A DNA stretch of 64,000 nucleotides from an uncultured Methanosarcinaceae archaeon (GCA_963847185.1 CAWJYV010000010.1:288001-352000), one strand, 5' to 3'. Numbered from the stretch's first letter, positions 1 to 64,000 are shown. Numbers and translations are program-made. The notes: generated by a model from the sequence alone, not told the origin.

Positions 1-2
1 TC

Positions 3-1121
3 CTCCTTGATAACAGGATGGAGAAACAGATAGCTACCAGGCGCCTGAGGATCATCAAGTACAGGGGATCCAGGCATGGCACCAACGAGTATCCCTTCAT
101 GATAGAAAAAGATGGAATATCAGTTTTGCCCATCACGTCCCTGAGTCTGGAGCACGAGACTTCTACAGAAAGGATATCAACTGGTATAAAATCCCTGGAT
201 ACAATGCTTGGAGGACAGGGATACTATTGTGGTAGCACCATACTTATTTCGGGAACAGCAGGAACAGGCAAGACCAGTTTTGCAGCTGAATTTGCCAAAG
301 CTGCCTGTGACAGGGGAGAACGCTGTCTATATTTCGCATTTGAAGAATCCCCAAGCCAGATAATAAGGAACATGAGATCTATAGGCATAGACTTCCAGCC
401 CTACATAGATACCGGACTCATGAAAATCAGTGCCTTCCGGCCAATGGCTTACGGCCTTGAGATGCATTTAATAGCCATGCGTAGGCTTATAGACACATTT
501 GAACCATCCATTATAATTATAGATCCCATTTCGAACCTGACTAACGTGGGAACCCAAAGCGATGTCCAGATGACACTTACCAGGCTAATCGACTATTTGA
601 AGCTTAAAAATATTACCGCTTTATGCACCAGCTTGATAGAGCTAGAGCACGAAAACATCGAGGGAATGTATGCCCAGGGCGTGTCTTCCCTTATGGATAC
701 CTGGATCAACCTGCGCTTTTTCGAAAATAATAATGAGCGTAACCGTGGTATTTCAGTCATCAAGTCAAGGGGTATGGAGCATTCCAATCAGATCAGGGAA
801 TACCTGCTAACTGATCATGGAGTGGAGATTCAGGATGTTTACCTTGGACCTTCAGGAGGCCTGCTTATGGGCTCGGCTAGGGTTGCCCAGGAGGCTAAGG
901 ATATAGTTGAGATTACAGCTCAAAGACAGAATGTGGACCGGAGGAAGAGAGAGCTTGAGAGCAAGCTAAAATCTCTGGACGCTCAGATAACAGCGATAAA
1001 CTCTGAGTTTGAGGTGCATAAAGGAGAGCTTAATAAACTCATCTCCGAGGATGAACTCAGGACTAAGGCGCTGGCAAAGGACAGAAGTGACATGGCCCGA
1101 ATAAGAGGAGCGGACATATAA
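3..1121 (+). CDS. kaiC: Circadian clock ATPase/kinase KaiC (KaiC2-type), 5' part lies outside the window
   Basis: Frame open from position 3. End of CI (RRLRIIKYRGSRHGTNEYPF), CII Walker A GTAGTGKT, catalytic FAFEES, phosphosite region VSSLMDTW, KSRGMEHSNQIRE, C-terminal coiled coil. Confidence 0.95.
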   Translation, partial: LLDNRMEKQIATRRLRIIKYRGSRHGTNEYPFMIEKDGISVLPITSLSLEHETSTERISTGIKSLDTMLGGQGYYCGSTILISGTAGTGKTSFAAEFAKAACDRGERCLYFAFEESPSQIIRNMRSIGIDFQPYIDTGLMKISAFRPMAYGLEMHLIAMRRLIDTFEPSIIIIDPISNLTNVGTQSDVQMTLTRLIDYLKLKNITALCTSLIELEHENIEGMYAQGVSSLMDTWINLRFFENNNERNRGISVIKSRGMEHSNQIREYLLTDHGVEIQDVYLGPSGGLLMGSARVAQEAKDIVEITAQRQNVDRRKRELESKLKSLDAQITAINSEFEVHKGELNKLISEDELRTKALAKDRSDMARIRGADI

Positions 1122-1133
1122 GTGAGGAATTTT

Positions 1134-1487
1134 ATGGAAAATGTGGCACAAAATAATTTCGAGCCTGTATCAGCTCAGCCTGATGATGTGTCTGATGAGA
1201 AGACTTACACTTTAAGGTTATATGTTGCTGGACAGACAAAAAAGAGCTTGGCTGCCTTTGCCAATTTAAAAAAGATTTGTGAGGAACATCTAAAAGGAAG
1301 ATATAAAATTGAAGTTGTAGATCTCCTGGAGAACCCACAATTAGCCAAAGGAGATCAGATATTAGCAATCCCTACGCTGGTTAGAAAACTTCCACAGCCG
1401 ATTAAAAAGATCATAGGTGACCTCTCAAATACGGAGCGTGTCTTGGTAGGTCTGGACCTGCTCCCTACGGAAAGTGATACTCAATGA
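1134..1487 (+). CDS. kaiB: KaiB family protein, copy 1
   Basis: [14 protein letters not shown]...[34 protein letters not shown] at 1134 follows a GAGGA RBS. Confidence 0.95.
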
Positions 1488-1855
1488 CTGAGAACGAAGA
1501 AAACAAAGAGAATATTATTCTGAGGTTAAGGACTCTACAAAGCCTCGAAAAAACCCTGGAAAAGACAGAAAATGACAAATACGTTCTACGTCTATATGTT
1601 GCTGGGATGGGGCCCAAATCAATACAGGCAATAGACAATATTAAGCGTATACTTGAGGAGTATCTGCCTGGTAAGTACCAACTAGATATTATTGACATTT
1701 ACCAGTACCCCATTTTCGCTAAAGATGGTCAGATAGTAGCAGCTCCTACTCTCATAAAGGAACTTCCACCACCCTTGAGAAAGCTAATAGGCAGCATGTC
1801 GGATACTGAGAGGGTTCTAGTTGGAATGGATCTTTGGAAAAATAATAAAAAGTAA
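1484..1855 (+). CDS. kaiB: KaiB family protein, copy 2, with N-terminal helical extension
   Basis: [14 protein letters not shown]...[27 protein letters not shown] overlap with copy 1. Confidence 0.93.
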
Positions 1856-1862
1856 TTAACTT

Positions 1863-3152
1863 TTGGAAAATAATATAGATTATGAGAGAAACAGTATAAA
1901 TATGACTTATGAAGAGACAAAAGGTAAATGGGGGCCATTATTGGGTAAAAATCAAGCCTTAGAAGACGAAATACATGACCTGAAAGACGAGATAAAGGAT
2001 CTTAGAGCACGTCTAGCAGAAGCTGAAGAACTCAGGCGTGCCATCAATGAGGGGGACCTGGATGCACTGGTGATACCTGGTTCAAGGGGCGAGATGATTT
2101 TTACCCTGGATAGTGCAGATCGTGCATACCGTGTCCTGGTGGAGACAATGAACGAGGGCACTGCCACTATAGCATACGATGGCACAATTCTTTACTGTAA
2201 CCATCACTTTGCAGAGATCATGAATATGCCTTCACATGCCATAGTAGGTACTTCGATCTATCAATTTATTGATCCTGCAGATAGGATTAACTTTGAAACA
2301 CTTCTGGAGCAGGGAAAAGGGAAAGATGAAATTAACTTTCGGATTGAAGGGAGAGCAATTCTTCCAGTCTACCTGTCCATCAGCTCGCTGCAGGTAGAGG
2401 GATCTCCAGATGCCTGGTGTCTTGTGGTCACAGACCTGACAGAGAAAAAGAAGAATGAAGAAACTCTTGCAAATGTCGAGATCATCCGTAAAAAGGAAAT
2501 TCATCACAGGATTAAAAATAACCTGCAGGTAATATCATCCCTTCTGGACCTGCAAGCTGAGAAATTCAATAACAGAAAATGCATTGAGGAATCTGAAGTT
2601 CTTGAAGCCTTCAGGGAAAGCCAGGACAGAGTGATGTCTATTGCACTTGTTCATGAGGAATTACACGAAGGTGAAGGAGCCGATACACTTAACTTCTCAT
2701 TATATCTTAAGAAGCTCGTTGAAAACCTTTTCCAGACTTATAGGCTTGGAAATACCAATATTAAATTAAATCTGGATCTTAGAGAAAATATTTTCTTTGA
2801 TATGGATACTGCTGTCCCACTGGGGATGGTTGTAAATGAACTTGTATCTAATTCCCTCAAGTATGCATTTCCAGATATGGATAAAGGTACAATTCAAGTT
2901 AAACTCTTTAGTGAAGAGGCTAGAGACGAGCCAAATTACTGCAAGGAGCCTACTGAACCTATTGAAAAATGTACAAAGTATACAATGATAGTCTGTGATA
3001 ATGGAATTGGCATTTCTGAAGAAATTGACTTTGAAAACACAGAAACGCTTGGTCTGCAGCTTGTAAACATTCTGGTTGACCAATTAGACGGTGAGATCGA
3101 ACTTAATAGGAATAATGGAACTGAATTTGTCATAGGATTCAGTACAGAATAA
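1863..3152 (+). CDS. PAS-domain sensor histidine kinase (HisKA_2 type) with N-terminal coiled coil; start may be ATG 1902
   Basis: PAS (ETMNEG...YCNHHFAEIM), H-box KEIHHRIKNNLQ, N-box NELVSNSLKYAF, G-boxes DNGIG and TLGLQLV. Confidence 0.92.
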   Translation: MENNIDYERNSINMTYEETKGKWGPLLGKNQALEDEIHDLKDEIKDLRARLAEAEELRRAINEGDLDALVIPGSRGEMIFTLDSADRAYRVLVETMNEGTATIAYDGTILYCNHHFAEIMNMPSHAIVGTSIYQFIDPADRINFETLLEQGKGKDEINFRIEGRAILPVYLSISSLQVEGSPDAWCLVVTDLTEKKKNEETLANVEIIRKKEIHHRIKNNLQVISSLLDLQAEKFNNRKCIEESEVLEAFRESQDRVMSIALVHEELHEGEGADTLNFSLYLKKLVENLFQTYRLGNTNIKLNLDLRENIFFDMDTAVPLGMVVNELVSNSLKYAFPDMDKGTIQVKLFSEEARDEPNYCKEPTEPIEKCTKYTMIVCDNGIGISEEIDFENTETLGLQLVNILVDQLDGEIELNRNNGTEFVIGFSTE

Positions 3153-3724
3153 AAAGAGAATTAATAAAAAGACACAATTTCTCTACTTCTGTTGGTGTAA
3201 CATCCCGTATATACTTTTATTTTCCCTTGTATGAACTGTCTATAGATTCCACAGTATGTCTTATCTACTTCTTTTGTGCATGTATAAGAATCGTTTCGAT
3301 ACGCGGCACATTTCAAAGCATATTCGCATTCATTTGTCATCGATTAAGACTTAATTTCCTTCTTCTCTTACTCTTTCTGACCTTCCGCAGATGTCTTCAA
3401 AAAAATAACATTTTTCTTATTCTCGTTTTTGGAAAATTATTCGAAACTCTTCAGTTAGTATATCAACTGGAATCTCGGAATATCCGTAACCAGCCTGATT
3501 ACTTCTGCTTCAGAATATTTTTCGGTAACTGGAACCTTCGAATTTTACAAAATTCGGGATAGTTCTTTGTCAAAAAGGGCACGTGGGAGACATTCTTCAA
3601 CGTATCTCTCCCTTATATTAAAAGTAGTATTCTGGCGTTGTAGATAAAAAATGAAAGAATGGGTTTGAAATTACATATATTAGCCAGAGCTTGAATTTGC
3701 TTTAACATCCCTTTTCCTTTTACC

Positions 3725-5220
3725 TTAGTCCTTCGGGTCAAACTTTATAGCTCGATCGTACACAATCTCTGAGTAGGCTGGCCCGGTCTTTGTTGCGTTT
3801 TCCAGATAGGCTCTCCAGCCAATGAAGAGCGGCTGATCCGGTTCTATGCCGTGAACTCCCACACCGTAAGGAACCTCATAGCAGTATTGATCACCTTCGC
3901 TGCAGTTCCTGGCGAGCTTGTAGACATAGAGGTATTTCGCATTAGGACTGTTCGGGAGATATTCCTCGGCAGACCCACTGAAATCTGCATCTGTGATTGC
4001 TCTAACGCCATTCCACACATCCGCTCCATATATGGCGAAGTTCGAGTACGTTGCTTTTCCTGTAGCTACATGGTTTACTCCATAGACAATTATGAATTCA
4101 TTGGTATCATTGCCCAGAGTAATTGCCGGATCTCGCAGGAAAGGATAGTACAGCGAGGTGTTAAAGAAAGGAGGTGTAGGTGAAGAAGCAGTCTGATTTG
4201 CTGTCCATAGATAACACGCATCGTTGTTTGGACCTACTCCATTGATTCCTCTCTGGATAGCATCACTCCCTACAGGAACTGCCTGACTGATCGGAAGCTC
4301 TGTGGCATTCGACTCATTATACTTTTGGAGAATCGCATTCCTTAGCTCTTCGAGATCATCTTTAAGCTCAAACTCTGTTTGCCCGGTTCCACGGACTCTT
4401 AGCTCTGGATAATTATAAGGATCCAGCTCCGTAGATGTTGTTGGGGAGTAATCCGGAAAACAGTTGCAGGTGTATTATTTATGTAATCTTCGCCAGCCTG
4501 CGTGTCATTGAATAAGGCTGGGCGGACAAATGTAGCAAATGTATCGGAACCATTCTCCAGGCCCATGTTTAATATAGTTGAGGGAAGCACCTGGGTGTTA
4601 ATTATGCCATCCGAATACCCCGCTGATTGGGCAGCAGCCCGGATGCGTTGATCAATGCCTCTGTCGGCTGTAATGATTATTATCGTAGTTTGGTTGAAAG
4701 GATTTCCAGACGACCCGTTTGGAGTTCCTTCGGTTTTGATAACCAGGTTGTTCACTGTGTCTGCTATGTTGGAAAAAATCCATTTCCTCTCATTCCCAAT
4801 TATCCTGTGCATTATGAAATTATCGTAGCTGAAGTACCTGCATTCCGACGGTGTTCTTCCCACGAAAACAACAGCTTCATCAGGACGAAGGTTCCAGAAT
4901 GGAGTTGTATTTCCGCTCATCCCAAGCGCACTTGTTATTTTAGAGATCCGTGCATCTACTTCATAACCACTTGCCGCTGGAACAAAGAATGCCACATATT
5001 TTGTGGTTGGATTGTTTCCGTATGCAGAAGGCAATACTCCTTTCTCTAATAAACCTATTAAATCAAAGTAACCCAATTCACCTTCCTTTACGGTAAATCC
5101 GTCCTGTTCCAAAGCTTGCTGAAAAACTTCAGCTTCATACGTTTCATTCTCTGCGAGTCCAGTCCCTGTTAACACAGTGAACAAGACGCCAAGCAGTATA
5201 AGTAGCATATAATTTTTCAT
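3725..5220 (-). pseudogene. Secreted hypothetical protein, frameshifted near 4440
   Basis: Signal peptide MKNYMLLILLGVLFTVLTGTGLA. After ITP the sequence continues in another frame (TELDPYNYPELRVRGTGQTEFE...YGADVWNGVRA) into track ORF 3725..4018. Confidence 0.75.
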
Positions 5221-5892
5221 ATACCATATCCCCATTAACAAATATCTTATCAAATCTTTAGTTTTGGATGTAATGTGTCAAAATTTTGCCAGCCAGTGAG
5301 TATATTATAATGTAGTTGTAGATTATATATAACGAATAGAATAATTTATCCTTAATAATAAACAGCCTTAAATTCCGGATAAAAGGTGTGTTCTTAGTGA
5401 AAACGGCAGGATGGAAAGAGACTGGCAGAAATGGAACTGCAGATCAACAATCCAATTTTGATTTTGTTTTTCAAACAGCATCTTGGTTGAAAATATCGCT
5501 TTTTAGGTCCCCGGGCTGCTCCACGCTCGACGAAGGAGAGCGGCCTTTTCCGTAAAGTCCGAAAAAAAACTGGAATTCCTGGATTTTATCAAACTATATT
5601 ATAAATAAACCTGAACCTCAAGACTTTCTATTTTAATCAATATAAATAACAAAGTAAAGCCCAAAAAGTAATCATTCAAAAAACAAACTTCAATTTTCGA
5701 CTAAAAAAATCAGAAAGCAGATTGAAAAGCCAAAATCAAAATAATTAAAATTTCGTTATCAAGACATAAGTAGAATCAAAAGCCCAAAACCAATAAACTA
5801 TTAAGTAAGCAATCACAAACGTTAACTGTTATTTTTACCGGATTTGAATTTCTTAACAATCATATTTTTGATCGATTTTGAAAGGTGTAATC

Positions 5893-6741
5893 ATGCCCCA
5901 TATAATGGAATTAGTCGGAAAAACAAGAGTAGTCATAAAGGATGGAAAAGTCATTGAAGTCGGAGAACCTGAAGTAGGATGGTGTCCTATCTTTGCCAAG
6001 GTGCGTGGAATTCAGAAGATAACTCCTGAAGAAGTCAAGAAGAACATGGAGTTTAGAATAAGTGATTTCGGGATGTTTACTGACAAACGCAAGCTGGAAC
6101 TTGAAGATTTTGTAGGATTCGGAGCTTCAGAAGTTATGATGACAGGTCTGAGCAGAGGTTTACTTGACACAACAGTAACAGCCTGCGAAGGCGCAGGAAC
6201 AGTTATTTCCAATAATCCTACCCTTGTTCAGGGTATGGGCGGCAGGATGTCAGGTCTTGTAGAAACCGAGCCTATCGAAGGCATCATAAAAGGGATCACA
6301 GAACGCGGCGGAATTGTACTTGACCCTTCAACTGCAAAAATGGATCCTGTTGCAGGCGTGAAAAAGGCAGCTGAACTCGGTAACAAAAAGATTGCAGTAA
6401 CTGCAGCCTTTGCCGAAACCGCAAAAGAGTTACGGAAGCTTGAAGCCGAACTCGGGCTTGATTTGATAATAATTGGAGTTCACGTTACGGGCTTAAGCAA
6501 GGAAGATGCCCAGACTCTTGTCGAAAATGCAGACATTACAACCAGCTGCGCTTCAAAGTACATGAGGGATCTTGTAAAGCCTCTTGCCCAGGTAGGAACG
6601 GCAGTTCCGCTTTTTGCCCTTACCCAGAAAGGAAAGGAACTTGTGATCGAAAGAGCAAAGGATATCAAAAGTCCAATTCTGATCAATACCATGCCTCTGC
6701 CTGTTCTGCCTGAAGAAAAGCAGCCCAGAGAACTAAAGTAA
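5893..6741 (+). CDS. Methanogenesis marker protein 8 (DUF2099)
   Basis: MPHIMELVGKTRVVIKDG...WCPIF...FVGFGASE...ACEGAGTV...QGMGGRMSGL. AGGTG RBS. Confidence 0.88.
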   Translation: MPHIMELVGKTRVVIKDGKVIEVGEPEVGWCPIFAKVRGIQKITPEEVKKNMEFRISDFGMFTDKRKLELEDFVGFGASEVMMTGLSRGLLDTTVTACEGAGTVISNNPTLVQGMGGRMSGLVETEPIEGIIKGITERGGIVLDPSTAKMDPVAGVKKAAELGNKKIAVTAAFAETAKELRKLEAELGLDLIIIGVHVTGLSKEDAQTLVENADITTSCASKYMRDLVKPLAQVGTAVPLFALTQKGKELVIERAKDIKSPILINTMPLPVLPEEKQPRELK

Positions 6742-7141
6742 AAAAACAAATAAAACAGGTTTTGAAATAACTTTAAATAGGCTTTATAAGCCTCTATTAT
6801 TCTTTTTTTCATTTTTCTTTATTTCTTTTTCCTCTTTTACTTTTTTCTTTTTAGCAGTGGGCTGGGAACTTTGGTCGATAAAATATAATGATCGCAATTA
6901 GTAGGCAGTTTCTTTTTTGAGACTCCATGTTGCCAGCGCAAAGCTACCACAGTACATCACTGCAAATAGCGCAATATTGGGTTAAGAGGTAAGAAATCAA
7001 AAAATTAGGTGTAAACTCGATATGGCAAATACAAAACTTGAGAATTGAGAAGAATTCCTGTCAAAAAATGAGAAACACTTCTTAGAACTATATATAGAGA
7101 TTCACACGATTAGAGACGTATCTAAAAATAAAGGTAATTTA

Positions 7142-7426
7142 ATGGCAACAAAAGATGAAGAAATGGAAGAAATAATCAAAAAAGCAAAAGAGCAAGTATT
7201 AAACTGGTATAACCCTGAAACAGATCGTGCTTTTATAGAAACTTCTATCTGGAGTGCTTCACCAGATTATGGAGAAGGTTCAGGGAATCTTACTAAATTA
7301 TTTATCTTACAGGGAGGGGAATCTAAAGGAACTATTTTAGCGGATTACTTTAATGGTACTGTTATTGCTTATGATAGGACTTTTAGCCAAACTCGCATAT
7401 GGAGAACCATTTTTAGGGAACAATAA
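7142..7426 (+). CDS. Hypothetical protein (94 aa)
   Basis: Protein-like composition, AAGGT RBS, TATATA box upstream. Confidence 0.65.
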   Translation: MATKDEEMEEIIKKAKEQVLNWYNPETDRAFIETSIWSASPDYGEGSGNLTKLFILQGGESKGTILADYFNGTVIAYDRTFSQTRIWRTIFREQ

Positions 7427-7606
7427 CCAAATACTCAACTTATTTACTATCAACTTCCCATTTTGCTCAACATTCAGTAAGATATGTTGAGAATTTAAAA
7501 ATGAATTTTTTAGCCAGTTAACTACATAACAATTATGCTAATTTTCACGCAGGTCTTATCGCTACTTGGTACTTCAATTGCTTCCTAATTAATAATATTT
7601 CTCTCC

Positions 7607-7653
7607 AAAAATGGTATCAGAAACATGTATCTCATATTTCTGATACCATTTTT
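7607..7653 (-). terminator. Strong hairpin, probable terminator of the 25-aa peptide gene
   Basis: 17-bp perfect inverted repeat AAAAATGGTATCAGAAA / TTTCTGATACCATTTTT with T-runs on both strands, 13 bp past the stop at 7667. Confidence 0.6.
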
Positions 7654-7666
7654 TTATATAATTGAG

Positions 7667-7744
7667 TTAGGTATACACAGTTGGAATCTGAATTAGAAGA
7701 CCGTTATATATTATTGCCCTAATCAAACGCGGATCGATATACAT
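7667..7744 (-). CDS. Putative 25-aa peptide MYIDPRLIRAIIYNGLLIQIPTVYT
   Basis: GGGGAGG RBS 8 nt before ATG, upstream region paralogous to that of 8069..8146, hairpin downstream. Confidence 0.55.
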   Translation of the reverse strand: MYIDPRLIRAIIYNGLLIQIPTVYT

Positions 7745-7880
7745 ACCAATTTCCTCCCCTTCTTAGCTGCTCTTTTTCTATGTAATATTTTAAGAAGGTT
7801 AGACATTTAATATTTTGTAAGTGTAAAACGAAATTTTAAGATGTGAAAACTAGTATTACAAAAACTTGTATGGAGGCTTC
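7745..7880 (-). promoter_or_regulatory. Promoter/leader copy 1 (diverged repeat of 8147..8280)
   Basis: Minus strand: ATACAAGTTTTTGTAAT...AAAATATTAAATG...CTTAAAATATTACATAGAAAAAGAGCAGCTAAGAAGGGGAGG-ATG. Confidence 0.55.
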
Positions 7881-8068
7881 TTACTTCCAGTGCCTACATA
7901 ACCTTCTGATTAATCAACATCTTAACTCAAAATTAATCTAAAAAATAGAGTACTAAGAAACATGAAGTACATGTCTCCGATAAAGATATTTATCACAGTG
8001 CCTGATGAGTTTCTCAATCCCTTTTTAATCTATCGCGGCATTATGATTAAGTTCTAAATATAACAACT

Positions 8069-8146
8069 TCAATTTCCACGACGACAGCGGCCGGCGTTTC
8101 TACCGGGGAATGGACATCGATGATACATATGTAATGGTATAAACAT
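8069..8146 (-). CDS. Putative 25-aa peptide MFIPLHMYHRCPFPGRNAGRCRRGN
   Basis: GAGGTG RBS followed by AAGATAAT-ATG. The ORF is GC-richer than its flanks. Confidence 0.55.
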   Translation of the reverse strand: MFIPLHMYHRCPFPGRNAGRCRRGN

Positions 8147-8280
8147 ATTATCTTCACCTCATATTAACTGCTCTTTTTTTATGATGTGCTTTAAGAGTGA
8201 TATGTACTTAATTACTTTTGTGTGTTAAGATGTTACAACTTGAGAATAGACATTGCCAAAACTTATATCGTAACTTTTTA
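8147..8280 (-). promoter_or_regulatory. Promoter/leader copy 2
   Basis: Minus strand: ATATAAGTTTTGGCAAT...AAAGTAATTAAGTA...CTTAAAGCACATCATAAAAAAAAGAGCAGTTAATATGAGGTG-ATG. Confidence 0.55.
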
Positions 8281-8484
8281 ACTGAATGTTACCTTTGTAT
8301 TTACTTTTACGAGATTTACAATTTCAACTGTTATTCTATAGCGAATGTTTATGCTTCCGCTGTAAAATTTTACACTTAAAGAATTTATAAGATACTTTGT
8401 CGTCCATGTGTGCCAAACTCCGTTGTCGATCCAAGCAAATGAGACCTTCTCCACTTTAAGTATTGAGAACGCGTTGCTCTTCAT
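8278..8484 (-). pseudogene. Possible heavily decayed IS5-family transposase C-terminal fragment
   Basis: KVEKVSFAWIDNG..TTKY..YSGSINI loosely resembles the VERxFAWxxxxxR..RYE..YLGFV tail of IS5 transposases. Adjacent to a MITE. Confidence 0.3.
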
Positions 8485-8487
8485 ATA

Positions 8488-8615
8488 GAACAGATCCCAA
8501 AACTCAAACTTGCTTTTCTAAGTCCCTTATTCTAATAATCAATCTAGTTTCTGATCGTGAAAAATGATTCTAAAACTTTCTGATTTGAGAATAAAATTGG
8601 TTTTGGGATGAGCTC
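8488..8615. mobile_element. MITE-like element (~128 bp)
   Basis: Imperfect terminal inverted repeats GAACAGATCCCAAAACT ... GGTTTTGGGATGAGCTC. Related element at 23353..23483. Confidence 0.6.
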
Positions 8616-9137
8616 ATCCATAAATAGAAAAAAGAAAAAATTGCAGCGAGAATGAGGTTAGCTTTGGTATGGTTTTTCCCTTCATTTTTCCCATCCACTC
8701 AGCTTCTTTTCAGTAAAAGTCCTGCTTCAAGATACTTGATTTCAGTTTCCATTTCCGCAAGTTTCATCCAAGTAAGATAAACATCTCTTAACAGTAAATA
8801 AAATGCAATTCCAACCATCAAATAGAAAGGAAATCCAAAGTGCGTTCCGATAGCAATCAATCCCAGAAGAAGAATAGCAAGATATAAAAGCTCTTTTTTC
8901 ATATCCATCATGTCTCGCCTCAGAATCATGGCTTTAGCTTCACGGTGGCTTATATCTCCTCTTTGCACCATAAACCAAATGTCAAAATCACGTATAACCT
9001 TCGAACGTTGCATATTTCCTCACTGATTAGGAATAAATAGTCAGCATACAAACCTCGACCCCGGCTATACGGCTATATATCCATTCAAATTTATTGCACC
9101 ACTACTATATATTCCAAGTCCTGTAAGTAGTACAAAA
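8593..9137. repeat. 545-bp direct duplication, copy 1 (copy 2 at 23461..24005)
   Basis: Near-identical from AAAATTGGTTTTGGGATGAGCTCATCC to AAGTCCTGTAAGTAGTACAAAA. Confidence 0.95.
8699..9013 (-). CDS. Small two-TM hypothetical protein, copy 1; true start may be the internal MMDMKK after GAGGCGAGAC
   Basis: Hydrophobic LLYLAILLLGLIAIG and FPFYLMVGIAFYLLL. Frame is conserved in both copies. Confidence 0.6.
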   Translation of the reverse strand: MQRSKVIRDFDIWFMVQRGDISHREAKAMILRRDMMDMKKELLYLAILLLGLIAIGTHFGFPFYLMVGIAFYLLLRDVYLTWMKLAEMETEIKYLEAGLLLKRS

Positions 9138-9375
9138 CAGGACTGTTGAAGGCTCTTAGAGCAGTGTAAATCTGTCCGAATTAAAAGTAGAGAAGATCTG
9201 AAAGTGTCGCAAAGGTCATAAAACGATCGGAAATAGCCAGTACATGATTCTTATAACAAGTGGCTTTCAAAACATCCCAAACGACTTGATGGCAAGAAAT
9301 AAAGCTATGACTGAATCTGTTAATAATTTTTTAGTGGTATTTATTTACCCAAATTAGTCAAAAAGGGAAGGATGG

Positions 9376-9606
9376 TTAATATGCATACTGCCCTTCCACA
9401 TAAAAAATCTTACCTTTTTTATTTTCATCCTGAAATCGCATATTGTCCTTTTTATATGGTGTCATTTCTCCACAATGTGGACAATGTGCTACGCTGCCAT
9501 TTGTTGCTGATTCAAAAAATGATTTAGCATCTCCGAATTGAATAGGGGCGCGAAACCATCCACGACACGAAAGGCATTTAATCTCACAATTAACATATCT
9601 TACCAT
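9376..9606 (-). CDS. Small Zn-ribbon protein (76 aa)
   Basis: CLSC...CPHC, AGGTGGGG RBS. Confidence 0.75.
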   Translation of the reverse strand: MVRYVNCEIKCLSCRGWFRAPIQFGDAKSFFESATNGSVAHCPHCGEMTPYKKDNMRFQDENKKGKIFYVEGQYAY

Positions 9607-10333
9607 ATTTACCCCACCTTGGAATACTAATATGCAATGATTTGTATAAATACATTAGTATTGATTTTGGGGTTGACATTTTTTTCTTTGGTAATTTCTT
9701 GGTTTCATAAGATGTTTTCCAGAGGAATGTACTGCGAGTATTATGAAAGTTGTTTGTTTACTCAGCCATTACAAACTATGCAGGAATAGACAAGTTCTGG
9801 TCGATAAATCCCCGCTTCAATGTCAAAAAGCCAAGACCAATTATATAGCGCCGTCGCTTACTAAGGCCTTATAAAATGCTCAATATGCTTGCTCAGGAGA
9901 AGGCAGTGTAATCTGCTTCATTCAGAATTTAGAGATAGTTAAAACAGTCTTCACCTATTTACCAGAACTCCCAACATGACTTTTTTATATTATATTCTCC
10001 GAAAGTAATTTAATGTTTAACTTGCTATATTCCCATTTCTCCTGGATCAAGCTTTTAATATGAACTCTTGTATGTATATTCTCTTTTTATCTGGCAGTTC
10101 TTAATGTGCATCTGATCTTTGACAGGCAAAGTCCTCTGGATTGCTAACAACTCACCCAGAGCCTCTATACTTGATTAAAAATAGCTTTCTTGTCCCTCTT
10201 TATCCCCTCTCTTTATCCTAAAAATTCATTATTGAAGAGCTAGTTTAAAGGTACATTTAAGACGATTTGGTGGAAAATGTAAGGAAAAATAGTATTTAAC
10301 TTCATAGAATTTCCACCACATGTAATGCCAATA

Positions 10334-10404
10334 GAAGCCCAGGGTCACTGCATCCGTTCACTGTATCCCCAATACAGTCTTTTTGACCATTAAGCTCCCC
10401 AAAA
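10334..10404 (-). repeat. Structured motif, copy A
   Basis: TTGGGGAGCTTAATGGTCAAAAAGACTGTATTGGGGATACAGTGAACGGATGCAGTGACCCTGGGCTTCT. Confidence 0.8.
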
Positions 10405-10417
10405 CAATTCAGAATCT

Positions 10418-10558
10418 TCACCCATAAACCATTATTGAATCAAGTCTTGCAGTACCTATTTTTGTCCAGTATCTGCAAATGTTGCAATACTGAGTCTCGC
10501 CATCTGTATGCAGTTTCAGATTAGAGTGACATTTTGGACATATTTTTAGATGCTTCAT
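10418..10558 (-). CDS. 46-aa Zn-ribbon microprotein MKHLKICPKCHSNLKLHTDGETQYCNICRYWTKIGTARLDSIMVYG (not in track)
   Basis: Two CxxC pairs in a clean ATG..TGA frame. Confidence 0.75.
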   Translation of the reverse strand: MKHLKICPKCHSNLKLHTDGETQYCNICRYWTKIGTARLDSIMVYG

Positions 10559-10621
10559 AAATAAAACCTTTTGAATTCCCTTTTTAAATTGATAGAGGTT
10601 CTTAAGAATTGGAATTTAAGA

Positions 10622-10780
10622 AGAAGCCCAGGATTGCTGCATTTATTCACTGTATCCCCCAATACAGTCTCTTCGACCATTAAGCTCCCCCAAGCATATT
10701 GGTTCGAAGAAGGATCAGCAATCCCAGGCGATTCTTTCATTGTGGTAGATGATTCCCCAGTTATTTCCCAACTCCAGCAT
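10622..10780 (-). repeat. Structured motif, copy B (candidate leader or ncRNA) with a TATA box near 10800-10812
   Basis: GAGTTGGGAAATAACTGGGG...ATCCTTCTTCGAACCAATATGCTTGGGGGAGCTTAATGGTCGAAGAGACTGTATTGGGGGATACAGTG...CCTGGGCTTCT. Confidence 0.75.
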
Positions 10781-11151
10781 AACTAATTGGATAAATTATT
10801 TATAATAAATTATATCAAAAATTGTATTTAAACGAAAAAATGTTTAATTCATTTTGTTTTAAGGACATTAAAATTATCAATATACTATAATTTTTCAATT
10901 ATATTTAAAATTCAAACCAGAAACAATCTTTCGTATCGGTTATGATATATATCTCTGAGGCCTTATAAATGTCCAGATTAAGAGAAATAGGGTTCCTCTT
11001 AATCTTTGGGTTGGATCGCGGGTAGGGTTTGAGAATAGGGACTCAAAACTCTACCATCTACTTCTTAGCTAACCAGACTTACTCTCATTTCGTTGAAAAC
11101 TCTATATTTGCTAGAGCTTGTTCTTCTTCTACTCTCAATAGAGTTATACTA

Positions 11152-11215
11152 TTACTGCTTCGTTATCTTACTGCTTCGTTATCTTACTGCTTCGTTATCT
11201 TACTGCTTCGTTATC
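11152..11215. repeat. Tandem repeat, 4 x 16 bp TTACTGCTTCGTTATC
   Basis: Four perfect adjacent copies with no spacers. Confidence 0.95.
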
Positions 11216-11364
11216 TTCCCGTTGTTCGTAGATATCTTTTTTTGGTTTGCAACGGTAAAATGTTATGAGAACGTATGACAAACGAAACAAAAAAACAAGC
11301 AAAAAAGAGGAGGAGAAGGATCTTGTGAGATTCACATTATAGAACGAGTGTAAGGACACGTTAT

Positions 11365-11490
11365 CCTTCCTGCATCTCTAATACAGTCTTCGAAGATTAA
11401 GCGTTCCCAAACATAATTCATCAAAGAAGGATTTGTGACCTTCAGAGGTTGTTTATTGATATTCGAAATCCCAGTTTGATCCCAACTCTT
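11365..11490 (-). repeat. Structured motif, copy C (diverged paralog of B with a similar AT-rich promoter upstream)
   Basis: GAGTTGGGATCAAACTGGG...ATCCTTCTTTGATGAATTATGTTTGGGAACGCTTAATCTTCGAAGACTGTATTAGAGATGCAG. Confidence 0.65.
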
Positions 11491-12064
11491 ATTTTTATAT
11501 ATTCATATAAATATATTAAATTAATTATATGAAAAATTGTTTTTAATTAAAACATAGTTTTATATTAAAAAATTTAGTCGTGTACATGAGTCATGGATCA
11601 ATTCTGAAAAAAGAGCACTATTGACTTGTTTGAGAAAAGTACAGAGAGTTTCTATAGAGTATGGTTTTCGACAACTCGCACCCACGACCAAAAATTTAAA
11701 CAAAGATTATTCCATATAAAAATGATTTTCAATTTTAAGTAATTCAATTTATAAAGTTAAACTAATTTATCGATTCCAAAATGAATCCATTGATCGATGG
11801 TAAAATTTGAAAGTCCAGGTTTGTGAGCATATTTTGGGATCGAAACACTATTTCTGAAACAAGTTTAGGAACGTAGTCTATGAAATCTTGTCAAGTCACA
11901 TTTATTTTATATGACTTTATTTTTATATAAAAAGATGCATATTACTAATTTACATATGAGAGTATATCACTCATATGGCTTCAATTGAACTTGATTTGCC
12001 AAAAAACAGAAAACTTATTTAAAATGACATCCAAATCGAATTCACGAATGGGGGAATGTAAACA

Positions 12065-12253
12065 ATGGAAGTAAGTCCTGTGGAAGTACAGAAAGCTTTA
12101 AAGGATATGGACTATCCTGCACAGAAGAAAGAAATAATTCAGCATGCTAAAAAGCATAACGCCAGCAAAGGAGTATTGGACGAGCTTGAAAGAATAGAGG
12201 ATAAAGAATATAAAAATGCGGCCGAAGTGAGCAAAGAGTTTAAAGGCGAATAA
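12065..12253 (+). CDS. DUF2795 family protein
   Basis: SPVEVQKALKDMDYPAQKKEIIQHAK...Y.NAAEV. GGGGG RBS. Confidence 0.85.
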   Translation: MEVSPVEVQKALKDMDYPAQKKEIIQHAKKHNASKGVLDELERIEDKEYKNAAEVSKEFKGE

Positions 12254-12486
12254 AGTAAGAACTTCTATCACTAGCAATCGAACTGCCGGGCTTGTTATAT
12301 GTAGAGACGAGAGGAGATTCTCAGAGAGTCGACTTTCTTTCTATTTAAATCTAATTTTTTGGTTATATATATTCATTGAATTTTCACGTGATTTATTGGA
12401 TTTCTGTGCAGGGTAAAAAACATACTGCTTTTCTTTTATTATACTTTCGGATTTGTGTTATAGCGTATATTGCACCAGCTATTACT

Positions 12487-13772
12487 TTAGTGCCTAGTTA
12501 TTTTCCCATTGCTAAGTTGACGATAAGCGCAACTCCCAGCCAGGGTCATAATCAGCGTGATAGTCCATCCCAGGATGTTGCTCGCCCTCGAGTTGACGAA
12601 TTGACCCATGACGTCTTTTCTGTTCGCTATCATGATTATCAGAGCCATCAGCGGTGGTGCAGCCAGGCCATTCAATGCAGCTGCGTAGTAAAGGGCAGTT
12701 ATCGGGTTGATGTCGAGCCAGTAAAAGGACATGCCTATCAATGTAGATACAACGATCACCATGTAAAACCCCGGAGCCCTACAGGCTTTTTACAAGTCCC
12801 TCCTTAAGTCCGGCAGTCTCTGCTACAGCATATGCTGACGCACCGGCGAGTACAGGGACTGCAAGTGATCCCGTACCGATGATACCAGCCGCGAAGAGTA
12901 AATAGGAGAGGTCGCCAGCCAGCGGGCGTAGAGCTTCAGCCGCCTGCGAAGCAGTCTGAATTGTGGTAATTCCTCCAGCATGTAGGGTGGCAGCAGTAGT
13001 GACGATGATGAAGAACATAATAACCTGAGAGAAAAGCATCCCAATAATAGTATCCAAGTTCATTTCGACTACACCTCGCAGCGTCACCCGAGGTTTTCCT
13101 GCTCCCATATCGGGAATCTGGCCATCCACAATCTCTTCCTCGACCTCCTGAGATGCCTGCCAGAGAATAGGTAAGGGGAGATTGTTGTGCCCAAAACCGC
13201 AACGATATTAAGCAGGTAATCCGCAGAGAAATCGAGATGTGGAACCATTGTGAAGTAAAAAATAAATTCCCATTTCGGGCTGACAATGAGGGCAGCCAAG
13301 ATGTATGAGAAGAGGGTCAGTGTCAGGTACTTAAGGATTCTCGAATAGGTTCTGTATGGAACGAAGACTTCTAGGATGATGATAGATGCCGTTATGAAAA
13401 TCAGCCAGAAAAGAAAAGGCAATCCTAGCAGCATCTGTGCCGAAGAGGCCATTGCACCTAGATCTGCGCCTATATTGATCGTGTTCGCAGTTACAAGCAG
13501 CAAGACTGCTAAGTACAGTACCCTCTTTGAGTAATGCTCAAGGATGACGTCGGCCAGCCCTTTTCCAGTTACCATCCCTATCCGCCCACACATCTGCTGA
13601 ATAACAATCATGAATGGACCGGTGAACCAGACAAGCCAGAGCTGACCGTACCCGAAGATCGCACCTGTCTGCTTATAGGTCGCAATACCAGAGGGATCAT
13701 CATCGGCGGCTCCAGTAATAAATCCGGGACCTATTTTTCCCAGTAGCCACTTCAGGGTTTTTTATGGGCCAT
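12487..13772 (-). pseudogene. NRAMP/MntH-family divalent metal transporter with about four frameshifts (~13765, ~13160, ~12785, ~12530)
   Basis: GPGFITGAADDDPSGIATY, NTINIGADLGAMA, VLGTTISPYLF, TTAATLH, AAEALRPLAG and LAVPVLAG are spread over several frames. Confidence 0.88.
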
Positions 13773-14243
13773 AGACCTTTATCCCCTTTGAATTGCTTTA
13801 CTGATTGTAACTCTGATTGTGACGCGGTCATGCTTCCTTCGAGGACAAAAAACCGGCTATAGGGGCAATGAGAATATTCAACCGGATTCCTATTTTAGTA
13901 TTGTTATATCAAGGAGCCTATAGGATATTCATTGGTCATTTGTTAAGGTTTAAAATGTCATTCCTGTCATTTATTTTATGTCACTCTTATATAAAAGGCG
14001 ATTAATAGAATTCTACAAAATTACCTGAAAAATAATGATGCATTATCTGAATCTAATAGAATAACTAAATACACGCCATAACACAAAATCACGCTCAATC
14101 TCACATCTAGAACTCGTTTTTAAAGATAACCAGCAATATTAAAAATTACTTAAGTTAGTAGTTAATTTTAAGCCAAGTTTTTTCTGTCAAATACTCGGAA
14201 TCAGAAAATAGTAATTTTTTCAGCATAATAATAACTTTTGATA

Positions 14244-14552
14244 TTATTGGATTTTACAGGAATTTTGGTATTTCATCCTTATTTTAGTAGATCTTGCTCT
14301 CGAATCTCTAATGAATAATCTGTCAATACGATCCCATACAATAACCCATAAAAATTTAGCATAAGAGAAAGGATAATTCATCCAAAAAACCAATTTCCTG
14401 AAAAGCGATAGATTTCTATAGTCCTCTACCCACATAGATTCGCTTAGAAATCCTCTCCAGACAAGAGATTTTTGCATATGTTTCCATCGCTTGAATATAT
14501 GACCTATTATGAATAAGAAGGTACAAGTGATTGCAAATAATCTTTTAGCCAT
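14244..14552 (-). CDS. Hypothetical aromatic/basic-rich protein (102 aa, MAKRLFAIT...)
   Basis: GAGGGTG RBS before ATG 14552. Confidence 0.55.
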   Translation of the reverse strand: MAKRLFAITCTFLFIIGHIFKRWKHMQKSLVWRGFLSESMWVEDYRNLSLFRKLVFWMNYPFSYAKFLWVIVWDRIDRLFIRDSRARSTKIRMKYQNSCKIQ

Positions 14553-14675
14553 ATTTTTCACCCTCGACGACTCAATAAACTTAATAAAAATGGATGAACA
14601 GGAAAATGCATTAAAAGTAACACATTTCTTACAGATCGTATATTTAACCGAATACAAATGAGTATCTTTTCAAAA

Positions 14676-14849
14676 TTATACTTTCTTTCTTCCCATTTTC
14701 TTTCGTACATACCGTAAAACCCCATAAGAACAACCCAATAGAAGCATAATCTTAAAGGGTTTCTCACCTGCTTTGAGGAGTTCTTCGATTTTTTCATGAT
14801 CGAATTTTGGTTTCTGACCTTTTCTTTTTGGAGGAAATTGGCGACTCAT
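14676..14849 (-). CDS. 57-aa HTH-like DNA-binding microprotein MSRQFPPKRKGQKPKFDHEKIEELLKAGEKPFKIMLLLGCSYGVLRYVRKKMGRKKV (not in track)
   Basis: GAGGTG RBS. The pattern resembles the Hin/resolvase-type HTH (basic arm, helix, G, helix, LGCS turn, recognition helix). Confidence 0.65.
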   Translation of the reverse strand: MSRQFPPKRKGQKPKFDHEKIEELLKAGEKPFKIMLLLGCSYGVLRYVRKKMGRKKV

Positions 14850-15514
14850 TAAGATTTCACCTCTTCATACAATTTACTGTACTTTCAAGCTATGAGGGCT
14901 GATTATTTTATAGGCTCAACTGTAGCTGAAAAAAACTTCTTAGCTTCCATAGACTTGACAGAACCTCAAGGAAACTGAAAAAAATCACTTAGCAATCCCA
15001 TATTATCATTCCCCACAATATAAGCATATCATAACAAAAATACAAAAGCTTTTCGGATTACTTATTAATATAAACTATTAATATTTGTTGTATACAATTT
15101 TTCCAAAAGATTGTGTGCTGAATATTTTGTTCATTCTAGTGGTCTCTGTATATTATTCTCTACTGCAAAAAACGGTTCTGTTGTAAAAATAATAAATATA
15201 GAAGTAAAAATTTAGTTGTCAATGCAATGAACATTTGAAAAGCAGAATATTCCCAAGAAAACAGCTAATGTAAACAGCTATTCCGAATAACTTGTTCATA
15301 AAATTGGCTTCAACAAGAACACATTAGCAGCAGGGAAAGCGCTGAACCCATGTAAGAACTGACATTTCTATTTTATTAATGAATCTAAAAAAACCTTCTG
15401 CTTACATAGTTATTTACATTATGCATCCGTTTTTCAATTGCTCTTGTTGTCGTTTTACTGATTTTACCTGTAAAATTTGCACTTTTATATTTTGCAGTAA
15501 AAAGATACACGTTT

Positions 15515-15620
15515 TTACTTTTGTCTTGAAAAAACGCTTCCTATTTATTCACTATTACAGAACAAGAGCATTAAGAGTAAAGAGCTGATCTGACCTGGCA
15601 TTCTGATTCATGTAATGTAA
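15515..15620 (-). pseudogene. Casposase (casposon Cas1) extreme C-terminal remnant 1
   Basis: LHYMNQNARSDQLFTLNALVL*..VNK*EAFFSRQK* aligns with remnant 2. The 3' flank is also homologous to ~20570-20670. Confidence 0.75.
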
Positions 15621-16010
15621 ACATGGAGCGTATCTGTTAAGACTAAAACAGCACATTCAATTTCGGGCGTGGAGCAAGAGTTATGGAAAACTGAAAGCAT
15701 AAGAATCTCTCTACATATTTCATGAAGAGTTCAAATTGTTCTACCGATTCAGGTTTTAGCTTTTTTATGTCTTCATTTGATAAAATTCATGAGTTCCAGC
15801 TTTTTTTCAGCTTTCGCGCAAAGGTCGCTCTACTTCGTCGATCGTGGACGTACCTTGGGTTCAGAAAAATGACTCTCTCTACTCTGCCAGCTGGAAAATA
15901 TAATCTGAAATCAGCTAAAAGGGGCTACTAAAAAATAATCAAAAAAAGATTAAAGAAAGGTCAGAGAATAAGTTTTCTCTGATTAATTATTGGTTGGTTG
16001 TCCCTCTTGT

Positions 16011-17312
16011 TTAGAGCTGCTGGCGCCTGTCAATAATTCTCTTTGCCTTTCCTGCAGTCCTCTCGATACTGCCTTTTTCAAGGAGTTCGACATTTGTACG
16101 GATATTCAGGACGGCTTTGAGTTCATGCTGGACGTGGTTCTGGACGGCTTTGAGGTCGTTGAGTTCGCCTGTGAAGGCATTTTCTTCTAGCTCAACTTCG
16201 ATTGTGAGTTCGTCGAGCATGTGTTTATTGCGGTCGAGGATCAACTGGAAATGTTCGCCGACCTGGGGGATTCTTGAGATTACGTCCTGGATCTGGGAAG
16301 GGAATACGTTGATGCCTCTTACGATAAGCATATCGTCGGCTCGACCAAGGAGACGGGAGATTCTTGTGGTTGTCCTGCCGCAGTCACATTCGGATTCGAG
16401 GAGTCTGGTCATGTCGCCTGTGCGGTATCTGATGTTGCAGAAGCCTTCTTTGTTGATTGAGGTGAGGACAAGTTCGCCTTTTTCGCCTTCTGAAACCTGT
16501 TCTCCGTTTTCGTCGAGGACTTCGACCAGGAAGTTGTCGCTCCAGATGTGCAGACCGTTCTGTTCCTGGCATTCGAAACCGACCCCAGGGCCGAACATTT
16601 CTGAAAGGCCGTAACAGTCATAGGCTTTGAGATTGAGCCTTTTTTCAAGTTGCTTCCGCGTATTTTCAGACCAGGGTTCACCTCCGAAGATGGCTGCTTT
16701 TAAGGAGAGTTTGTCTACAAGGTCGAGTTCTTCTGCGGTTTCGGCAAGATAGAAGGCGTAGGAAGGGGTACAGTGGACTGCTGTTACCCCGAAATCGATC
16801 ATCATCTCAAGCTGCCTGGCAGTATTTCCGGTTGCAGCAGGCACGATCATGGATCCCATCCTCTCTACACCGTAGTGGAAGCCCAGGCCGCCTGTAAAAA
16901 GACCGTAGTTCATGGAATTCTGGACAATGTCGCCTTTCGAAAGCCCTATCATTGTTAGGCTCCGTGCAATCATATCCGACCATGTTTCAATGTCTTTTGC
17001 AGTGTACCCGACAACCGTAGGTTTTCCGCTTGTTCCCGAGGATGCATGAATACGCACTATGTCTTCTTTTTTGGCAGCAAATAGCCCGAATGGATAGTTG
17101 TCCCGAAGGTCCGTTTTCCGCGTAAAAGGCAGTTTACGGACATCTTCGAGAGTTTTTATGTCATCAGGAGTGACTCCAGCCTCCTTAAACTTCTGCCTGT
17201 AGAAGGGAACATTGTCATAGACCAGCTTTGCACTGTGTTGAAGACGTTTTAGCTGAAGTCTCTTCAGTTCTTCGGAATCCATTGTTTCGTATTTCGGCTG
17301 CCAGTAATTCAT
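16011..17312 (-). CDS. paaK: Phenylacetate--CoA ligase family protein
   Basis: HASSGTSGKPT, YGLFTGGLG, YGLSEMFGPG, RYRTGD, GRADDMLIVRGINVFP. Confidence 0.92.
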   Translation of the reverse strand: MNYWQPKYETMDSEELKRLQLKRLQHSAKLVYDNVPFYRQKFKEAGVTPDDIKTLEDVRKLPFTRKTDLRDNYPFGLFAAKKEDIVRIHASSGTSGKPTVVGYTAKDIETWSDMIARSLTMIGLSKGDIVQNSMNYGLFTGGLGFHYGVERMGSMIVPAATGNTARQLEMMIDFGVTAVHCTPSYAFYLAETAEELDLVDKLSLKAAIFGGEPWSENTRKQLEKRLNLKAYDCYGLSEMFGPGVGFECQEQNGLHIWSDNFLVEVLDENGEQVSEGEKGELVLTSINKEGFCNIRYRTGDMTRLLESECDCGRTTTRISRLLGRADDMLIVRGINVFPSQIQDVISRIPQVGEHFQLILDRNKHMLDELTIEVELEENAFTGELNDLKAVQNHVQHELKAVLNIRTNVELLEKGSIERTAGKAKRIIDRRQQL

Positions 17313-18147
17313 AAAAAGAACCTTCTTTTATTTTGTAAGACCATTTTTAGCTCATGATGTTTTTATGAACAAACCCTATTCTTACTAAACCTACTCATGC
17401 CATGTCTCTACATGTCACGACATATTAAGTAATCCTATGAATAATATAAAATGTTTGGAAAAATCCTTCTGTACTGTAATCTTCCCACATATAAAGATTG
17501 TTGAATGAATTTTATATTGGAGAGTTAGGAAAATTAGTGGGTTCAAATTAAACCCCTGCATAAACTATAGGATTATAGGGAAGTCAAATTTTTTGTACGC
17601 AAGTGTAAGAATAATGCACAATCTCTTATCTTAGAAAACTGCCTTGAATAAAATTATACTACTTTTAAAATAAAATTTGAATAAAAAGTCTTTTTTGTAC
17701 ATCCTTTAGTAGAGATTTGTAAAGATGATGTACAAAATTGTATAGAGTTGCCCATCTCATCTTAATTTATGTTTTATAAAAACAGATTAATAAAAAATTA
17801 AAGTCTTTTCGCATTTACTCACGAGGGTATCGATAGGAAAAATATGCTTTAAAATAAAGGGTTATCCAGTAGCTATTTTTTAAAAAGCGTTACATAGTCT
17901 TTGGGATGATCATAAACGAAAACAGATAAGCATATTTTATATCGTATTTGCATATCAATTACATCATTTAAAATTAATAGCTTATACAATTGTAAATCTA
18001 TTTTAACAGATCTAAAGAAGAAATTAACTTTTCAAGCAGACCAAAGGGTTCGTCATGCGAATTAGAGGATACTCAGGAGTAAAAATATACTGACAAAAGT
18101 GAGAAATTATTTTTCCATAGTTTTTATCTTAAACCTAGCAACGAAGT

Positions 18148-20301
18148 CTATCTTTTATCATTTTTCAGTTCCTCAAGCTGTCTCTTACAAGAATTAATTA
18201 ATTCTTGTTCCCCATGTTCTTGAGCAATTTTCAGTGCCTTTTCATGACACTCAATTGCTTTTCTCGACTCTCCAAGATCATTATATGCTAGACCCATATC
18301 TCCAAGGTTATCTACTTCTTTTCGCCGGTACCCAAGCTCTTGAGCAATTTTCAGTGCCTTTTCATGACACTCAATTGCTTTTCTCGACTCTCCAAGATCA
18401 TTATATTCTTTCCCCAGATATCCAAGGGTAGCCCCTTCATTTCGCCGCTGCCCAATTTCTTGATAAATTTTCAGTGCCTTTTCATATTTTTCAATTGCTT
18501 TTCTCGATTCTCCACTATTACGGTATGCCATCGCTGTACCCCTAAAAATTGCAGCATGAATTTCGTCTTCTACTTCCCTAACAAAAGGATTTTTAGCAAA
18601 TTGTTCTACGAATAAATTAAAATATTTTAACATAGTATAATAATCAAATTCAAAATGGGGATTCTCACGAAGGATGTTGTCAGCCTGATCGTATTCTTCT
18701 GCCATATTTGCATGGTAAAAGGCTTCAAACGCAAGATTATTATATTCTTTTTCTCCAAGCTCATCTGTAATTAGGAAACGGTAATATTCCATTGCAAGTT
18801 TATGGACTTCTTTTTTATTTTTTAGATCAATATAAGAAAATTTTTCCACTTGATTTTGAAGCCAGTACCTCCCTTTATGGTCAGTTTCCAATAATGATTT
18901 GTCTATCAAATTATCTACAGCATCTATGGGAGTCTTATCTGTAAACATAATTTTAATTGCATTCATAGTTTCAGCCCGACGATAGACTGATATGCGCTCT
19001 AATAGCTCCTTTTCGTTCCCCGCCAATTTATCAAACATTTTTCTGGTTTTCTTGATGGTGCTTTCTTTGAGGTCTCTATATCGAGTCAGATCGTTTAATG
19101 TATCAGATACTCCAAACTTTTTAACAAGGCCTACTAAAAGCTTTAGTGCCAGAGGATGCCCATCTATGTCCTTAGCTAGTATTTTTAATTCGTCAAGCGT
19201 TAAACTATCAAGTCCATTTTTGGCGAGATAATCAACTGCAAAATCCGTTCTCAACCCATTTAGATGCTGTTTCTCCTCCTCAACTACGTCGATAAGACTT
19301 TCTCCATTTTTAAAATTGGGAAGAACACGGCTTGTGATAATGATCTTTGCATTATGGGTACGGTATCGTAAAGAAGAAAAAAGAAGTTCAATTCCCTTAT
19401 CATTAAATTTTGTATTTTCAAGTATAATGCTTAGATCATCAAAAAAGAGCCAGATTTCGCTTCTGTCATTGAGCACGCCTGTGAACTTATCCACATCATT
19501 TTTTCCGGGTTCTCTCCTGTCTGATTTAAATTCTGTAATTTCAGGAGCTCTCATATATGCTGCAAGTTCTTCAAGGATATCACCCAGTTTTGCGTCCTGG
19601 TTATCATAAAAGCTAAACCAAAAAGGTTCTGGGACATTTATAGGTCTGAGATCAACAAGAGCTCTTGCAAGCGTAGTTTTCCCCACACCTCCAATACCAC
19701 TAATAAGTAAAATTTTGTGTTTTTCAAGATATGTAAGGGCTTTTCTTAACTCATCAGCCCTGTTATTAGTAACGAATTCCTTTAACCTTTCAGGGTAAGC
19801 TGGAAGAGCTGAAGAATTATATCGGTGCATAATTTCTTGGTTTTCTGCTTCTTTTCTTCTTTCATCCAGATATTCAATGATTTTGATATACTCATCATCA
19901 GAAGGAGTTTCAATATTGAAAAATGTATTATAGCTTCCCAAGGCGAGATGATTAATATTCTCCACGTTGAGATTTATAGTAAGATCAATTTTCCTTGCTA
20001 GATCACGGTCTTCACTTAGCAATTTCAAGATTCCCTGTTGAAGCTCTTCTTTTGCTATTGTGTCTTCTGAGTTTTTGGACAATTTCTCAAGGGCTATTTC
20101 TATGGGTTTGCTCTTTTTTAACCTTATTTTATCAAATACAATTTTAGCTTTATTTAAAGATTTAGAGCCCAATTTTTCGATACCTTTCTCAAGAAGCATA
20201 TCGTGAACTTTCGCCGTTACAACCTCTCTTTCCGCATAGATGAACGGCAGGGCAGGAGCGAGAACATCTGTTGCTTGATGAGCAAGAGAGATTAGATCCA
20301 T
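18148..20301 (-). CDS. STAND (NB-ARC-like) ATPase with N-terminal helical domain, wHTH and C-terminal TPRs
   Basis: Walker A GIGGVGKT, Walker B WLFFDD, IIITSR, GHPLAL, LIDKSLL, and TPRs LGESRKAIECHEKALKIAQELG. Confidence 0.88.
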   Translation of the reverse strand: MDLISLAHQATDVLAPALPFIYAEREVVTAKVHDMLLEKGIEKLGSKSLNKAKIVFDKIRLKKSKPIEIALEKLSKNSEDTIAKEELQQGILKLLSEDRDLARKIDLTINLNVENINHLALGSYNTFFNIETPSDDEYIKIIEYLDERRKEAENQEIMHRYNSSALPAYPERLKEFVTNNRADELRKALTYLEKHKILLISGIGGVGKTTLARALVDLRPINVPEPFWFSFYDNQDAKLGDILEELAAYMRAPEITEFKSDRREPGKNDVDKFTGVLNDRSEIWLFFDDLSIILENTKFNDKGIELLFSSLRYRTHNAKIIITSRVLPNFKNGESLIDVVEEEKQHLNGLRTDFAVDYLAKNGLDSLTLDELKILAKDIDGHPLALKLLVGLVKKFGVSDTLNDLTRYRDLKESTIKKTRKMFDKLAGNEKELLERISVYRRAETMNAIKIMFTDKTPIDAVDNLIDKSLLETDHKGRYWLQNQVEKFSYIDLKNKKEVHKLAMEYYRFLITDELGEKEYNNLAFEAFYHANMAEEYDQADNILRENPHFEFDYYTMLKYFNLFVEQFAKNPFVREVEDEIHAAIFRGTAMAYRNSGESRKAIEKYEKALKIYQEIGQRRNEGATLGYLGKEYNDLGESRKAIECHEKALKIAQELGYRRKEVDNLGDMGLAYNDLGESRKAIECHEKALKIAQEHGEQELINSCKRQLEELKNDKR
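18218..18520. repeat. 120-bp period intragenic repeats encoding 40-aa TPR units
   Basis: AATTTTCAGTGCCTTTTCAT...TCAATTGCTTTTCTCGA recurs at about 18227, 18347 and 18467. Confidence 0.9.
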
Positions 20302-20669
20302 AAAACTCCTCAGATTTTTCTTTAATATTGGAAGCTGGTAAAATAAGTTTTTTTATTTAATACGGTCAGAAATGAATTTTTGGGTTTATTATCCAGAATA
20401 TCTGTTAATTGTTTAACTAACGGACTCTGTAGAAGTCCTTATTTTGATGTAAATTATTTCTTCAACACTTTGTTTGGTTACCCACTAACAGTTTAATTTT
20501 TATTTATTTGACTTGTTCATAGAACTTTTTTGCCCTTAGTACTTCTCAAGACTTCCTTTTGGCAACAGAAAATGTTGTTTGCGCTATATTCCGTTTATTT
20601 TTTTCTATTTTACTGTAAATTTTACATTTTTTTACGATTTTTACATTTTATAGTAAAAGCATACACATT

Positions 20670-21085
20670 TTACTTTTGACCTGAAACCAACGCCTCCCAC
20701 TTATTCACTCTTTCCAGAACATGTGCATTAAGAGTAAACGGCTTATCACTTTTGGCATTTTGTTTCATGTAATGCAAAGTACCCTTAGAAAACCCTAATT
20801 TTCTCCAATCAACATGAGAAATGCTCAGGATCTTTCTCCTAATTTCATGGGAATCAACCCTATTAACCCCAAATTCAGGGCTAACGAAATCTAATTCCTT
20901 GGATTTTCCTGTAAGATTATGGGCTAACTCTCTGGCCTTTATTAGTAATATAGACCCCAGATTGTCTGTTTCTCCTCATAATTTGCAGTCTGATTCATCA
21001 TACTAAAGAACTTATTAGCTACTTTCTTTCTCCCAGGACCTCTTGATCTCAGGTTGTAAACACGTTTATTATCAGGCTCCTGAAG
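20670..21085 (-). pseudogene. Casposase (casposon Cas1) C-terminal remnant 2, ~130 codons, one frameshift near 20957
   Basis: LQEP..YNLRSRGPGRKKVANKFFSMMNQTANYEEKQTIW/GSILLIKARELAHNLTGKSKELDFVSPEFGVNRVDSHEIRRKILSISHVDWRKLGFSKGTLHYMKQNAKSDKPFTLNAHVLERVNKWEALVSGQK*. Confidence 0.85.
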
Positions 21086-21374
21086 GCTGAGAAATGAGTC
21101 GGCCACGCTTTTTCAAACAATACATAACTTATGGAAAATGGTTCAAAGCTCAATCAAGAGATAAAAAATATGAAAAAGAAGTCTTGTTAAGGAATGGCTC
21201 AGGGGAAGATTAAGGATTCAATTACTGGTAGATTTTTTTAGGTAGATCAATGGCAGTAGATATAAAAATAAGGGAAATTTTGAGAAGTGCCGAATTTAAT
21301 AACCTCGAAATATAAGTCGTTGACTATAGAAATATCTAAATACAGATATGGGGTATAAATTTACTATGATATTT

Positions 21375-22610
21375 ATGAAAGGAAAAAAATGTTTTTTAAT
21401 AGGCTTATTACTTATAGTAATTCTCTGGTCGGGTTGTATTGAATCTACCGGAGAAGCTACCAGTGAATCTGAGAACATAACCATAGGAGCTCTTTTACCG
21501 CTTACGGGAAGCGTTGCTTCTATCGGAGAAGCAAGCCAGACAGCACTTGAAGTATCGACTGAGGATATCAATGGCTATTTCTCGGCACTTGGTTCCGGAA
21601 AGAATGTGAAAGTAATTGTTAAGGATACTGAGAGTGATCCTGCAACTGCTCTGGAACAGCTCAAAGAACTTGATAAAATGGGGATAAGGATAGTTATCGG
21701 TCCGCAGGGAAGCAGTGAGGCAGAAGCCGTTCTGGATTATGCAAACCAGAATGGCATTATTCTTCTGAGTACTGCATCAACAGCCTCATCTTTAGCGATT
21801 CCGGACGATAATCTATTCAGGCTTGTGCCTGACGACACCAACCAGGGAATGATACTGGCCACGTTGATGAATGATGAAGGGATAAAAACTGTAATTCCGA
21901 TATACAGGAATGACCTGTGGGGTAAAGGACTCGCTAGTGACATCGAAAAGAATTTTAAGGCCCTTAATGTCACAGTGCTTGAGGGAGTTGCCTATCAAAC
22001 CGAAAATGTGAACCTTTCCGCAGAAGTAGAGGTACTCAATGAAAAAGTAGTAGCAGCCTCTTCAGAAAATGGGAAGGGATCAATAGCAGTGGTTCTTTGC
22101 TCCTATGGAGAAGCAAGGGAGATCTTTGCTTTAGCCAAGAGCTATCCTGCTCTGTCAAAGGTCAAATGGTATGGCACTGACGGTATAGCGCTAAACAAGG
22201 AACTGATTAACGATGCTAATTCAGCCAGTTTTGCTGCAGCAACCAATGTCAAAGCGCCGATTTACGGATACGTGAGTGAAAATGACATGTGTCAGGTGGC
22301 TGAACCAAAAATTGAAGAACGACTTGGAAGAATTCCTGAGTCTTACGCATTGACTGCATATGACGCTCTCTGGATAGCTACATTTGTTGATCTAGATGCC
22401 ATTTCAGATAATGATAAAAGTGTAAAACTGGCAATGGATGTCATTACAGACACTTATCATGGAATTAGTGGATGGACAATACTCAATGAGAACGGAGACC
22501 GAAAATACTGGGATTACGGCATCTGGAATGTCACTGAAGAAAACGGAACTTACCAGTGGGAAAAGGAGAAAACCGTTATTATGAGGGGTGAAAAGTTAAA
22601 ATCTGTTTAA
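21375..22610 (+). CDS. Branched-chain amino acid-type ABC substrate-binding lipoprotein (orphan)
   Basis: Lipobox WSGC, ITIGALLPLTG, DTESDP, VIGPQGS, LFRLVPDD, AYDALW. Confidence 0.88.
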   Translation: MKGKKCFLIGLLLIVILWSGCIESTGEATSESENITIGALLPLTGSVASIGEASQTALEVSTEDINGYFSALGSGKNVKVIVKDTESDPATALEQLKELDKMGIRIVIGPQGSSEAEAVLDYANQNGIILLSTASTASSLAIPDDNLFRLVPDDTNQGMILATLMNDEGIKTVIPIYRNDLWGKGLASDIEKNFKALNVTVLEGVAYQTENVNLSAEVEVLNEKVVAASSENGKGSIAVVLCSYGEAREIFALAKSYPALSKVKWYGTDGIALNKELINDANSASFAAATNVKAPIYGYVSENDMCQVAEPKIEERLGRIPESYALTAYDALWIATFVDLDAISDNDKSVKLAMDVITDTYHGISGWTILNENGDRKYWDYGIWNVTEENGTYQWEKEKTVIMRGEKLKSV

Positions 22611-22741
22611 TAAATGGTGGTGTCTTCACACCATCAATTATGTTTTTATTATCTGGAATTTTGTCATTTTCTACAAAACTCCTTATTTTCCAATGATCTT
22701 TTATAATAAAGTTTATTTTGTAAAAAATTTGTTTATCCTTA

Positions 22742-22880
22742 TTTATGGGAATCAACTCTCTGAACCCCAAATTCAGGGCTAACAAAGTTCAATTCCTTGG
22801 ATTTTCCAGTAAGATTATGGGCTAATTCTCTGGCCTCTAGGAGTAATACAGACCCCCAAGTTGTCTGTTCACCTCATAAC
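22742..22880 (-). pseudogene. Casposase internal remnant 3
   Basis: QTTWGSVLLLEARELAHNLTGKSKELNFVSPEFGVQRVDSHK*, a direct repeat of ~20847-20985. Confidence 0.8.
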
Positions 22881-22934
22881 TGTCAGTGTGTGTTTAAATT
22901 TTATTGGCATACTACCTAAAGATAGTACAGGAGT

Positions 22935-23354
22935 ATGACATTATTGAACGAAGCTCTGCTCATTGCTCCCTGCGGAATGAATTGTTGCACTTGTGCGGCT
23001 TATTTAAGGAAGAGAAATAAATGCTCAGGCTGTAGAATTGATGCTAACAAACCTGTTACTCGGGTTATATGCAAAATGAAAACATGTGGAACTTTTACAG
23101 AAAACAAATTAACATTTTGTTTTGAATGTAAAGATTTTCCCTGCAAGAATTTAAAGCATCTGGATAAAAGATATCGTACGAAATACAGTATGAGTATGAT
23201 TGAAAATCTTGAAAACATTAAAAAACTTGGCATAGAGGAATTTCTAAATAATGAAAAAATAAGATGGACATGTACCAAATGCGGCGGCACAATCTGTGTT
23301 CATAAAGGCTATTGTTATAACTGCAGGAGAAAAGGCATCGATGATACATATTGA
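22935..23354 (+). CDS. DUF3795 Cys-rich protein
   Basis: APCGMNCCTC, CSGC, FCFECKDFPC, RWTCTKCGGTICVHKGYCYNC. Confidence 0.85.
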   Translation: MTLLNEALLIAPCGMNCCTCAAYLRKRNKCSGCRIDANKPVTRVICKMKTCGTFTENKLTFCFECKDFPCKNLKHLDKRYRTKYSMSMIENLENIKKLGIEEFLNNEKIRWTCTKCGGTICVHKGYCYNCRRKGIDDTY

Positions 23355-23483
23355 GCCTATCCCAGAACCCGAAAACTGCTTTTCGAATCTCGATTTTGAA
23401 ATAATCAGTCGAGCTACTGATCATAAAAGTAGTTATGAAATTCCTATGAATATGGAAACAAAAATTGGTTTTGGGATGAGCTC
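23353..23483. mobile_element. MITE-like element (~131 bp)
   Basis: TIRs GAGCCTATCCCAGAACC / GGTTTTGGGATGAGCTC. The left end overlaps the DUF3795 stop codon. Confidence 0.7.
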
Positions 23484-24005
23484 ATCCATAAATAGAAAAA
23501 AGAAAAAATTGCAGCGAGAATGAGGTTAGTTTTAGTATGATTTTTCCCTTCATTGTTCCCATCCACTCAGCTTCTTTTCAGTAAAAGTCCTGCTTCAAGA
23601 TACTTGATTTCAGTTTCCATTTCCGCAAGTTTCATCCAAGTAAGATAAACGTCTCTTAACAGTAAATAAAATGCAATTCCAACCATCAAATAGAAAGGAA
23701 ATCCAAAATGTGTTCCGATAGCAATCAATCCCAGAAGGAGAACAACAAGATATAAAGGCTCTTTTTTCATATCCATCATGTCTCGCCTCAGAGTCATGGC
23801 TTTAGCTTCACGGTGGCTTATATCTCCTCGTTGCACCATAAACCAAATGTCAAAATCACGTATAACCTTCGAACGTTGCATATTTCCTCATTGATTAGGA
23901 ATAAATAGTCAGCATACAAACCGCGGCCCCGGCTATACGGCTATATATCCATTCAAATTTATTGCACCAATACTATATATTTCAAGTCCTGTAAGTAGTA
24001 CAAAA
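23461..24005. repeat. 545-bp direct duplication, copy 2
   Basis: Near-identical to 8593..9137. Confidence 0.95.
23567..23881 (-). CDS. Small two-TM hypothetical protein, copy 2
   Basis: Differs from 8699..9013 at four residues. Confidence 0.6.
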   Translation of the reverse strand: MQRSKVIRDFDIWFMVQRGDISHREAKAMTLRRDMMDMKKEPLYLVVLLLGLIAIGTHFGFPFYLMVGIAFYLLLRDVYLTWMKLAEMETEIKYLEAGLLLKRS

Positions 24006-24034
24006 GCTCCAGCATAAGCTTGTTTTAGACTCAT
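23933..24034 (-). CDS. 33-aa hydrophobic peptide MSLKQAYAGAFVLLTGLEIYSIGAINLNGYIAV (possibly the start of a frameshifted longer gene)
   Basis: GGAGGAGG RBS. Its 3' part is retained in duplication copy 1. Confidence 0.45.
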   Translation of the reverse strand: MSLKQAYAGAFVLLTGLEIYSIGAINLNGYIAV

Positions 24035-24257
24035 CTTGTCTCGCCTCCTCCCTAGAACTCAACTTCCAATTAATGATTTTCATCATATTAACAAATGAAA
24101 CAAAAAAGGGAAATGCGCTCGCACCTGCCAGAAATGCTCTATAATTAACAAACGCCAATCCAGCTGTGGTAGTTAATAACCCACAGTTAAAACACCGCAT
24201 GGAATATCCAAAAGTAACAAGCAATGTGATACATCTCAACAGTTCTTTTGCCTTCAT
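23982..24257 (-). CDS. Small hydrophobic hypothetical protein (MKAKELLRCITLL...)
   Basis: AGGTGA RBS 4 nt before ATG 24257. Confidence 0.45.
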   Translation of the reverse strand: MKAKELLRCITLLVTFGYSMRCFNCGLLTTTAGLAFVNYRAFLAGASAFPFFVSFVNMMKIINWKLSSREEARQDESKTSLCWSFCTTYRT

Positions 24258-25000
24258 GCTGTCACCTACATAGGTTTTCCCTACTCCGCTATCGACCCCG
24301 TGACCCTGATACACTCAAGGTCATCAAGACAAACTTCTGTCTTTTCTGAGACGGTTTTGAACAGTCCATTCTTAATTTGGATCTCAAAAATCAGGCATGT
24401 AATGATATCTCAAATGAGATTTCTAACAAAGACATCGACCCCAAACATGTCCCTGGTCCACTCATCAAGAAGGATCTTCCATTCCTCAGATCATACCCCA
24501 GTTTCTCATAGAGAATGTCATAGAGAATGTCAGGGTTGCTTAGATCTTGGTAGCTCCAATGTCAGGAGATTTCGAGCAGAATGGATCATATACCGCATCT
24601 TATTGTTCCAGGCTTTGTATATTAAAAAAATAGACATTTTGTCACCAATATAATTTAAACAGTTCAATGATCTTGTCAGACTGAACCTATTTACGTCTCT
24701 TAATACTCATAAATTGCAAATTCTATCTGTAAGCCGGATTTATCGTCTTCTTTCTCAACTATGGATTCCTCTAAGGCAGTTGCAGTTTCATCCATTATCA
24801 GGTCCTTGATACTCTCAGTTTTTAATATCGAAGATAATGAAGAATCCTGATAGGGAGTCTTTTAGAAAGATACCACCTTACTTAGAGAAAAATATATTAA
24901 TGTATGAGAATTACACAGTATATTTATTACAATATTATTTTTAGAATCTATTAAAGTCCTGTTTCTAAAAAGCATTACTTACAGGTTAAGAGGCGATTAA

Positions 25001-26176
25001 ATGGCTGTTACACTAGATGAGAAAGAGCCTACTAAAAACATAAATCTTGAAGAGAAAATCAGAATCGAAAAAGACAGGCTTTTAAATTTCATAAAAGAAA
25101 GAAATGATTATATCAAAAGTTTACCTGAGATTGAAAAGAAAGCATTTATCGCTTCAATAGAAAAGGTAAAAGAAGGTACAGGTAAAATAGAAAGATTACT
25201 GCTGAAAAAGGGAACCAGCAAAGGCATTGATGACCTTCTTTTTTCTTTTGAAGAACTCCCTCTTTTCGGGAAAGAATACTGGTTCATGAAATTCACGTCA
25301 AATGACGGGTCCAGACGCCAGTTTTTTCTTATGTTCGGCAGGAGCGCAGGGGATATCGAGGTCAATGACAAGTATATAGAAAACAGCAGGATAATAGACA
25401 ATAGAACAGAGGGATATTGTATCTCCTGGGCCTATGACGAAATCCAGAGAAATATTACAGATGATCTTGGGATTATTCAAGTGAAAGATGAGAAGGTAAC
25501 CTGCTCTACCAGAGATATTCAGGCTGACTTCTATGGGTCCTTTCCGAAATATATGCTTGAGATTTCAAACGATGGAAAAAAGATTTGCTGTTTGGATATC
25601 AAAGAGCCAGCAGACGATAACTATGATTGCGAATTGTCTGAAGATTTCAAAAGCTTATTCGGGTACAGGCTTGCTAATCTGTATTTCGATTTTGGGGGTA
25701 TGTTGTTTGACAAGGATTTCTCCGGAAAGTGCTATGCCCAGAAAGTAATTGTTGTAGGGCCGTTTATACCCTGGAAATGGTCAAGAATTGTTTTCAGAAA
25801 CGGATCAATCCTGACCTACTACATACCTAATATCGAGATTGGAGGAGTAGAATACAATATACATAATTCCATGGACTTCTATGATGCAGAAACGAAGAAA
25901 ATGCATCACTTCAAAAAAGCCAAAGTGCATGAATACCCCTCTGAAAAAGGAGATAAAAGGTGGATTATTACCGCTGAAGAAGGAAAAGTGTTCATGGTTA
26001 CGAAGAGCTATTGTAAGGAATCGTTCAGTTTCATAAATAACTTCAATTTCAATTATATAGAAAATCTTGTCGACGTTGTTGATTTCCAGATCGAAATTGA
26101 TGATAAGGTTATAACACTGGAGGAAACCGGAAGTGGATTGGGTATGGTTGAAGATACTTCAGGATTCGTAATATAA
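25001..26176 (+). CDS. Hypothetical protein (391 aa), beta-rich, possibly a tocopherol-cyclase/AttH-like fold
   Basis: Long ORF, GAGG RBS, motifs KEYWFMKF and YAQKV..VGPFIPWKWSR. Confidence 0.75.
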   Translation: MAVTLDEKEPTKNINLEEKIRIEKDRLLNFIKERNDYIKSLPEIEKKAFIASIEKVKEGTGKIERLLLKKGTSKGIDDLLFSFEELPLFGKEYWFMKFTSNDGSRRQFFLMFGRSAGDIEVNDKYIENSRIIDNRTEGYCISWAYDEIQRNITDDLGIIQVKDEKVTCSTRDIQADFYGSFPKYMLEISNDGKKICCLDIKEPADDNYDCELSEDFKSLFGYRLANLYFDFGGMLFDKDFSGKCYAQKVIVVGPFIPWKWSRIVFRNGSILTYYIPNIEIGGVEYNIHNSMDFYDAETKKMHHFKKAKVHEYPSEKGDKRWIITAEEGKVFMVTKSYCKESFSFINNFNFNYIENLVDVVDFQIEIDDKVITLEETGSGLGMVEDTSGFVI

Positions 26177-26340
26177 ACCAGAGGCTACATTCTATAATTC
26201 AGAGATTGTCTTTTACAAATTCAGAAACTGCTTTACTCATGGATTAAGCTCTTAATTTGAGCATCTCAGGTGCTGAGCATGACGTTCTTTAAGTCCTATT
26301 TTCTTTCATTTTTTCGTTTCCTGTTTCCAATTTTTCTACA

Positions 26341-26526
26341 TTAACAATTTTGTTTTTTTGAATATTTTCTGGCAAATACCGATAATAAGACAAATATCAC
26401 TACCAGAGTTGATAAGTAAAAACTTGGTTTATCCTCAAACCATTCAAGGTACGCATTATATAACGCTATAAAGATGGCTATCAATGCGAATACACGCGAT
26501 ACAGCATCAGCAGAAATTGTACTCAT
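26341..26526 (-). CDS. Small two-TM protein (61 aa)
   Basis: GGAG RBS, two hydrophobic helices, basic tail. Confidence 0.6.
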   Translation of the reverse strand: MSTISADAVSRVFALIAIFIALYNAYLEWFEDKPSFYLSTLVVIFVLLSVFARKYSKKQNC

Positions 26527-26761
26527 CTTAACTCCATGAAAATTAAGTTATTGATTGTAAACTGGCTTGAAACAATTTAAGGTTTTTCTAATACACTGGA
26601 GTGTATTTACTATATTTCAATGCCTATTAAGTATATATCAATAACCTGACAATAAAGAGATTGTTGAATAATTCTCCGGAGAATATCAGGCTGTAGAACA
26701 CCAGACTGAAATATAAAAACAATAAGTCAAAAAGAAAAAGGAAAAGATCTGAGGGATAAAA

Positions 26762-27001
26762 ATGATTGTGAGAGATGATATTCATTCACAGATTGTTGCA
26801 GGCCTTAAAGGCGCAAAGTTTCCTATAAACACACCCGAAGCACTGCTAGCTGCTTTTCCTGCCGGTGCAGCTACTACATGCAAGTCAGGAGACCTCGAAG
26901 TTACTGCAGGAGAAGCAGGCAAACTGCTTACTGCGGAAGATTTCTCGTTCAAAGATGCAAAACAGGTAGCAGACACAATAGTTGACAGAGCAGGACTCTA
27001 A
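26762..27001 (+). CDS. MTH865 family protein
   Basis: IHSQIVAGLKGAKFPINTPEALLAAFPAGAATTCKSGD. Confidence 0.9.
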   Translation: MIVRDDIHSQIVAGLKGAKFPINTPEALLAAFPAGAATTCKSGDLEVTAGEAGKLLTAEDFSFKDAKQVADTIVDRAGL

Positions 27002-27098
27002 ATCCTGCTTTCTTTATTTCAGTTTGTTTATTTACTTTGTCTGACTTTTATTTGTAAATTGTTTTTATATCTGTTCTCCTAAGCCACCTTCTGAGTCT

Positions 27099-27132
27099 AC
27101 TTCTTAGTTTACTTCTTAGTTTACTTCTTAGT
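27099..27132. repeat. Tandem repeat, ~3 x 12 bp ACTTCTTAGTTT
   Basis: Directly visible. Confidence 0.85.
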
Positions 27133-27233
27133 GTCCTGACTTATACAAGTTTAAAATCCTTAGTACCCTACTTCGATACTCAGCAGCCTGCTGAACGAAG
27201 AAATACTTTATGAAAAATTGAAAGCAATTACCA

Positions 27234-27930
27234 CAGGCTGTCTCATAACCATTTTGAATTCTACAATTGGGTAATACCCATTTCAATTTTTAATTCATTT
27301 CCTACAAATAGATTAATTTTTATCAATCAACATAGCGTATTTGCTATTCTCTCTCGAGTTCCCCCTTTATTCCAGCCTTTACTTCCTCCCCCAACTATCA
27401 TTTTCAGCATATCTTTCAGGTTTTTCTCTTCTCTTTTTATGATGTCTGCTATTTTTCTTATATTATGTACAGTACACATCATAACAAATTCAATTCCTGT
27501 TTTCCTTTTTCCTCTCAACAGAAATTCCCTAAATCCTCTATCCTGTTTCATCTGTCCAAACACAGGTTCTACGGTAGACATTCTTTTCTGATACTTTTCC
27601 GTACCTTCCTCTGTGTTCAGTTTAGCCCTCATATTCTCCATTAAATGTTCTCGAGGATCTCTTGTTATCGTCCTTTTTTCACTCTTAGTACATGCATTTT
27701 TCAACACACACTGAGAACAATAATTGCAGACATAATATCGTAAATCAGGTTCTCCTATCCTCTTTTGTATTCTTGAAAAGGGAATTTCAAATGCAGCAGG
27801 ACAATAATAGCAGTCTTTTTCTTCATCATATTTAAAAAGAGATTTCCTGAATTTCCTGGTTTTTCCTTCTTTTTCAGCTTTATAGAAGTTGTCAGGAATA
27901 TAGGCATCAATTTCTTCTTTCTGTAAATCT
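27234..27930 (-). mobile_element. IS1182-family element remnant (3' part of transposase plus probable right end)
   Basis: IDAYIPD...FKYDEEKDCYYCPA...CSQC..KNAC...YQKRMSTVEPVFGQMKQDRGFREFLLRG...HNIRK. 5' truncated. End-like GTTATGAGACAGCCT near 27235. Confidence 0.88.
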
Positions 27931-28112
27931 CGTCATTGGAGAGATGAAAACAAAAGAAAATAGAAATTAAGTAGACAGAAAAAGGAGAAAGAGAAAAGAA
28001 GAGGAAGAGAAAAGAAAAGAAAAGAAAAGAAGAGAAAGGAAGTAGGATTTTGAGTGTATAATAGCGCTACCCATATTAATTAAACATAGGCAGCACATAT
28101 TTTTGATTTAAA

Positions 28113-28238
28113 AGCAGTAGCTTATCAGCCTTTTCTGAGATGTTACATTTGATTTATTTTTATTTGGATTATACATATACAGATTTAAATTTTTGTGCTC
28201 ATGTTTTCGGATGTTGATAATAAAGATAAGCTACTGCT
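28113..28238. mobile_element. MITE-like element (126 bp)
   Basis: Perfect 14-bp TIR AGCAGTAGCTTATC / GATAAGCTACTGCT around a non-coding AT-rich core. Confidence 0.55.
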
Positions 28239-28258
28239 AAGAGGGTTGTTTATCTTTA

Positions 28259-28384
28259 TTACTTTGCCTTTTTAGCTGGCTTTGCCGGTTTTGCTTCCTT
28301 CTTTGCAGGCTTTTCTGCTGCCGAAGCTTTTGCTTTCCCACAAGCAGCTCCTGCCTTTTGTGTATCACTCATTGCTTTTGGCAT
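28259..28384 (-). CDS. 41-aa K/A/P-rich microprotein MPKAMSDTQKAGAACGKAKASAAEKPAKKEAKPAKPAKKAK (not in track)
   Basis: GAGGTG RBS, BRE/TATA AAAAACTTATATATA about 60 nt upstream, strongly biased codons. Confidence 0.8.
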   Translation of the reverse strand: MPKAMSDTQKAGAACGKAKASAAEKPAKKEAKPAKPAKKAK

Positions 28385-28785
28385 AGTTAAACACCTCTTT
28401 ACTTATATATTATATAAGTATTTAATTAAACTGTGTTAAACATATATATAAGTTTTTAGTCAAAATATTCGCTTATTCAATAAATTATTAGTAGACTAAT
28501 TAACCAAAATATTACTTAGATTACCAATATATGATAACGATACAATAGTATACTGGTTCTAGATGAATAGTTGCAAAAATACAAAAGGTTAAACAGAACT
28601 TGAAATACCAAAAGGAGTGAGAAATAGAAAAATGCTGGATTCACCATTATTCATTAATATTGACGGTCATCTAATTTATGTTGGATTAAACGTAGATATC
28701 TAATGTTTGAAATTCATAAATGCTTTTAATAGGCTTTATTGACCAACCTGATTAGTTTTCTTTAAGATCTATGAAACTACAAGTT

Positions 28786-29205
28786 TTACTTCTTTTTCTC
28801 TCTACTCAACTTTCCAACTATGCCAGAAAAATCATATTCATTTTCAGAAATCTCTCTTTCCTTCTTTTTCTTTTCTACATTTTCAAGCCTCTGATCAACT
28901 ATGAGTTCTCCGATAGTAGTGACAAAACCTACCAGAAATCCCAATCCTACAAAAATATATACTATAGTAAAAGTTTTTCCAATGTCAGTTTTCGGAGTAA
29001 AATCCCCATATCCCACAGTTGTAAGGGTAATGACTGAAAAATAAAGTGAGTCAAGCCACCTCCAGCCTTCAACGCTGTGATAAAAGAAAGTGCCCATAGC
29101 AAGAGTCAGCGCAGCGATATACAGGAGAGCCCGAAACTTCTGGTCCTGAAGCAGCTTTTTGAGCACTCTTATAAACGTCAGTACCGTAAAAAGAAAAGGA
29201 ATCGT
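28786..29205 (-). CDS. Two-TM potassium channel (Ion_trans_2)
   Basis: Filter TLTTVGYGDFTP. The frame extends to an ACG at 29205 placed after a GGAGGGG RBS; track start is 29166. Confidence 0.9.
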   Translation of the reverse strand, partial: TIPFLFTVLTFIRVLKKLLQDQKFRALLYIAALTLAMGTFFYHSVEGWRWLDSLYFSVITLTTVGYGDFTPKTDIGKTFTIVYIFVGLGFLVGFVTTIGELIVDQRLENVEKKKKEREISENEYDFSGIVGKLSREKKK

Positions 29206-29483
29206 GGTCTTTCCCCTCCGAGAAACTACGTCACTAAACTTTCAGTCCGCCAGAGTGAGAGAGAAACAAAAAGCTCACCAAAAACATAGATTTGCTGAAG
29301 AAAATAGCCTGTAACTACTCCTCTATTATATATTTCCAATACATGGTTAAAAAGACATCTGTGAGAATTACTCCAGATTCTGTTTCCTTACTCTTGAAAG
29401 AAATACTATTCTAAACCATAAATAGTCCTGTTGAGTGAAACAGAGAGAAAAAGGCCGCGTACCCCCGAGATGCAACTCGGGCA

Positions 29484-30899
29484 TTAGAAGAGCTGACTCT
29501 CTCCCCTATCCCACTTCCAGAAGCTCTGCTTGAGCATGTAGAAAGAAAAAGGAATTAGCAGAAGGTCTGCAAGCACGTAATAAGGGCCAAACATCGAGAG
29601 GATGATATTGATTATCAGGAGAGGCATGACTGAAAGGGCGTAAAGAGCAAAGATCCTTCCGTTGTAGAGGTTTATAGAGGGAGAAAGCCCTGTCAGATAA
29701 ACAAGTATGGAAACCATGTAAAATGAGATCGAAATGAAGAGCAGTAGTGATGGAATCAAGGATGTGGGTTCTTTATTAAGGACAAGCAGAGTAAGAATCA
29801 GAAGCGGGATTAGATTAAGGAAAAAGTAACTATTGAGCTTGCTCTTTATCATGTCTGAGGGCCTGATGGGAAAAAATGCATAAGAAGCAAAGATATCGTA
29901 TTCTGTGAGCCAGTTATACATTGAAGATGAAAGTACTCCCAATACCAGGGAAAAAAGGACTAGAGTATTCAAAGCCGGGATAACCTGTCCAAGGGCTGAC
30001 AGCAGCATCCATATAAGGGCTACGGGGAGCAAAAATGAGAAAATAACTTTTCCGAGTCCTCCTTCGCTCCTTTTCAGGTCAAGAAAATCTTTTGCAACGA
30101 AAGCGGCATACCTGTACGATTCCAAATGTTCGCAAAGCCTGGAAAATGAGTTTGAAAAGCTCTTTTTAGTCTGGGGATAATCTACCTTCAGGAAAACGAG
30201 AGAAAAGGAAGAGGGGATGATTATAAGGGCAAAGGAAAGCAAAAACTGATCTTTTGAGGGATTCAGGAAAAGAGACAGGCTCGGCAGTCTATAGAATACA
30301 TTTGAATTCAGATTTTCGGAAGCAAAGAGCAAGAAAACGAATACAGCCAGCAAACCCGAAAGTAACAGTTTTCCCGAATGTGCATAAACAGTAGACAGGA
30401 AAAAAACCAGAGACAACCCTATCATGAAAGAAAGAGAGAGGGTTACGAGGAGAACAAGCAGAGTGTAAGGAAGCTGAAAGTCGCCTGAAGGAACAAGTTC
30501 TGCAGCAAGAGCAAAACCAGAAATGAAAGGCAGGACATAAAGTACAAAATAGTATAGAACGTCTTTTATAAGGAAGTTTGCAAAGATTTCTCTCTGGGAA
30601 ACAGGAAGTGTCCTCGAAGAATAAGCTATAAGGCTTGCCTGCCCGAAGCGCCTGTTCATAAATTCACGCCCCATGAGTCCGAAAGCTCCGACCATGCTAC
30701 CCAAAAGCAAAAAAACATAATGCATCCCTAGAGCTATCTGGGCATCGGTAAAAATTTCCCTGAAAACAGGTAGAACAAGGCTTACAAAAAAAGTGAACAG
30801 AAAGATGAAAACAGGAAAGAGGGAAAAGCCTCCGCTTCCAAAAATATTTGAGTGCATTCGCCATTCTTCTTTAATCATACTTTTGAATATGTCAAACAT
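29484..30899 (-). CDS. Polytopic membrane protein, probable ABC exporter permease
   Basis: About 12 TM helices, KEEWRMH motif, downstream of the ABC ATPase. Confidence 0.8.
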   Translation of the reverse strand: MFDIFKSMIKEEWRMHSNIFGSGGFSLFPVFIFLFTFFVSLVLPVFREIFTDAQIALGMHYVFLLLGSMVGAFGLMGREFMNRRFGQASLIAYSSRTLPVSQREIFANFLIKDVLYYFVLYVLPFISGFALAAELVPSGDFQLPYTLLVLLVTLSLSFMIGLSLVFFLSTVYAHSGKLLLSGLLAVFVFLLFASENLNSNVFYRLPSLSLFLNPSKDQFLLSFALIIIPSSFSLVFLKVDYPQTKKSFSNSFSRLCEHLESYRYAAFVAKDFLDLKRSEGGLGKVIFSFLLPVALIWMLLSALGQVIPALNTLVLFSLVLGVLSSSMYNWLTEYDIFASYAFFPIRPSDMIKSKLNSYFFLNLIPLLILTLLVLNKEPTSLIPSLLLFISISFYMVSILVYLTGLSPSINLYNGRIFALYALSVMPLLIINIILSMFGPYYVLADLLLIPFSFYMLKQSFWKWDRGESQLF

Positions 30900-31109
30900 A
30901 AAAATTCCCTGCTACAATCTGCTTATAGGATTCCTGCTGTAATTAGTCCATAAAATCCGTCAATAGAATCTTTCAATAGAGTCACAATGATCTATTTGTA
31001 GAACTGCTGCTGTAATTAATGAACTCCTGCTATAATCCATTACTTTTCATTCTTGGCTGTATACGTGTTCCAGGCACTACATTTTTTGAAAACACGGATT
31101 GACAGCTGC

Positions 31110-31838
31110 TTAAGCCAGCACAGACGTCTCACCTGGCCTGCTCACCAGTTCTAGGAAAAACTCTTCGAAGTTTCTGCCCTGAAGAATAGGATCATCAAGG
31201 CGACCTGTATGAACCAGTTTTCCTTTGTAAATGATTCCAATGCTGGTACAGATCTGTCTTGCAATTTCAAGGATATGAGTGGAAATAAAAATAGTTCCCC
31301 CGTTTTCCACATAACCTTTGAGAAAATCTTTGACTTTCCGCTGCATTACAGGGTCCAGGTTGATAAGAGGTTCGTCAATAATTGCGAGTTCCGGCTCATT
31401 CAGGAAAGCCTGGGCGAACATCAATTTTTGCCTTGTGCCTCTTGAAAGATCTTTGCACAATGAATTTTTCTGATATTCGAAATCAAAGAATTCAAACCAT
31501 TTTTCACAGACATCCTCATACTGTTCCATTTTCCTGATCTTTGCAACGAAATGAAGGTACTCTTCTGCAGTCAAAAAACTGGGTGGAGTTTCCTGTTCAG
31601 GAATGACGCCTACCAGCTCTCGAACCTTAATGGGATTTTTGAGTACATCCACGCCGTGCACTCTTATGGAACCGGATGTGGGTTTTATTTGTCCGGTAAT
31701 CATTTTGATCATAGTCGTTTTTCCTGAACCGTTCGGCCCCAGAAGACCAAAGAGTTCTCCTTTCCCAATGGAAAGGGAGACGTCATTTACTGCTTCTGTA
31801 CTTCCGTAAGATTTAGAAAGATTTCTTACCTCAATCAT
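31110..31838 (-). CDS. ABC transporter ATP-binding protein
   Basis: GPNGSGKT, LSRGTRQK, IIDEP, STH. Confidence 0.93.
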   Translation of the reverse strand: MIEVRNLSKSYGSTEAVNDVSLSIGKGELFGLLGPNGSGKTTMIKMITGQIKPTSGSIRVHGVDVLKNPIKVRELVGVIPEQETPPSFLTAEEYLHFVAKIRKMEQYEDVCEKWFEFFDFEYQKNSLCKDLSRGTRQKLMFAQAFLNEPELAIIDEPLINLDPVMQRKVKDFLKGYVENGGTIFISTHILEIARQICTSIGIIYKGKLVHTGRLDDPILQGRNFEEFFLELVSRPGETSVLA

Positions 31839-32500
31839 ACTTAAGTCTCCTACAAAACAAAATTTTTCAGGCAAATAAAAGTACAATACCAATAATAGGG
31901 CTAGTAGAGTCAATCAGAGAATCAATTGTAGAATCAATCATAGAGTCAGTAATTTTCCCCGAAACAACGAAGATTCAAAGAATCGAGGTGAAAATTGGAG
32001 GGTTCACTCATAGAAAATTTTTATCACCGAAGAGTATTCTCTAAAAATATATAAAAGATTTTCTTACGTTACCCTTGAATCAAACTCCTGATCAAATCAG
32101 GATGTAAGATTCCACCCTTCTTTTGTTTCCATGAAAAGGACAAAAGCATCATAATAGGCTTGTTTCACAAGCCAGAAGAAAAGCACTAAGTTCACTTTCA
32201 ATTTCATTCATAGAAAGCATAAAATCTGTTTTTATCCTGAAAATTAGCTTTTCAGGCTCTACACAGCAAAAAGTAGTTGGTTCACCCTCAGTAGTTTATC
32301 CTGACATATCCTTTTTCCACTTCTGAAGGCTCCCTAGATTTTGGACTTGTGACTCCGGCATTTTCTGCAACCAGCTGGCTTGTACCAGCTTAAGACAGAT
32401 AAGCATGCATAGATTTCTGCTCGTTTCCAGTAAAACCTGATTTCTGAAGATTTTCTACAATTTTAAGATCATTTCATTTCCGCTTTTTCCTATCCTCTAG

Positions 32501-32971
32501 TTAAGCAGACTTAGCTTGTTGACTAGCAGCTTTCCTTAAAATCCTCACTATTGTCTCGAGACTCTGTATATAATCCTCTATATCCTTCTCATCTGCAAGC
32601 TTAAGGATTTCATCAGTGATTTGATTAGAATAGTCATAACATTCTAATCCCTTCTCAGTCAACGAAACAAGCACTTTCCTTCGGTCTTCAGGATCACTTT
32701 TCCGAAACACCATCCCTTTCTTTTCAAGATCATCAATCATCCGGGTGAGGCTGCTTTTATCCATGCCTGTGTAATTCCCGATCGTTGAGGGCATAATCTC
32801 ACCTTCCATGCCAATGATCTTGATCACCATAGGCTGATTCTTGCTCAGTCCCTTAAATTTACTAATAATTTTTTTCTGAAAAGTTTGTTCAAAAATCAAA
32901 TTATCAAGAGCATCTCTTTCCATCATAAGAAGAATTATCTTCTTCAACATTGCTTCATCCATTTTATCCAC
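32501..32971 (-). CDS. MarR family transcriptional regulator
   Basis: MDKSSLTRMIDDLEKKGMVFRKSDPEDRRKVLVSLTEKG. Confidence 0.92.
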   Translation of the reverse strand: MDKMDEAMLKKIILLMMERDALDNLIFEQTFQKKIISKFKGLSKNQPMVIKIIGMEGEIMPSTIGNYTGMDKSSLTRMIDDLEKKGMVFRKSDPEDRRKVLVSLTEKGLECYDYSNQITDEILKLADEKDIEDYIQSLETIVRILRKAASQQAKSA

Positions 32972-33330
32972 TGTTCCTACCTATCTCGATTCTGCAGGTT
33001 ATAAAGCGTGTTTTTCCAGACAATAATTTAGGAGATAAATAAATTAAAATAATATTTATTTTTCAGTTATAATAAAGAGATAATTGAAATGGGAATGGTT
33101 GATAAATCAACATCATCTTAAACATATTTAAGCTCCACAGTTTATTTGTACACAAAAAACTCTAAAGTGCCAAAATGACTGCTTAAATTCTGCAAAAAAA
33201 TCCAATAATCTGTCCTTTTGAACTCAAAAACCCTTTAACAAGAAATTAATAGAAAGGAAGGTCAGATACCCTTTAAAAGTGTAAAAAAATATTTAATGAG
33301 TACTTAACAGACACGTAACAAACGCATAAT

Positions 33331-33393
33331 AAATACTGAAAAAGAAATGAAAATGTAACAAATACTGAAAAAGAAATGAAAATGTAACAAATA
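33331..33393. repeat. Tandem duplication, 2 x 29 bp AAATACTGAAAAAGAAATGAAAATGTAAC
   Basis: Directly visible. Confidence 0.9.
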
Positions 33394-33596
33394 GATAATA
33401 AAATGGGTTTTATTTCTGAATTATTTCCAGCATTTTATTTTCGGAAATAAAGATGATTAAAAGGTTTAAAATAGAATCAGGCTAAAGACTTAGAACCTGG
33501 CTACAAAATTAATTTTATTTAAATTTATCTCACCATCATCCTCTGCCTGGGGGCCTGTTCCTGAAAGAAACGCTTCTTGAGATCAAATCTTCATTT

Positions 33597-35084
33597 ATGG
33601 ACTACTTTAAAGAGAGGGAAGCTGAAATTAACGGCTCTCTTCTTGCAGTACTGTCTGGGGAAAATATCCTCTTCCTCGGACCGCCTGGAACGGCAAAAAC
33701 CCAACTTGCAAAAAACATCTGTCAATCTATCGAAGGAGGGAACTTCTTTAACTACCTCCTTACCAGTTTTTCAACTCCTGAGGAGATCTTTGGTCCCCTT
33801 TCCTTAAAAGCCCTGGAAGAAGACGAATTCCGCCGAAAAATAGACGGCTGCCTTCCTACTGCTCACATTGCTTTACTTGATGAGATCTTTAAAGCGAGCA
33901 GTGCAATTTTAAACAGTATGCTTACAATTCTGAATGAGCATAAGTACCATAATGGGAGAGAAATTGTAGATGTACCTCTCCTTTCAGTTTTCGGAGCATC
34001 AAATGAACTTCCTGACGAAGACGAGAGCCTCGAAGCCCTTTATGACCGCTTCTTGTTCAGATATAGACTCTCTTACATCCAGGATGATGAAAACTTCCGA
34101 AATCTCCTTTTCCGAAATCCTGAGGATTTTGCTCCCTGTACACAAATTTCGGTCTTCGAAATAGAAGAACTCCGCAAGAGTGCAAAATCCATTCCTGTTG
34201 ACCCTGATGTTGAAGTAATAATAACTGAGCTTCGAAAAGTCCTTCAGATTCAGGAAATCGAAATTTCGGATAGGCGCTGGAAAAAAGTTATACAGGTCCT
34301 GAAAGTTGCAGCCTGCAGCAGCGGGTGCTCGGCTGTTGATCGGACAGCAGCTCTTTTACTCCAGCATATGCTCTGGAACCTTCCTGAGGAAAGGGAAACC
34401 ATAAGAAAAAGGGTCTTCGAGCATGTGGTCTCAGGAGGGGTCAGTACCGAAAAACTCTACCTTGATGCTGAGGATCTGAAAAATGCCCTGTATACTGCCC
34501 TGAATAACGAACTCCCGGCAGAAGTCACCTGTGATAGCTGCGGGGAAAAATTCAGGCTCAGGCAGGAAATAGAAGCTCACCATACTGCCTATCCGAACCA
34601 TAGTTATACTCTTAAAAGAGAAGGGGACTCAAGAATCTATACCTACGAGAACCTTGTGAAAGAAATTGATTCTTTTTATAAAAATTTGGAGAAGCAAAGC
34701 AACTTATCCCCGACCCAGAGAGAGATTTTCAAAAAAGAATTAGATGCCCTGGCTGGTAGGGCAAAAAATATAAAACAAAGGCTTGAGGAAGAAAGGGGAC
34801 TTTTCAGGAACCTGATGGAAGCAAATATCTGGCTTTCGACCCTGGACAGGAACGAAGCCCTGCTTTTGCACGATACAAAAAATGTGGAACTGGCCGAAAT
34901 CGAGGTTCTAATTAAAGAAATAAAAACTACTCTTGGAATTCAGGACAGCGGACCTTATACTACAAAACAGCATTCTTCAGGCTTGCAGCCTGCAAGACTG
35001 GAAGCAAATATAGAGGAACGTGATTCGGACAGCAACACAGGCGGATTTATAAGAGGGCTTGGATCGAGGTTCAAGTTTAGATGA
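33597..35084 (+). CDS. RavA-like MoxR AAA+ ATPase (possible CTG start at 33561)
   Basis: GPPGTAKT, FSTPEEIFGP, LLDEIFKASSAILN, ASNELP, ALYDRF, ISDRRWKK. Confidence 0.9.
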   Translation: MDYFKEREAEINGSLLAVLSGENILFLGPPGTAKTQLAKNICQSIEGGNFFNYLLTSFSTPEEIFGPLSLKALEEDEFRRKIDGCLPTAHIALLDEIFKASSAILNSMLTILNEHKYHNGREIVDVPLLSVFGASNELPDEDESLEALYDRFLFRYRLSYIQDDENFRNLLFRNPEDFAPCTQISVFEIEELRKSAKSIPVDPDVEVIITELRKVLQIQEIEISDRRWKKVIQVLKVAACSSGCSAVDRTAALLLQHMLWNLPEERETIRKRVFEHVVSGGVSTEKLYLDAEDLKNALYTALNNELPAEVTCDSCGEKFRLRQEIEAHHTAYPNHSYTLKREGDSRIYTYENLVKEIDSFYKNLEKQSNLSPTQREIFKKELDALAGRAKNIKQRLEEERGLFRNLMEANIWLSTLDRNEALLLHDTKNVELAEIEVLIKEIKTTLGIQDSGPYTTKQHSSGLQPARLEANIEERDSDSNTGGFIRGLGSRFKFR

Positions 35085-35141
35085 TAGGGAAAGCCTGGGT
35101 TAAAATTTTAAAAAAAATAAGTTTATCTTAAGTAAGGTTTC

Positions 35142-36813
35142 ATGAGACAGAGGTGTTGATACGAAAGATTCGGCCAGTTTTCTAAACAGCCTGAACAGTA
35201 CCTCCTCTGAATCTCACTCTTTTTTTTCCAGAAGCAGGTCGTGGCATGAATCTCTTACGGTTCAGAAGCAAACCGCCTTACTGCTGGAAAGGGAATTGAG
35301 AAGTACTATCGCTTTTCCCAGGATTCTCCCCCGACCCCTGCGTGAGAAAATTGCTGAGATAATCGCATTTGAAATCCTTTTCGGGCAGCCTTACGAAATA
35401 AAGGACCCTGAAAAGTTTATAAGGCATTTTGGGGGCTTCTATCCTATTTATCTGGCTTTGAAAAACTCTAAACCCTGGCCCAAACTTCGAAAGATCTCAA
35501 AAAAGAGCCAGAAAGCTGGAATTGCCTGCCTGAAGCTCCTTCTCCCTCTGATATATTCCCTGATGGAACGTATTGCAGCAGAAGGAGATTCTGAACCAGG
35601 TGCAGGAACATTTGAGGAACTGAATGAAGAGATGAAAGCTATTTTGAGAGAATTTGAAAAAATCCTCAAAGACACTCTTCTCTTATGGGAAAACAGTAAT
35701 TCAAACGAATTATCCGGGAAATTTCAGGATCTTAATCGAAATCCAGAGCAATCTGATATTTACGGAAATGTCATTAGCCTTATGCAGATGGAAGGCTACC
35801 AGGCCTTTCTGGAGGGCAAGATGGAAGAGCTGTACCTGCGGATGCAGGAGTTCATTTCGGAAATGGTAGAGAACCTGGACCTTTTTGATACTCTTGCTCT
35901 TCTATTCCCAGAAAGAAACTGGACTTATTCCATAAAGGAGCTTAAAAAAGAACCTTTCTACCTGCAGCTTAAGACGCTGAAAAATTACTCCTCCTTTTTT
36001 GAAAAAAGTCCTGATCTAAGAAAAATTGTTGATTTTATCGGCAGGAGAGAGTTTGACCCTCCAGCTAACCGCATACGCTTCTCTCCTTTCGGAAAAAACA
36101 GGATACAAACAGTTCGTTTCTCAGATTCCATCAATAACCTCCTTCCTATAGAAGCCGAAAAACTCCTGAATCCGTCACTAAAAAGGAAGTTCTATGCAGA
36201 TATGCATGAGGGAAAACTCCTGAGCTACCAGCTTCTTGGAAAACACTATACGGGCCCTCCGCGAATAAAGCCAAGAGGCCCTATGATTGTGCTTGTTGAT
36301 ACCTCAGGCTCTATGCATGGAGCTCCCCAGACCCTTGCCAAGGCTGCAGTGCTTGCTATGGCAAAAAGAATGCTCTTCCAGCAAAGAGACATGAAAGTTA
36401 TCCTTTTCGCCTCTACAAGCCAGCACCTGGAAATAGAACTCAGCAGCAGAAAAAAGATGCCTGAAAAATTTCTGAACTTCCTTCTCTACACCTTTGGAGG
36501 AGGAACGGACTTCAATACTGCCCTTGCCTCAGGCCTCAAATCCCTTAAAGAAAAGGACTTCCAGGGTGCAGACCTGCTTTTCATTACAGACGGAAAGTCC
36601 CAAGTTTCTGACGAGCTTGTGCTCGCCCGCTGGGAAGAGGCAAAAAAGAAATACAACGCAAAGGTTTACTCGCTAATAGTTGGGAGTAGCGGAGCAGGCG
36701 GGCTTTCGGAAATTTCGGATTATACCTATTTTGTGGAAATGGAACTTGATTCTGAAGGCACTGGCGGGTTTGTGAGACTAATAGAGCTGGATAAGAAAGA
36801 ACAGGGTGTCTAA
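35142..36813 (+). CDS. ViaA-like VWA-domain protein; frame open from ~35146, ATG 35142 is one base out of frame (track start 35296)
   Basis: GPMIVLVDTSGSMHG MIDAS, FGGGTDF, ADLLFITDG. Directly downstream of the RavA-like gene. Confidence 0.88.
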
Positions 36814-37062
36814 ACAAATATATCATGCAGTTTATATAATATTTTTTGAAAACAAGAATTTTAAACAAATAATCTATTTTAAACAAATAACCTACTTTGC
36901 GTAAATTTTTTAAAGAATCCTATAATGAAAACAATAGCATTAGCAACGCATAACTTCTATTTTAAGATTTAATATCATAAAATTTATAAGGGAGATGTTT
37001 AATATCTAAATTAAGGAGTTAATACAGTAAAAACAGTAAAAACAGTAAGGAGGAGTCAAAAT

Positions 37063-37362
37063 ATGACGTGGGTATTTAAAGAATATTCGGATTTGCCCGG
37101 CAAATTCGAAAAGAAATCTTTTGAGCTGGCATTACTGGAAAGAGAATGCCGGAAAAAGAAGAGGGAGCTTTACAGAAAACGTGAAGCCCATGAAAGAGTA
37201 GATCCAAACCTTCTCGAAACAATTGAAGACCTTAATTCCAGGATAGTTAATTATCAACTCAGCCTTGTGAAAAGACAGGAACATATAAGAGAAATTCTAC
37301 AGGAATTTGATTCGCATCTCGATGACATGGATTTAGAAGAGCTTCATACTGTATTAAAATGA
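37063..37362 (+). CDS. Hypothetical coiled-coil protein (99 aa)
   Basis: GGAGGAG RBS, charged helical sequence. Confidence 0.75.
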   Translation: MTWVFKEYSDLPGKFEKKSFELALLERECRKKKRELYRKREAHERVDPNLLETIEDLNSRIVNYQLSLVKRQEHIREILQEFDSHLDDMDLEELHTVLK

Positions 37363-37617
37363 ATAGTAATCATAGATTATGAGGCTAATGAGTTTTCCAG
37401 TAAAATTTGTTCTTTTCTCCAATTCTGATTTCTTAAATGATCCAGCCTAAACTTACAGGAGTGCGCTATCTGGTTTGTGTGCTCCTTTTCGACTTTTCCG
37501 GATTAATTAAAAAAGGGATGAGATCTTTTGAGACGAATACCCATTATGCAGGCTATAAGAGAGACACATTAATACAGGCATAAGCCTTTTTCAGTAAAGC
37601 TCTTTTCAGGTGAAAAA

Positions 37618-38076
37618 ATGGGAAGCCAGAAAATCCACTATGAACTCCAGCAGATAGAAGAGATTCTCTCAAAAGCCAAATTTCTTCACCTTGCCCTCTC
37701 AGATGCAGAGACTCCCTATATCGTCCCCATGGCCTTCGGGTATAAAGAAAATGCTATTTATCTCCACAGCTCTCAGAAAGGCAAGAAAATTGAGATTCTT
37801 AAAAGAAATTCCAGAGTTTGCTTCGAAGCCGATATTGAAACTGAAGTAATGACCGCTGACGATCCATGCAAATACAATGTCCGCTACAGGAGTGTCATCG
37901 GATACGGGCAGGCTAAGTTTCTGGAGGACTACGGCGAAAAAGTAGAAGGGCTTACTGTCCTGTCCGAGCATTACGGAAAAAAGGGACCTTTTGAGTTTGA
38001 AGAGTGGAAGGTTAACAGGCTGTGTGTGATAAAGATTGAGATAGAAGAAATGACCGGAAAAGAGAATAGGTTCTAA
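37618..38076 (+). CDS. Pyridoxamine 5'-phosphate oxidase-like / Nim-family flavin-binding protein
   Basis: PYIVPMAFGY, IYLHSSQKGKK, VCFE, YRSVIGYG, MTGK. Confidence 0.9.
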   Translation: MGSQKIHYELQQIEEILSKAKFLHLALSDAETPYIVPMAFGYKENAIYLHSSQKGKKIEILKRNSRVCFEADIETEVMTADDPCKYNVRYRSVIGYGQAKFLEDYGEKVEGLTVLSEHYGKKGPFEFEEWKVNRLCVIKIEIEEMTGKENRF

Positions 38077-38242
38077 TCTATGACGTTTCTGAGAATTTTA
38101 CTGTAAATCATTGTAAAACAATAAATTTTACAGTAAACTTGAATTTCAAATTTACCGTAAAATATTTTCCATTATAGCAATAAAGAATCTATTCAGAGAC
38201 AAAAGTTTAGCTTAATTATTTCATTTCCAAATTAGTAAACTT

Positions 38243-39073
38243 TTAGCCCAGATAATAAGCAAAAGCACTCAAAACCAGCCTGATTAAAGAAAAAACAACC
38301 GAAACCATCGAAAAAGCCAGCAAATAAACATTCAGAGCCAGAATACCCATGAAAAAACTGGAGATGTCAGCATTAAGAATCAGGGCTATTATATTTACCA
38401 GCAATATGAAAATGAATATTGTGACCAGGCCCCTTCCTGCTCCCTTAAGGTCTTGTTTACTCAGGGCTATATGAGAAGAAATCCCGATTGCAAGGGCAAA
38501 ATAGATCCAGAAGCTTACTGAAATCATGTTTTCTGGCGAGAAAATGCTTTTAAAAAGTTCAGCTGTCAACGTGAAGATTTTCGTCATTATATACTCGTTT
38601 GGCTGGCTGGCGTCAAGGCTCAGATAGTTTGTAAAGGTTGCAAAGGAATTAGGCAAGAAAAGGTACATTCCAAGGATTAGAGCTGCCGTTCCACTAAAAA
38701 TGGGGCCCATGCCTATGAAAAAGTTTCCTATTTTCTGATATAGGCTTTTTGTATTCCACCTGTGGTTGACGTACCCAAGGACTCCATCCTTTGCTTTCCT
38801 GTCAAAAAGCTTGAATTCACTTACCTCATGCCTGAAAAGGTAGCACATCAGCAGGTGGCCCAGTTCGTGGACCGGGGTTCCTATCCAGGCTGTAAGCATA
38901 ATGCCTTTCCAGCCAAAAGCTCTCTGAACATAGAAATTCGATCTGTTCTCGATAATCCCCAGCACCATGCCTATAAGGATCAGAGAACCTGTGACGCAGA
39001 GGGTTTCGAACAGGCTTAATCGAAAAATAGTTAATAATTCGTTTTCCAATTTTTTCAACTTCCTAATTTTCAA
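38243..39073 (-). CDS. Membrane protein with an HExxH putative Zn-metalloprotease motif
   Basis: GTPVHELGH, LGYVNH, GNFFIGMGP, several TM helices. Confidence 0.8.
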   Translation of the reverse strand: MKIRKLKKLENELLTIFRLSLFETLCVTGSLILIGMVLGIIENRSNFYVQRAFGWKGIMLTAWIGTPVHELGHLLMCYLFRHEVSEFKLFDRKAKDGVLGYVNHRWNTKSLYQKIGNFFIGMGPIFSGTAALILGMYLFLPNSFATFTNYLSLDASQPNEYIMTKIFTLTAELFKSIFSPENMISVSFWIYFALAIGISSHIALSKQDLKGAGRGLVTIFIFILLVNIIALILNADISSFFMGILALNVYLLAFSMVSVVFSLIRLVLSAFAYYLG

Positions 39074-39357
39074 CTTCCTTTTACTTCTAACTCCCTTTTA
39101 TTATATAAGGAGAACTTCATGCCTCCAGATTAATCAAGAGTGAAATTCCACTATAGTTTTGCTTCTTAAATGAGTTTATTTCTTAATATTACGGGATTGA
39201 AGAAGTATAATCCTCATGCTTGTGCCCGCTAAATTCAAAAAATCTGAAAAGGAAAAGTTGAAAGAGTCAACTACCTATTTCCGAGCCGGCTAATAGACGT
39301 TCATGTTTAAGTCCCAAAAATCACTGTGGTTTGCGAAATCAAACCAGATTGATTCTT

Positions 39358-39759
39358 TCAACAAGCTTCGATGTCATTTTCGCTTGAAAGATCAAACCAG
39401 ACAGGGTTTTTGTCTTCAGGGTCCCAGTTATAGTTTATTGTAATTTCTTCGCCTTCCTGGATATCTCTGATACAAACATATTTTAAAAGTCTGTTGTCAA
39501 AGTCTTTGTAGTATCTTGCGTTAGGGGTGTACGAATGGTTGTAAAGAGAACCGTAGCCCAGTGCAATAGCTGCATCTTTTGATTCCGGACCCCAGGCAAA
39601 GTAATAATTGTAAAGCTGAGTAAGCTCAAGTGAATCTATTTCTTCGGAGGATAAGACTATTACAGGGGAGATTTCTATCACTTCATCTTTTTTAAAATTC
39701 CTCTGTGCAAATACTCCCCTACCTTTTCCTGGTGAATCTTTCACGCATATAGACAACAT
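39358..39759 (-). CDS. SET-domain protein-lysine methyltransferase
   Basis: GKGRGVFA, SLYNHSYTPN, RDIQEGEEITINY. Confidence 0.92.
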   Translation of the reverse strand: MLSICVKDSPGKGRGVFAQRNFKKDEVIEISPVIVLSSEEIDSLELTQLYNYYFAWGPESKDAAIALGYGSLYNHSYTPNARYYKDFDNRLLKYVCIRDIQEGEEITINYNWDPEDKNPVWFDLSSENDIEAC

Positions 39760-40013
39760 ATGACCACGTTCCTGCAGGATATTAAAAATTGTCTGAGAAC
39801 TTTTTTGAATTATTTTAGTATTTTGAAAATTCAAATAATTTATAGGTTTCCCTCTGAAAAGATATGGGGTGATCCAGAAATTATTCCAAAAATTAAAAAT
39901 GTCTGGACAATTAAAATAATCCTGTAAACACAAAAAGAAAGAACTTCAAACTAGTTCCAGTTACTAAATTTGTTCTGGATAATCAGGCAATTCTATAATC
40001 GGTTTTACTACAT

Positions 40014-41336
40014 TCAATCCTTAGCCAGTGAGACTTCCTGGGAATCATCATGACTTACAGGTTCCTTTTTGAATTCAGGGCCTTTATCCGTGCTCTTGAG
40101 AAACCTGAAGTAACCAAGCCCGATTAAAAAGATCGGATATATAATTTTCCAGGAAAATCCGGAAGCCAGAAAGCTAAGAGACAGAAGAGAAAGAATCGAG
40201 AAAACCCACCTTTGCCAGCCAGATTCTGTTTTCCAGTAAGCAATTATGATAAACCCGCATAGGAAAATAAAATTCTGGTTTACAAGTAGCATCATAGAAG
40301 TAAGAGGAAACTTGAAGACGTAGCTCCCCGCTATCAGGAAAACAGACAGTCCATAGAGGCCCACAAGGCTGTATACGGGAATATCTTTTTTTGAGAGTTT
40401 TCCGAAGATTGCAGGGAAAACACCTGTCCTGCCCCCGGCATAGATCAGTCGGCTTGCCGTAAAATTCCAGGAACATGCATTTGCTGCAAGCACCACAACT
40501 ATAAACCATACAAGAAAGTTTCCTCCAGGCGTGAGCAGGACAAGACCTGAAAGACCCGCAGCACCCTTAAGAGAAACACCTGCAGTACTGGCTCCGACGC
40601 TTATCAGGGCAAGAACAATATAAATTGCAGCTACAAGAGCAAAACTCAGCCAGTAGAGGCGAGGCACGTTTTTTTCCGGATTCTCCATTTCTCCCAGGGA
40701 AAAAGAAAGGTTCTCCCAGCCCAGAAAGGCCCAGAAAAGAAGGGCTGTTACTTCCCAGACCGCACTCGGGCTTACACTTCCTGTCCCATTCAGGGCTTCT
40801 CTGGCAATTTCCAGGCCTGAACCGAGGAAATCAAGGTTAAAAATAATAAGCAGGCTAATTAGCAGGAAAAGTATCGTAAGGGCCATGTAATTGATCAGGG
40901 TAATAGCTCTTGTTCCAAACAGGTTTGAGAGAAACATGAGGGTTACAAGAAAGATTGCAAAAAGAGCAACTCCCGATTCTGAGACCGGAAAAAGCTGCCG
41001 AACATATTCGCTGCCAATGAGAGCAACAGCAGGAAGCCCGAAAAGGAAAGATCCACCTACAAGGTAAGAGACCGAATATTTTCCCCAGGGCCCGACAGCT
41101 TCCTCGGCATAGCCTGCAAGGCCGGCAGTCGAAGGGAATTTCAGGCCGAGGCGTGAGCAGATCTGAACTCTTGGAATGGTTACAAGAGCTATAAGGAGCC
41201 ATCCAATTATTGCTTCATATGCATTTCCAGCGCCAAGAGCCAGGCCAGGCAGTGCAAGGATTCCTGTGCCTATAAGCATGCAGATTGCAAGCCCTATGCC
41301 TCGCCTGAGAGTGATTGTTTTTCTTAGTTCGGTCAT
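40014..41336 (-). CDS. APC-family amino acid permease
   Basis: LIGTGILALPG, FWAFLGWE, EMENPEKNVP, SRLIYA. Confidence 0.9.
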   Translation of the reverse strand: MTELRKTITLRRGIGLAICMLIGTGILALPGLALGAGNAYEAIIGWLLIALVTIPRVQICSRLGLKFPSTAGLAGYAEEAVGPWGKYSVSYLVGGSFLFGLPAVALIGSEYVRQLFPVSESGVALFAIFLVTLMFLSNLFGTRAITLINYMALTILFLLISLLIIFNLDFLGSGLEIAREALNGTGSVSPSAVWEVTALLFWAFLGWENLSFSLGEMENPEKNVPRLYWLSFALVAAIYIVLALISVGASTAGVSLKGAAGLSGLVLLTPGGNFLVWFIVVVLAANACSWNFTASRLIYAGGRTGVFPAIFGKLSKKDIPVYSLVGLYGLSVFLIAGSYVFKFPLTSMMLLVNQNFIFLCGFIIIAYWKTESGWQRWVFSILSLLSLSFLASGFSWKIIYPIFLIGLGYFRFLKSTDKGPEFKKEPVSHDDSQEVSLAKD

Positions 41337-41468
41337 CTTAGTTCCTTAAGTTACCAGTAAAACAATTTGTAATATTTATTTGTTCGCAAACAGGTTCCAG
41401 AATCATTAAATGCACCCATTAACCCATTTCTTACTTATTAACTCATTTCTTCCTTTATTCAACGATCT

Positions 41469-41933
41469 TTACCAGGATAACACACCCAGGTACTGCAAAA
41501 TAGCAATAGAAAGTGCAATAAAACTGAGAATGAGGAACACGCCTGAAATCCGAATGTACCTGTATTTAGTATCCACCATTTTCTCGAATTTTTCCTGTGA
41601 GCTGATGGAAGAATTTATATTGACCTCATAACTTTTTCTGAAGAAAATCATCACAGCAAAAATAAGGCTTAACAGTCACAGGACAAGCGGAGCCAGATAT
41701 ATCAGGACAGAATGCCCTTCTGCCAGTTTTATATCGGAAAATGTAATCGCATGAAAGTAAATCCCCTGAAGCAGACTTGTAATGGTAACAAATTGTTTCG
41801 CCGTATCCTCCACAACTGAAATAGATTCCCCGACAATCTTTTCAGCGTTCTTCTTCCAGAAAGGATTGGGCTCGGAAGGAACGAAAGGAATATCTCCCTC
41901 GCCAGCCCCACTCTCAACTTTCCTCTCAGTCAT
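41469..41933 (-). pseudogene. Three-TM membrane protein with an in-frame TGA at 41676-41678
   Basis: Track ORFs 41676..41969 and 41469..41654 are in the same frame: ..YLAPLVL*LLSLIFAVMIFF.. (probably TGG>TGA). Confidence 0.75.
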
Positions 41934-41935
41934 GT

Positions 41936-42142
41936 TTATTTTATTTCCCATTCGAATCCTTTCCTGCAATTGGGACAGGCAAGGTCTACATATACGTATT
42001 TAGGAGTCTTTCGGCTGGATACTCTCACAACATTGGAAAAACCTAACCTTACTGCAACAGTTTCCCCATCTTCAACAATTTTTTCTATATCAGTACGGTA
42101 TTTGTACTCGCAGTGAGGGCACTTTATAATTTTCGAATTCAT
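41936..42142 (-). CDS. Small Zn-ribbon protein (68 aa)
   Basis: CPHC...CPNC. ATGA-coupled to the upstream ORF and 2 nt from the downstream ATG. Confidence 0.8.
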   Translation of the reverse strand: MNSKIIKCPHCEYKYRTDIEKIVEDGETVAVRLGFSNVVRVSSRKTPKYVYVDLACPNCRKGFEWEIK

Positions 42143-42525
42143 TCTTTAACCAGCCTTTCAAGAATCCTGAGTCCACTGCTATTTTTCTGAGCTTCCTTCA
42201 TTGACTTATTGAAATACTCTCCTAGCTCACCAGAAGATACCCTGTTGAAAATAATTTTTCCAAATTCGATGTGCGGCTCTTCTCTTCCCACTACTTCCCC
42301 TGTTTTCGCTTTCTCTTTTTGCTTCTTTGAATCTTCAGGTACTTGAGTAACCTTTTTCTCTATATCTTGAAGCATCTGAGAGAGCTTCAGGTCTTGCCTG
42401 AGTTCGAAATCGTGACTTGCAACAACATTTCCACCCTCAAGAATGGAAGCACGGTATAGATTTGAAGATGCTTCAGGAGGTCGGGTAAATTGAAAATCGA
42501 GAGAAGAGTACTCCAAAAAAATCAC
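42139..42525 (-). pseudogene. Probable N-terminal remnant of a CHAT-domain protein (internal deletion)
   Basis: YRASIL...HIEFGKIIFNRV..GELGEYF.KS...GLRI resembles the segment that precedes CHAT domains. The ORF then ends abruptly in LERLVKE. Confidence 0.5.
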
Positions 42526-42716
42526 CAGTTACTATTTAGGCATACTCCTTAATAAATTTAAAGAATATGTTATGATAAAAATAATAATAAAGACTTAAAA
42601 AAGGCAAATTTAGGCAGAAATCCTTATTTGAAAATATTAAAACTCAGAAAGAATACATATAAGGTTAGCCAGAAAGGGCAAAGTTATCTACATTTTTTAA
42701 TTAGATTTTAGGAAAA

Positions 42717-42740
42717 ACCGGTCGTGTCTGCACGACCGGT
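42717..42740 (-). terminator. Hairpin terminator after the ThyX-like gene
   Basis: ACCGGTCGTG-TCTG-CACGACCGGT, followed by a T-run on the minus strand. Confidence 0.65.
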
Positions 42741-42804
42741 GAGAGCCTGGGGTTCCAGGATCAATTGATTTCCAATTAGGGGCTATGAAAAGAATTTTCC
42801 CAAT

Positions 42805-43449
42805 TTAATCTTTCTTCTCCGCACAGATGAGTTCTTCAGCATATGGCAGAGTCTCTTTCATCCAGGTGCAGAAATCTCTCCACTCATCGAGCTTGTGGGA
42901 ACGGCGCTGAAAGTAAATATTCCGGAGTTCGGCATAGTTTGTTATGACTGTCCGTTTCTGCAGGTAAGCGCTGGGGAGGTCCTGGACAAGTTCCCTAAAG
43001 ATTGCTTTCCGGCATGCATTGTCTTCCTCGCTGTCTCCTTCGCAGGATTTGTAGGCTTTAATGAGATCATTGAGATGCTTTATCTGGTCACTTCTGTAAG
43101 GTGTCAGTGTGTCATAAGAGAAGTCGTGAGGAGCCAGATCCCGGCTGGTCAGCTTATGCATTGTAGAGGTTGAATTCTTCTCAGTGAATTTGTAAGTATC
43201 AAACTCCTTCCACCAGTAGAGAGGAGCATTAAGATCAAAACACACCGTAATGAACCTTAAAAACTTGCCGTGTTCATTTCCTGCAAGGGTCAGGCGCTGG
43301 GCCAGATTCAGGTCCTTTTCTCCAAGTTTGCAGTTCCCTGCTTGATCCGGTTCACTGCTGTCCATCAAATGCCAGGAGTTCATAGGGTTCCGCATACCAA
43401 GGATAGCGTAGTAAATATTGTACGTGCCGTGTAATTTCATTTCAATCAT
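42805..43449 (-). CDS. Divergent ThyX/Thy1-like protein
   Basis: GMRNPMNSW, EHGKFLR, APLYWWKEFDTYK, NSTSTMH, LPSAYLQKRT..NYAELRNIYFQRRSHKLDEWRDFC. Confidence 0.7.
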   Translation of the reverse strand: MIEMKLHGTYNIYYAILGMRNPMNSWHLMDSSEPDQAGNCKLGEKDLNLAQRLTLAGNEHGKFLRFITVCFDLNAPLYWWKEFDTYKFTEKNSTSTMHKLTSRDLAPHDFSYDTLTPYRSDQIKHLNDLIKAYKSCEGDSEEDNACRKAIFRELVQDLPSAYLQKRTVITNYAELRNIYFQRRSHKLDEWRDFCTWMKETLPYAEELICAEKKD

Positions 43450-43936
43450 AAAAGCGCCTCTTAAGCCCGTGTGTATAAATAATTTATAAATCTGTTTGTA
43501 TCGCGAGTTGTAAACCTGTTCATGTAGATAACTTAACTCATTTTAAATATTTGTTGCCCGGAATATTTTCCTTTTTATTTTGAGTTTAACCTTTACATAG
43601 AATATCATCTGGAATACTCTGAAAACCCATCAGGGTACAAAAGTCTAAACTTAGTCGAGTTAAGTCTGAATTAAGTTTGAATAGGCACATTAACTTCTAT
43701 TTCTGAGGGTAAATTATTTATGAAAATGGCCACCCTCTTAACCCATGATTTATCCTTTTAAGTATGATATGTCGGCAAGTTCCGGTTTTTTCCGTCTTAC
43801 CATCAGTGGCAGCACCATATATTTTCAATACGATACTGTTAACTTGAATAAGCTTCCAATTTCATATGGAAAACAACCAGACATTTACCTTTAACCTATA
43901 TTTAAACTGGGAAATCAAACAAAACGCTGACATAGA

Positions 43937-44747
43937 ATGAGTCCTGCAGAGCCCCTTTATATTGGAATTCTTATTCTCACAGGCACTTTTACAGGCATTA
44001 TTTCAGGATTTCTGGGCATAGGAGGAGGATTTATTATGACTCCTGTCCAGTACTGGCTTTTGCAGGAAACAGGACTGGAGCCTGACCTGGCTATAAGGGT
44101 TGCTCTCGGGACAAGCCTTTTTGTAGTGTTGCTAAATGCCACAAGTGCCACTTTAAAGTATCAGCAAAAAAGAGCAGTCCTCTGGAGGCAGGCAACAATT
44201 ATGGGAGTTTTCGGGCTGATTTCCAGCTTAATAGGAGCGGAAGTCTCATCCCGCCTTTCGGCCTCGACACTAAGCACTATTTTTGGATTTGTTGTCATCC
44301 TTGGAGCGCTCAAGACTTATATGATATCTTCTGAGGTCGAAAAAAATAAAATCAGCTCCAGCCCGGTACCTTATATTCTTGTCGGCATTTCTATAGGCTT
44401 TTTTTCAGGTCTTCTCGGGATAGGGGGAGGAGTACTTGGGATTCCACTCATGCTGATTTTTCTGCATTTTGATCTGCGAAAAGCCATAGGAACCTCGGTT
44501 GCCGTAATAATTTTCACTTCTTGGAGGATCTATAGGTTATATTATTAATGGCTGGGGACAGCCAGGTCTCCCTCCTTATTCTCTAGGATATATCAATCTC
44601 GTTGACTGGATTTTGCTTGCAGTTCCAGGGTTCCTTGCGGCGAGAAAAGGAGCGGAAATTGCCTATCTGGTAAACCCAGAACATTTGAAACATCTTTTTG
44701 TACTGATGATGATCTATGTAGGGATAGAAATGATAGGAATTACTTGA
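43937..44747 (+). pseudogene. TauE/SafE sulfite-exporter family protein, frameshift near 44520
   Basis: Two GFLGIGGG/GLLGIGGG motifs and AIGTS. Continues GGSIGYIINGW...YSLGYINL in another frame to TGA 44747. Confidence 0.85.
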
Positions 44748-44862
44748 AGACCGTAGATAGGAATTATTTGAAGATAGGAAAAGAAAAAATTTTGAATAGA
44801 TACTGAATTTTTCATTGGGAGAGGGAGATTTCAGAAAGTATGAAGTGGGAATTCAGTCCGCA

Positions 44863-46032
44863 TCAGGCGCTTTCAATAGCTTTTACAGGGTCGAGTTTTG
44901 AGGCTTTTTTTGCAGGGTAGATACCTGAGATTATGTTGATTATGAAAGCAAAGATAGCAGCATACACAAAATTAAGAGCTTCGACTTTAAGAGGGAGGGT
45001 CTGAAGCCCGAAATACATCTCCTGGGGAACCTCGATTCTATAGCTCTGCAGGGCGACAGTTGTAATGTATCCGAGAACAGTCCCAAGCACCAGCCCAATG
45101 GCTCCAAGGAGTACGGACTGAAAGAGAAAAATCATCATTATACTTTTTTTAGAAGCTCCCATGGCTTTTAAGATCCCTATCTCTCTGGTCCGCTGGGCAA
45201 CAATGGTGATAAGAGTATTTGCAATCCCGAAGCCTGCAATTCCGTAAATCATAATGTAAAAAAGGTTTATAAAGATCTTCTGTGTGTTTAAAAGGTCAAG
45301 GATATCGGCATTTTTTTCGGCCCAGCTGACTGCATCAAGCCCTGTCTCATTCTCAATCGAGTGTGCAATAAGATCTGCCTGGTAAGGGTCTATAACCCTG
45401 ACCCCTATTGTACTCACAACACCGGGCTCATTGAAAAATTCCTGCACTGAATCAAGTCTTGCATAGGCTGTAACCTCATCTGCTGCAGTTCCTGTGTGAA
45501 TCAGACCTATAACCTTAAAAGAAGTTGTTTTTGAGCCCGGAAACACTGCATCTACCCGGTCTCCAGGCTGAACCTCAAGATTCTCTGCAAGCTTGTCTCC
45601 CAGCAAAATTCCGTGCCTTGTATGAAGAAGAGATAAGAAGTTTCCTTCTACCACGTCCTCACTTACTCTCATGACCGTATTCTCAGCTTCAGGCTCTATA
45701 CCCTGAAGAGAAACCCCTTCAGCATTATCTCTATACTCAAGCGCGGCCTGACCCATATATTTGGGAGATACGGCAAGAACACCCTCATTTTCCGCAATCC
45801 TGGCTGAGTTAATCCTGTAAAGATGTATGAACTCTTCTTTTTCATTCTGGGGACTGACAACAATATGAGGATTGTTTTCAATACTTGAGGTTATAAGCTC
45901 CTCCTGAAAACCTGAGAGCATAGCCATCATCACCGTAATTACAGCTACAGCAAGGGCAACTGCAAGTATAGCAAAAAAGGTCTGTCTTCTTCTGGAAAAA
46001 ACTTGCCTCAAAGCAATTTTCAGTTCATACAT
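44863..46032 (-). CDS. LolE/MacB(FtsX)-type ABC permease
   Basis: QRTREIGILKAMGA, YPAKKASKLDPVKA. Confidence 0.92.
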   Translation of the reverse strand: MYELKIALRQVFSRRRQTFFAILAVALAVAVITVMMAMLSGFQEELITSSIENNPHIVVSPQNEKEEFIHLYRINSARIAENEGVLAVSPKYMGQAALEYRDNAEGVSLQGIEPEAENTVMRVSEDVVEGNFLSLLHTRHGILLGDKLAENLEVQPGDRVDAVFPGSKTTSFKVIGLIHTGTAADEVTAYARLDSVQEFFNEPGVVSTIGVRVIDPYQADLIAHSIENETGLDAVSWAEKNADILDLLNTQKIFINLFYIMIYGIAGFGIANTLITIVAQRTREIGILKAMGASKKSIMMIFLFQSVLLGAIGLVLGTVLGYITTVALQSYRIEVPQEMYFGLQTLPLKVEALNFVYAAIFAFIINIISGIYPAKKASKLDPVKAIESA

Positions 46033-46669
46033 TAAGACAAACTCCGTGCCTGACAGATTAACAGGATTTTCAGTAAGGTTGAGCCAGATTAAGCCCTATT
46101 GGATTGGATTAAGCCCTATTGAATCGGATTAAGTCAATTAAAGTCAAATTAACCAAAATAAATCAGATTAAGTCAGATAAGTTAGGGAAATTATCGCAAA
46201 AGGCTCTATAGCCGTAAAGATCCCGAAATGCAGAAAATATACCATATTGATCTTGTTCTATATTTTTCGTGCTTTCTGTCGTCCCTCTCACATACAAAAC
46301 TGATGAAAGCTCATATTATTTATTTTTATTTCATTCTTGTTGGGCTGATTATAAATCATTTTCTAATGCTGGAAAACGAATTCAAAACAAAATGGAAAAA
46401 ATGGGATAAATAGCGAATAAATGAGAAGGAAAAACATGGTAAAAAAGCCGAATAAAAAGAAAGATAAAAAAGAAAAAGAGAGAAAAAAAGGACAAAGAGG
46501 AAAAGAGAAGAAAGGATGAAAGGAGGAATGAAGAGAAAAAGAGGATAAAAAGAAGAAAAAAGAGAATAAATAGAATAAAATGTGGAAAAAAGAGATGAAG
46601 GAAAAGGAAAAAGAGAAAAAATAGGATAAAAGAGAGAAAAAGAAAAAAAGAGTAACAGTGAAAAAGAGG

Positions 46670-47956
46670 TTATAGCTGCACGTAATGCGCAACTTCACCA
46701 AGATCTTCTTCTATTCTGAGGAGCTGATTGTATTTTGCAGTCCTTTCGCCACGGGCCGGAGCTCCGGTCTTGATCATTTCTGCTCCGATGGCTACTGAGA
46801 GATCCGAGATTGTAGTGTCTTCGGTTTCAGCGGAACGGTGGCTTACAATTACAGTATAGCCGTTTCTGGAGGCCATGCTTGCAGCATCAAAGGCTTCAGA
46901 AAGTGATCCTATCTGGTTAACCTTCAAAAGGAGAGCGTTTGCAGCTCCCATATCAACACCTTTTGAGAGCCTCTCGATGTTAGTAACAAAAAGATCATCA
47001 CCAACAATGATTGTATCCCAGAGTTCATTGGTAAGAGCTTCAAAGTCCTCAAAAGCTTCCTCATAGAAAGGATCTTCAATAGAAAGAATAGGGTAGGAGT
47101 TCACAAGTTCGACGTAGTAGTCCAGCAGTTCTGGAGCAGAAAGTTTCTTTCCGTCAATTGAGTAGAATTCATCCTCATAGAACTCGGAAGCTGCAGCATC
47201 AAGCCCGATTGTAACTTCGGATTCGGTGTAGCCAGCCTCTTCAATTGCCTGCACAAGAGCATCAAGGGCTTCTGTGGACTCACTCATTTTTGGAGCATAT
47301 CCTCCTTCATAACCTACATTTATGGAAGATCTGCCATATTTTTTTTCGAGGAATTTACCAAGGGTGTGGTAGATTTCTGCTCCCATCTGGATAGCTTCAT
47401 AAAAAGTTTCTGCACCTTTGGGTTGAATCATAAATTCCTGAATCGCAAGCTCGTTGCCTGCATGCTTACCCCCGTTAAGAACATTCATTGTGGGTACTGG
47501 CAGGGTAAAAGCATTTGAGCCCCCAAAATAGCGGTATAGAGGAATGTTGAGAGAATCTGCGGCTGCTTTTGCGACAGCCATGGATACACCAAGAATTGAA
47601 TTTGCTCCAAGGTTTGATTTATTTTCGGTCTCGTCGAGTTCTATCATCAATTCATCGATTTCCCGCTGATTTCGCACATCAAGCCCAAGCAATTCTTTCT
47701 GGATGATGGTGTTAACATTTTTTACTGCAGTGAGAACTCCTTTTCCTCCATATCTGTTAGGGTCTGCATCTCGCAGTTCGAGAGCTTCATTAGTGCCAGT
47801 GGAAGCCCCTGAAGGAACGCTGGCTCTGCCAAATCCCTTCGGTGTAAACACATCAACTTCAATTGTTGGATTTCCCCTGGAATCCAGGATCTCCCGAGCA
47901 TGTATTTTTTGTATCTTATATTCTCCAGAATCCTGCTGTAGACCGATATACGACAT
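46670..47956 (-). CDS. eno: Enolase
   Basis: REILDSRGNPT, VPSGASTG, LLKVNQIG, SHRSAETED, IKTGAPARGERTAKYNQL. Confidence 0.98.
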   Translation of the reverse strand: MSYIGLQQDSGEYKIQKIHAREILDSRGNPTIEVDVFTPKGFGRASVPSGASTGTNEALELRDADPNRYGGKGVLTAVKNVNTIIQKELLGLDVRNQREIDELMIELDETENKSNLGANSILGVSMAVAKAAADSLNIPLYRYFGGSNAFTLPVPTMNVLNGGKHAGNELAIQEFMIQPKGAETFYEAIQMGAEIYHTLGKFLEKKYGRSSINVGYEGGYAPKMSESTEALDALVQAIEEAGYTESEVTIGLDAAASEFYEDEFYSIDGKKLSAPELLDYYVELVNSYPILSIEDPFYEEAFEDFEALTNELWDTIIVGDDLFVTNIERLSKGVDMGAANALLLKVNQIGSLSEAFDAASMASRNGYTVIVSHRSAETEDTTISDLSVAIGAEMIKTGAPARGERTAKYNQLLRIEEDLGEVAHYVQL

Positions 47957-48495
47957 CGTTTCACCCTTTATAGTTCTGATCTATTTATACATATATTCTG
48001 TTATTTGAAGCTTAACTTTAACTTACCCGTTAGATGTCCGAATTCTATTTAATTCTTTATCCGGTTAGTATAAATAATTTTAATTAAGTTCTAAACTTGC
48101 TTTTCGATAGGAACTCAGTTTAACATTTGGAGATTTCTAAATTCAAGTTCATATAAAAACAGAAACATTTTTGCCTCACAAATCCAGCACCCAGCACTGT
48201 GTAAATTCAGGAACTATCGTGATTCAGAGAGTTTAATATCCGTTTCCGTTTATTATAATCCGTATTTCAGGAATGTCTATTTCCTGTAAACACTAGCTTT
48301 AAAGGTTTTGGTCAGGATACAAGATAATTTTTTTTTCAGAAGTTTCTTACTACTAACTTTTATACAAAAAATCAATCTAATAAAAACTTTGAAGAGGTAG
48401 ATAGCTTTTTTGCACCTTTCTAATACTCAATTTATTTAACAAAATAATTATTATCTACATAAAATATATAAACATGAAAGTATTATTCATTCTCG

Positions 48496-48885
48496 ATGAC
48501 TGACGATTCTCCAGTTACTTTGACCGAAAAAGAGTATTCAGTAATTGATATGCTCCAGAGCCTTGGACTCCCGAGGACGGAAGCCACTGCGATCGTATGT
48601 CTGAAAGATTGCAGAGAACTAAGATCCCTTCACATAGAACTTGTTTCAGGACTCAGACAACCGGAAGTAAGTGTAGCAATGCGCCCCCTGAGGGATAGGG
48701 GCTGGGTGGATGAAAGATCCGAAAAAAAGAATAAAGGAAAAGGCAGACCAGTAAAATATTACCAGTTGACAGTACCCTTCCCGCAAATCGTGGTAACTCT
48801 TGAAGATGAATTTATGAAAAGCAATACAGAGAAAATGAGTGCTCTCAAAAGGCTCCGAGAACTGGAGATTTTATTGCAGAACTGA
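48496..48885 (+). CDS. Archaeal wHTH transcriptional regulator
   Basis: IELVSGLRQPEVSVAM..LRDRGWV...KGKGRPVKYYQL. Confidence 0.85.
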   Translation: MTDDSPVTLTEKEYSVIDMLQSLGLPRTEATAIVCLKDCRELRSLHIELVSGLRQPEVSVAMRPLRDRGWVDERSEKKNKGKGRPVKYYQLTVPFPQIVVTLEDEFMKSNTEKMSALKRLRELEILLQN

Positions 48886-49072
48886 TCTTAATGCAGAACT
48901 GAACTTAAGGAGAATTTTCAGACATCTTTTCTGCCTGCATTCTCGGTAATTTCAGTGTTCTCAATATTTCATTCAGCGTTCTCAGTATTTCAATTCTCAG
49001 TATTTCAATTATTTATAGTTGTACCTGATTTTTGAGCACTAATGAATTGCAGTTGTTTATTTCGGCTAGATT

Positions 49073-49529
49073 TCATTCAAGGTCTGGAATCTTTTCGAAA
49101 TTAACAGGAGCAAATCCTTGCTCCAAATTCATAACCCTTCTGGCAGTGATCCCTTCCAGCTCGAAAATAAATGCCTCAACTACCATAAAGACTTCACTTT
49201 CACCCCTCAAACAGCCCACTTTTATGTTGTCTTCACGACATGCTCCTGCATGCAGGTGGATCTTTGGCTTCCCATCCTCCTGGAAAATATTTCCCTACTC
49301 CGAGAATCTCATGGGCCTCATTAAAGCCAAACCAGACAGGCTCCGGAGGTCTTATGCTTTCTTTAGGGCCTGTAACAAGTTTCCCTTCTTTTAACGCGCC
49401 TAGCAGCATAAAGACAGCCGATTCAATCTTTTCCAGCTCTGCAAGTTTGATAAATTCCAGAATAAGGTCATCTCCATGGTCAATTCTGACAGTAAAGACC
49501 CTACCTATTCTTCCTTTTGCATACTCCAT
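49073..49529 (-). pseudogene. PPC-domain (DUF296) protein, +1 frameshift near 49288
   Basis: GRIGRVFTVRIDHGDD, HEILGVG, then NIFQEDGKPKIHLHA...GCLRG..VFMVVEAFIFEL in another frame. Confidence 0.85.
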
Positions 49530-49538
49530 GTTTTTTCC

Positions 49539-50222
49539 TCACTGCTCTATGATTTTTCCGTCCACAAGCCTGATAATTCGATCAGCTTTTGAGGCTAGCT
49601 CTTCGTTATGTGTAACCACTATAAAAGTTTGATTATACTCTTTATTCAGCCGCCTGAGAAGCTCATAGATCAGATCACCTGTTTTAGTATCAAGATTGCC
49701 TGTAGGCTCGTCTCCAAGCACGATTGCAGGGGAGCAGCTGAGTGCCCTTGCTACTGCAACTCTCTGGTTCTGCCCTCCTGAAAGTTCACCAGGTCTATGA
49801 TCCATCCGATCTTTAAGTCCTACCTCCTTCAGGAGACTTCTGGCAATTTCATCTGCTTCTTTCCTGTTTTTTCCAGCTATCAGGAGTGGCATTATCACGT
49901 TTTCGAGGGCTGTGAAATCAGGAAGCAGATGGTGATACTGGAAGACAAATCCAAGCATTCTGTTCCTCATCTCGGAACGTTCTTTATCCGACATTTTCGT
50001 AACATCATTCCCATCAATAAGGAGAGTGCCTGAACTTGGAGTGTCCAGCAAGCCTATGAGGTGCATAAGTGTGCTTTTGCCTGAACCGGACGGCCCTACA
50101 ATTGCCACGAAATCCCCCTTTTTAATTTTCAAATTCGCATTGTCGAGTGCACGAAATTCTATTCCGTTTTTGTAGATTTTTGTCAGGTTCTTAAGCTCGA
50201 TAATTGGGCTTTTTTCTGTCAT
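49539..50222 (-). CDS. LolD-like ABC ATP-binding protein
   Basis: GPSGSGKS, GFVFQYHHLL, LSGGQNQRVA, DEPTGNLD. Confidence 0.94.
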   Translation of the reverse strand: MTEKSPIIELKNLTKIYKNGIEFRALDNANLKIKKGDFVAIVGPSGSGKSTLMHLIGLLDTPSSGTLLIDGNDVTKMSDKERSEMRNRMLGFVFQYHHLLPDFTALENVIMPLLIAGKNRKEADEIARSLLKEVGLKDRMDHRPGELSGGQNQRVAVARALSCSPAIVLGDEPTGNLDTKTGDLIYELLRRLNKEYNQTFIVVTHNEELASKADRIIRLVDGKIIEQ

Positions 50223-50359
50223 GCTTTTCCTGCGCCTTCAAAAAATGTATTTAAAAATAGAGGGGCTCTTAAGTAAAGAGCTTTTGGGAAGATAAAAGCC
50301 CTGCCGAATTCAGGTTTCAGGGCATAATCTTTTCTTTTCTGTATAGAAATCCCAGATTC

Positions 50360-51241
50360 TCATTCCAGTTCTTTTCTGCTTATAAAATAAGCTGCCGTAA
50401 GAATTAAAACACAGCCCAGAAGGGTAGAGACATAGAGAGGGTTTTTCAGGAGTGTGCAGTCAAAGAAAATTCCTGACACAGGTTCTACAAGGGCAAGAAT
50501 ACTGCCGGTCTGAGCTCTGACTCCTGAGATCCCCTTCAGATAAATAACAGCAGCGAACGTAATAGTGAAACCGAAAACAAGCAGGACATTGAAATTTTCA
50601 AGGAAAGCACTTACTGGAGTTGAAAGTGCAGATGGAAGCAGGAAGAAAAGGCTTATCCCGGTAAGCCAGAAAGTCTGAGTTATTCCTGTATAATCGTGTC
50701 TTAGGTAACGGATCGTTATTATGGTTGCACCGAAAGAAAAACCTGACAGCAGGCCAAAAATAAGGCCTTTCCCAAAATCCAGGCCTGTATCCGCAGTTGT
50801 CAGAATTTCTCCAGGTCTGGCAATTAGTAAGACTCCTGCAATTGCCAGGAAAAGGGGTAGCAGGCTTTTGCTGCTGTTGTGTTCCCCCAGGATCGAGGGA
50901 GCAAGCAGATTGACGTATACAGGGGCTGTATAAAGCAAAAGGACGGCAACGGAAATCCCGCTATATCTGATAGATGAGAAGTAGCATATGCCTGTAATTG
51001 CATTCAGAAGGCCCAACAGTAACAGGTATCTTTTATTCCTCCCTGGCCTTAGCTGTCCAAGCTCTCGACTGAACAGGAGATAGGCAAGGATCATAAAGAA
51101 ACCAAAAAAAAGCCTGGAAAAAAGCACGGATCCAACAGACATATCCTGCACTCTATCCAGAAAAACCCCTATGGTTCCATAGAGTATACTGCCAGTTAAT
51201 ATTTCTGAATAAGGCTTGAAAGAACCTTCCTGTACGGGCAT
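50360..51241 (-). CDS. EamA/DMT family transporter
   Basis: 10 TM helices, LLYTAP, ILALVEPV. Confidence 0.9.
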   Translation of the reverse strand: MPVQEGSFKPYSEILTGSILYGTIGVFLDRVQDMSVGSVLFSRLFFGFFMILAYLLFSRELGQLRPGRNKRYLLLLGLLNAITGICYFSSIRYSGISVAVLLLYTAPVYVNLLAPSILGEHNSSKSLLPLFLAIAGVLLIARPGEILTTADTGLDFGKGLIFGLLSGFSFGATIITIRYLRHDYTGITQTFWLTGISLFFLLPSALSTPVSAFLENFNVLLVFGFTITFAAVIYLKGISGVRAQTGSILALVEPVSGIFFDCTLLKNPLYVSTLLGCVLILTAAYFISRKELE

Positions 51242-51508
51242 GGTCGAGAATTAAAAGACTGAGGATATATATTTTTTTGGACATGGGATAGAACCGTAAA
51301 GAAAAAACACGTTTATTCATAAAATGAAAAAAGACAGAAATTAAGTAAATTACGGGACTAATAAAAAGGTTGAATAGAGGATAAAACAGAGATCAAATCT
51401 AAAGTTGATGTGGATAGAAGACTAAATAAGATAAATTAAAAAATAGGGGGTTGAATTGATAATGAAATGGGGTTGAATAAATAATGGAATTTAGAAAAGA
51501 ACAGGAGT

Positions 51509-52474
51509 TTATTTCTCCTGAACTCTTGAAATTTCTTTTCTTTTAAGGGAAAGCCCGTACCCAAAGCTGACCTTTTCTGGAAAAATAAGCTTTTTTAAGA
51601 ACGCAATATTGTCCAGACTTATTACAAAAGCTGCAGCCAGGATAAAAATAGAGCCAGTAAGCATTCCGCTGTGAATCGGGTTTCCAAGTACTGTATGGTC
51701 AAAAAAGATGCAGGAAACAGGTTCAAGCAAAGTCAGAATACTGCCTGTAATAGCATTTACGCCTGCAACCCCTCTTATGTAAAATACCGCTCCAACACCA
51801 GTAATCAAAACTCCAAAGAGTATGAGAGTATAAAGATTCTCAACAAGAATATGTCCTGGAAGAGAAATCGCAAAAGGTGAGAGGAAGACCAGACTGATTA
51901 CACTCTGCCAGAAGAGCTGGGTAAGACCATTATATTCGTTTCTGAGATAGCGAACTGAAATAATTACTCCACTGCTGAAAAGGCCGCCAGTAAGCCCGAA
52001 AAGTACTCCTTTAAGGTAATTACTGCCAAAATCAAGGTGCTCAAAACCTCCTTCCGGCCTTGTTACGTAGAAGACGCCCATCAGGCCAAGGAAAAGAGCA
52101 AAGATGGTTTTGCTGGTATTTTTTTCCCCGAGCAGGAGAGGTGCGAGAATAGTAAGATAGATAGGATCCGTATAAAGGAGCAGGACAGCTGAAGAGGCTC
52201 CTAAATATCGAATCGCGGAATAATAGGAAAACATTTGCGATACATACAGGATTCCAAGGAGAAGCAAATAATTTTTCTTTCCTTTCAGCGAAAGCTGGCT
52301 TAAGTTTCCTGTAATTGCAAGATAACATAGAATGGCTAAAAGGCCAAAAAGAACCCGATAGAAAACAATTGACCCTACGGACATGTTTCCCAGCCGTTCC
52401 ATGAAGATTCCAACGCTACCATAAATTATGCAGGCGATTAACAACTCTACGTGATGTTTAAAAGTGGCAATCAT
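51509..52474 (-). CDS. EamA/DMT family transporter (tandem paralog)
   Basis: LLYTDP, ILTLLEPV. Clearly similar to 50360..51241. Confidence 0.9.
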   Translation of the reverse strand: MIATFKHHVELLIACIIYGSVGIFMERLGNMSVGSIVFYRVLFGLLAILCYLAITGNLSQLSLKGKKNYLLLLGILYVSQMFSYYSAIRYLGASSAVLLLYTDPIYLTILAPLLLGEKNTSKTIFALFLGLMGVFYVTRPEGGFEHLDFGSNYLKGVLFGLTGGLFSSGVIISVRYLRNEYNGLTQLFWQSVISLVFLSPFAISLPGHILVENLYTLILFGVLITGVGAVFYIRGVAGVNAITGSILTLLEPVSCIFFDHTVLGNPIHSGMLTGSIFILAAAFVISLDNIAFLKKLIFPEKVSFGYGLSLKRKEISRVQEK

Positions 52475-52893
52475 ATTTTATTTGGAAGGTGAAGTATATA
52501 TATATATTTTTAGTAGAATAACACATAATAATGTTGGATAAAAAGTCGATTAATAGGCAACGATCTTAGCTTTAAATTCCAGGTTAAATACCTGAATTCA
52601 ACCCTAAATTCAATATCAATAGACATCAATAAGCCTGGGGATTTAATGGACAAGCAATATATCAATAGTAGATCAGTAACATATCAGTAATAGATAAATG
52701 AGAGGTAACAAAAGATAATAACAGCTAAATGATAATAAATAATAGATAAATATCAGATAAATAACATACATTAAAATAATCACGAGCAAATAATAAAAAA
52801 CAGATAAACAACGTTAAAATAACAAATAAATCACAAATAATAATGTCAAATAACAGATGAATTTTCGATTCTTCATCAATCTTTACCCAAAGT

Positions 52894-54588
52894 TCAGCTT
52901 CCAGACTTTTTCAAATTGAGAACTGCATACTGCCTGCTTCCGGTCCTGTAGATGGTAATTCCTTTAAGCTCCTGCCTCCAGGCATAAATTAAAGCCTGTT
53001 TGATATCATCTTTTTTTACAGATTCCGGCATATTGATTGTTTTAGAGATTCCGGCATGACAATAGCGTTGGAATGCAGCCTGAATATCAATACTAACTTT
53101 CCAATCGACATCAAGCGCAGACTTGAAGATCTTCTTTTCTTCTTCAGTTACGATTTTCGAATTCTCGACGTTCTGCAGGGTGCCGTGAGTATATACATGG
53201 TTGAGGAGCCAGAAATAGTCTGTTTCGGAAAGCTTTGGCAGGAAATGTGCCTCAAAAAGCGGATGGACAAGCATAAATTCCTTTTCCACTGCCTGCGTTC
53301 TTTTGTACACCCAGCTGAAAACAGGTTCAATCCCCGCAGAACAGCCGGCAAGAATGCTGATCGTGCCGGTTGGGGCAACTGCAGTCAACGTGGCATTTCT
53401 CATTGGAAGTTCCCATGTAGAATCATCAGATTCCGGAAAAGATCCCTTTTCTGCCGCAAGTCTTCTTGACTCCCTGACCGCAGCCCAGCTAATTTGCTCC
53501 ATAATTTTTCCCGCGAGTTCCAGAGCTTCAGGAGAATCATAGGGAAGCCTGAGCTTCAGAAGCAGATCGTGAAAACCCATTACTCCAAGCCCGATCTTCC
53601 GGGTCTTCTTTGTCGATGCTTCAATTTTAGGAATCGGAAATACGTTATTATCAATCTCATTGTCCAGGAATCGGACAGCTTTTCCTGCCACTTCCCTGAG
53701 AAAATCCCAGTTTACTTTTCCCTCTGTAACAAAAAAGGAAAGATTTATGCTGCCCAGGTTACAGGACTCAAAAGACAGGAGCGGTTCTTCTCCACAGGGA
53801 TTTGTGGTAGAAATCTCCCCAAGTGCAGGCGTGAAGTTGTCTCTGTTTATACGGTCATAAAAAAGGATGCCTGGTTCACCGTTTCTCCAGATGCTTTCGA
53901 CAATTTCGGAAAAGATGCCGCCAACTGTCATGCCTGTTTGTTTATTCCAGATTTCATCGGTCTGATCCAAGTCCATAAGTTCCATAAAGGCATCTGGAAC
54001 CATAACCGAGAGATTAAAATTATTGAATTTTCCTTCCACTTTTTTTGCCCTGATGAAAGAAACAATGTCATTGTGTGAAATATCGAGGATGCCCATATTG
54101 GCACCTCTACGCTTCCCAAATTGTTTCACGACCTCAGTTGCCTCATTATAAAGTTTTATGACAGCTAGAGGGCCGCTGGAAATACCATCTGAATCCGGAG
54201 AATGAGAAACGTCAGGGTGTACTTTTGAAAAATTGAAACCTGTACCACCCCCGGTTTTCTGGATCAGGGCTGCAGTCTTGAGGGTATCAAAAATCTCTTC
54301 TATACTATTCTCTACTGGAAGCACAAAGCAGGCTGAGAGCTGCCCGTTCTCTGTGCCTGCGTTCATTAGCGTGGGCGAGTTCGGAAGAAAAATTTTCCTG
54401 ACCATCAGGTCCTTGAATTCCAGATATTCTTCTTTAGTTATTGCAATTGCCTGTGCAACTCTTTCACAGATATCTTCCCAATCCTTTTCCCCTTCTTGCA
54501 GATATCTGGCTTTAAGGGTTTCACTAATCAGAGCGCCCCATCCTTCTTCTGTTTCCCACACAAAAATCTCTTCTCCAGGAATATTCAA
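52894..54588 (-). CDS. nrdJ: Adenosylcobalamin-dependent (class II) ribonucleotide reductase, short form
   Basis: PNSPTLMNAG, LSACFV, GGGTG, RRGANM, TNPCGE, ESCNLGSINL, APTGTIS, ISKTIN, KGITIYR. Confidence 0.92.
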   Translation of the reverse strand: MNIPGEEIFVWETEEGWGALISETLKARYLQEGEKDWEDICERVAQAIAITKEEYLEFKDLMVRKIFLPNSPTLMNAGTENGQLSACFVLPVENSIEEIFDTLKTAALIQKTGGGTGFNFSKVHPDVSHSPDSDGISSGPLAVIKLYNEATEVVKQFGKRRGANMGILDISHNDIVSFIRAKKVEGKFNNFNLSVMVPDAFMELMDLDQTDEIWNKQTGMTVGGIFSEIVESIWRNGEPGILFYDRINRDNFTPALGEISTTNPCGEEPLLSFESCNLGSINLSFFVTEGKVNWDFLREVAGKAVRFLDNEIDNNVFPIPKIEASTKKTRKIGLGVMGFHDLLLKLRLPYDSPEALELAGKIMEQISWAAVRESRRLAAEKGSFPESDDSTWELPMRNATLTAVAPTGTISILAGCSAGIEPVFSWVYKRTQAVEKEFMLVHPLFEAHFLPKLSETDYFWLLNHVYTHGTLQNVENSKIVTEEEKKIFKSALDVDWKVSIDIQAAFQRYCHAGISKTINMPESVKKDDIKQALIYAWRQELKGITIYRTGSRQYAVLNLKKSGS

Positions 54589-54947
54589 CAGGTTTCAGCT
54601 TTTGTTAAAAGAAGCTATATTTCATGTTAATTTACGCTAAACGGTAATATAATAACATAACATAATAAGGCATATCAGAAGGTTTTAAAATATGGAAATA
54701 TGCGTGCGGAAAAGCTAATATATAGTTGAGTGGTTCGACGTAATAAATCCAGTGAAAATACAATTCGCACATACTTAAATTCAATATAAGCTTAACCGAA
54801 TTTATAGGAAAGACTCCTGAGTAACTAATGGACGAAGCGGAATTACACACGGGAAGAAGTCAACGGGAAGCGCCAAATGTTCTTTCCGGATGGACCTGTC
54901 CCTCAAAAACCTGTGGTTATATCATCAAGGACTTTGTGGAGAGGAAG

Positions 54948-55082
54948 ATGAAGAAGAAAATAAACCCTTTTAAAATTACAATAAAACCGTTCACTCTAAT
55001 TTTTTGGTCTGCGGTGGTTGTGATCCTGGCCGTTCTCGGGCTGCTATTAAAACGGAATAAGACAAGTCCGAGAAAAAAATAA
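54948..55082 (+). CDS. Small single-TM protein (44 aa)
   Basis: GGAGAGG RBS. IFWSAVVVILAVLGLLL is flanked by basic residues. Confidence 0.5.
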   Translation: MKKKINPFKITIKPFTLIFWSAVVVILAVLGLLLKRNKTSPRKK

Positions 55083-55359
55083 ATTCTTTTATTTTCTAAA
55101 AGTAGAGAATATGACAGGCCGACAAATGGGAGTTTTTCTAGTAGGGGTCTTTGTGATAAACAATTTGATTTAAGGAGGTAAATTTCTTGTGTCTGGAATG
55201 GAACAATCGACCTGTCAGATTATCATAGGAATATATCTATAAAAATGTTCTGATAATTATGATTCAGTAACTATTTTACTGATAGTCTAATTAGAGAATT
55301 CTTTTTTAAAAAAGAGTATTTCGTTTTTGTAGCTAAAAAACTTCGGTTAAAAGAATCCT

Positions 55360-55596
55360 TTAAACCTTAACAGTGGAGATGGCTACTTCCAGGAGTGTGA
55401 ACCCTACAATCTCTTCTTCCGGAATACCTGCAATTAGCCTGGCAAAGTTTTTATTTACTCCAGGATAGATTCCATTTTTATCTTTATGACAAACAGGATT
55501 GAACATTGTATTGAGCATACTTTTTACAAAACAACAATTATCACAAGATAGGGACTCATTTTTTGAGCTGTTCGGGCTTTTTTGGAACTCTTTCAT
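55360..55596 (-). pseudogene. Truncated PAS-domain protein
   Basis: MLNTMFNPVCHKDKNGIY.GVNKNFARLIAGIPEEEIVG followed by an early stop. GAGG RBS upstream. Confidence 0.6.
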
Positions 55597-55948
55597 ACCC
55601 CTTTAACCTCTAATTTTTTAAGTTAAGTTTTCCGGAATTACAATTGCTCAGGTGACGAAAACAATAGCTATAGAAGTAATTAAGATATCTACGGAGTAAT
55701 AAACATATTTATTATTGACTGTTTCAATATCCTATTATAAACTTGAAATAATATTACATAACAAGCATTATAATGATAAGGAGACATAAATTGTCTACCT
55801 TCCTTTTACTTGTTATTAGTGTCTCCTTATCACCTAGAAGATAAACTGTTAGTCTTTCCTCGGAAATTAAAAAAGAATAAGAAAAGCCGGGAAAAGAAGT
55901 CAGAGAAGCTGGGAACCTCTGAAAGAAGTAAAGTAAAAACAAAGAGTT

Positions 55949-56137
55949 TTAATTTGCAAGAATAAGGGCTTCACTACGTGAAAAATTGATCTCTTTAATT
56001 GATCCTTCAACAGTCATTTTATCCCCTAAAATTCCGGTCAGATGGACAGAGTTGCCTTCAACAAGGATCTTTGCCACGGAATCCATAATCCTTTCACGTT
56101 TGTCTCCACGAAGCAAAATAGCATTTATTTCACACAT
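55949..56137 (-). CDS. CooT family nickel-binding protein
   Basis: MCE start, IMDSVAKI, LTGILGD, IKEINF. Confidence 0.88.
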   Translation of the reverse strand: MCEINAILLRGDKRERIMDSVAKILVEGNSVHLTGILGDKMTVEGSIKEINFSRSEALILAN

Positions 56138-56351
56138 CTTCCATTCTCCTTAAAATTCTTCAAACATTTAGACTTATTTAAATCTGTTCGAATCGGTTTA
56201 ATTAACCAAAATCCATTATAATGGAGACCCATTATAATTGGCTTAATTAATTAAGCTAATTTTATACCTTCTATTTCTTTAAACTATTAGTAACCCGGAT
56301 CAATAAAAAGTTGCCGAAAAAGACCTATCCAAAAACTATCTGACAAAAGCT

Positions 56352-57233
56352 TCAGGGATAATTCATCAGTTTTGCAACGGACAGGCCCTGCTCGAGCCCG
56401 AGGTCCTCAGCTACGCACTCACATTTTGTAAGAAGCATGTAAGCAATAGGACCGAAGTTATGTTCTGAGAGAGTTTCATAATTAGCCATACCCTTGCTGA
56501 TGATAAGAGTTGCATCTTTCATGGATTTGAGCAGTTCAGCTGGGGCCTCCTCTATCAGGATTCCAACTGCATTTGAACCGGTAGTCAGGATACGGTCAAC
56601 CTTTTTGTCAATTTCAAACTCTTTTACCTCTTCCAGAGTTACATCTGTAAGAATTGGCCCTCCTCGAACTACAAGCGTTATTTTTCCTCCAAGTTTTTTG
56701 ATGATATCAAAAACAAGCATGTCAAAGAGAATTTCTCCACAGTTATCGGCAATATAAACAACATCCTGCAAGAGTCCAAGCATCTTAGGAGTATCATCCA
56801 CATCAAGCCCGTGCTCGAAGTATTTCAAAAAAGTAGCCTCAAATTTATCTTCACTGGCATCAAAGCCCATGATCCCGAAATCGAAGTAATTCGCAATTAC
56901 TGATGCCAGCACCGCCTTTCTGAAAAGTTCCGTGTCATTCGTATAATTTTCATAGATTTTTTCTTTTGCTGCAGGCAGGACTTTCATTGCAGCCTGGTTG
57001 ATGAGCTTCTTTGTTACCGCATAAGGATCGTTGTTTTCCAGGACTTCGTAGCATTTCCTGTGAATTTTAGTGGCTATTGAGGCAGATACTGCTTCAGGGC
57101 TGTAATGTTTATTCATGACTCCAAGGCATTCATGGATGGTCTTGCTAATAAGATCTTCATCGTCAGTAGAAAGCTTGGCCTGAAAGTGCACTCTTGAAAG
57201 CAGGCAATAAGTACAGCGTGGGTTCATTTTCAT
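56352..57233 (-). CDS. DUF89/ARMT1-like damage-control phosphatase
   Basis: PRCTYCL, DPY..K, ANYFDFG, ADNCGEILFD, ISKGMANYE, KC. Confidence 0.9.
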   Translation of the reverse strand: MKMNPRCTYCLLSRVHFQAKLSTDDEDLISKTIHECLGVMNKHYSPEAVSASIATKIHRKCYEVLENNDPYAVTKKLINQAAMKVLPAAKEKIYENYTNDTELFRKAVLASVIANYFDFGIMGFDASEDKFEATFLKYFEHGLDVDDTPKMLGLLQDVVYIADNCGEILFDMLVFDIIKKLGGKITLVVRGGPILTDVTLEEVKEFEIDKKVDRILTTGSNAVGILIEEAPAELLKSMKDATLIISKGMANYETLSEHNFGPIAYMLLTKCECVAEDLGLEQGLSVAKLMNYP

Positions 57234-57545
57234 ATGAATATTTCCTATTTTCTGATCCGGGAATAATTTTTGCCAGAATTCTAGGTATTGCGGCAAATCT
57301 TATAGAATTAACTCTTTCGAACTCTTCCTGATAGAATAAGGCTTAAGATAGAATAATGATTTAAAAATTTAACCTAAAAGCAAAAAAACGTAGAAAAGAT
57401 CCAGAATGGGAAACTTAAATAAATCTCCTCATTTTGGAATAATTTGATCAAGTCAAGTAAAACAATATGCTTTAATAAGTATGCTTTCAACGAGAATTAG
57501 CTTAAAAAGGTAAATTCTTTATAGCTTAAAGTAAAATTATTTATA

Positions 57546-59092
57546 ATGATGTCTACAGCCACAGGTTTAAGCCTTGTTTCAAACAGAAATTTAAAGCTCT
57601 TCTCATCCTTGTTTTTTCTTTCGATATTATTTTTCGTTTCAACATTTTCATTACCTGCTTTTGCACTTACTGAAATGGAGATAAATCCTGTTAATACGCC
57701 TGAAGGTGCAGTCGTACTAATTGTGGACGGACTCAGCGCTCCTTTTATCTATCCAGAACTTACCCCATATGCCCTTGACGGTACAGCTCTCGAAAAGGCC
57801 AGGCTTGAGAATATTCCGAAAATATGGAAAGAAAGTTCCCGAGTTCTTGAATTCCGCGCCCCTCAGACCTTTACAGAAGGTGGACACTCAGTCCTTGTTA
57901 CAGGAAATCCGGGTGCGGACAGTGAGCTTGTAAGTTTCAAGGATGCAACTGTTTTTGATGTTTTACATAAAGAGGGCTATCTTTGCATTGCAATTATGGA
58001 GAGATGGGGATTCCGGGTCGATCTGCGCTGAACAGGATATGATCCTCAGAGATGAAAACAACTCGATAAACAAAATGAAGATCGTGCTTGAAAAGCACGT
58101 ACATTCCTCCTAATACCGGAATACCTGAAGGACTCTTAAAGGTTCTGAAAGAGGCAGCTGATAAAGCTCCAGGATATGTAAAATCAAAAGAGACGCGGGA
58201 AAGATATAGTGGATATGATAGGTGGGGTATAGAGACTGCATGTGCGGTTGTGAAATACATGGCCGCAAATATGCCGGAACAAAAATACCTGCTCACTGTA
58301 AATGTAGGAGCTATAGATGCCAGTGGGCAACACAGAGATAACTATGGGTATATAGACTGCATAGAATGCCTTGATGCCGATCTTTCTCCCCTCTATCAGC
58401 TATGCAAGAAAAATGACCTTGCCTTTGTCCTCACAGCAGACCACGGAATGGGTTTTTCCAAAAATGATTCCAAAGGCGGGCACCAGTCCGAAAAATTCAC
58501 GGGCACCGATGAAGCGCAGCTAATTCCGCTTATAGTACATACACTGGATACGAAAAGCGGAGTTATTAGTGGGAAATACGGGCAGGAAGACTTTGCTGCA
58601 ACGCTTTTAGGGATCCTTGATATTCCGGACAGGCCGAGATTTATAGAAGGAAAGCAAATCCCCCTGACAGGACACGTAAACCTGAAAGTTCAACTCCCAG
58701 AAAAAGGATCCGTAGAACTGATTAAGAGTGAAAAACTGCTCACTTCCTCTCAAAATGATGATCAGTTCCTTTTCCTGGGGCTTGAGCCGGAAAATGAGTA
58801 TACGGTCAGGGCTACTCTTGATTCCGGAAAAAGCCTTGAAGAGCAGGAAAAAGTGGTTCTTCTTGAAACCGATTCAGTGATGGAATTCATGGAAAAAGGG
58901 CAGAAAGACCTGGAGAATACAAAATTTAACATTGACCCTAAAAACTCCTCCGAAGAAAAGTCCACTTCTACAGCAGGTTTCTTTAAAGGGACTTCAAGCT
59001 CAAGTTCCGGACATCTGGTAGCCTATGTCCTGATAGGATTGGTCAATGTTATAGGAATTTTGCTTATTGCAAAGATAATGAGAAAGAAATGA
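57546..59092 (+). pseudogene. Membrane-anchored alkaline-phosphatase-superfamily protein, frameshifts near 58005 and 58105
   Basis: Signal peptide, VLIVDGL, TFTEGGHSVLVTG, IDASGQH, LTADHGM, GGH, C-terminal TM. A short bridging frame (GDSGSICAEQD..) joins the two track ORFs. Confidence 0.8.
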
Positions 59093-59201
59093 ATGAGATA
59101 GATTAAGAAGAAGTGAATGGATAAATCAAGAAGAAATGAATGGATAACTAAAATATGCTAAAAGACGATGAAAGTCAATAAATCAGGATCTGAATGACAG
59201 G

Positions 59202-59468
59202 TTATACGTTTCCTGTGGCTTCTTTAAAAGTGACATCAACATCTTCCACGTAAGCAAAAGCAGGTCCTTTCCAGAGCTCGTTTATTAGGAGTTCTATGGC
59301 TTCTCTCCCGCCTTCAACGACAACGAAAACCCTTCCGTCCCTGAGGTTTACAGGGTTGCAGTCTACACCAAAACGCTCTGCAGCGTTTCTTACAAACCTT
59401 CGAAATCCTACCCCCTGTACCCTTCCTGATACGTGGATTTCTGCCCGCACAGTTTCTCCAGAGTTCAC
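59202..59468 (-). CDS. acyP: Acylphosphatase
   Basis: VSGRVQGVGFR, NLRDGRV, GP.A.VEDV. Confidence 0.92.
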   Translation of the reverse strand: MNSGETVRAEIHVSGRVQGVGFRRFVRNAAERFGVDCNPVNLRDGRVFVVVEGGREAIELLINELWKGPAFAYVEDVDVTFKEATGNV

Positions 59469-60089
59469 ATCTGGCTATTTTGAATAACCCCAATATATAT
59501 TTATGGTTATTTCCGCTGGCAAACTTAAAATGAAAGTAGCTTTCAGAATAAGAGAAAGATGTTATGGATCAAGGTAAATAGAGAAAGTTTTCCGTAACAT
59601 TATATTTATTATTTAATTATGAATGTTTGGATGCATCCTGTTTTTAATGTCAAAATAAAATCTGATAAGTAATTTTTAAAAGGACATCTACCTGTCTAGA
59701 ATCTAAGTGGTAAGTAAAATATTTTTACCTTAGTGTTGAGGCTCTGTATGAGGTGTAAGAAATCTATCCAGCCTGTCCTTTATCCGTAACAAGAAATTCA
59801 GCTGTTTCTGTGTCTTGCTCCTCACAACTGTGGATTTTTTAAGGATTTCTCAAATCCGCTCAAGTTCGATTGGACTTTTAATTTTTCATATAAGTCTGGA
59901 ATGTTTTACTACGTATTAATTAAGTAACCGTTATATTGGTAAAAGACCATTTACTGAAAAACCTAAACATAATTATTCTTTAATATATTTATAAAGAATG
60001 TTATGTGTTTATATTCTCATATCAGATTAAAAATTCATCGTCAAGATTTTTTAATACTGGAGTACATAAATTGAAGTAGGGGCATAAAA

Positions 60090-61535
60090 ATGAACGGAAA
60101 ATATCTTAGTTATGTAGGGCAAAAAGGGAAAAAAACAGTATTTTTCATTCTTCTGGTTGCACTGGATATATTTATTGTTTACATCCTTATACAATCTATC
60201 TCTCCACTTACACCGTCAAATGAGACTGTGTATGTAGCGGGCGATGGAAGTGAAAACTTTACCTGCGATGGAAGTAATGACCAAGTAGAGATAAATCAAG
60301 CTCTCGCATATGTTGCAGAAAATCCGCAGCTCACGACAGTTTATTTGAAAGGTCCAAATACATACTTTATTTCAGATAGTATTTTCATTGGAAATAACAC
60401 GACCCTGGAAGGCGATCCTACAGCCGTAATTAAACTAATAGACAATGCAGATTGGCCAGTGTTTAAGCCCCTTATAACGCAGATTAACAGCACCGGAATC
60501 CATGGAGTAACTATAAAAGGATTCGAAATCGACGGAAATCATGACAATAATCTGGATAAAAAGAGGGGATACGGATATTACAATATGATCCATTTCCGTA
60601 ATTCTGGGGACATTCAAGTTCATGATATGTACATGCACGATGGGCATGGAGAAGGGATGAAAGTAGACCGCAGTGACAATATTAAGTTTTACAATAACAG
60701 TATATATAAAACGGGGCATAACGGTCTTTTTGCTGAAGATAGCCAGAATGTAGAAGCCTGGAATAATAAAATAACCGTCAGAACTGACTCTGGTCTTAGA
60801 TCAAGGAATTGCAACCATGTAAAAATACATGATAATGAAATTGACTCCTTTTACCACTGGAGTGCAGGCGGCTCTGGAATTCTGATAGAGAAAACGACAG
60901 GTATCGTCAATGACGTGAAGGTATTCAATAATACTATCCAGAATACTTATGGATCTGGAATCTGGTTGATAGGTTGTTTTCAGTTATATCCAAAGGAAGA
61001 CGCACAGAATGTCCACATTTATAATAATATCTTTCATAATACTGGTACAAACCCAAGTATTGATTGGGCAGGAGGGATTGTAACAAGTGGATTTTACGAC
61101 ACTCTCATCGAAAACAATACCTTTGACGGGGTGCGTCATGGAGCAATTATTCAGATGTATCCTACAGGCGGCACTCACATTTATCCGACATATAATAATT
61201 CAGGTCACATTGACCTTTCACCTAAAGGTACAGGATACACAACAATTGTCCGCAATAATATTATTGCAAATACCAAACAACGTACGAAAGATCCTGATGG
61301 AACAGGATACGGAGCAATTAATTATCTGCCAGAAACACATACTATCCTAATGGAGAATAACTGTCTGTACAATAACTATGCAGGTAACTATGTAAATTGT
61401 TCGTCAACAACTGACGTCTATATGGATCCTCATTATTTAAACCAGAGCATTGGCGCCGGATATTTTTCAGAAGAAATCCCAAAAAATATTAACCAAACAA
61501 GTGTAAACTCCATCTTTAGACGAAGTTGCTCATAA
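60090..61535 (+). CDS. Membrane-anchored right-handed beta-helix (disaggregatase-related) protein
   Basis: N-terminal TM, VYVAGDGS..CDGSNDQVEINQAL, GFEIDGNH, Asn-rich PbH1 repeats. Confidence 0.85.
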   Translation: MNGKYLSYVGQKGKKTVFFILLVALDIFIVYILIQSISPLTPSNETVYVAGDGSENFTCDGSNDQVEINQALAYVAENPQLTTVYLKGPNTYFISDSIFIGNNTTLEGDPTAVIKLIDNADWPVFKPLITQINSTGIHGVTIKGFEIDGNHDNNLDKKRGYGYYNMIHFRNSGDIQVHDMYMHDGHGEGMKVDRSDNIKFYNNSIYKTGHNGLFAEDSQNVEAWNNKITVRTDSGLRSRNCNHVKIHDNEIDSFYHWSAGGSGILIEKTTGIVNDVKVFNNTIQNTYGSGIWLIGCFQLYPKEDAQNVHIYNNIFHNTGTNPSIDWAGGIVTSGFYDTLIENNTFDGVRHGAIIQMYPTGGTHIYPTYNNSGHIDLSPKGTGYTTIVRNNIIANTKQRTKDPDGTGYGAINYLPETHTILMENNCLYNNYAGNYVNCSSTTDVYMDPHYLNQSIGAGYFSEEIPKNINQTSVNSIFRRSCS

Positions 61536-62052
61536 AACACCTGCGGTTGTATTAATCTGTAGAGGCCTGAAACATGGCCAATTTTCTTTTTTAGATTATT
61601 TTCTTTTTTAGATTAGTTCTTTGAACAATGGGTACAATCTCCGTTCCAAGAATTTGTCCTGAGTCACATGATTGTGTTTTTCAACAAGACCATATCAATA
61701 CTGTCACAGTATTAATTACATTTGACCAGAATGTAATATGTTAGAAGAATATGATGGAAAATAAGTGAAATTCAGGGGAAGAATACTTTCTAAAAAAACA
61801 GGAAATGCTTTGATAAGGAAATGTAAAAACCAAAAATCTCTTTCCTGCCTGGTAGATACTGCAATAGGATTATAGCAGGTGTAGAGAAGTATTGTGATCT
61901 GATTCAGGCAGTTTTCTACAAAATAAGAAATATTTTTTGTAAGCTAATTTTTTAAAACTGAACAATTGTACATAAATCTATACAGATGTACAATAAAAAT
62001 TCACTACTTACAAACGTTTACTAAAAGATGGAAAAATATAAAAGAGAATATC

Positions 62053-62286
62053 TTATGATGCAATCTCAAAAGGATAAACTTCCTCCCATCTATCACCTAT
62101 AATCGAACAAATACTTCCTTCCTCTACCCTCATCTGCATTGTATCCCCTTCTAATCGGATTGTTATGAGGTCTCCATTTTCACAATAATCGCATTTAACT
62201 GGAGAAGAATCACCATAGCGTAGGAAGGCAGTACCACAGTCATACAAAACGAGATAGTTGTTTCCTGATTTGAATTTTCGTTTCAT
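62053..62286 (-). CDS. Small Cys-containing hypothetical protein (77 aa)
   Basis: YDCG...CDYC, protein-like composition. Confidence 0.65.
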   Translation of the reverse strand: MKRKFKSGNNYLVLYDCGTAFLRYGDSSPVKCDYCENGDLITIRLEGDTMQMRVEEGSICSIIGDRWEEVYPFEIAS

Positions 62287-63101
62287 GTGAAGGATCTCCT
62301 AATAATTTCCTTCTAGAATCTCTAGACGTTATTTACAACTGTTAATGTCTTATATCTTTATTAATTTTTTTGTTTTTGTATTTTTCCTCTCTTTTTATGC
62401 CTGGAATAGATTTTCACGGATAACTTTTAATTTAATCTTAGGACAGGAATGTATAACTCACTTTTTTGAGATCCACTTTCTGCAAACGAAGAGCTTGAAA
62501 TCAAAATACGATCGAAACACACGAACTTATAAATTATTTTTGCAGTTATTATACTTCTTTTTGGAGCAAACAAACTTCCGGAACTGGCCCTCTCCGTGAG
62601 AGGTTCAGTGGTAGGATTCAAAAAAGCCCATATTCGGTCAAAATTCTGGACTGCATAAAAATTTGAAGGGTAATGTTTATGAACAAATACGATACAGAAA
62701 AGAAGAATTGATTAAATCATTTTTCAGGTATTTAGCATGTCTAATAATATTCAGAAACCGAAATCTCGTAGAGAGCATGATCAAATGAAGCGTGACAGAA
62801 TGAATAATCAAACATCAGTACCCGATAGAGAGGGTATAATTGAAAAATGCAAGAAACTTGTAAGAAGAAAAAACTCGGAAAATTAAGCATGTAAAACAAT
62901 TAGGTATTTTAATAACATTCAATAGATTTAACGGAATAAGGTCCTCCCGTAGCTTCTTATAACACTATTTATCCTTTTAAAATGCAGATGCAAATGGCTT
63001 ATTTGCTTCAGATTTGGGAGGATCTTTCCTGGATATGTTTATCATGGTTGATAGATTTGGAGCTGTCACACGCATTTTATACCTGCTAATTTTGAATGCT
63101 T

Positions 63102-63530
63102 TCACGTGGGCGTGACGAGATCGGCAGTCATGATACCAAAATATATCCGTTTCCTAGCTTTCCGGGTGCCCTTATCAAGTTTTGTATCAATCATTGTTGG
63201 AATGAACTCAAATACTTTTACAGTTGCGCTTTCCAGCTGCTGCCTGAGCCCAATACTAAACATATGTACCGCCCGTCTGGCCGCACAATCAAAGTTTCAC
63301 TGGCGCACCCGCAACAAGCCAGCGGGATATTCGACTGAAATAAACAGGAAGTATGTCATATGATAGGATTCAAGCTCTGAACAAACATTCATGATCGTAG
63401 CTTCTTTCTGCTTCATCAAGTCCGGGGTAAAGAGTGCTGTCATATACACGAGAGAGCTGAAGTTGATATCTCTTTCATCTCTATATCTGGCTCACCATAC
63501 CCGATAAGGCCATCAGTCCCTTTTTAACAA
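63102..63530 (-). pseudogene. Decayed short-chain dehydrogenase (DltE-like SDR)
   Basis: DINFSSLVYMTALFTPDLMKQKEATIMNVCS and CAARRAVHMFSIGLRQQLESATVKVFEFIPTMIDTKLDKG. No intact start or cofactor motif. Boundaries approximate. Confidence 0.7.
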
Positions 63531-63653
63531 TATACCTCGTTGTCTGCATCTCTTTGCAGGTAAGGGAAGCAGATTATAATCAAATAATTTAAATAGACAA
63601 TTAGTGTGAGTGTAATACATATGTTTATATTTAAAATTAAACAGATGACTGAC

Positions 63654-64000
63654 ATGAAGACATCATTTCTATTATTGATCCTTCTTTTATTTGTGTTATC
63701 GGCTGGCTGTGCCGGGAAAGCTCAGGAACACACCATAAATTCTACAGAAACGCGGAACGAAAGCACTGTTGTGGAAGTAACCCAGCTGGATCAGATTAAT
63801 ACATCTCTTCAAAAGGGTCCTGTTCTTTTGAAAATCGGAGCTGAGTGGTGTGAAGAATGCCAAAAAATAATGCCTACCCTGGCTCAGATTGCATCAAATT
63901 ACGAAGGTAGAGCCACGGTCGTGACTGTAGACATTGACAAAAGCCCTGATCTTGCTAACTATTTCGGAATATACGTGATCCCTGACTCCTGTGTGATTGT
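63654..64000 (+). CDS. Thioredoxin-family lipoprotein, runs off the window end
   Basis: Lipobox LSAGC, KGPVLLKIGAEWCEEC, VDIDKSPDLA..FGI..IP. Confidence 0.88.
   Translation, partial: MKTSFLLLILLLFVLSAGCAGKAQEHTINSTETRNESTVVEVTQLDQINTSLQKGPVLLKIGAEWCEECQKIMPTLAQIASNYEGRATVVTVDIDKSPDLANYFGIYVIPDSCVI

Follow-up and report, generated by a model that had tools for sequence, protein, structure and literature searches.

Remnants of family-2 casposons at a tRNA-Leu-like site in an uncultured Methanosarcinaceae archaeon, and the 3' bias of their casposase pieces

Casposons, the elements proposed to be ancestral to the CRISPR adaptation machinery, have been shown to be mobile in Methanosarcina. The locus described here raises the question of how three co-oriented pieces of a casposase gene came to lie within 7.4 kb, and why casposase remnants so often come from the 3' part of the gene. 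The original prediction, made from the 64,000-nucleotide stretch of DNA that was analysed (the window), placed minus-strand fragments at 15515-15620, 20670-21085 and 22742-22880 and read them as products of repeated casposon integration or duplication followed by decay. A full-length casposase homologue of 408 aa (P0001) was used as tblastn query against the whole genome; a PDB comparison of P0001 gave E 1.4e-206 for 6OPM, the M. mazei casposase, and 6e-38 for the best CRISPR Cas1. All three fragments were present, essentially at the predicted coordinates:

15483..15623, minus strand: fragment 1, casposase stub aa 370-391 with in-frame stops after it and about 90 nt of conserved post-stop flank
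20670..21058, minus strand: fragment 2, casposase stub aa 277-403 and the stop codon, frameshift near aa 311, HTH tail included
22732..22890, minus strand: fragment 3, casposase stub of approximately aa 297-349 with stops, lacking the 5' part and the HTH tail

Fragment 2 was matched in two frames (20679-21058, aa 277-403, E 1.8e-53) and fragment 3 at 22745-22870 (aa 306-347, 90% identity, E 1.6e-17), and the translations of both had 6OPM as their sole PDB match (E 2e-44 and 7.2e-9, respectively). The tblastn match of fragment 1 was weak (15558-15623, aa 370-391, 68% identity, E 0.01) but at the DNA level the piece aligned with fragment 2 (78.7% over 141 nt, blastn E 4.6e-24), which supports its identity. 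As stated in the original prediction, the tail is the HTH-bearing C-terminus of the Methanosarcina casposase: fragment 2 aligned to 6OPM residues 330-422, and the available text of PMC6977970 gives the HTH tail as residues 342-406 and as missing from CRISPR Cas1. This extension of 60-70 residues is present in fragment 2, partly present in fragment 1 and not present in fragment 3. No long ORF runs over the fragments, in agreement with their reported absence from the ORF track, and the only overlapping ORFs are of 33 and 35 aa. No piece of casposase aa 1-276 was found in the window by tblastn with P0001, the Cas1 profile PF01867 had no match there, and the 88-aa tail fell into no Pfam family, the HTH tail not being modelled in Pfam. 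All three minus-strand pieces are remnants of family-2 casposases. With their frameshifts, stops and lack of a start codon the stubs are non-functional pseudogenes, and nothing at the locus is able to transpose.

Comparison with relatives established that 17505-22928 is an insertion between a host paaK-like AMP-ligase gene and a DUF3795 gene. Homology to relative G004, where paaK and DUF3795 are adjacent and the casposon is absent, ends at 17504 and restarts at 22929; the G004 site is diverged and without recognisable target sequence, and shows the absence of a casposon rather than a pristine target. Fragment 3 lies roughly 40 nt from the resumed host homology, and fragment 1 is found on the opposite side of the paaK-like gene from fragments 2 and 3. 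The host flanks and the surviving casposon end are as follows:

16011..17312, minus strand: paaK-like host flank, a 433-aa AMP-binding ligase (Pfam), conserved beside the site in 9 relatives
17537..17557, plus strand: relic of a tRNA-Leu(UAA) 3' end, leader-like (T-arm and acceptor)
17556..17569, plus strand: TSD-like 14-mer abutting the TIR, CGCA-then-AT-rich pattern minus one base, single copy
17570..17600, plus strand: TIR of 31 nt, casposase-proximal end (C-end)
17601..18147, no strand: TIR-proximal non-coding interior; 17600-17780 matches interior sequence of an intact casposon of relative G014 at 86-93% identity
22935..23354, plus strand: DUF3795 host flank, gene for a 139-aa protein (Pfam, synteny)

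Relative G006 carries an intact casposon at the same tRNA-like site, bounded by 14-nt TSDs that match each other and by TIRs separated by 10.6 kb; the window's TIR aligned with its two ends at 89% identity over 37 nt and 85% over 47 nt. TIRs were also identified in G014 and in the elements of other relatives, while the search in reference locus L008 turned up no TIR, just recurring promoter-like motifs ahead of HEAT genes. In a hand alignment with the tRNA-Leu(UAA) of the genome, the relic agrees with 22 of 30 positions at the 3' end, and the same relic precedes the G006 casposon, whose TSD has a perfect CGCA; a TSD pattern of CGCA followed by AT-rich sequence is given in the available text of PMC4779613 and PMC6977970. 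No tRNA gene was called in the window by ARAGORN. Where neither a TIR nor a target had been recognised before, one TIR and a putative tRNA-Leu-like target relic lie at 17537-17600. The search for a complete set of ends succeeded in part: one TIR and the TSD-like 14-mer were found, but blastn-short detected no inverted TIR partner in the window or nearby, and a scan for another copy of the TSD was negative (8 matches with 3 mismatches or fewer versus 8.6 expected by chance, only the site itself being exact).

Remnants were found at the same locus in four further relatives (G011, G016, G012 and G002), and the same side of paaK carries sequence derived from a casposase in 5 of the 9 loci retrieved from relatives. 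Along with the empty site in G004 and the intact element in G006, this bears out repeated integration and supports the locus as a repeatedly used casposon integration site. Duplication, the other process that had been proposed, fared less well. Local segmental duplication of one old remnant would account for three pieces in the same orientation within 7.4 kb, and a second cluster of three co-oriented stubs is present within 4.2 kb at C10:423955-428165. The fragments do align with one another as predicted, but fragment 1 is just 78.7% identical to fragment 2, and fragment 3, at 84.5% identity to fragment 2, is closer to copies elsewhere in the genome (90.3% to those at C10:423955 and C4:16409). 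Furthermore, the post-stop flanks form two lineages, no homology between the units extends outside cas1, and independent elements occupy the same site in relatives. Independent insertions fit these comparisons better, and duplication in place of separate integrations is very improbable.

The single casposon end bears in turn on whether the stubs belong to non-autonomous mini-casposons mobilised in trans, each a short insert between two TIRs. According to the available text of PMC10359463, foreign DNA surrounded by TSD and TIR transposes in M. mazei in vivo, and the stubs are clustered at a spacing of 1.3-2 kb. A genome scan by blastn-short, however, located TIR-like sequence at only 3 places, all of them single casposase-side ends beside tRNA-Leu or its relic, and none near fragment 1. 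With one TIR only at the locus, neither an inverted partner nor a second TSD, and no paired ends around any stub, the non-autonomous derivatives considered in the original prediction are barely credible.

Inside the insertion, four further features accompany the stubs:

18148..20301, minus strand: intact STAND NTPase cargo gene, 717 aa, NB-ARC/nSTAND with C-terminal TPR repeats (Pfam, PADLOC)
20422..20612, minus strand: interspersed repeat of approximately 190 nt between the cas1 stop and the start of the cargo gene
21094..21186, plus strand: stub of the conserved casposon gene p212, aa 1-31 (tblastn E 1.3e-6)
21348..22610, plus strand: gene for a periplasmic solute-binding lipoprotein, 420 aa, between the stubs (Pfam)

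The gene order, with casposase and TPR-protein gene pointing one way and p212 the other, is the same as in the complete, TIR/TSD-bounded G014 casposon. In intact elements p212 is divergent from the p313-casposase operon, and about 1.9 kb of element centre is missing between the p212 stub and fragment 2. That no polB had been recognised was borne out by a lack of genome-wide matches to PolB (PF03175, PolB of L008 and PolB of G006), and p313 and p119 likewise had no matches genome-wide. The solute-binding gene is not established as casposon cargo: in two G006 loci it is separated from casposon genes by approximately 10 kb, and no enclosing TIR was found. Its junction with the p212 stub also occurs in relative G007. 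The 190-nt repeat, which probably lies outside the casposon proper, matched no Rfam family and showed no covarying structure (0 of 16 pairs compensatory).

The cargo of the window and that of the intact G014 casposon share 90% aa identity and 96-100% nt identity. PADLOC returned weak TPR/STAND-type matches for this gene and none for four other cargo ORFs tested; only its domain type suggests a role in defence. All three TIR-bearing relics in the genome contain long open cargo ORFs between TIR and casposase stub, and two of the three encode STAND NTPases. Identity to the G014 element is uneven, amounting to 96-100% at 18100-20600 (cargo and intergenic sequence), 85% falling to 59% across the stub at 20700-21100, and 47% in the TIR. 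Such a step between the cargo and the adjacent cas1 stub indicates exchange of the cargo cassette, and the locus would record a recent movement of cargo between different casposon backbones.

The reading that we prefer, at a probability of roughly 0.7, is that 17505-22928 represents the remains of at least two family-2 casposons that decayed inside-out, and that fragment 1 is the relic of a third element. At least two casposons would have inserted with a common orientation at a single tRNA-Leu-like pseudo-target, on the upstream side of the paaK-like gene, and fragment 1, across paaK, would be a separate relic. The unit nearest the target retains the TSD-like sequence, one TIR, the intact STAND-NTPase/TPR cargo, the last 127 casposase codons and 31 p212 codons; the element centre and the entire PolB side are deleted, and the distal unit is down to a 42-codon casposase island (fragment 3). 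Transcription of the casposase and PolB genes runs outward from the element centre, and it is the outer, 3' parts that remnants of each retain. Deletions of the promoter-proximal core may have been favoured or tolerated, and terminal cargo, here a STAND NTPase perhaps useful to the host, may have been retained together with whatever adjoins it.

Retention of the 3' end was investigated in a survey of 41 Methanosarcina genomes, in which 118 rows were merged into 100 loci among the matches listed (150 of 249), 12 of them full-length-like and 88 partial; the partial loci are not independent events, and related genomes may have inherited relics in common. Among the matches listed, coverage of the 88 partial loci rose from 0 at aa 1-50 to about 59 at aa 351-400, with 58 of the loci extending at least to aa 390 and 69 having no part before aa 200. 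The surviving segments are a non-uniform sample of the gene, as had been anticipated. A search artefact, with the HTH tail recovered most often as the best conserved part, might be argued from the many shortest stubs that among the matches listed begin at aa 350-366, the start of the highly conserved HTH core (0.82 at aa 351-375 across 80 full-length homologues). In the same homologues aa 51-100 and aa 201-250 are conserved as well or better (0.80-0.92) but are covered by only 2.5-6.7 and 17-26 of the 88 loci, respectively, whereas for aa 276-350, where conservation is poor (0.48-0.57), the figure is 38-51, all among the matches listed; the gradient is therefore not due to conservation. The Pfam Cas1 profile, which genome-wide reaches only model positions 167-283, also speaks against an artefact, an explanation to which we attach next to no weight. 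Retention of the casposase 3' end is genuine and genus-wide, and the 3'-end excess characterises casposon decay across the genus in general. The casposon PolB gene behaves likewise, in that 26 of its 28 partial loci contain sequence from the C-terminal half only. Casposase stubs (88 loci among the matches listed) outnumber these 28 PolB stubs, though PolB is twice as long, which counts against the inside-out reading.

The original prediction had raised a cis-acting function for the 3' end. The casposase 3' end and its post-stop flank could serve, together with TIR-proximal sequence, as a homology arm for the swap or pickup of cargo, or could be a regulatory or terminator element for the cargo gene. 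The identity break between window and G014 falls exactly at the cas1 stop, and a pair of stubs from other parts of the genome shares 93.7% identity within cas1 but is unrelated past the stop codon. Moreover, the non-coding flank predicted to be common to fragments 1 and 2 was confirmed by blastn (31 nt beyond the stop codon) and recurs in the intact casposons of two relatives; 60-90 nt of post-stop sequence with repeated palindromic motifs are kept in stubs 1 and 2 and in the intact elements of G006 and G014. However, a break at the gene boundary is also expected from variable cargo beside a conserved core gene, fragment 3 is without the 3' end and flank, and stub lengths vary continuously with no common minimal unit among the matches listed. 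PolB remnants, for which no such role is proposed, are equally 3'-biased. Because the two core genes diverge from the centre and PolB has the same 3' bias, inside-out decay sparing termini and cargo is the simpler reading; a cis function is unnecessary and in our judgement unlikely. Two further observations run against parts of inside-out decay: the end preserved in all three TIR-bearing relics of this genome is the casposase-side one and never the PolB-side one, contrary to a purely symmetrical model, and anchoring by cargo fails to explain fragments 1 and 3 because neither adjoins cargo or a TIR.

A more tentative proposal, possible though doubtful, is that casposon relic arrays are polarised and serve as reservoirs of cargo. 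The tRNA-Leu-like leader would be the entry point of each new element, so that older units would be displaced away from it while being eroded inside-out. The surviving TIR, cargo and casposase 3' stub would then present two conserved homology arms, via which STAND NTPase genes and other cargo could be exchanged or recaptured by casposons arriving later. The most complete unit was leader-proximal in 4 of 4 arrays inspected (the window, C10:420 kb and the paaK loci of G006 and G016). A polarised array would explain these leader-proximal complete units as well as the casposase-side bias and the identity break at the cas1 stop.

In class II derivatives of the Ac/Ds and P-element type, central coding sequence is lost while both ends are kept and the element can still be mobilised. 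The relic resembles such internally deleted transposons in that its centre is lost and terminal parts survive, but only one end survives here and it is therefore immobile. The likeness to CRISPR arrays lies in the leader-like sequence needed upstream of the integration site, in the repeated addition of units at a single position and in the closeness of the most complete unit to the leader-like relic, a polarity that we infer from 4 loci; unlike CRISPR arrays, this locus contains no repeats or spacers. Consistent with the earlier failure to recognise an array, an Rfam search for one by cas1 (12000-26000, E up to 1) gave a single CRISPR-DR7 match at 14270-14305, 3 kb away, scoring 27.7 against a gathering score of 37 bits.

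The closest known systems are the family-2 Methanosarcina casposons such as MetMaz-C1 and the tRNA-Leu-integrated elements, as described in the available text of Krupovic et al. 2016 (PMC4779613) and Hickman et al. 2020 (PMC6977970). Shared with these are the C-terminal HTH of the casposase, a 31-nt TIR of the same sequence family, the 14-nt CGCA-then-AT-rich TSD-like sequence (here minus one base), a putative target at the 3' end of tRNA-Leu or a look-alike (here a degenerate intergenic relic with no tRNA gene called), TPR-protein cargo and tandem elements at one site. In contrast to them, the element here is dead, has its casposase in stubs and lacks PolB, p313, HNH and a second TIR/TSD. Degraded remnants at a conserved site, commoner than intact elements, are also represented by the M. 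mazei IR1 solo-TIRs and the inactive Methanococcoides burtonii casposons (PMC4779613, available text); the remnants described there are TIR-only or whole elements with broken genes, whereas here a TIR is still connected to an intact cargo gene and to a casposase 3' stub.

The kind of element is already known and the decay pattern modestly new, and the current picture of casposons is refined, not changed. A literature search, supplements apart, found no published description of a genus-wide 3' gradient in both core genes, which constitutes a simple and testable decay rule. The locus illustrates, in a natural setting and at good resolution, how a pseudo-tRNA-Leu target is used repeatedly and what a dead casposon leaves behind, namely one end, cargo and gene stubs. 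The survey also touches on annotation. 'Cas1' proteins of 186, 203, 212 and 246 aa were considered as a functional short form and rejected, as all start at an internal methionine (M159, M194, M203 and M234); these lengths recur because gene callers start at a conserved internal methionine after truncation. Annotators should accordingly be wary of 180-250-aa 'Cas1' ORFs in Methanosarcinales, which are truncated casposases starting at conserved internal methionines.

The locus is a real, well-explained casposon graveyard at a repeatedly used site resembling tRNA-Leu. Largely ordinary in kind, it shows a decay rule that is modestly new and clearly documents an exchange of cargo. Six-frame translation and tblastn of a full-length casposase homologue (P0001, 408 aa) against the source genome (G000) were utilized in order to locate the three co-oriented fragments of the original prediction, which were borne out by these searches and by matches to the M. 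mazei casposase structure (PDB 6OPM). Positions within the protein follow P0001.

15558-15623, minus strand: fragment 1, aa 370-391 (tblastn)
20679-21058, minus strand: fragment 2, aa 277-403 in two frames (tblastn), with its stop codon at 20670-20672
22745-22870, minus strand: fragment 3, aa 306-347 (tblastn)

Stops or frameshifts were found in all three fragments and none lies within a long ORF. The longest open casposase fragment elsewhere in the genome shares 94% identity with P0001, which matched 6OPM at E 1.4e-206, against just 6e-38 for the best CRISPR Cas1 structure. Direct translations of fragments 2 and 3 matched 6OPM alone in the PDB (E 2e-44 and 7.2e-9). As predicted, fragment 2 covers the C-terminal HTH tail (6OPM residues 330-422), which PMC6977970 describes as present in family-2 casposases, absent from CRISPR Cas1 and essential for integration. 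Fragment 1 is weak at the protein level (E 0.01, tblastn with P0001); as DNA it aligns with fragment 2 over 141 nt at 78.7% identity (E 4.6e-24), an alignment that includes 31 nt past the stop codon. The 3' flank said to be common to these two fragments is thus real, but it is ordinary casposon sequence, since the flank of fragment 1 matches those of intact elements in two relatives (G006 and G014) over roughly 90 nt.

The window is C10:288001-352000 of G000, a genome placed in the genus Methanosarcina from named loci. Orthologous loci were identified with the window's own genes as markers, and the locus of the paaK-like gene was fetched in 9 of 18 same-genus genomes. In G004 the paaK-like AMP-ligase gene (window 16011-17312) and the DUF3795 gene (22935-23354) are directly adjacent. 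Homology of the window to this locus stops at 17504 and restarts at 22929, meaning that 17505-22928 (5.4 kb) is inserted DNA. The two genes lie 1.2 kb apart in G013, with casposase sequence absent from the gap, and 38 kb apart in G006, where the gap starts with an intact casposon that has 26-nt matching inverted ends 10.6 kb apart, the same 14-nt target site duplication (TSD) starting CGCA beside each end, and genes for full-length casposase, p313, p212, an HNH-size ORF and PolB. An extra casposase stub (aa 215-403) lies past it. The proposed comparison with empty-site loci yielded both an empty and an occupied form of the same gap. Casposase-derived sequence was present on this side of paaK in five of the nine loci (G006, G011, G016, G012 and G002) and was not found in the stretches fetched from the other four (G004, G013, G001 and G007; tblastn with P0001 only, E <=1e-5). 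Integration has thus recurred at the paaK site. Across paaK from the insertion, fragment 1 borders a region rearranged relative to G004 and has no terminal inverted repeat (TIR) nearby.

The inserted DNA reads as follows.

17537-17557: relic of a tRNA-Leu 3' end, directly past the end of host homology
17556-17569: 14-mer of the CGCA-then-AT-rich type, one base missing
17570-17600: 31-nt TIR
18148-20301: open 717-aa STAND NTPase/TPR gene with NB-ARC, nSTAND3/6 and TPR domains (Pfam; PADLOC 'TPR', E 5.8e-11)
next in order after this cargo gene: fragment 2, casposase aa 277-403
36 nt beyond fragment 2, on the opposite strand: first 31 codons of p212
21348-22610: solute-binding lipoprotein gene, past the p212 stub

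The same tRNA-like relic precedes the intact G006 element, both ends of which match the window TIR, and the 110 nt after this TIR are 92% identical to the interior of the complete G014 casposon. The latter (10.8 kb; TIR at L102 7222, inverted TIR at L112 49, identical 14-nt TSDs) carries a TPR-protein gene, casposase and p316 transcribed toward one end and p212, an HNH-size ORF and PolB toward the other, of which the window retains exactly the left part, namely cargo, casposase end and p212 start. Roughly 1.9 kb of the centre, which would carry casposase aa 1-276, p313 and the divergent promoter region, is missing between fragment 2 and the p212 stub, and p212 beyond codon 31 and the remainder of the element are gone. 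The junction of p212 stub and lipoprotein gene is common to the window and G007 (81% identity); fragment 3 lies isolated after the lipoprotein gene, about 40 nt from the host flank. The insertion holds no second TIR, second TSD copy or tRNA gene, and no pieces of PolB, p313 or p119 were found anywhere in G000. The tblastn check proposed for casposase and PolB thus confirmed the former and found the latter absent genome-wide; of the reported lack of polB, TIRs and tRNA target, only the first stands, as one TIR and a tRNA-Leu relic are present. Non-autonomous derivatives were not supported, as the paired ends that would mark them are absent.

Repeated integration and duplication had been offered side by side. 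Fragment 3 shares 90.3% identity with the stubs at C10:423955 and C4:16409, on two contigs of the same genome, versus just 84.5% with fragment 2. Post-stop flanks of the stubs fall in two lineages, and homology between units is limited to cas1. Separate insertions of different lineages fit these alignments better than local duplication.

Genome-wide, casposase matches occurred at 11 places (18 HSPs; tblastn with P0001), and mapping of the surviving segments placed all within aa 174-408; the Pfam Cas1 profile matched at model positions 167-283 only. TIR-like sequence was found at three places only, the window, C10:419958 and C4:11229. All three are casposase-side ends; in each, long open cargo ORFs come next, with a casposase stub after them. 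The TIR at C10:419958 is preceded by a tRNA-Leu-like relic and a CGCA TSD, with a 1043-aa NACHT STAND NTPase (C10:420575-423706) as cargo, and a second cluster of three co-oriented stubs follows at C10:423955-428165. Together these form a second graveyard (C10:419958-428165), 72 kb past the window end, whose three stubs have NosD-like and PKD-domain ORFs interspersed among them. The TIR at C4:11229 directly follows a real tRNA-Leu(UAA) gene; this relic (C4:11129-16982) lies at the 3' end of that gene and comprises a TSD, a TIR, three cargo ORFs that are open but match no Pfam family, and a 186-aa casposase stub annotated as a protein (P0019) in public data.

Retention of the 3' end was evaluated across the genus by searching 41 Methanosarcina genomes with P0001, the figures being drawn from 150 of 249 matches listed. 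Rows at <=32% identity represent CRISPR-type Cas1 (about 340 aa) and were left out; 118 rows at >=38% identity were merged to 100 loci (12 full-length-like and 88 partial, the partial loci not being independent events as related genomes have common ancestry).

Coverage of the casposase by the 88 partial loci, among the matches listed
aa 1-50: 0
aa 51-100: 2.5-6.7
aa 201-225: 17
aa 301-325: 43
aa 351-400: 58-60

The predicted 3' retention is evident from this gradient. Among the matches listed, 58 of the 88 partial loci extended to aa >=390, and 69 were restricted to aa >=200 as against 6 to aa <=200. Conservation does not account for it, as aa 51-100 are better conserved (identity to P0001 of 0.80-0.92 in 80 full-length homologues) than the often-retained aa 276-350 (0.48-0.57) yet are seldom kept. 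A search with G006 PolB performed in the same way gave 28 partial loci, of which 26 contain sequence from the C-terminal half alone; a contig end truncates one of the two exceptions. Intact elements have casposase and PolB in divergent orientation, their 3' ends toward the TIRs, so the 3' bias in both genes indicates that loss starts in the centre and reaches the outer parts last. Casposase stubs were three times as frequent as PolB stubs (casposase count among the matches listed), and in G000 casposase-side ends are the only ones surviving, which symmetry alone does not account for.

The casposase stubs themselves do nothing. The best explanation of the pattern, we infer, is core deletion combined with cargo retention: once an element is dead or costly, deletion of its promoter-proximal core would be tolerated or favoured, and terminal cargo would be retained, with adjoining sequence surviving by hitch-hiking. 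Intact cargo ORFs in all three TIR-bearing relics support this explanation; fragments 1 and 3 do not. Identity of the window to G014 is 96-100% at 18100-20600 (cargo and its upstream region), falls through the cas1 stub to 85, 70, 65 and 59% in turn and is 47% at the TIR. These breaks indicate that the cargo cassette moved recently between two different backbones, one junction lying at the cas1 stop and the other immediately internal to the TIR. The suggested cis-acting role of the 3' end survives only in a weaker form: the conserved cas1 end may mediate such exchange, or may simply lie beside a variable region.

According to PMC4779613, PMC10359463 and PMC6977970, the casposons of Methanosarcina target tRNA-Leu or intergenic sites that resemble it. 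Their TIRs measure 31-59 nt and their 14-nt TSDs begin with CGCA; they form tandem arrays with TPR and other cargo, leaving solo-TIRs behind. Integration requires the TSD and 30 bp of upstream tRNA sequence, and a mini-casposon in vivo entered an existing TSD, making a tandem. The window is compatible with all of this, as a dead example. No description of the 3' gradient in both core genes, or of cargo exchange with these junctions, was found in the literature searched, although the coordinates and remnant lists in the supplement of PMC4779613 may be relevant here.

Several repeats were observed nearby. One, interspersed, AT-rich and about 190 nt long (20422-20612, also C10:43910-44085), occurs 5-13 times in every one of the four relatives searched, frequently near the ends of contigs. 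Its hosts include G018, a genome without any casposase match, and it gave no Rfam family or covarying structure. Some 900 nt at 14200-15100 are 82-91% identical to one place in at least 10 relatives (87-91% in most), and a 325-nt core of this segment (about 14264-14590) recurs in extra copies. The segment contains small ORFs (137 and 57 aa; no Pfam family) and, at 14270-14305, an Rfam match to CRISPR-DR7 that falls below threshold (27.7 bits against a 37-bit gathering score). A repeat of about 130 nt (23350-23485) has many copies in several relatives, with G009 carrying it in no fewer than 7 places, and recurs at three or more other places in G000 (C10:296482, C1:2798 and C5:56445). Overlapping minus-strand ORFs in different frames at 12779-13611 resemble pieces of one membrane transporter gene and may be a frameshifted pseudogene.

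In G014, a further casposon-like unit (L102 1-7221) lies in tandem with the complete element, with a TSD in common, and encodes a 1577-aa ORF for which PADLOC gave no match. In L008, a locus of Methanosarcina sp. DH2, arrays of the repeated 12-nt motif TGTTGTTTAACT (2163-2305, 4689-4837 and 11643-11794) lie upstream of every HEAT-repeat cargo gene of an intact casposon and may be regulator binding sites.
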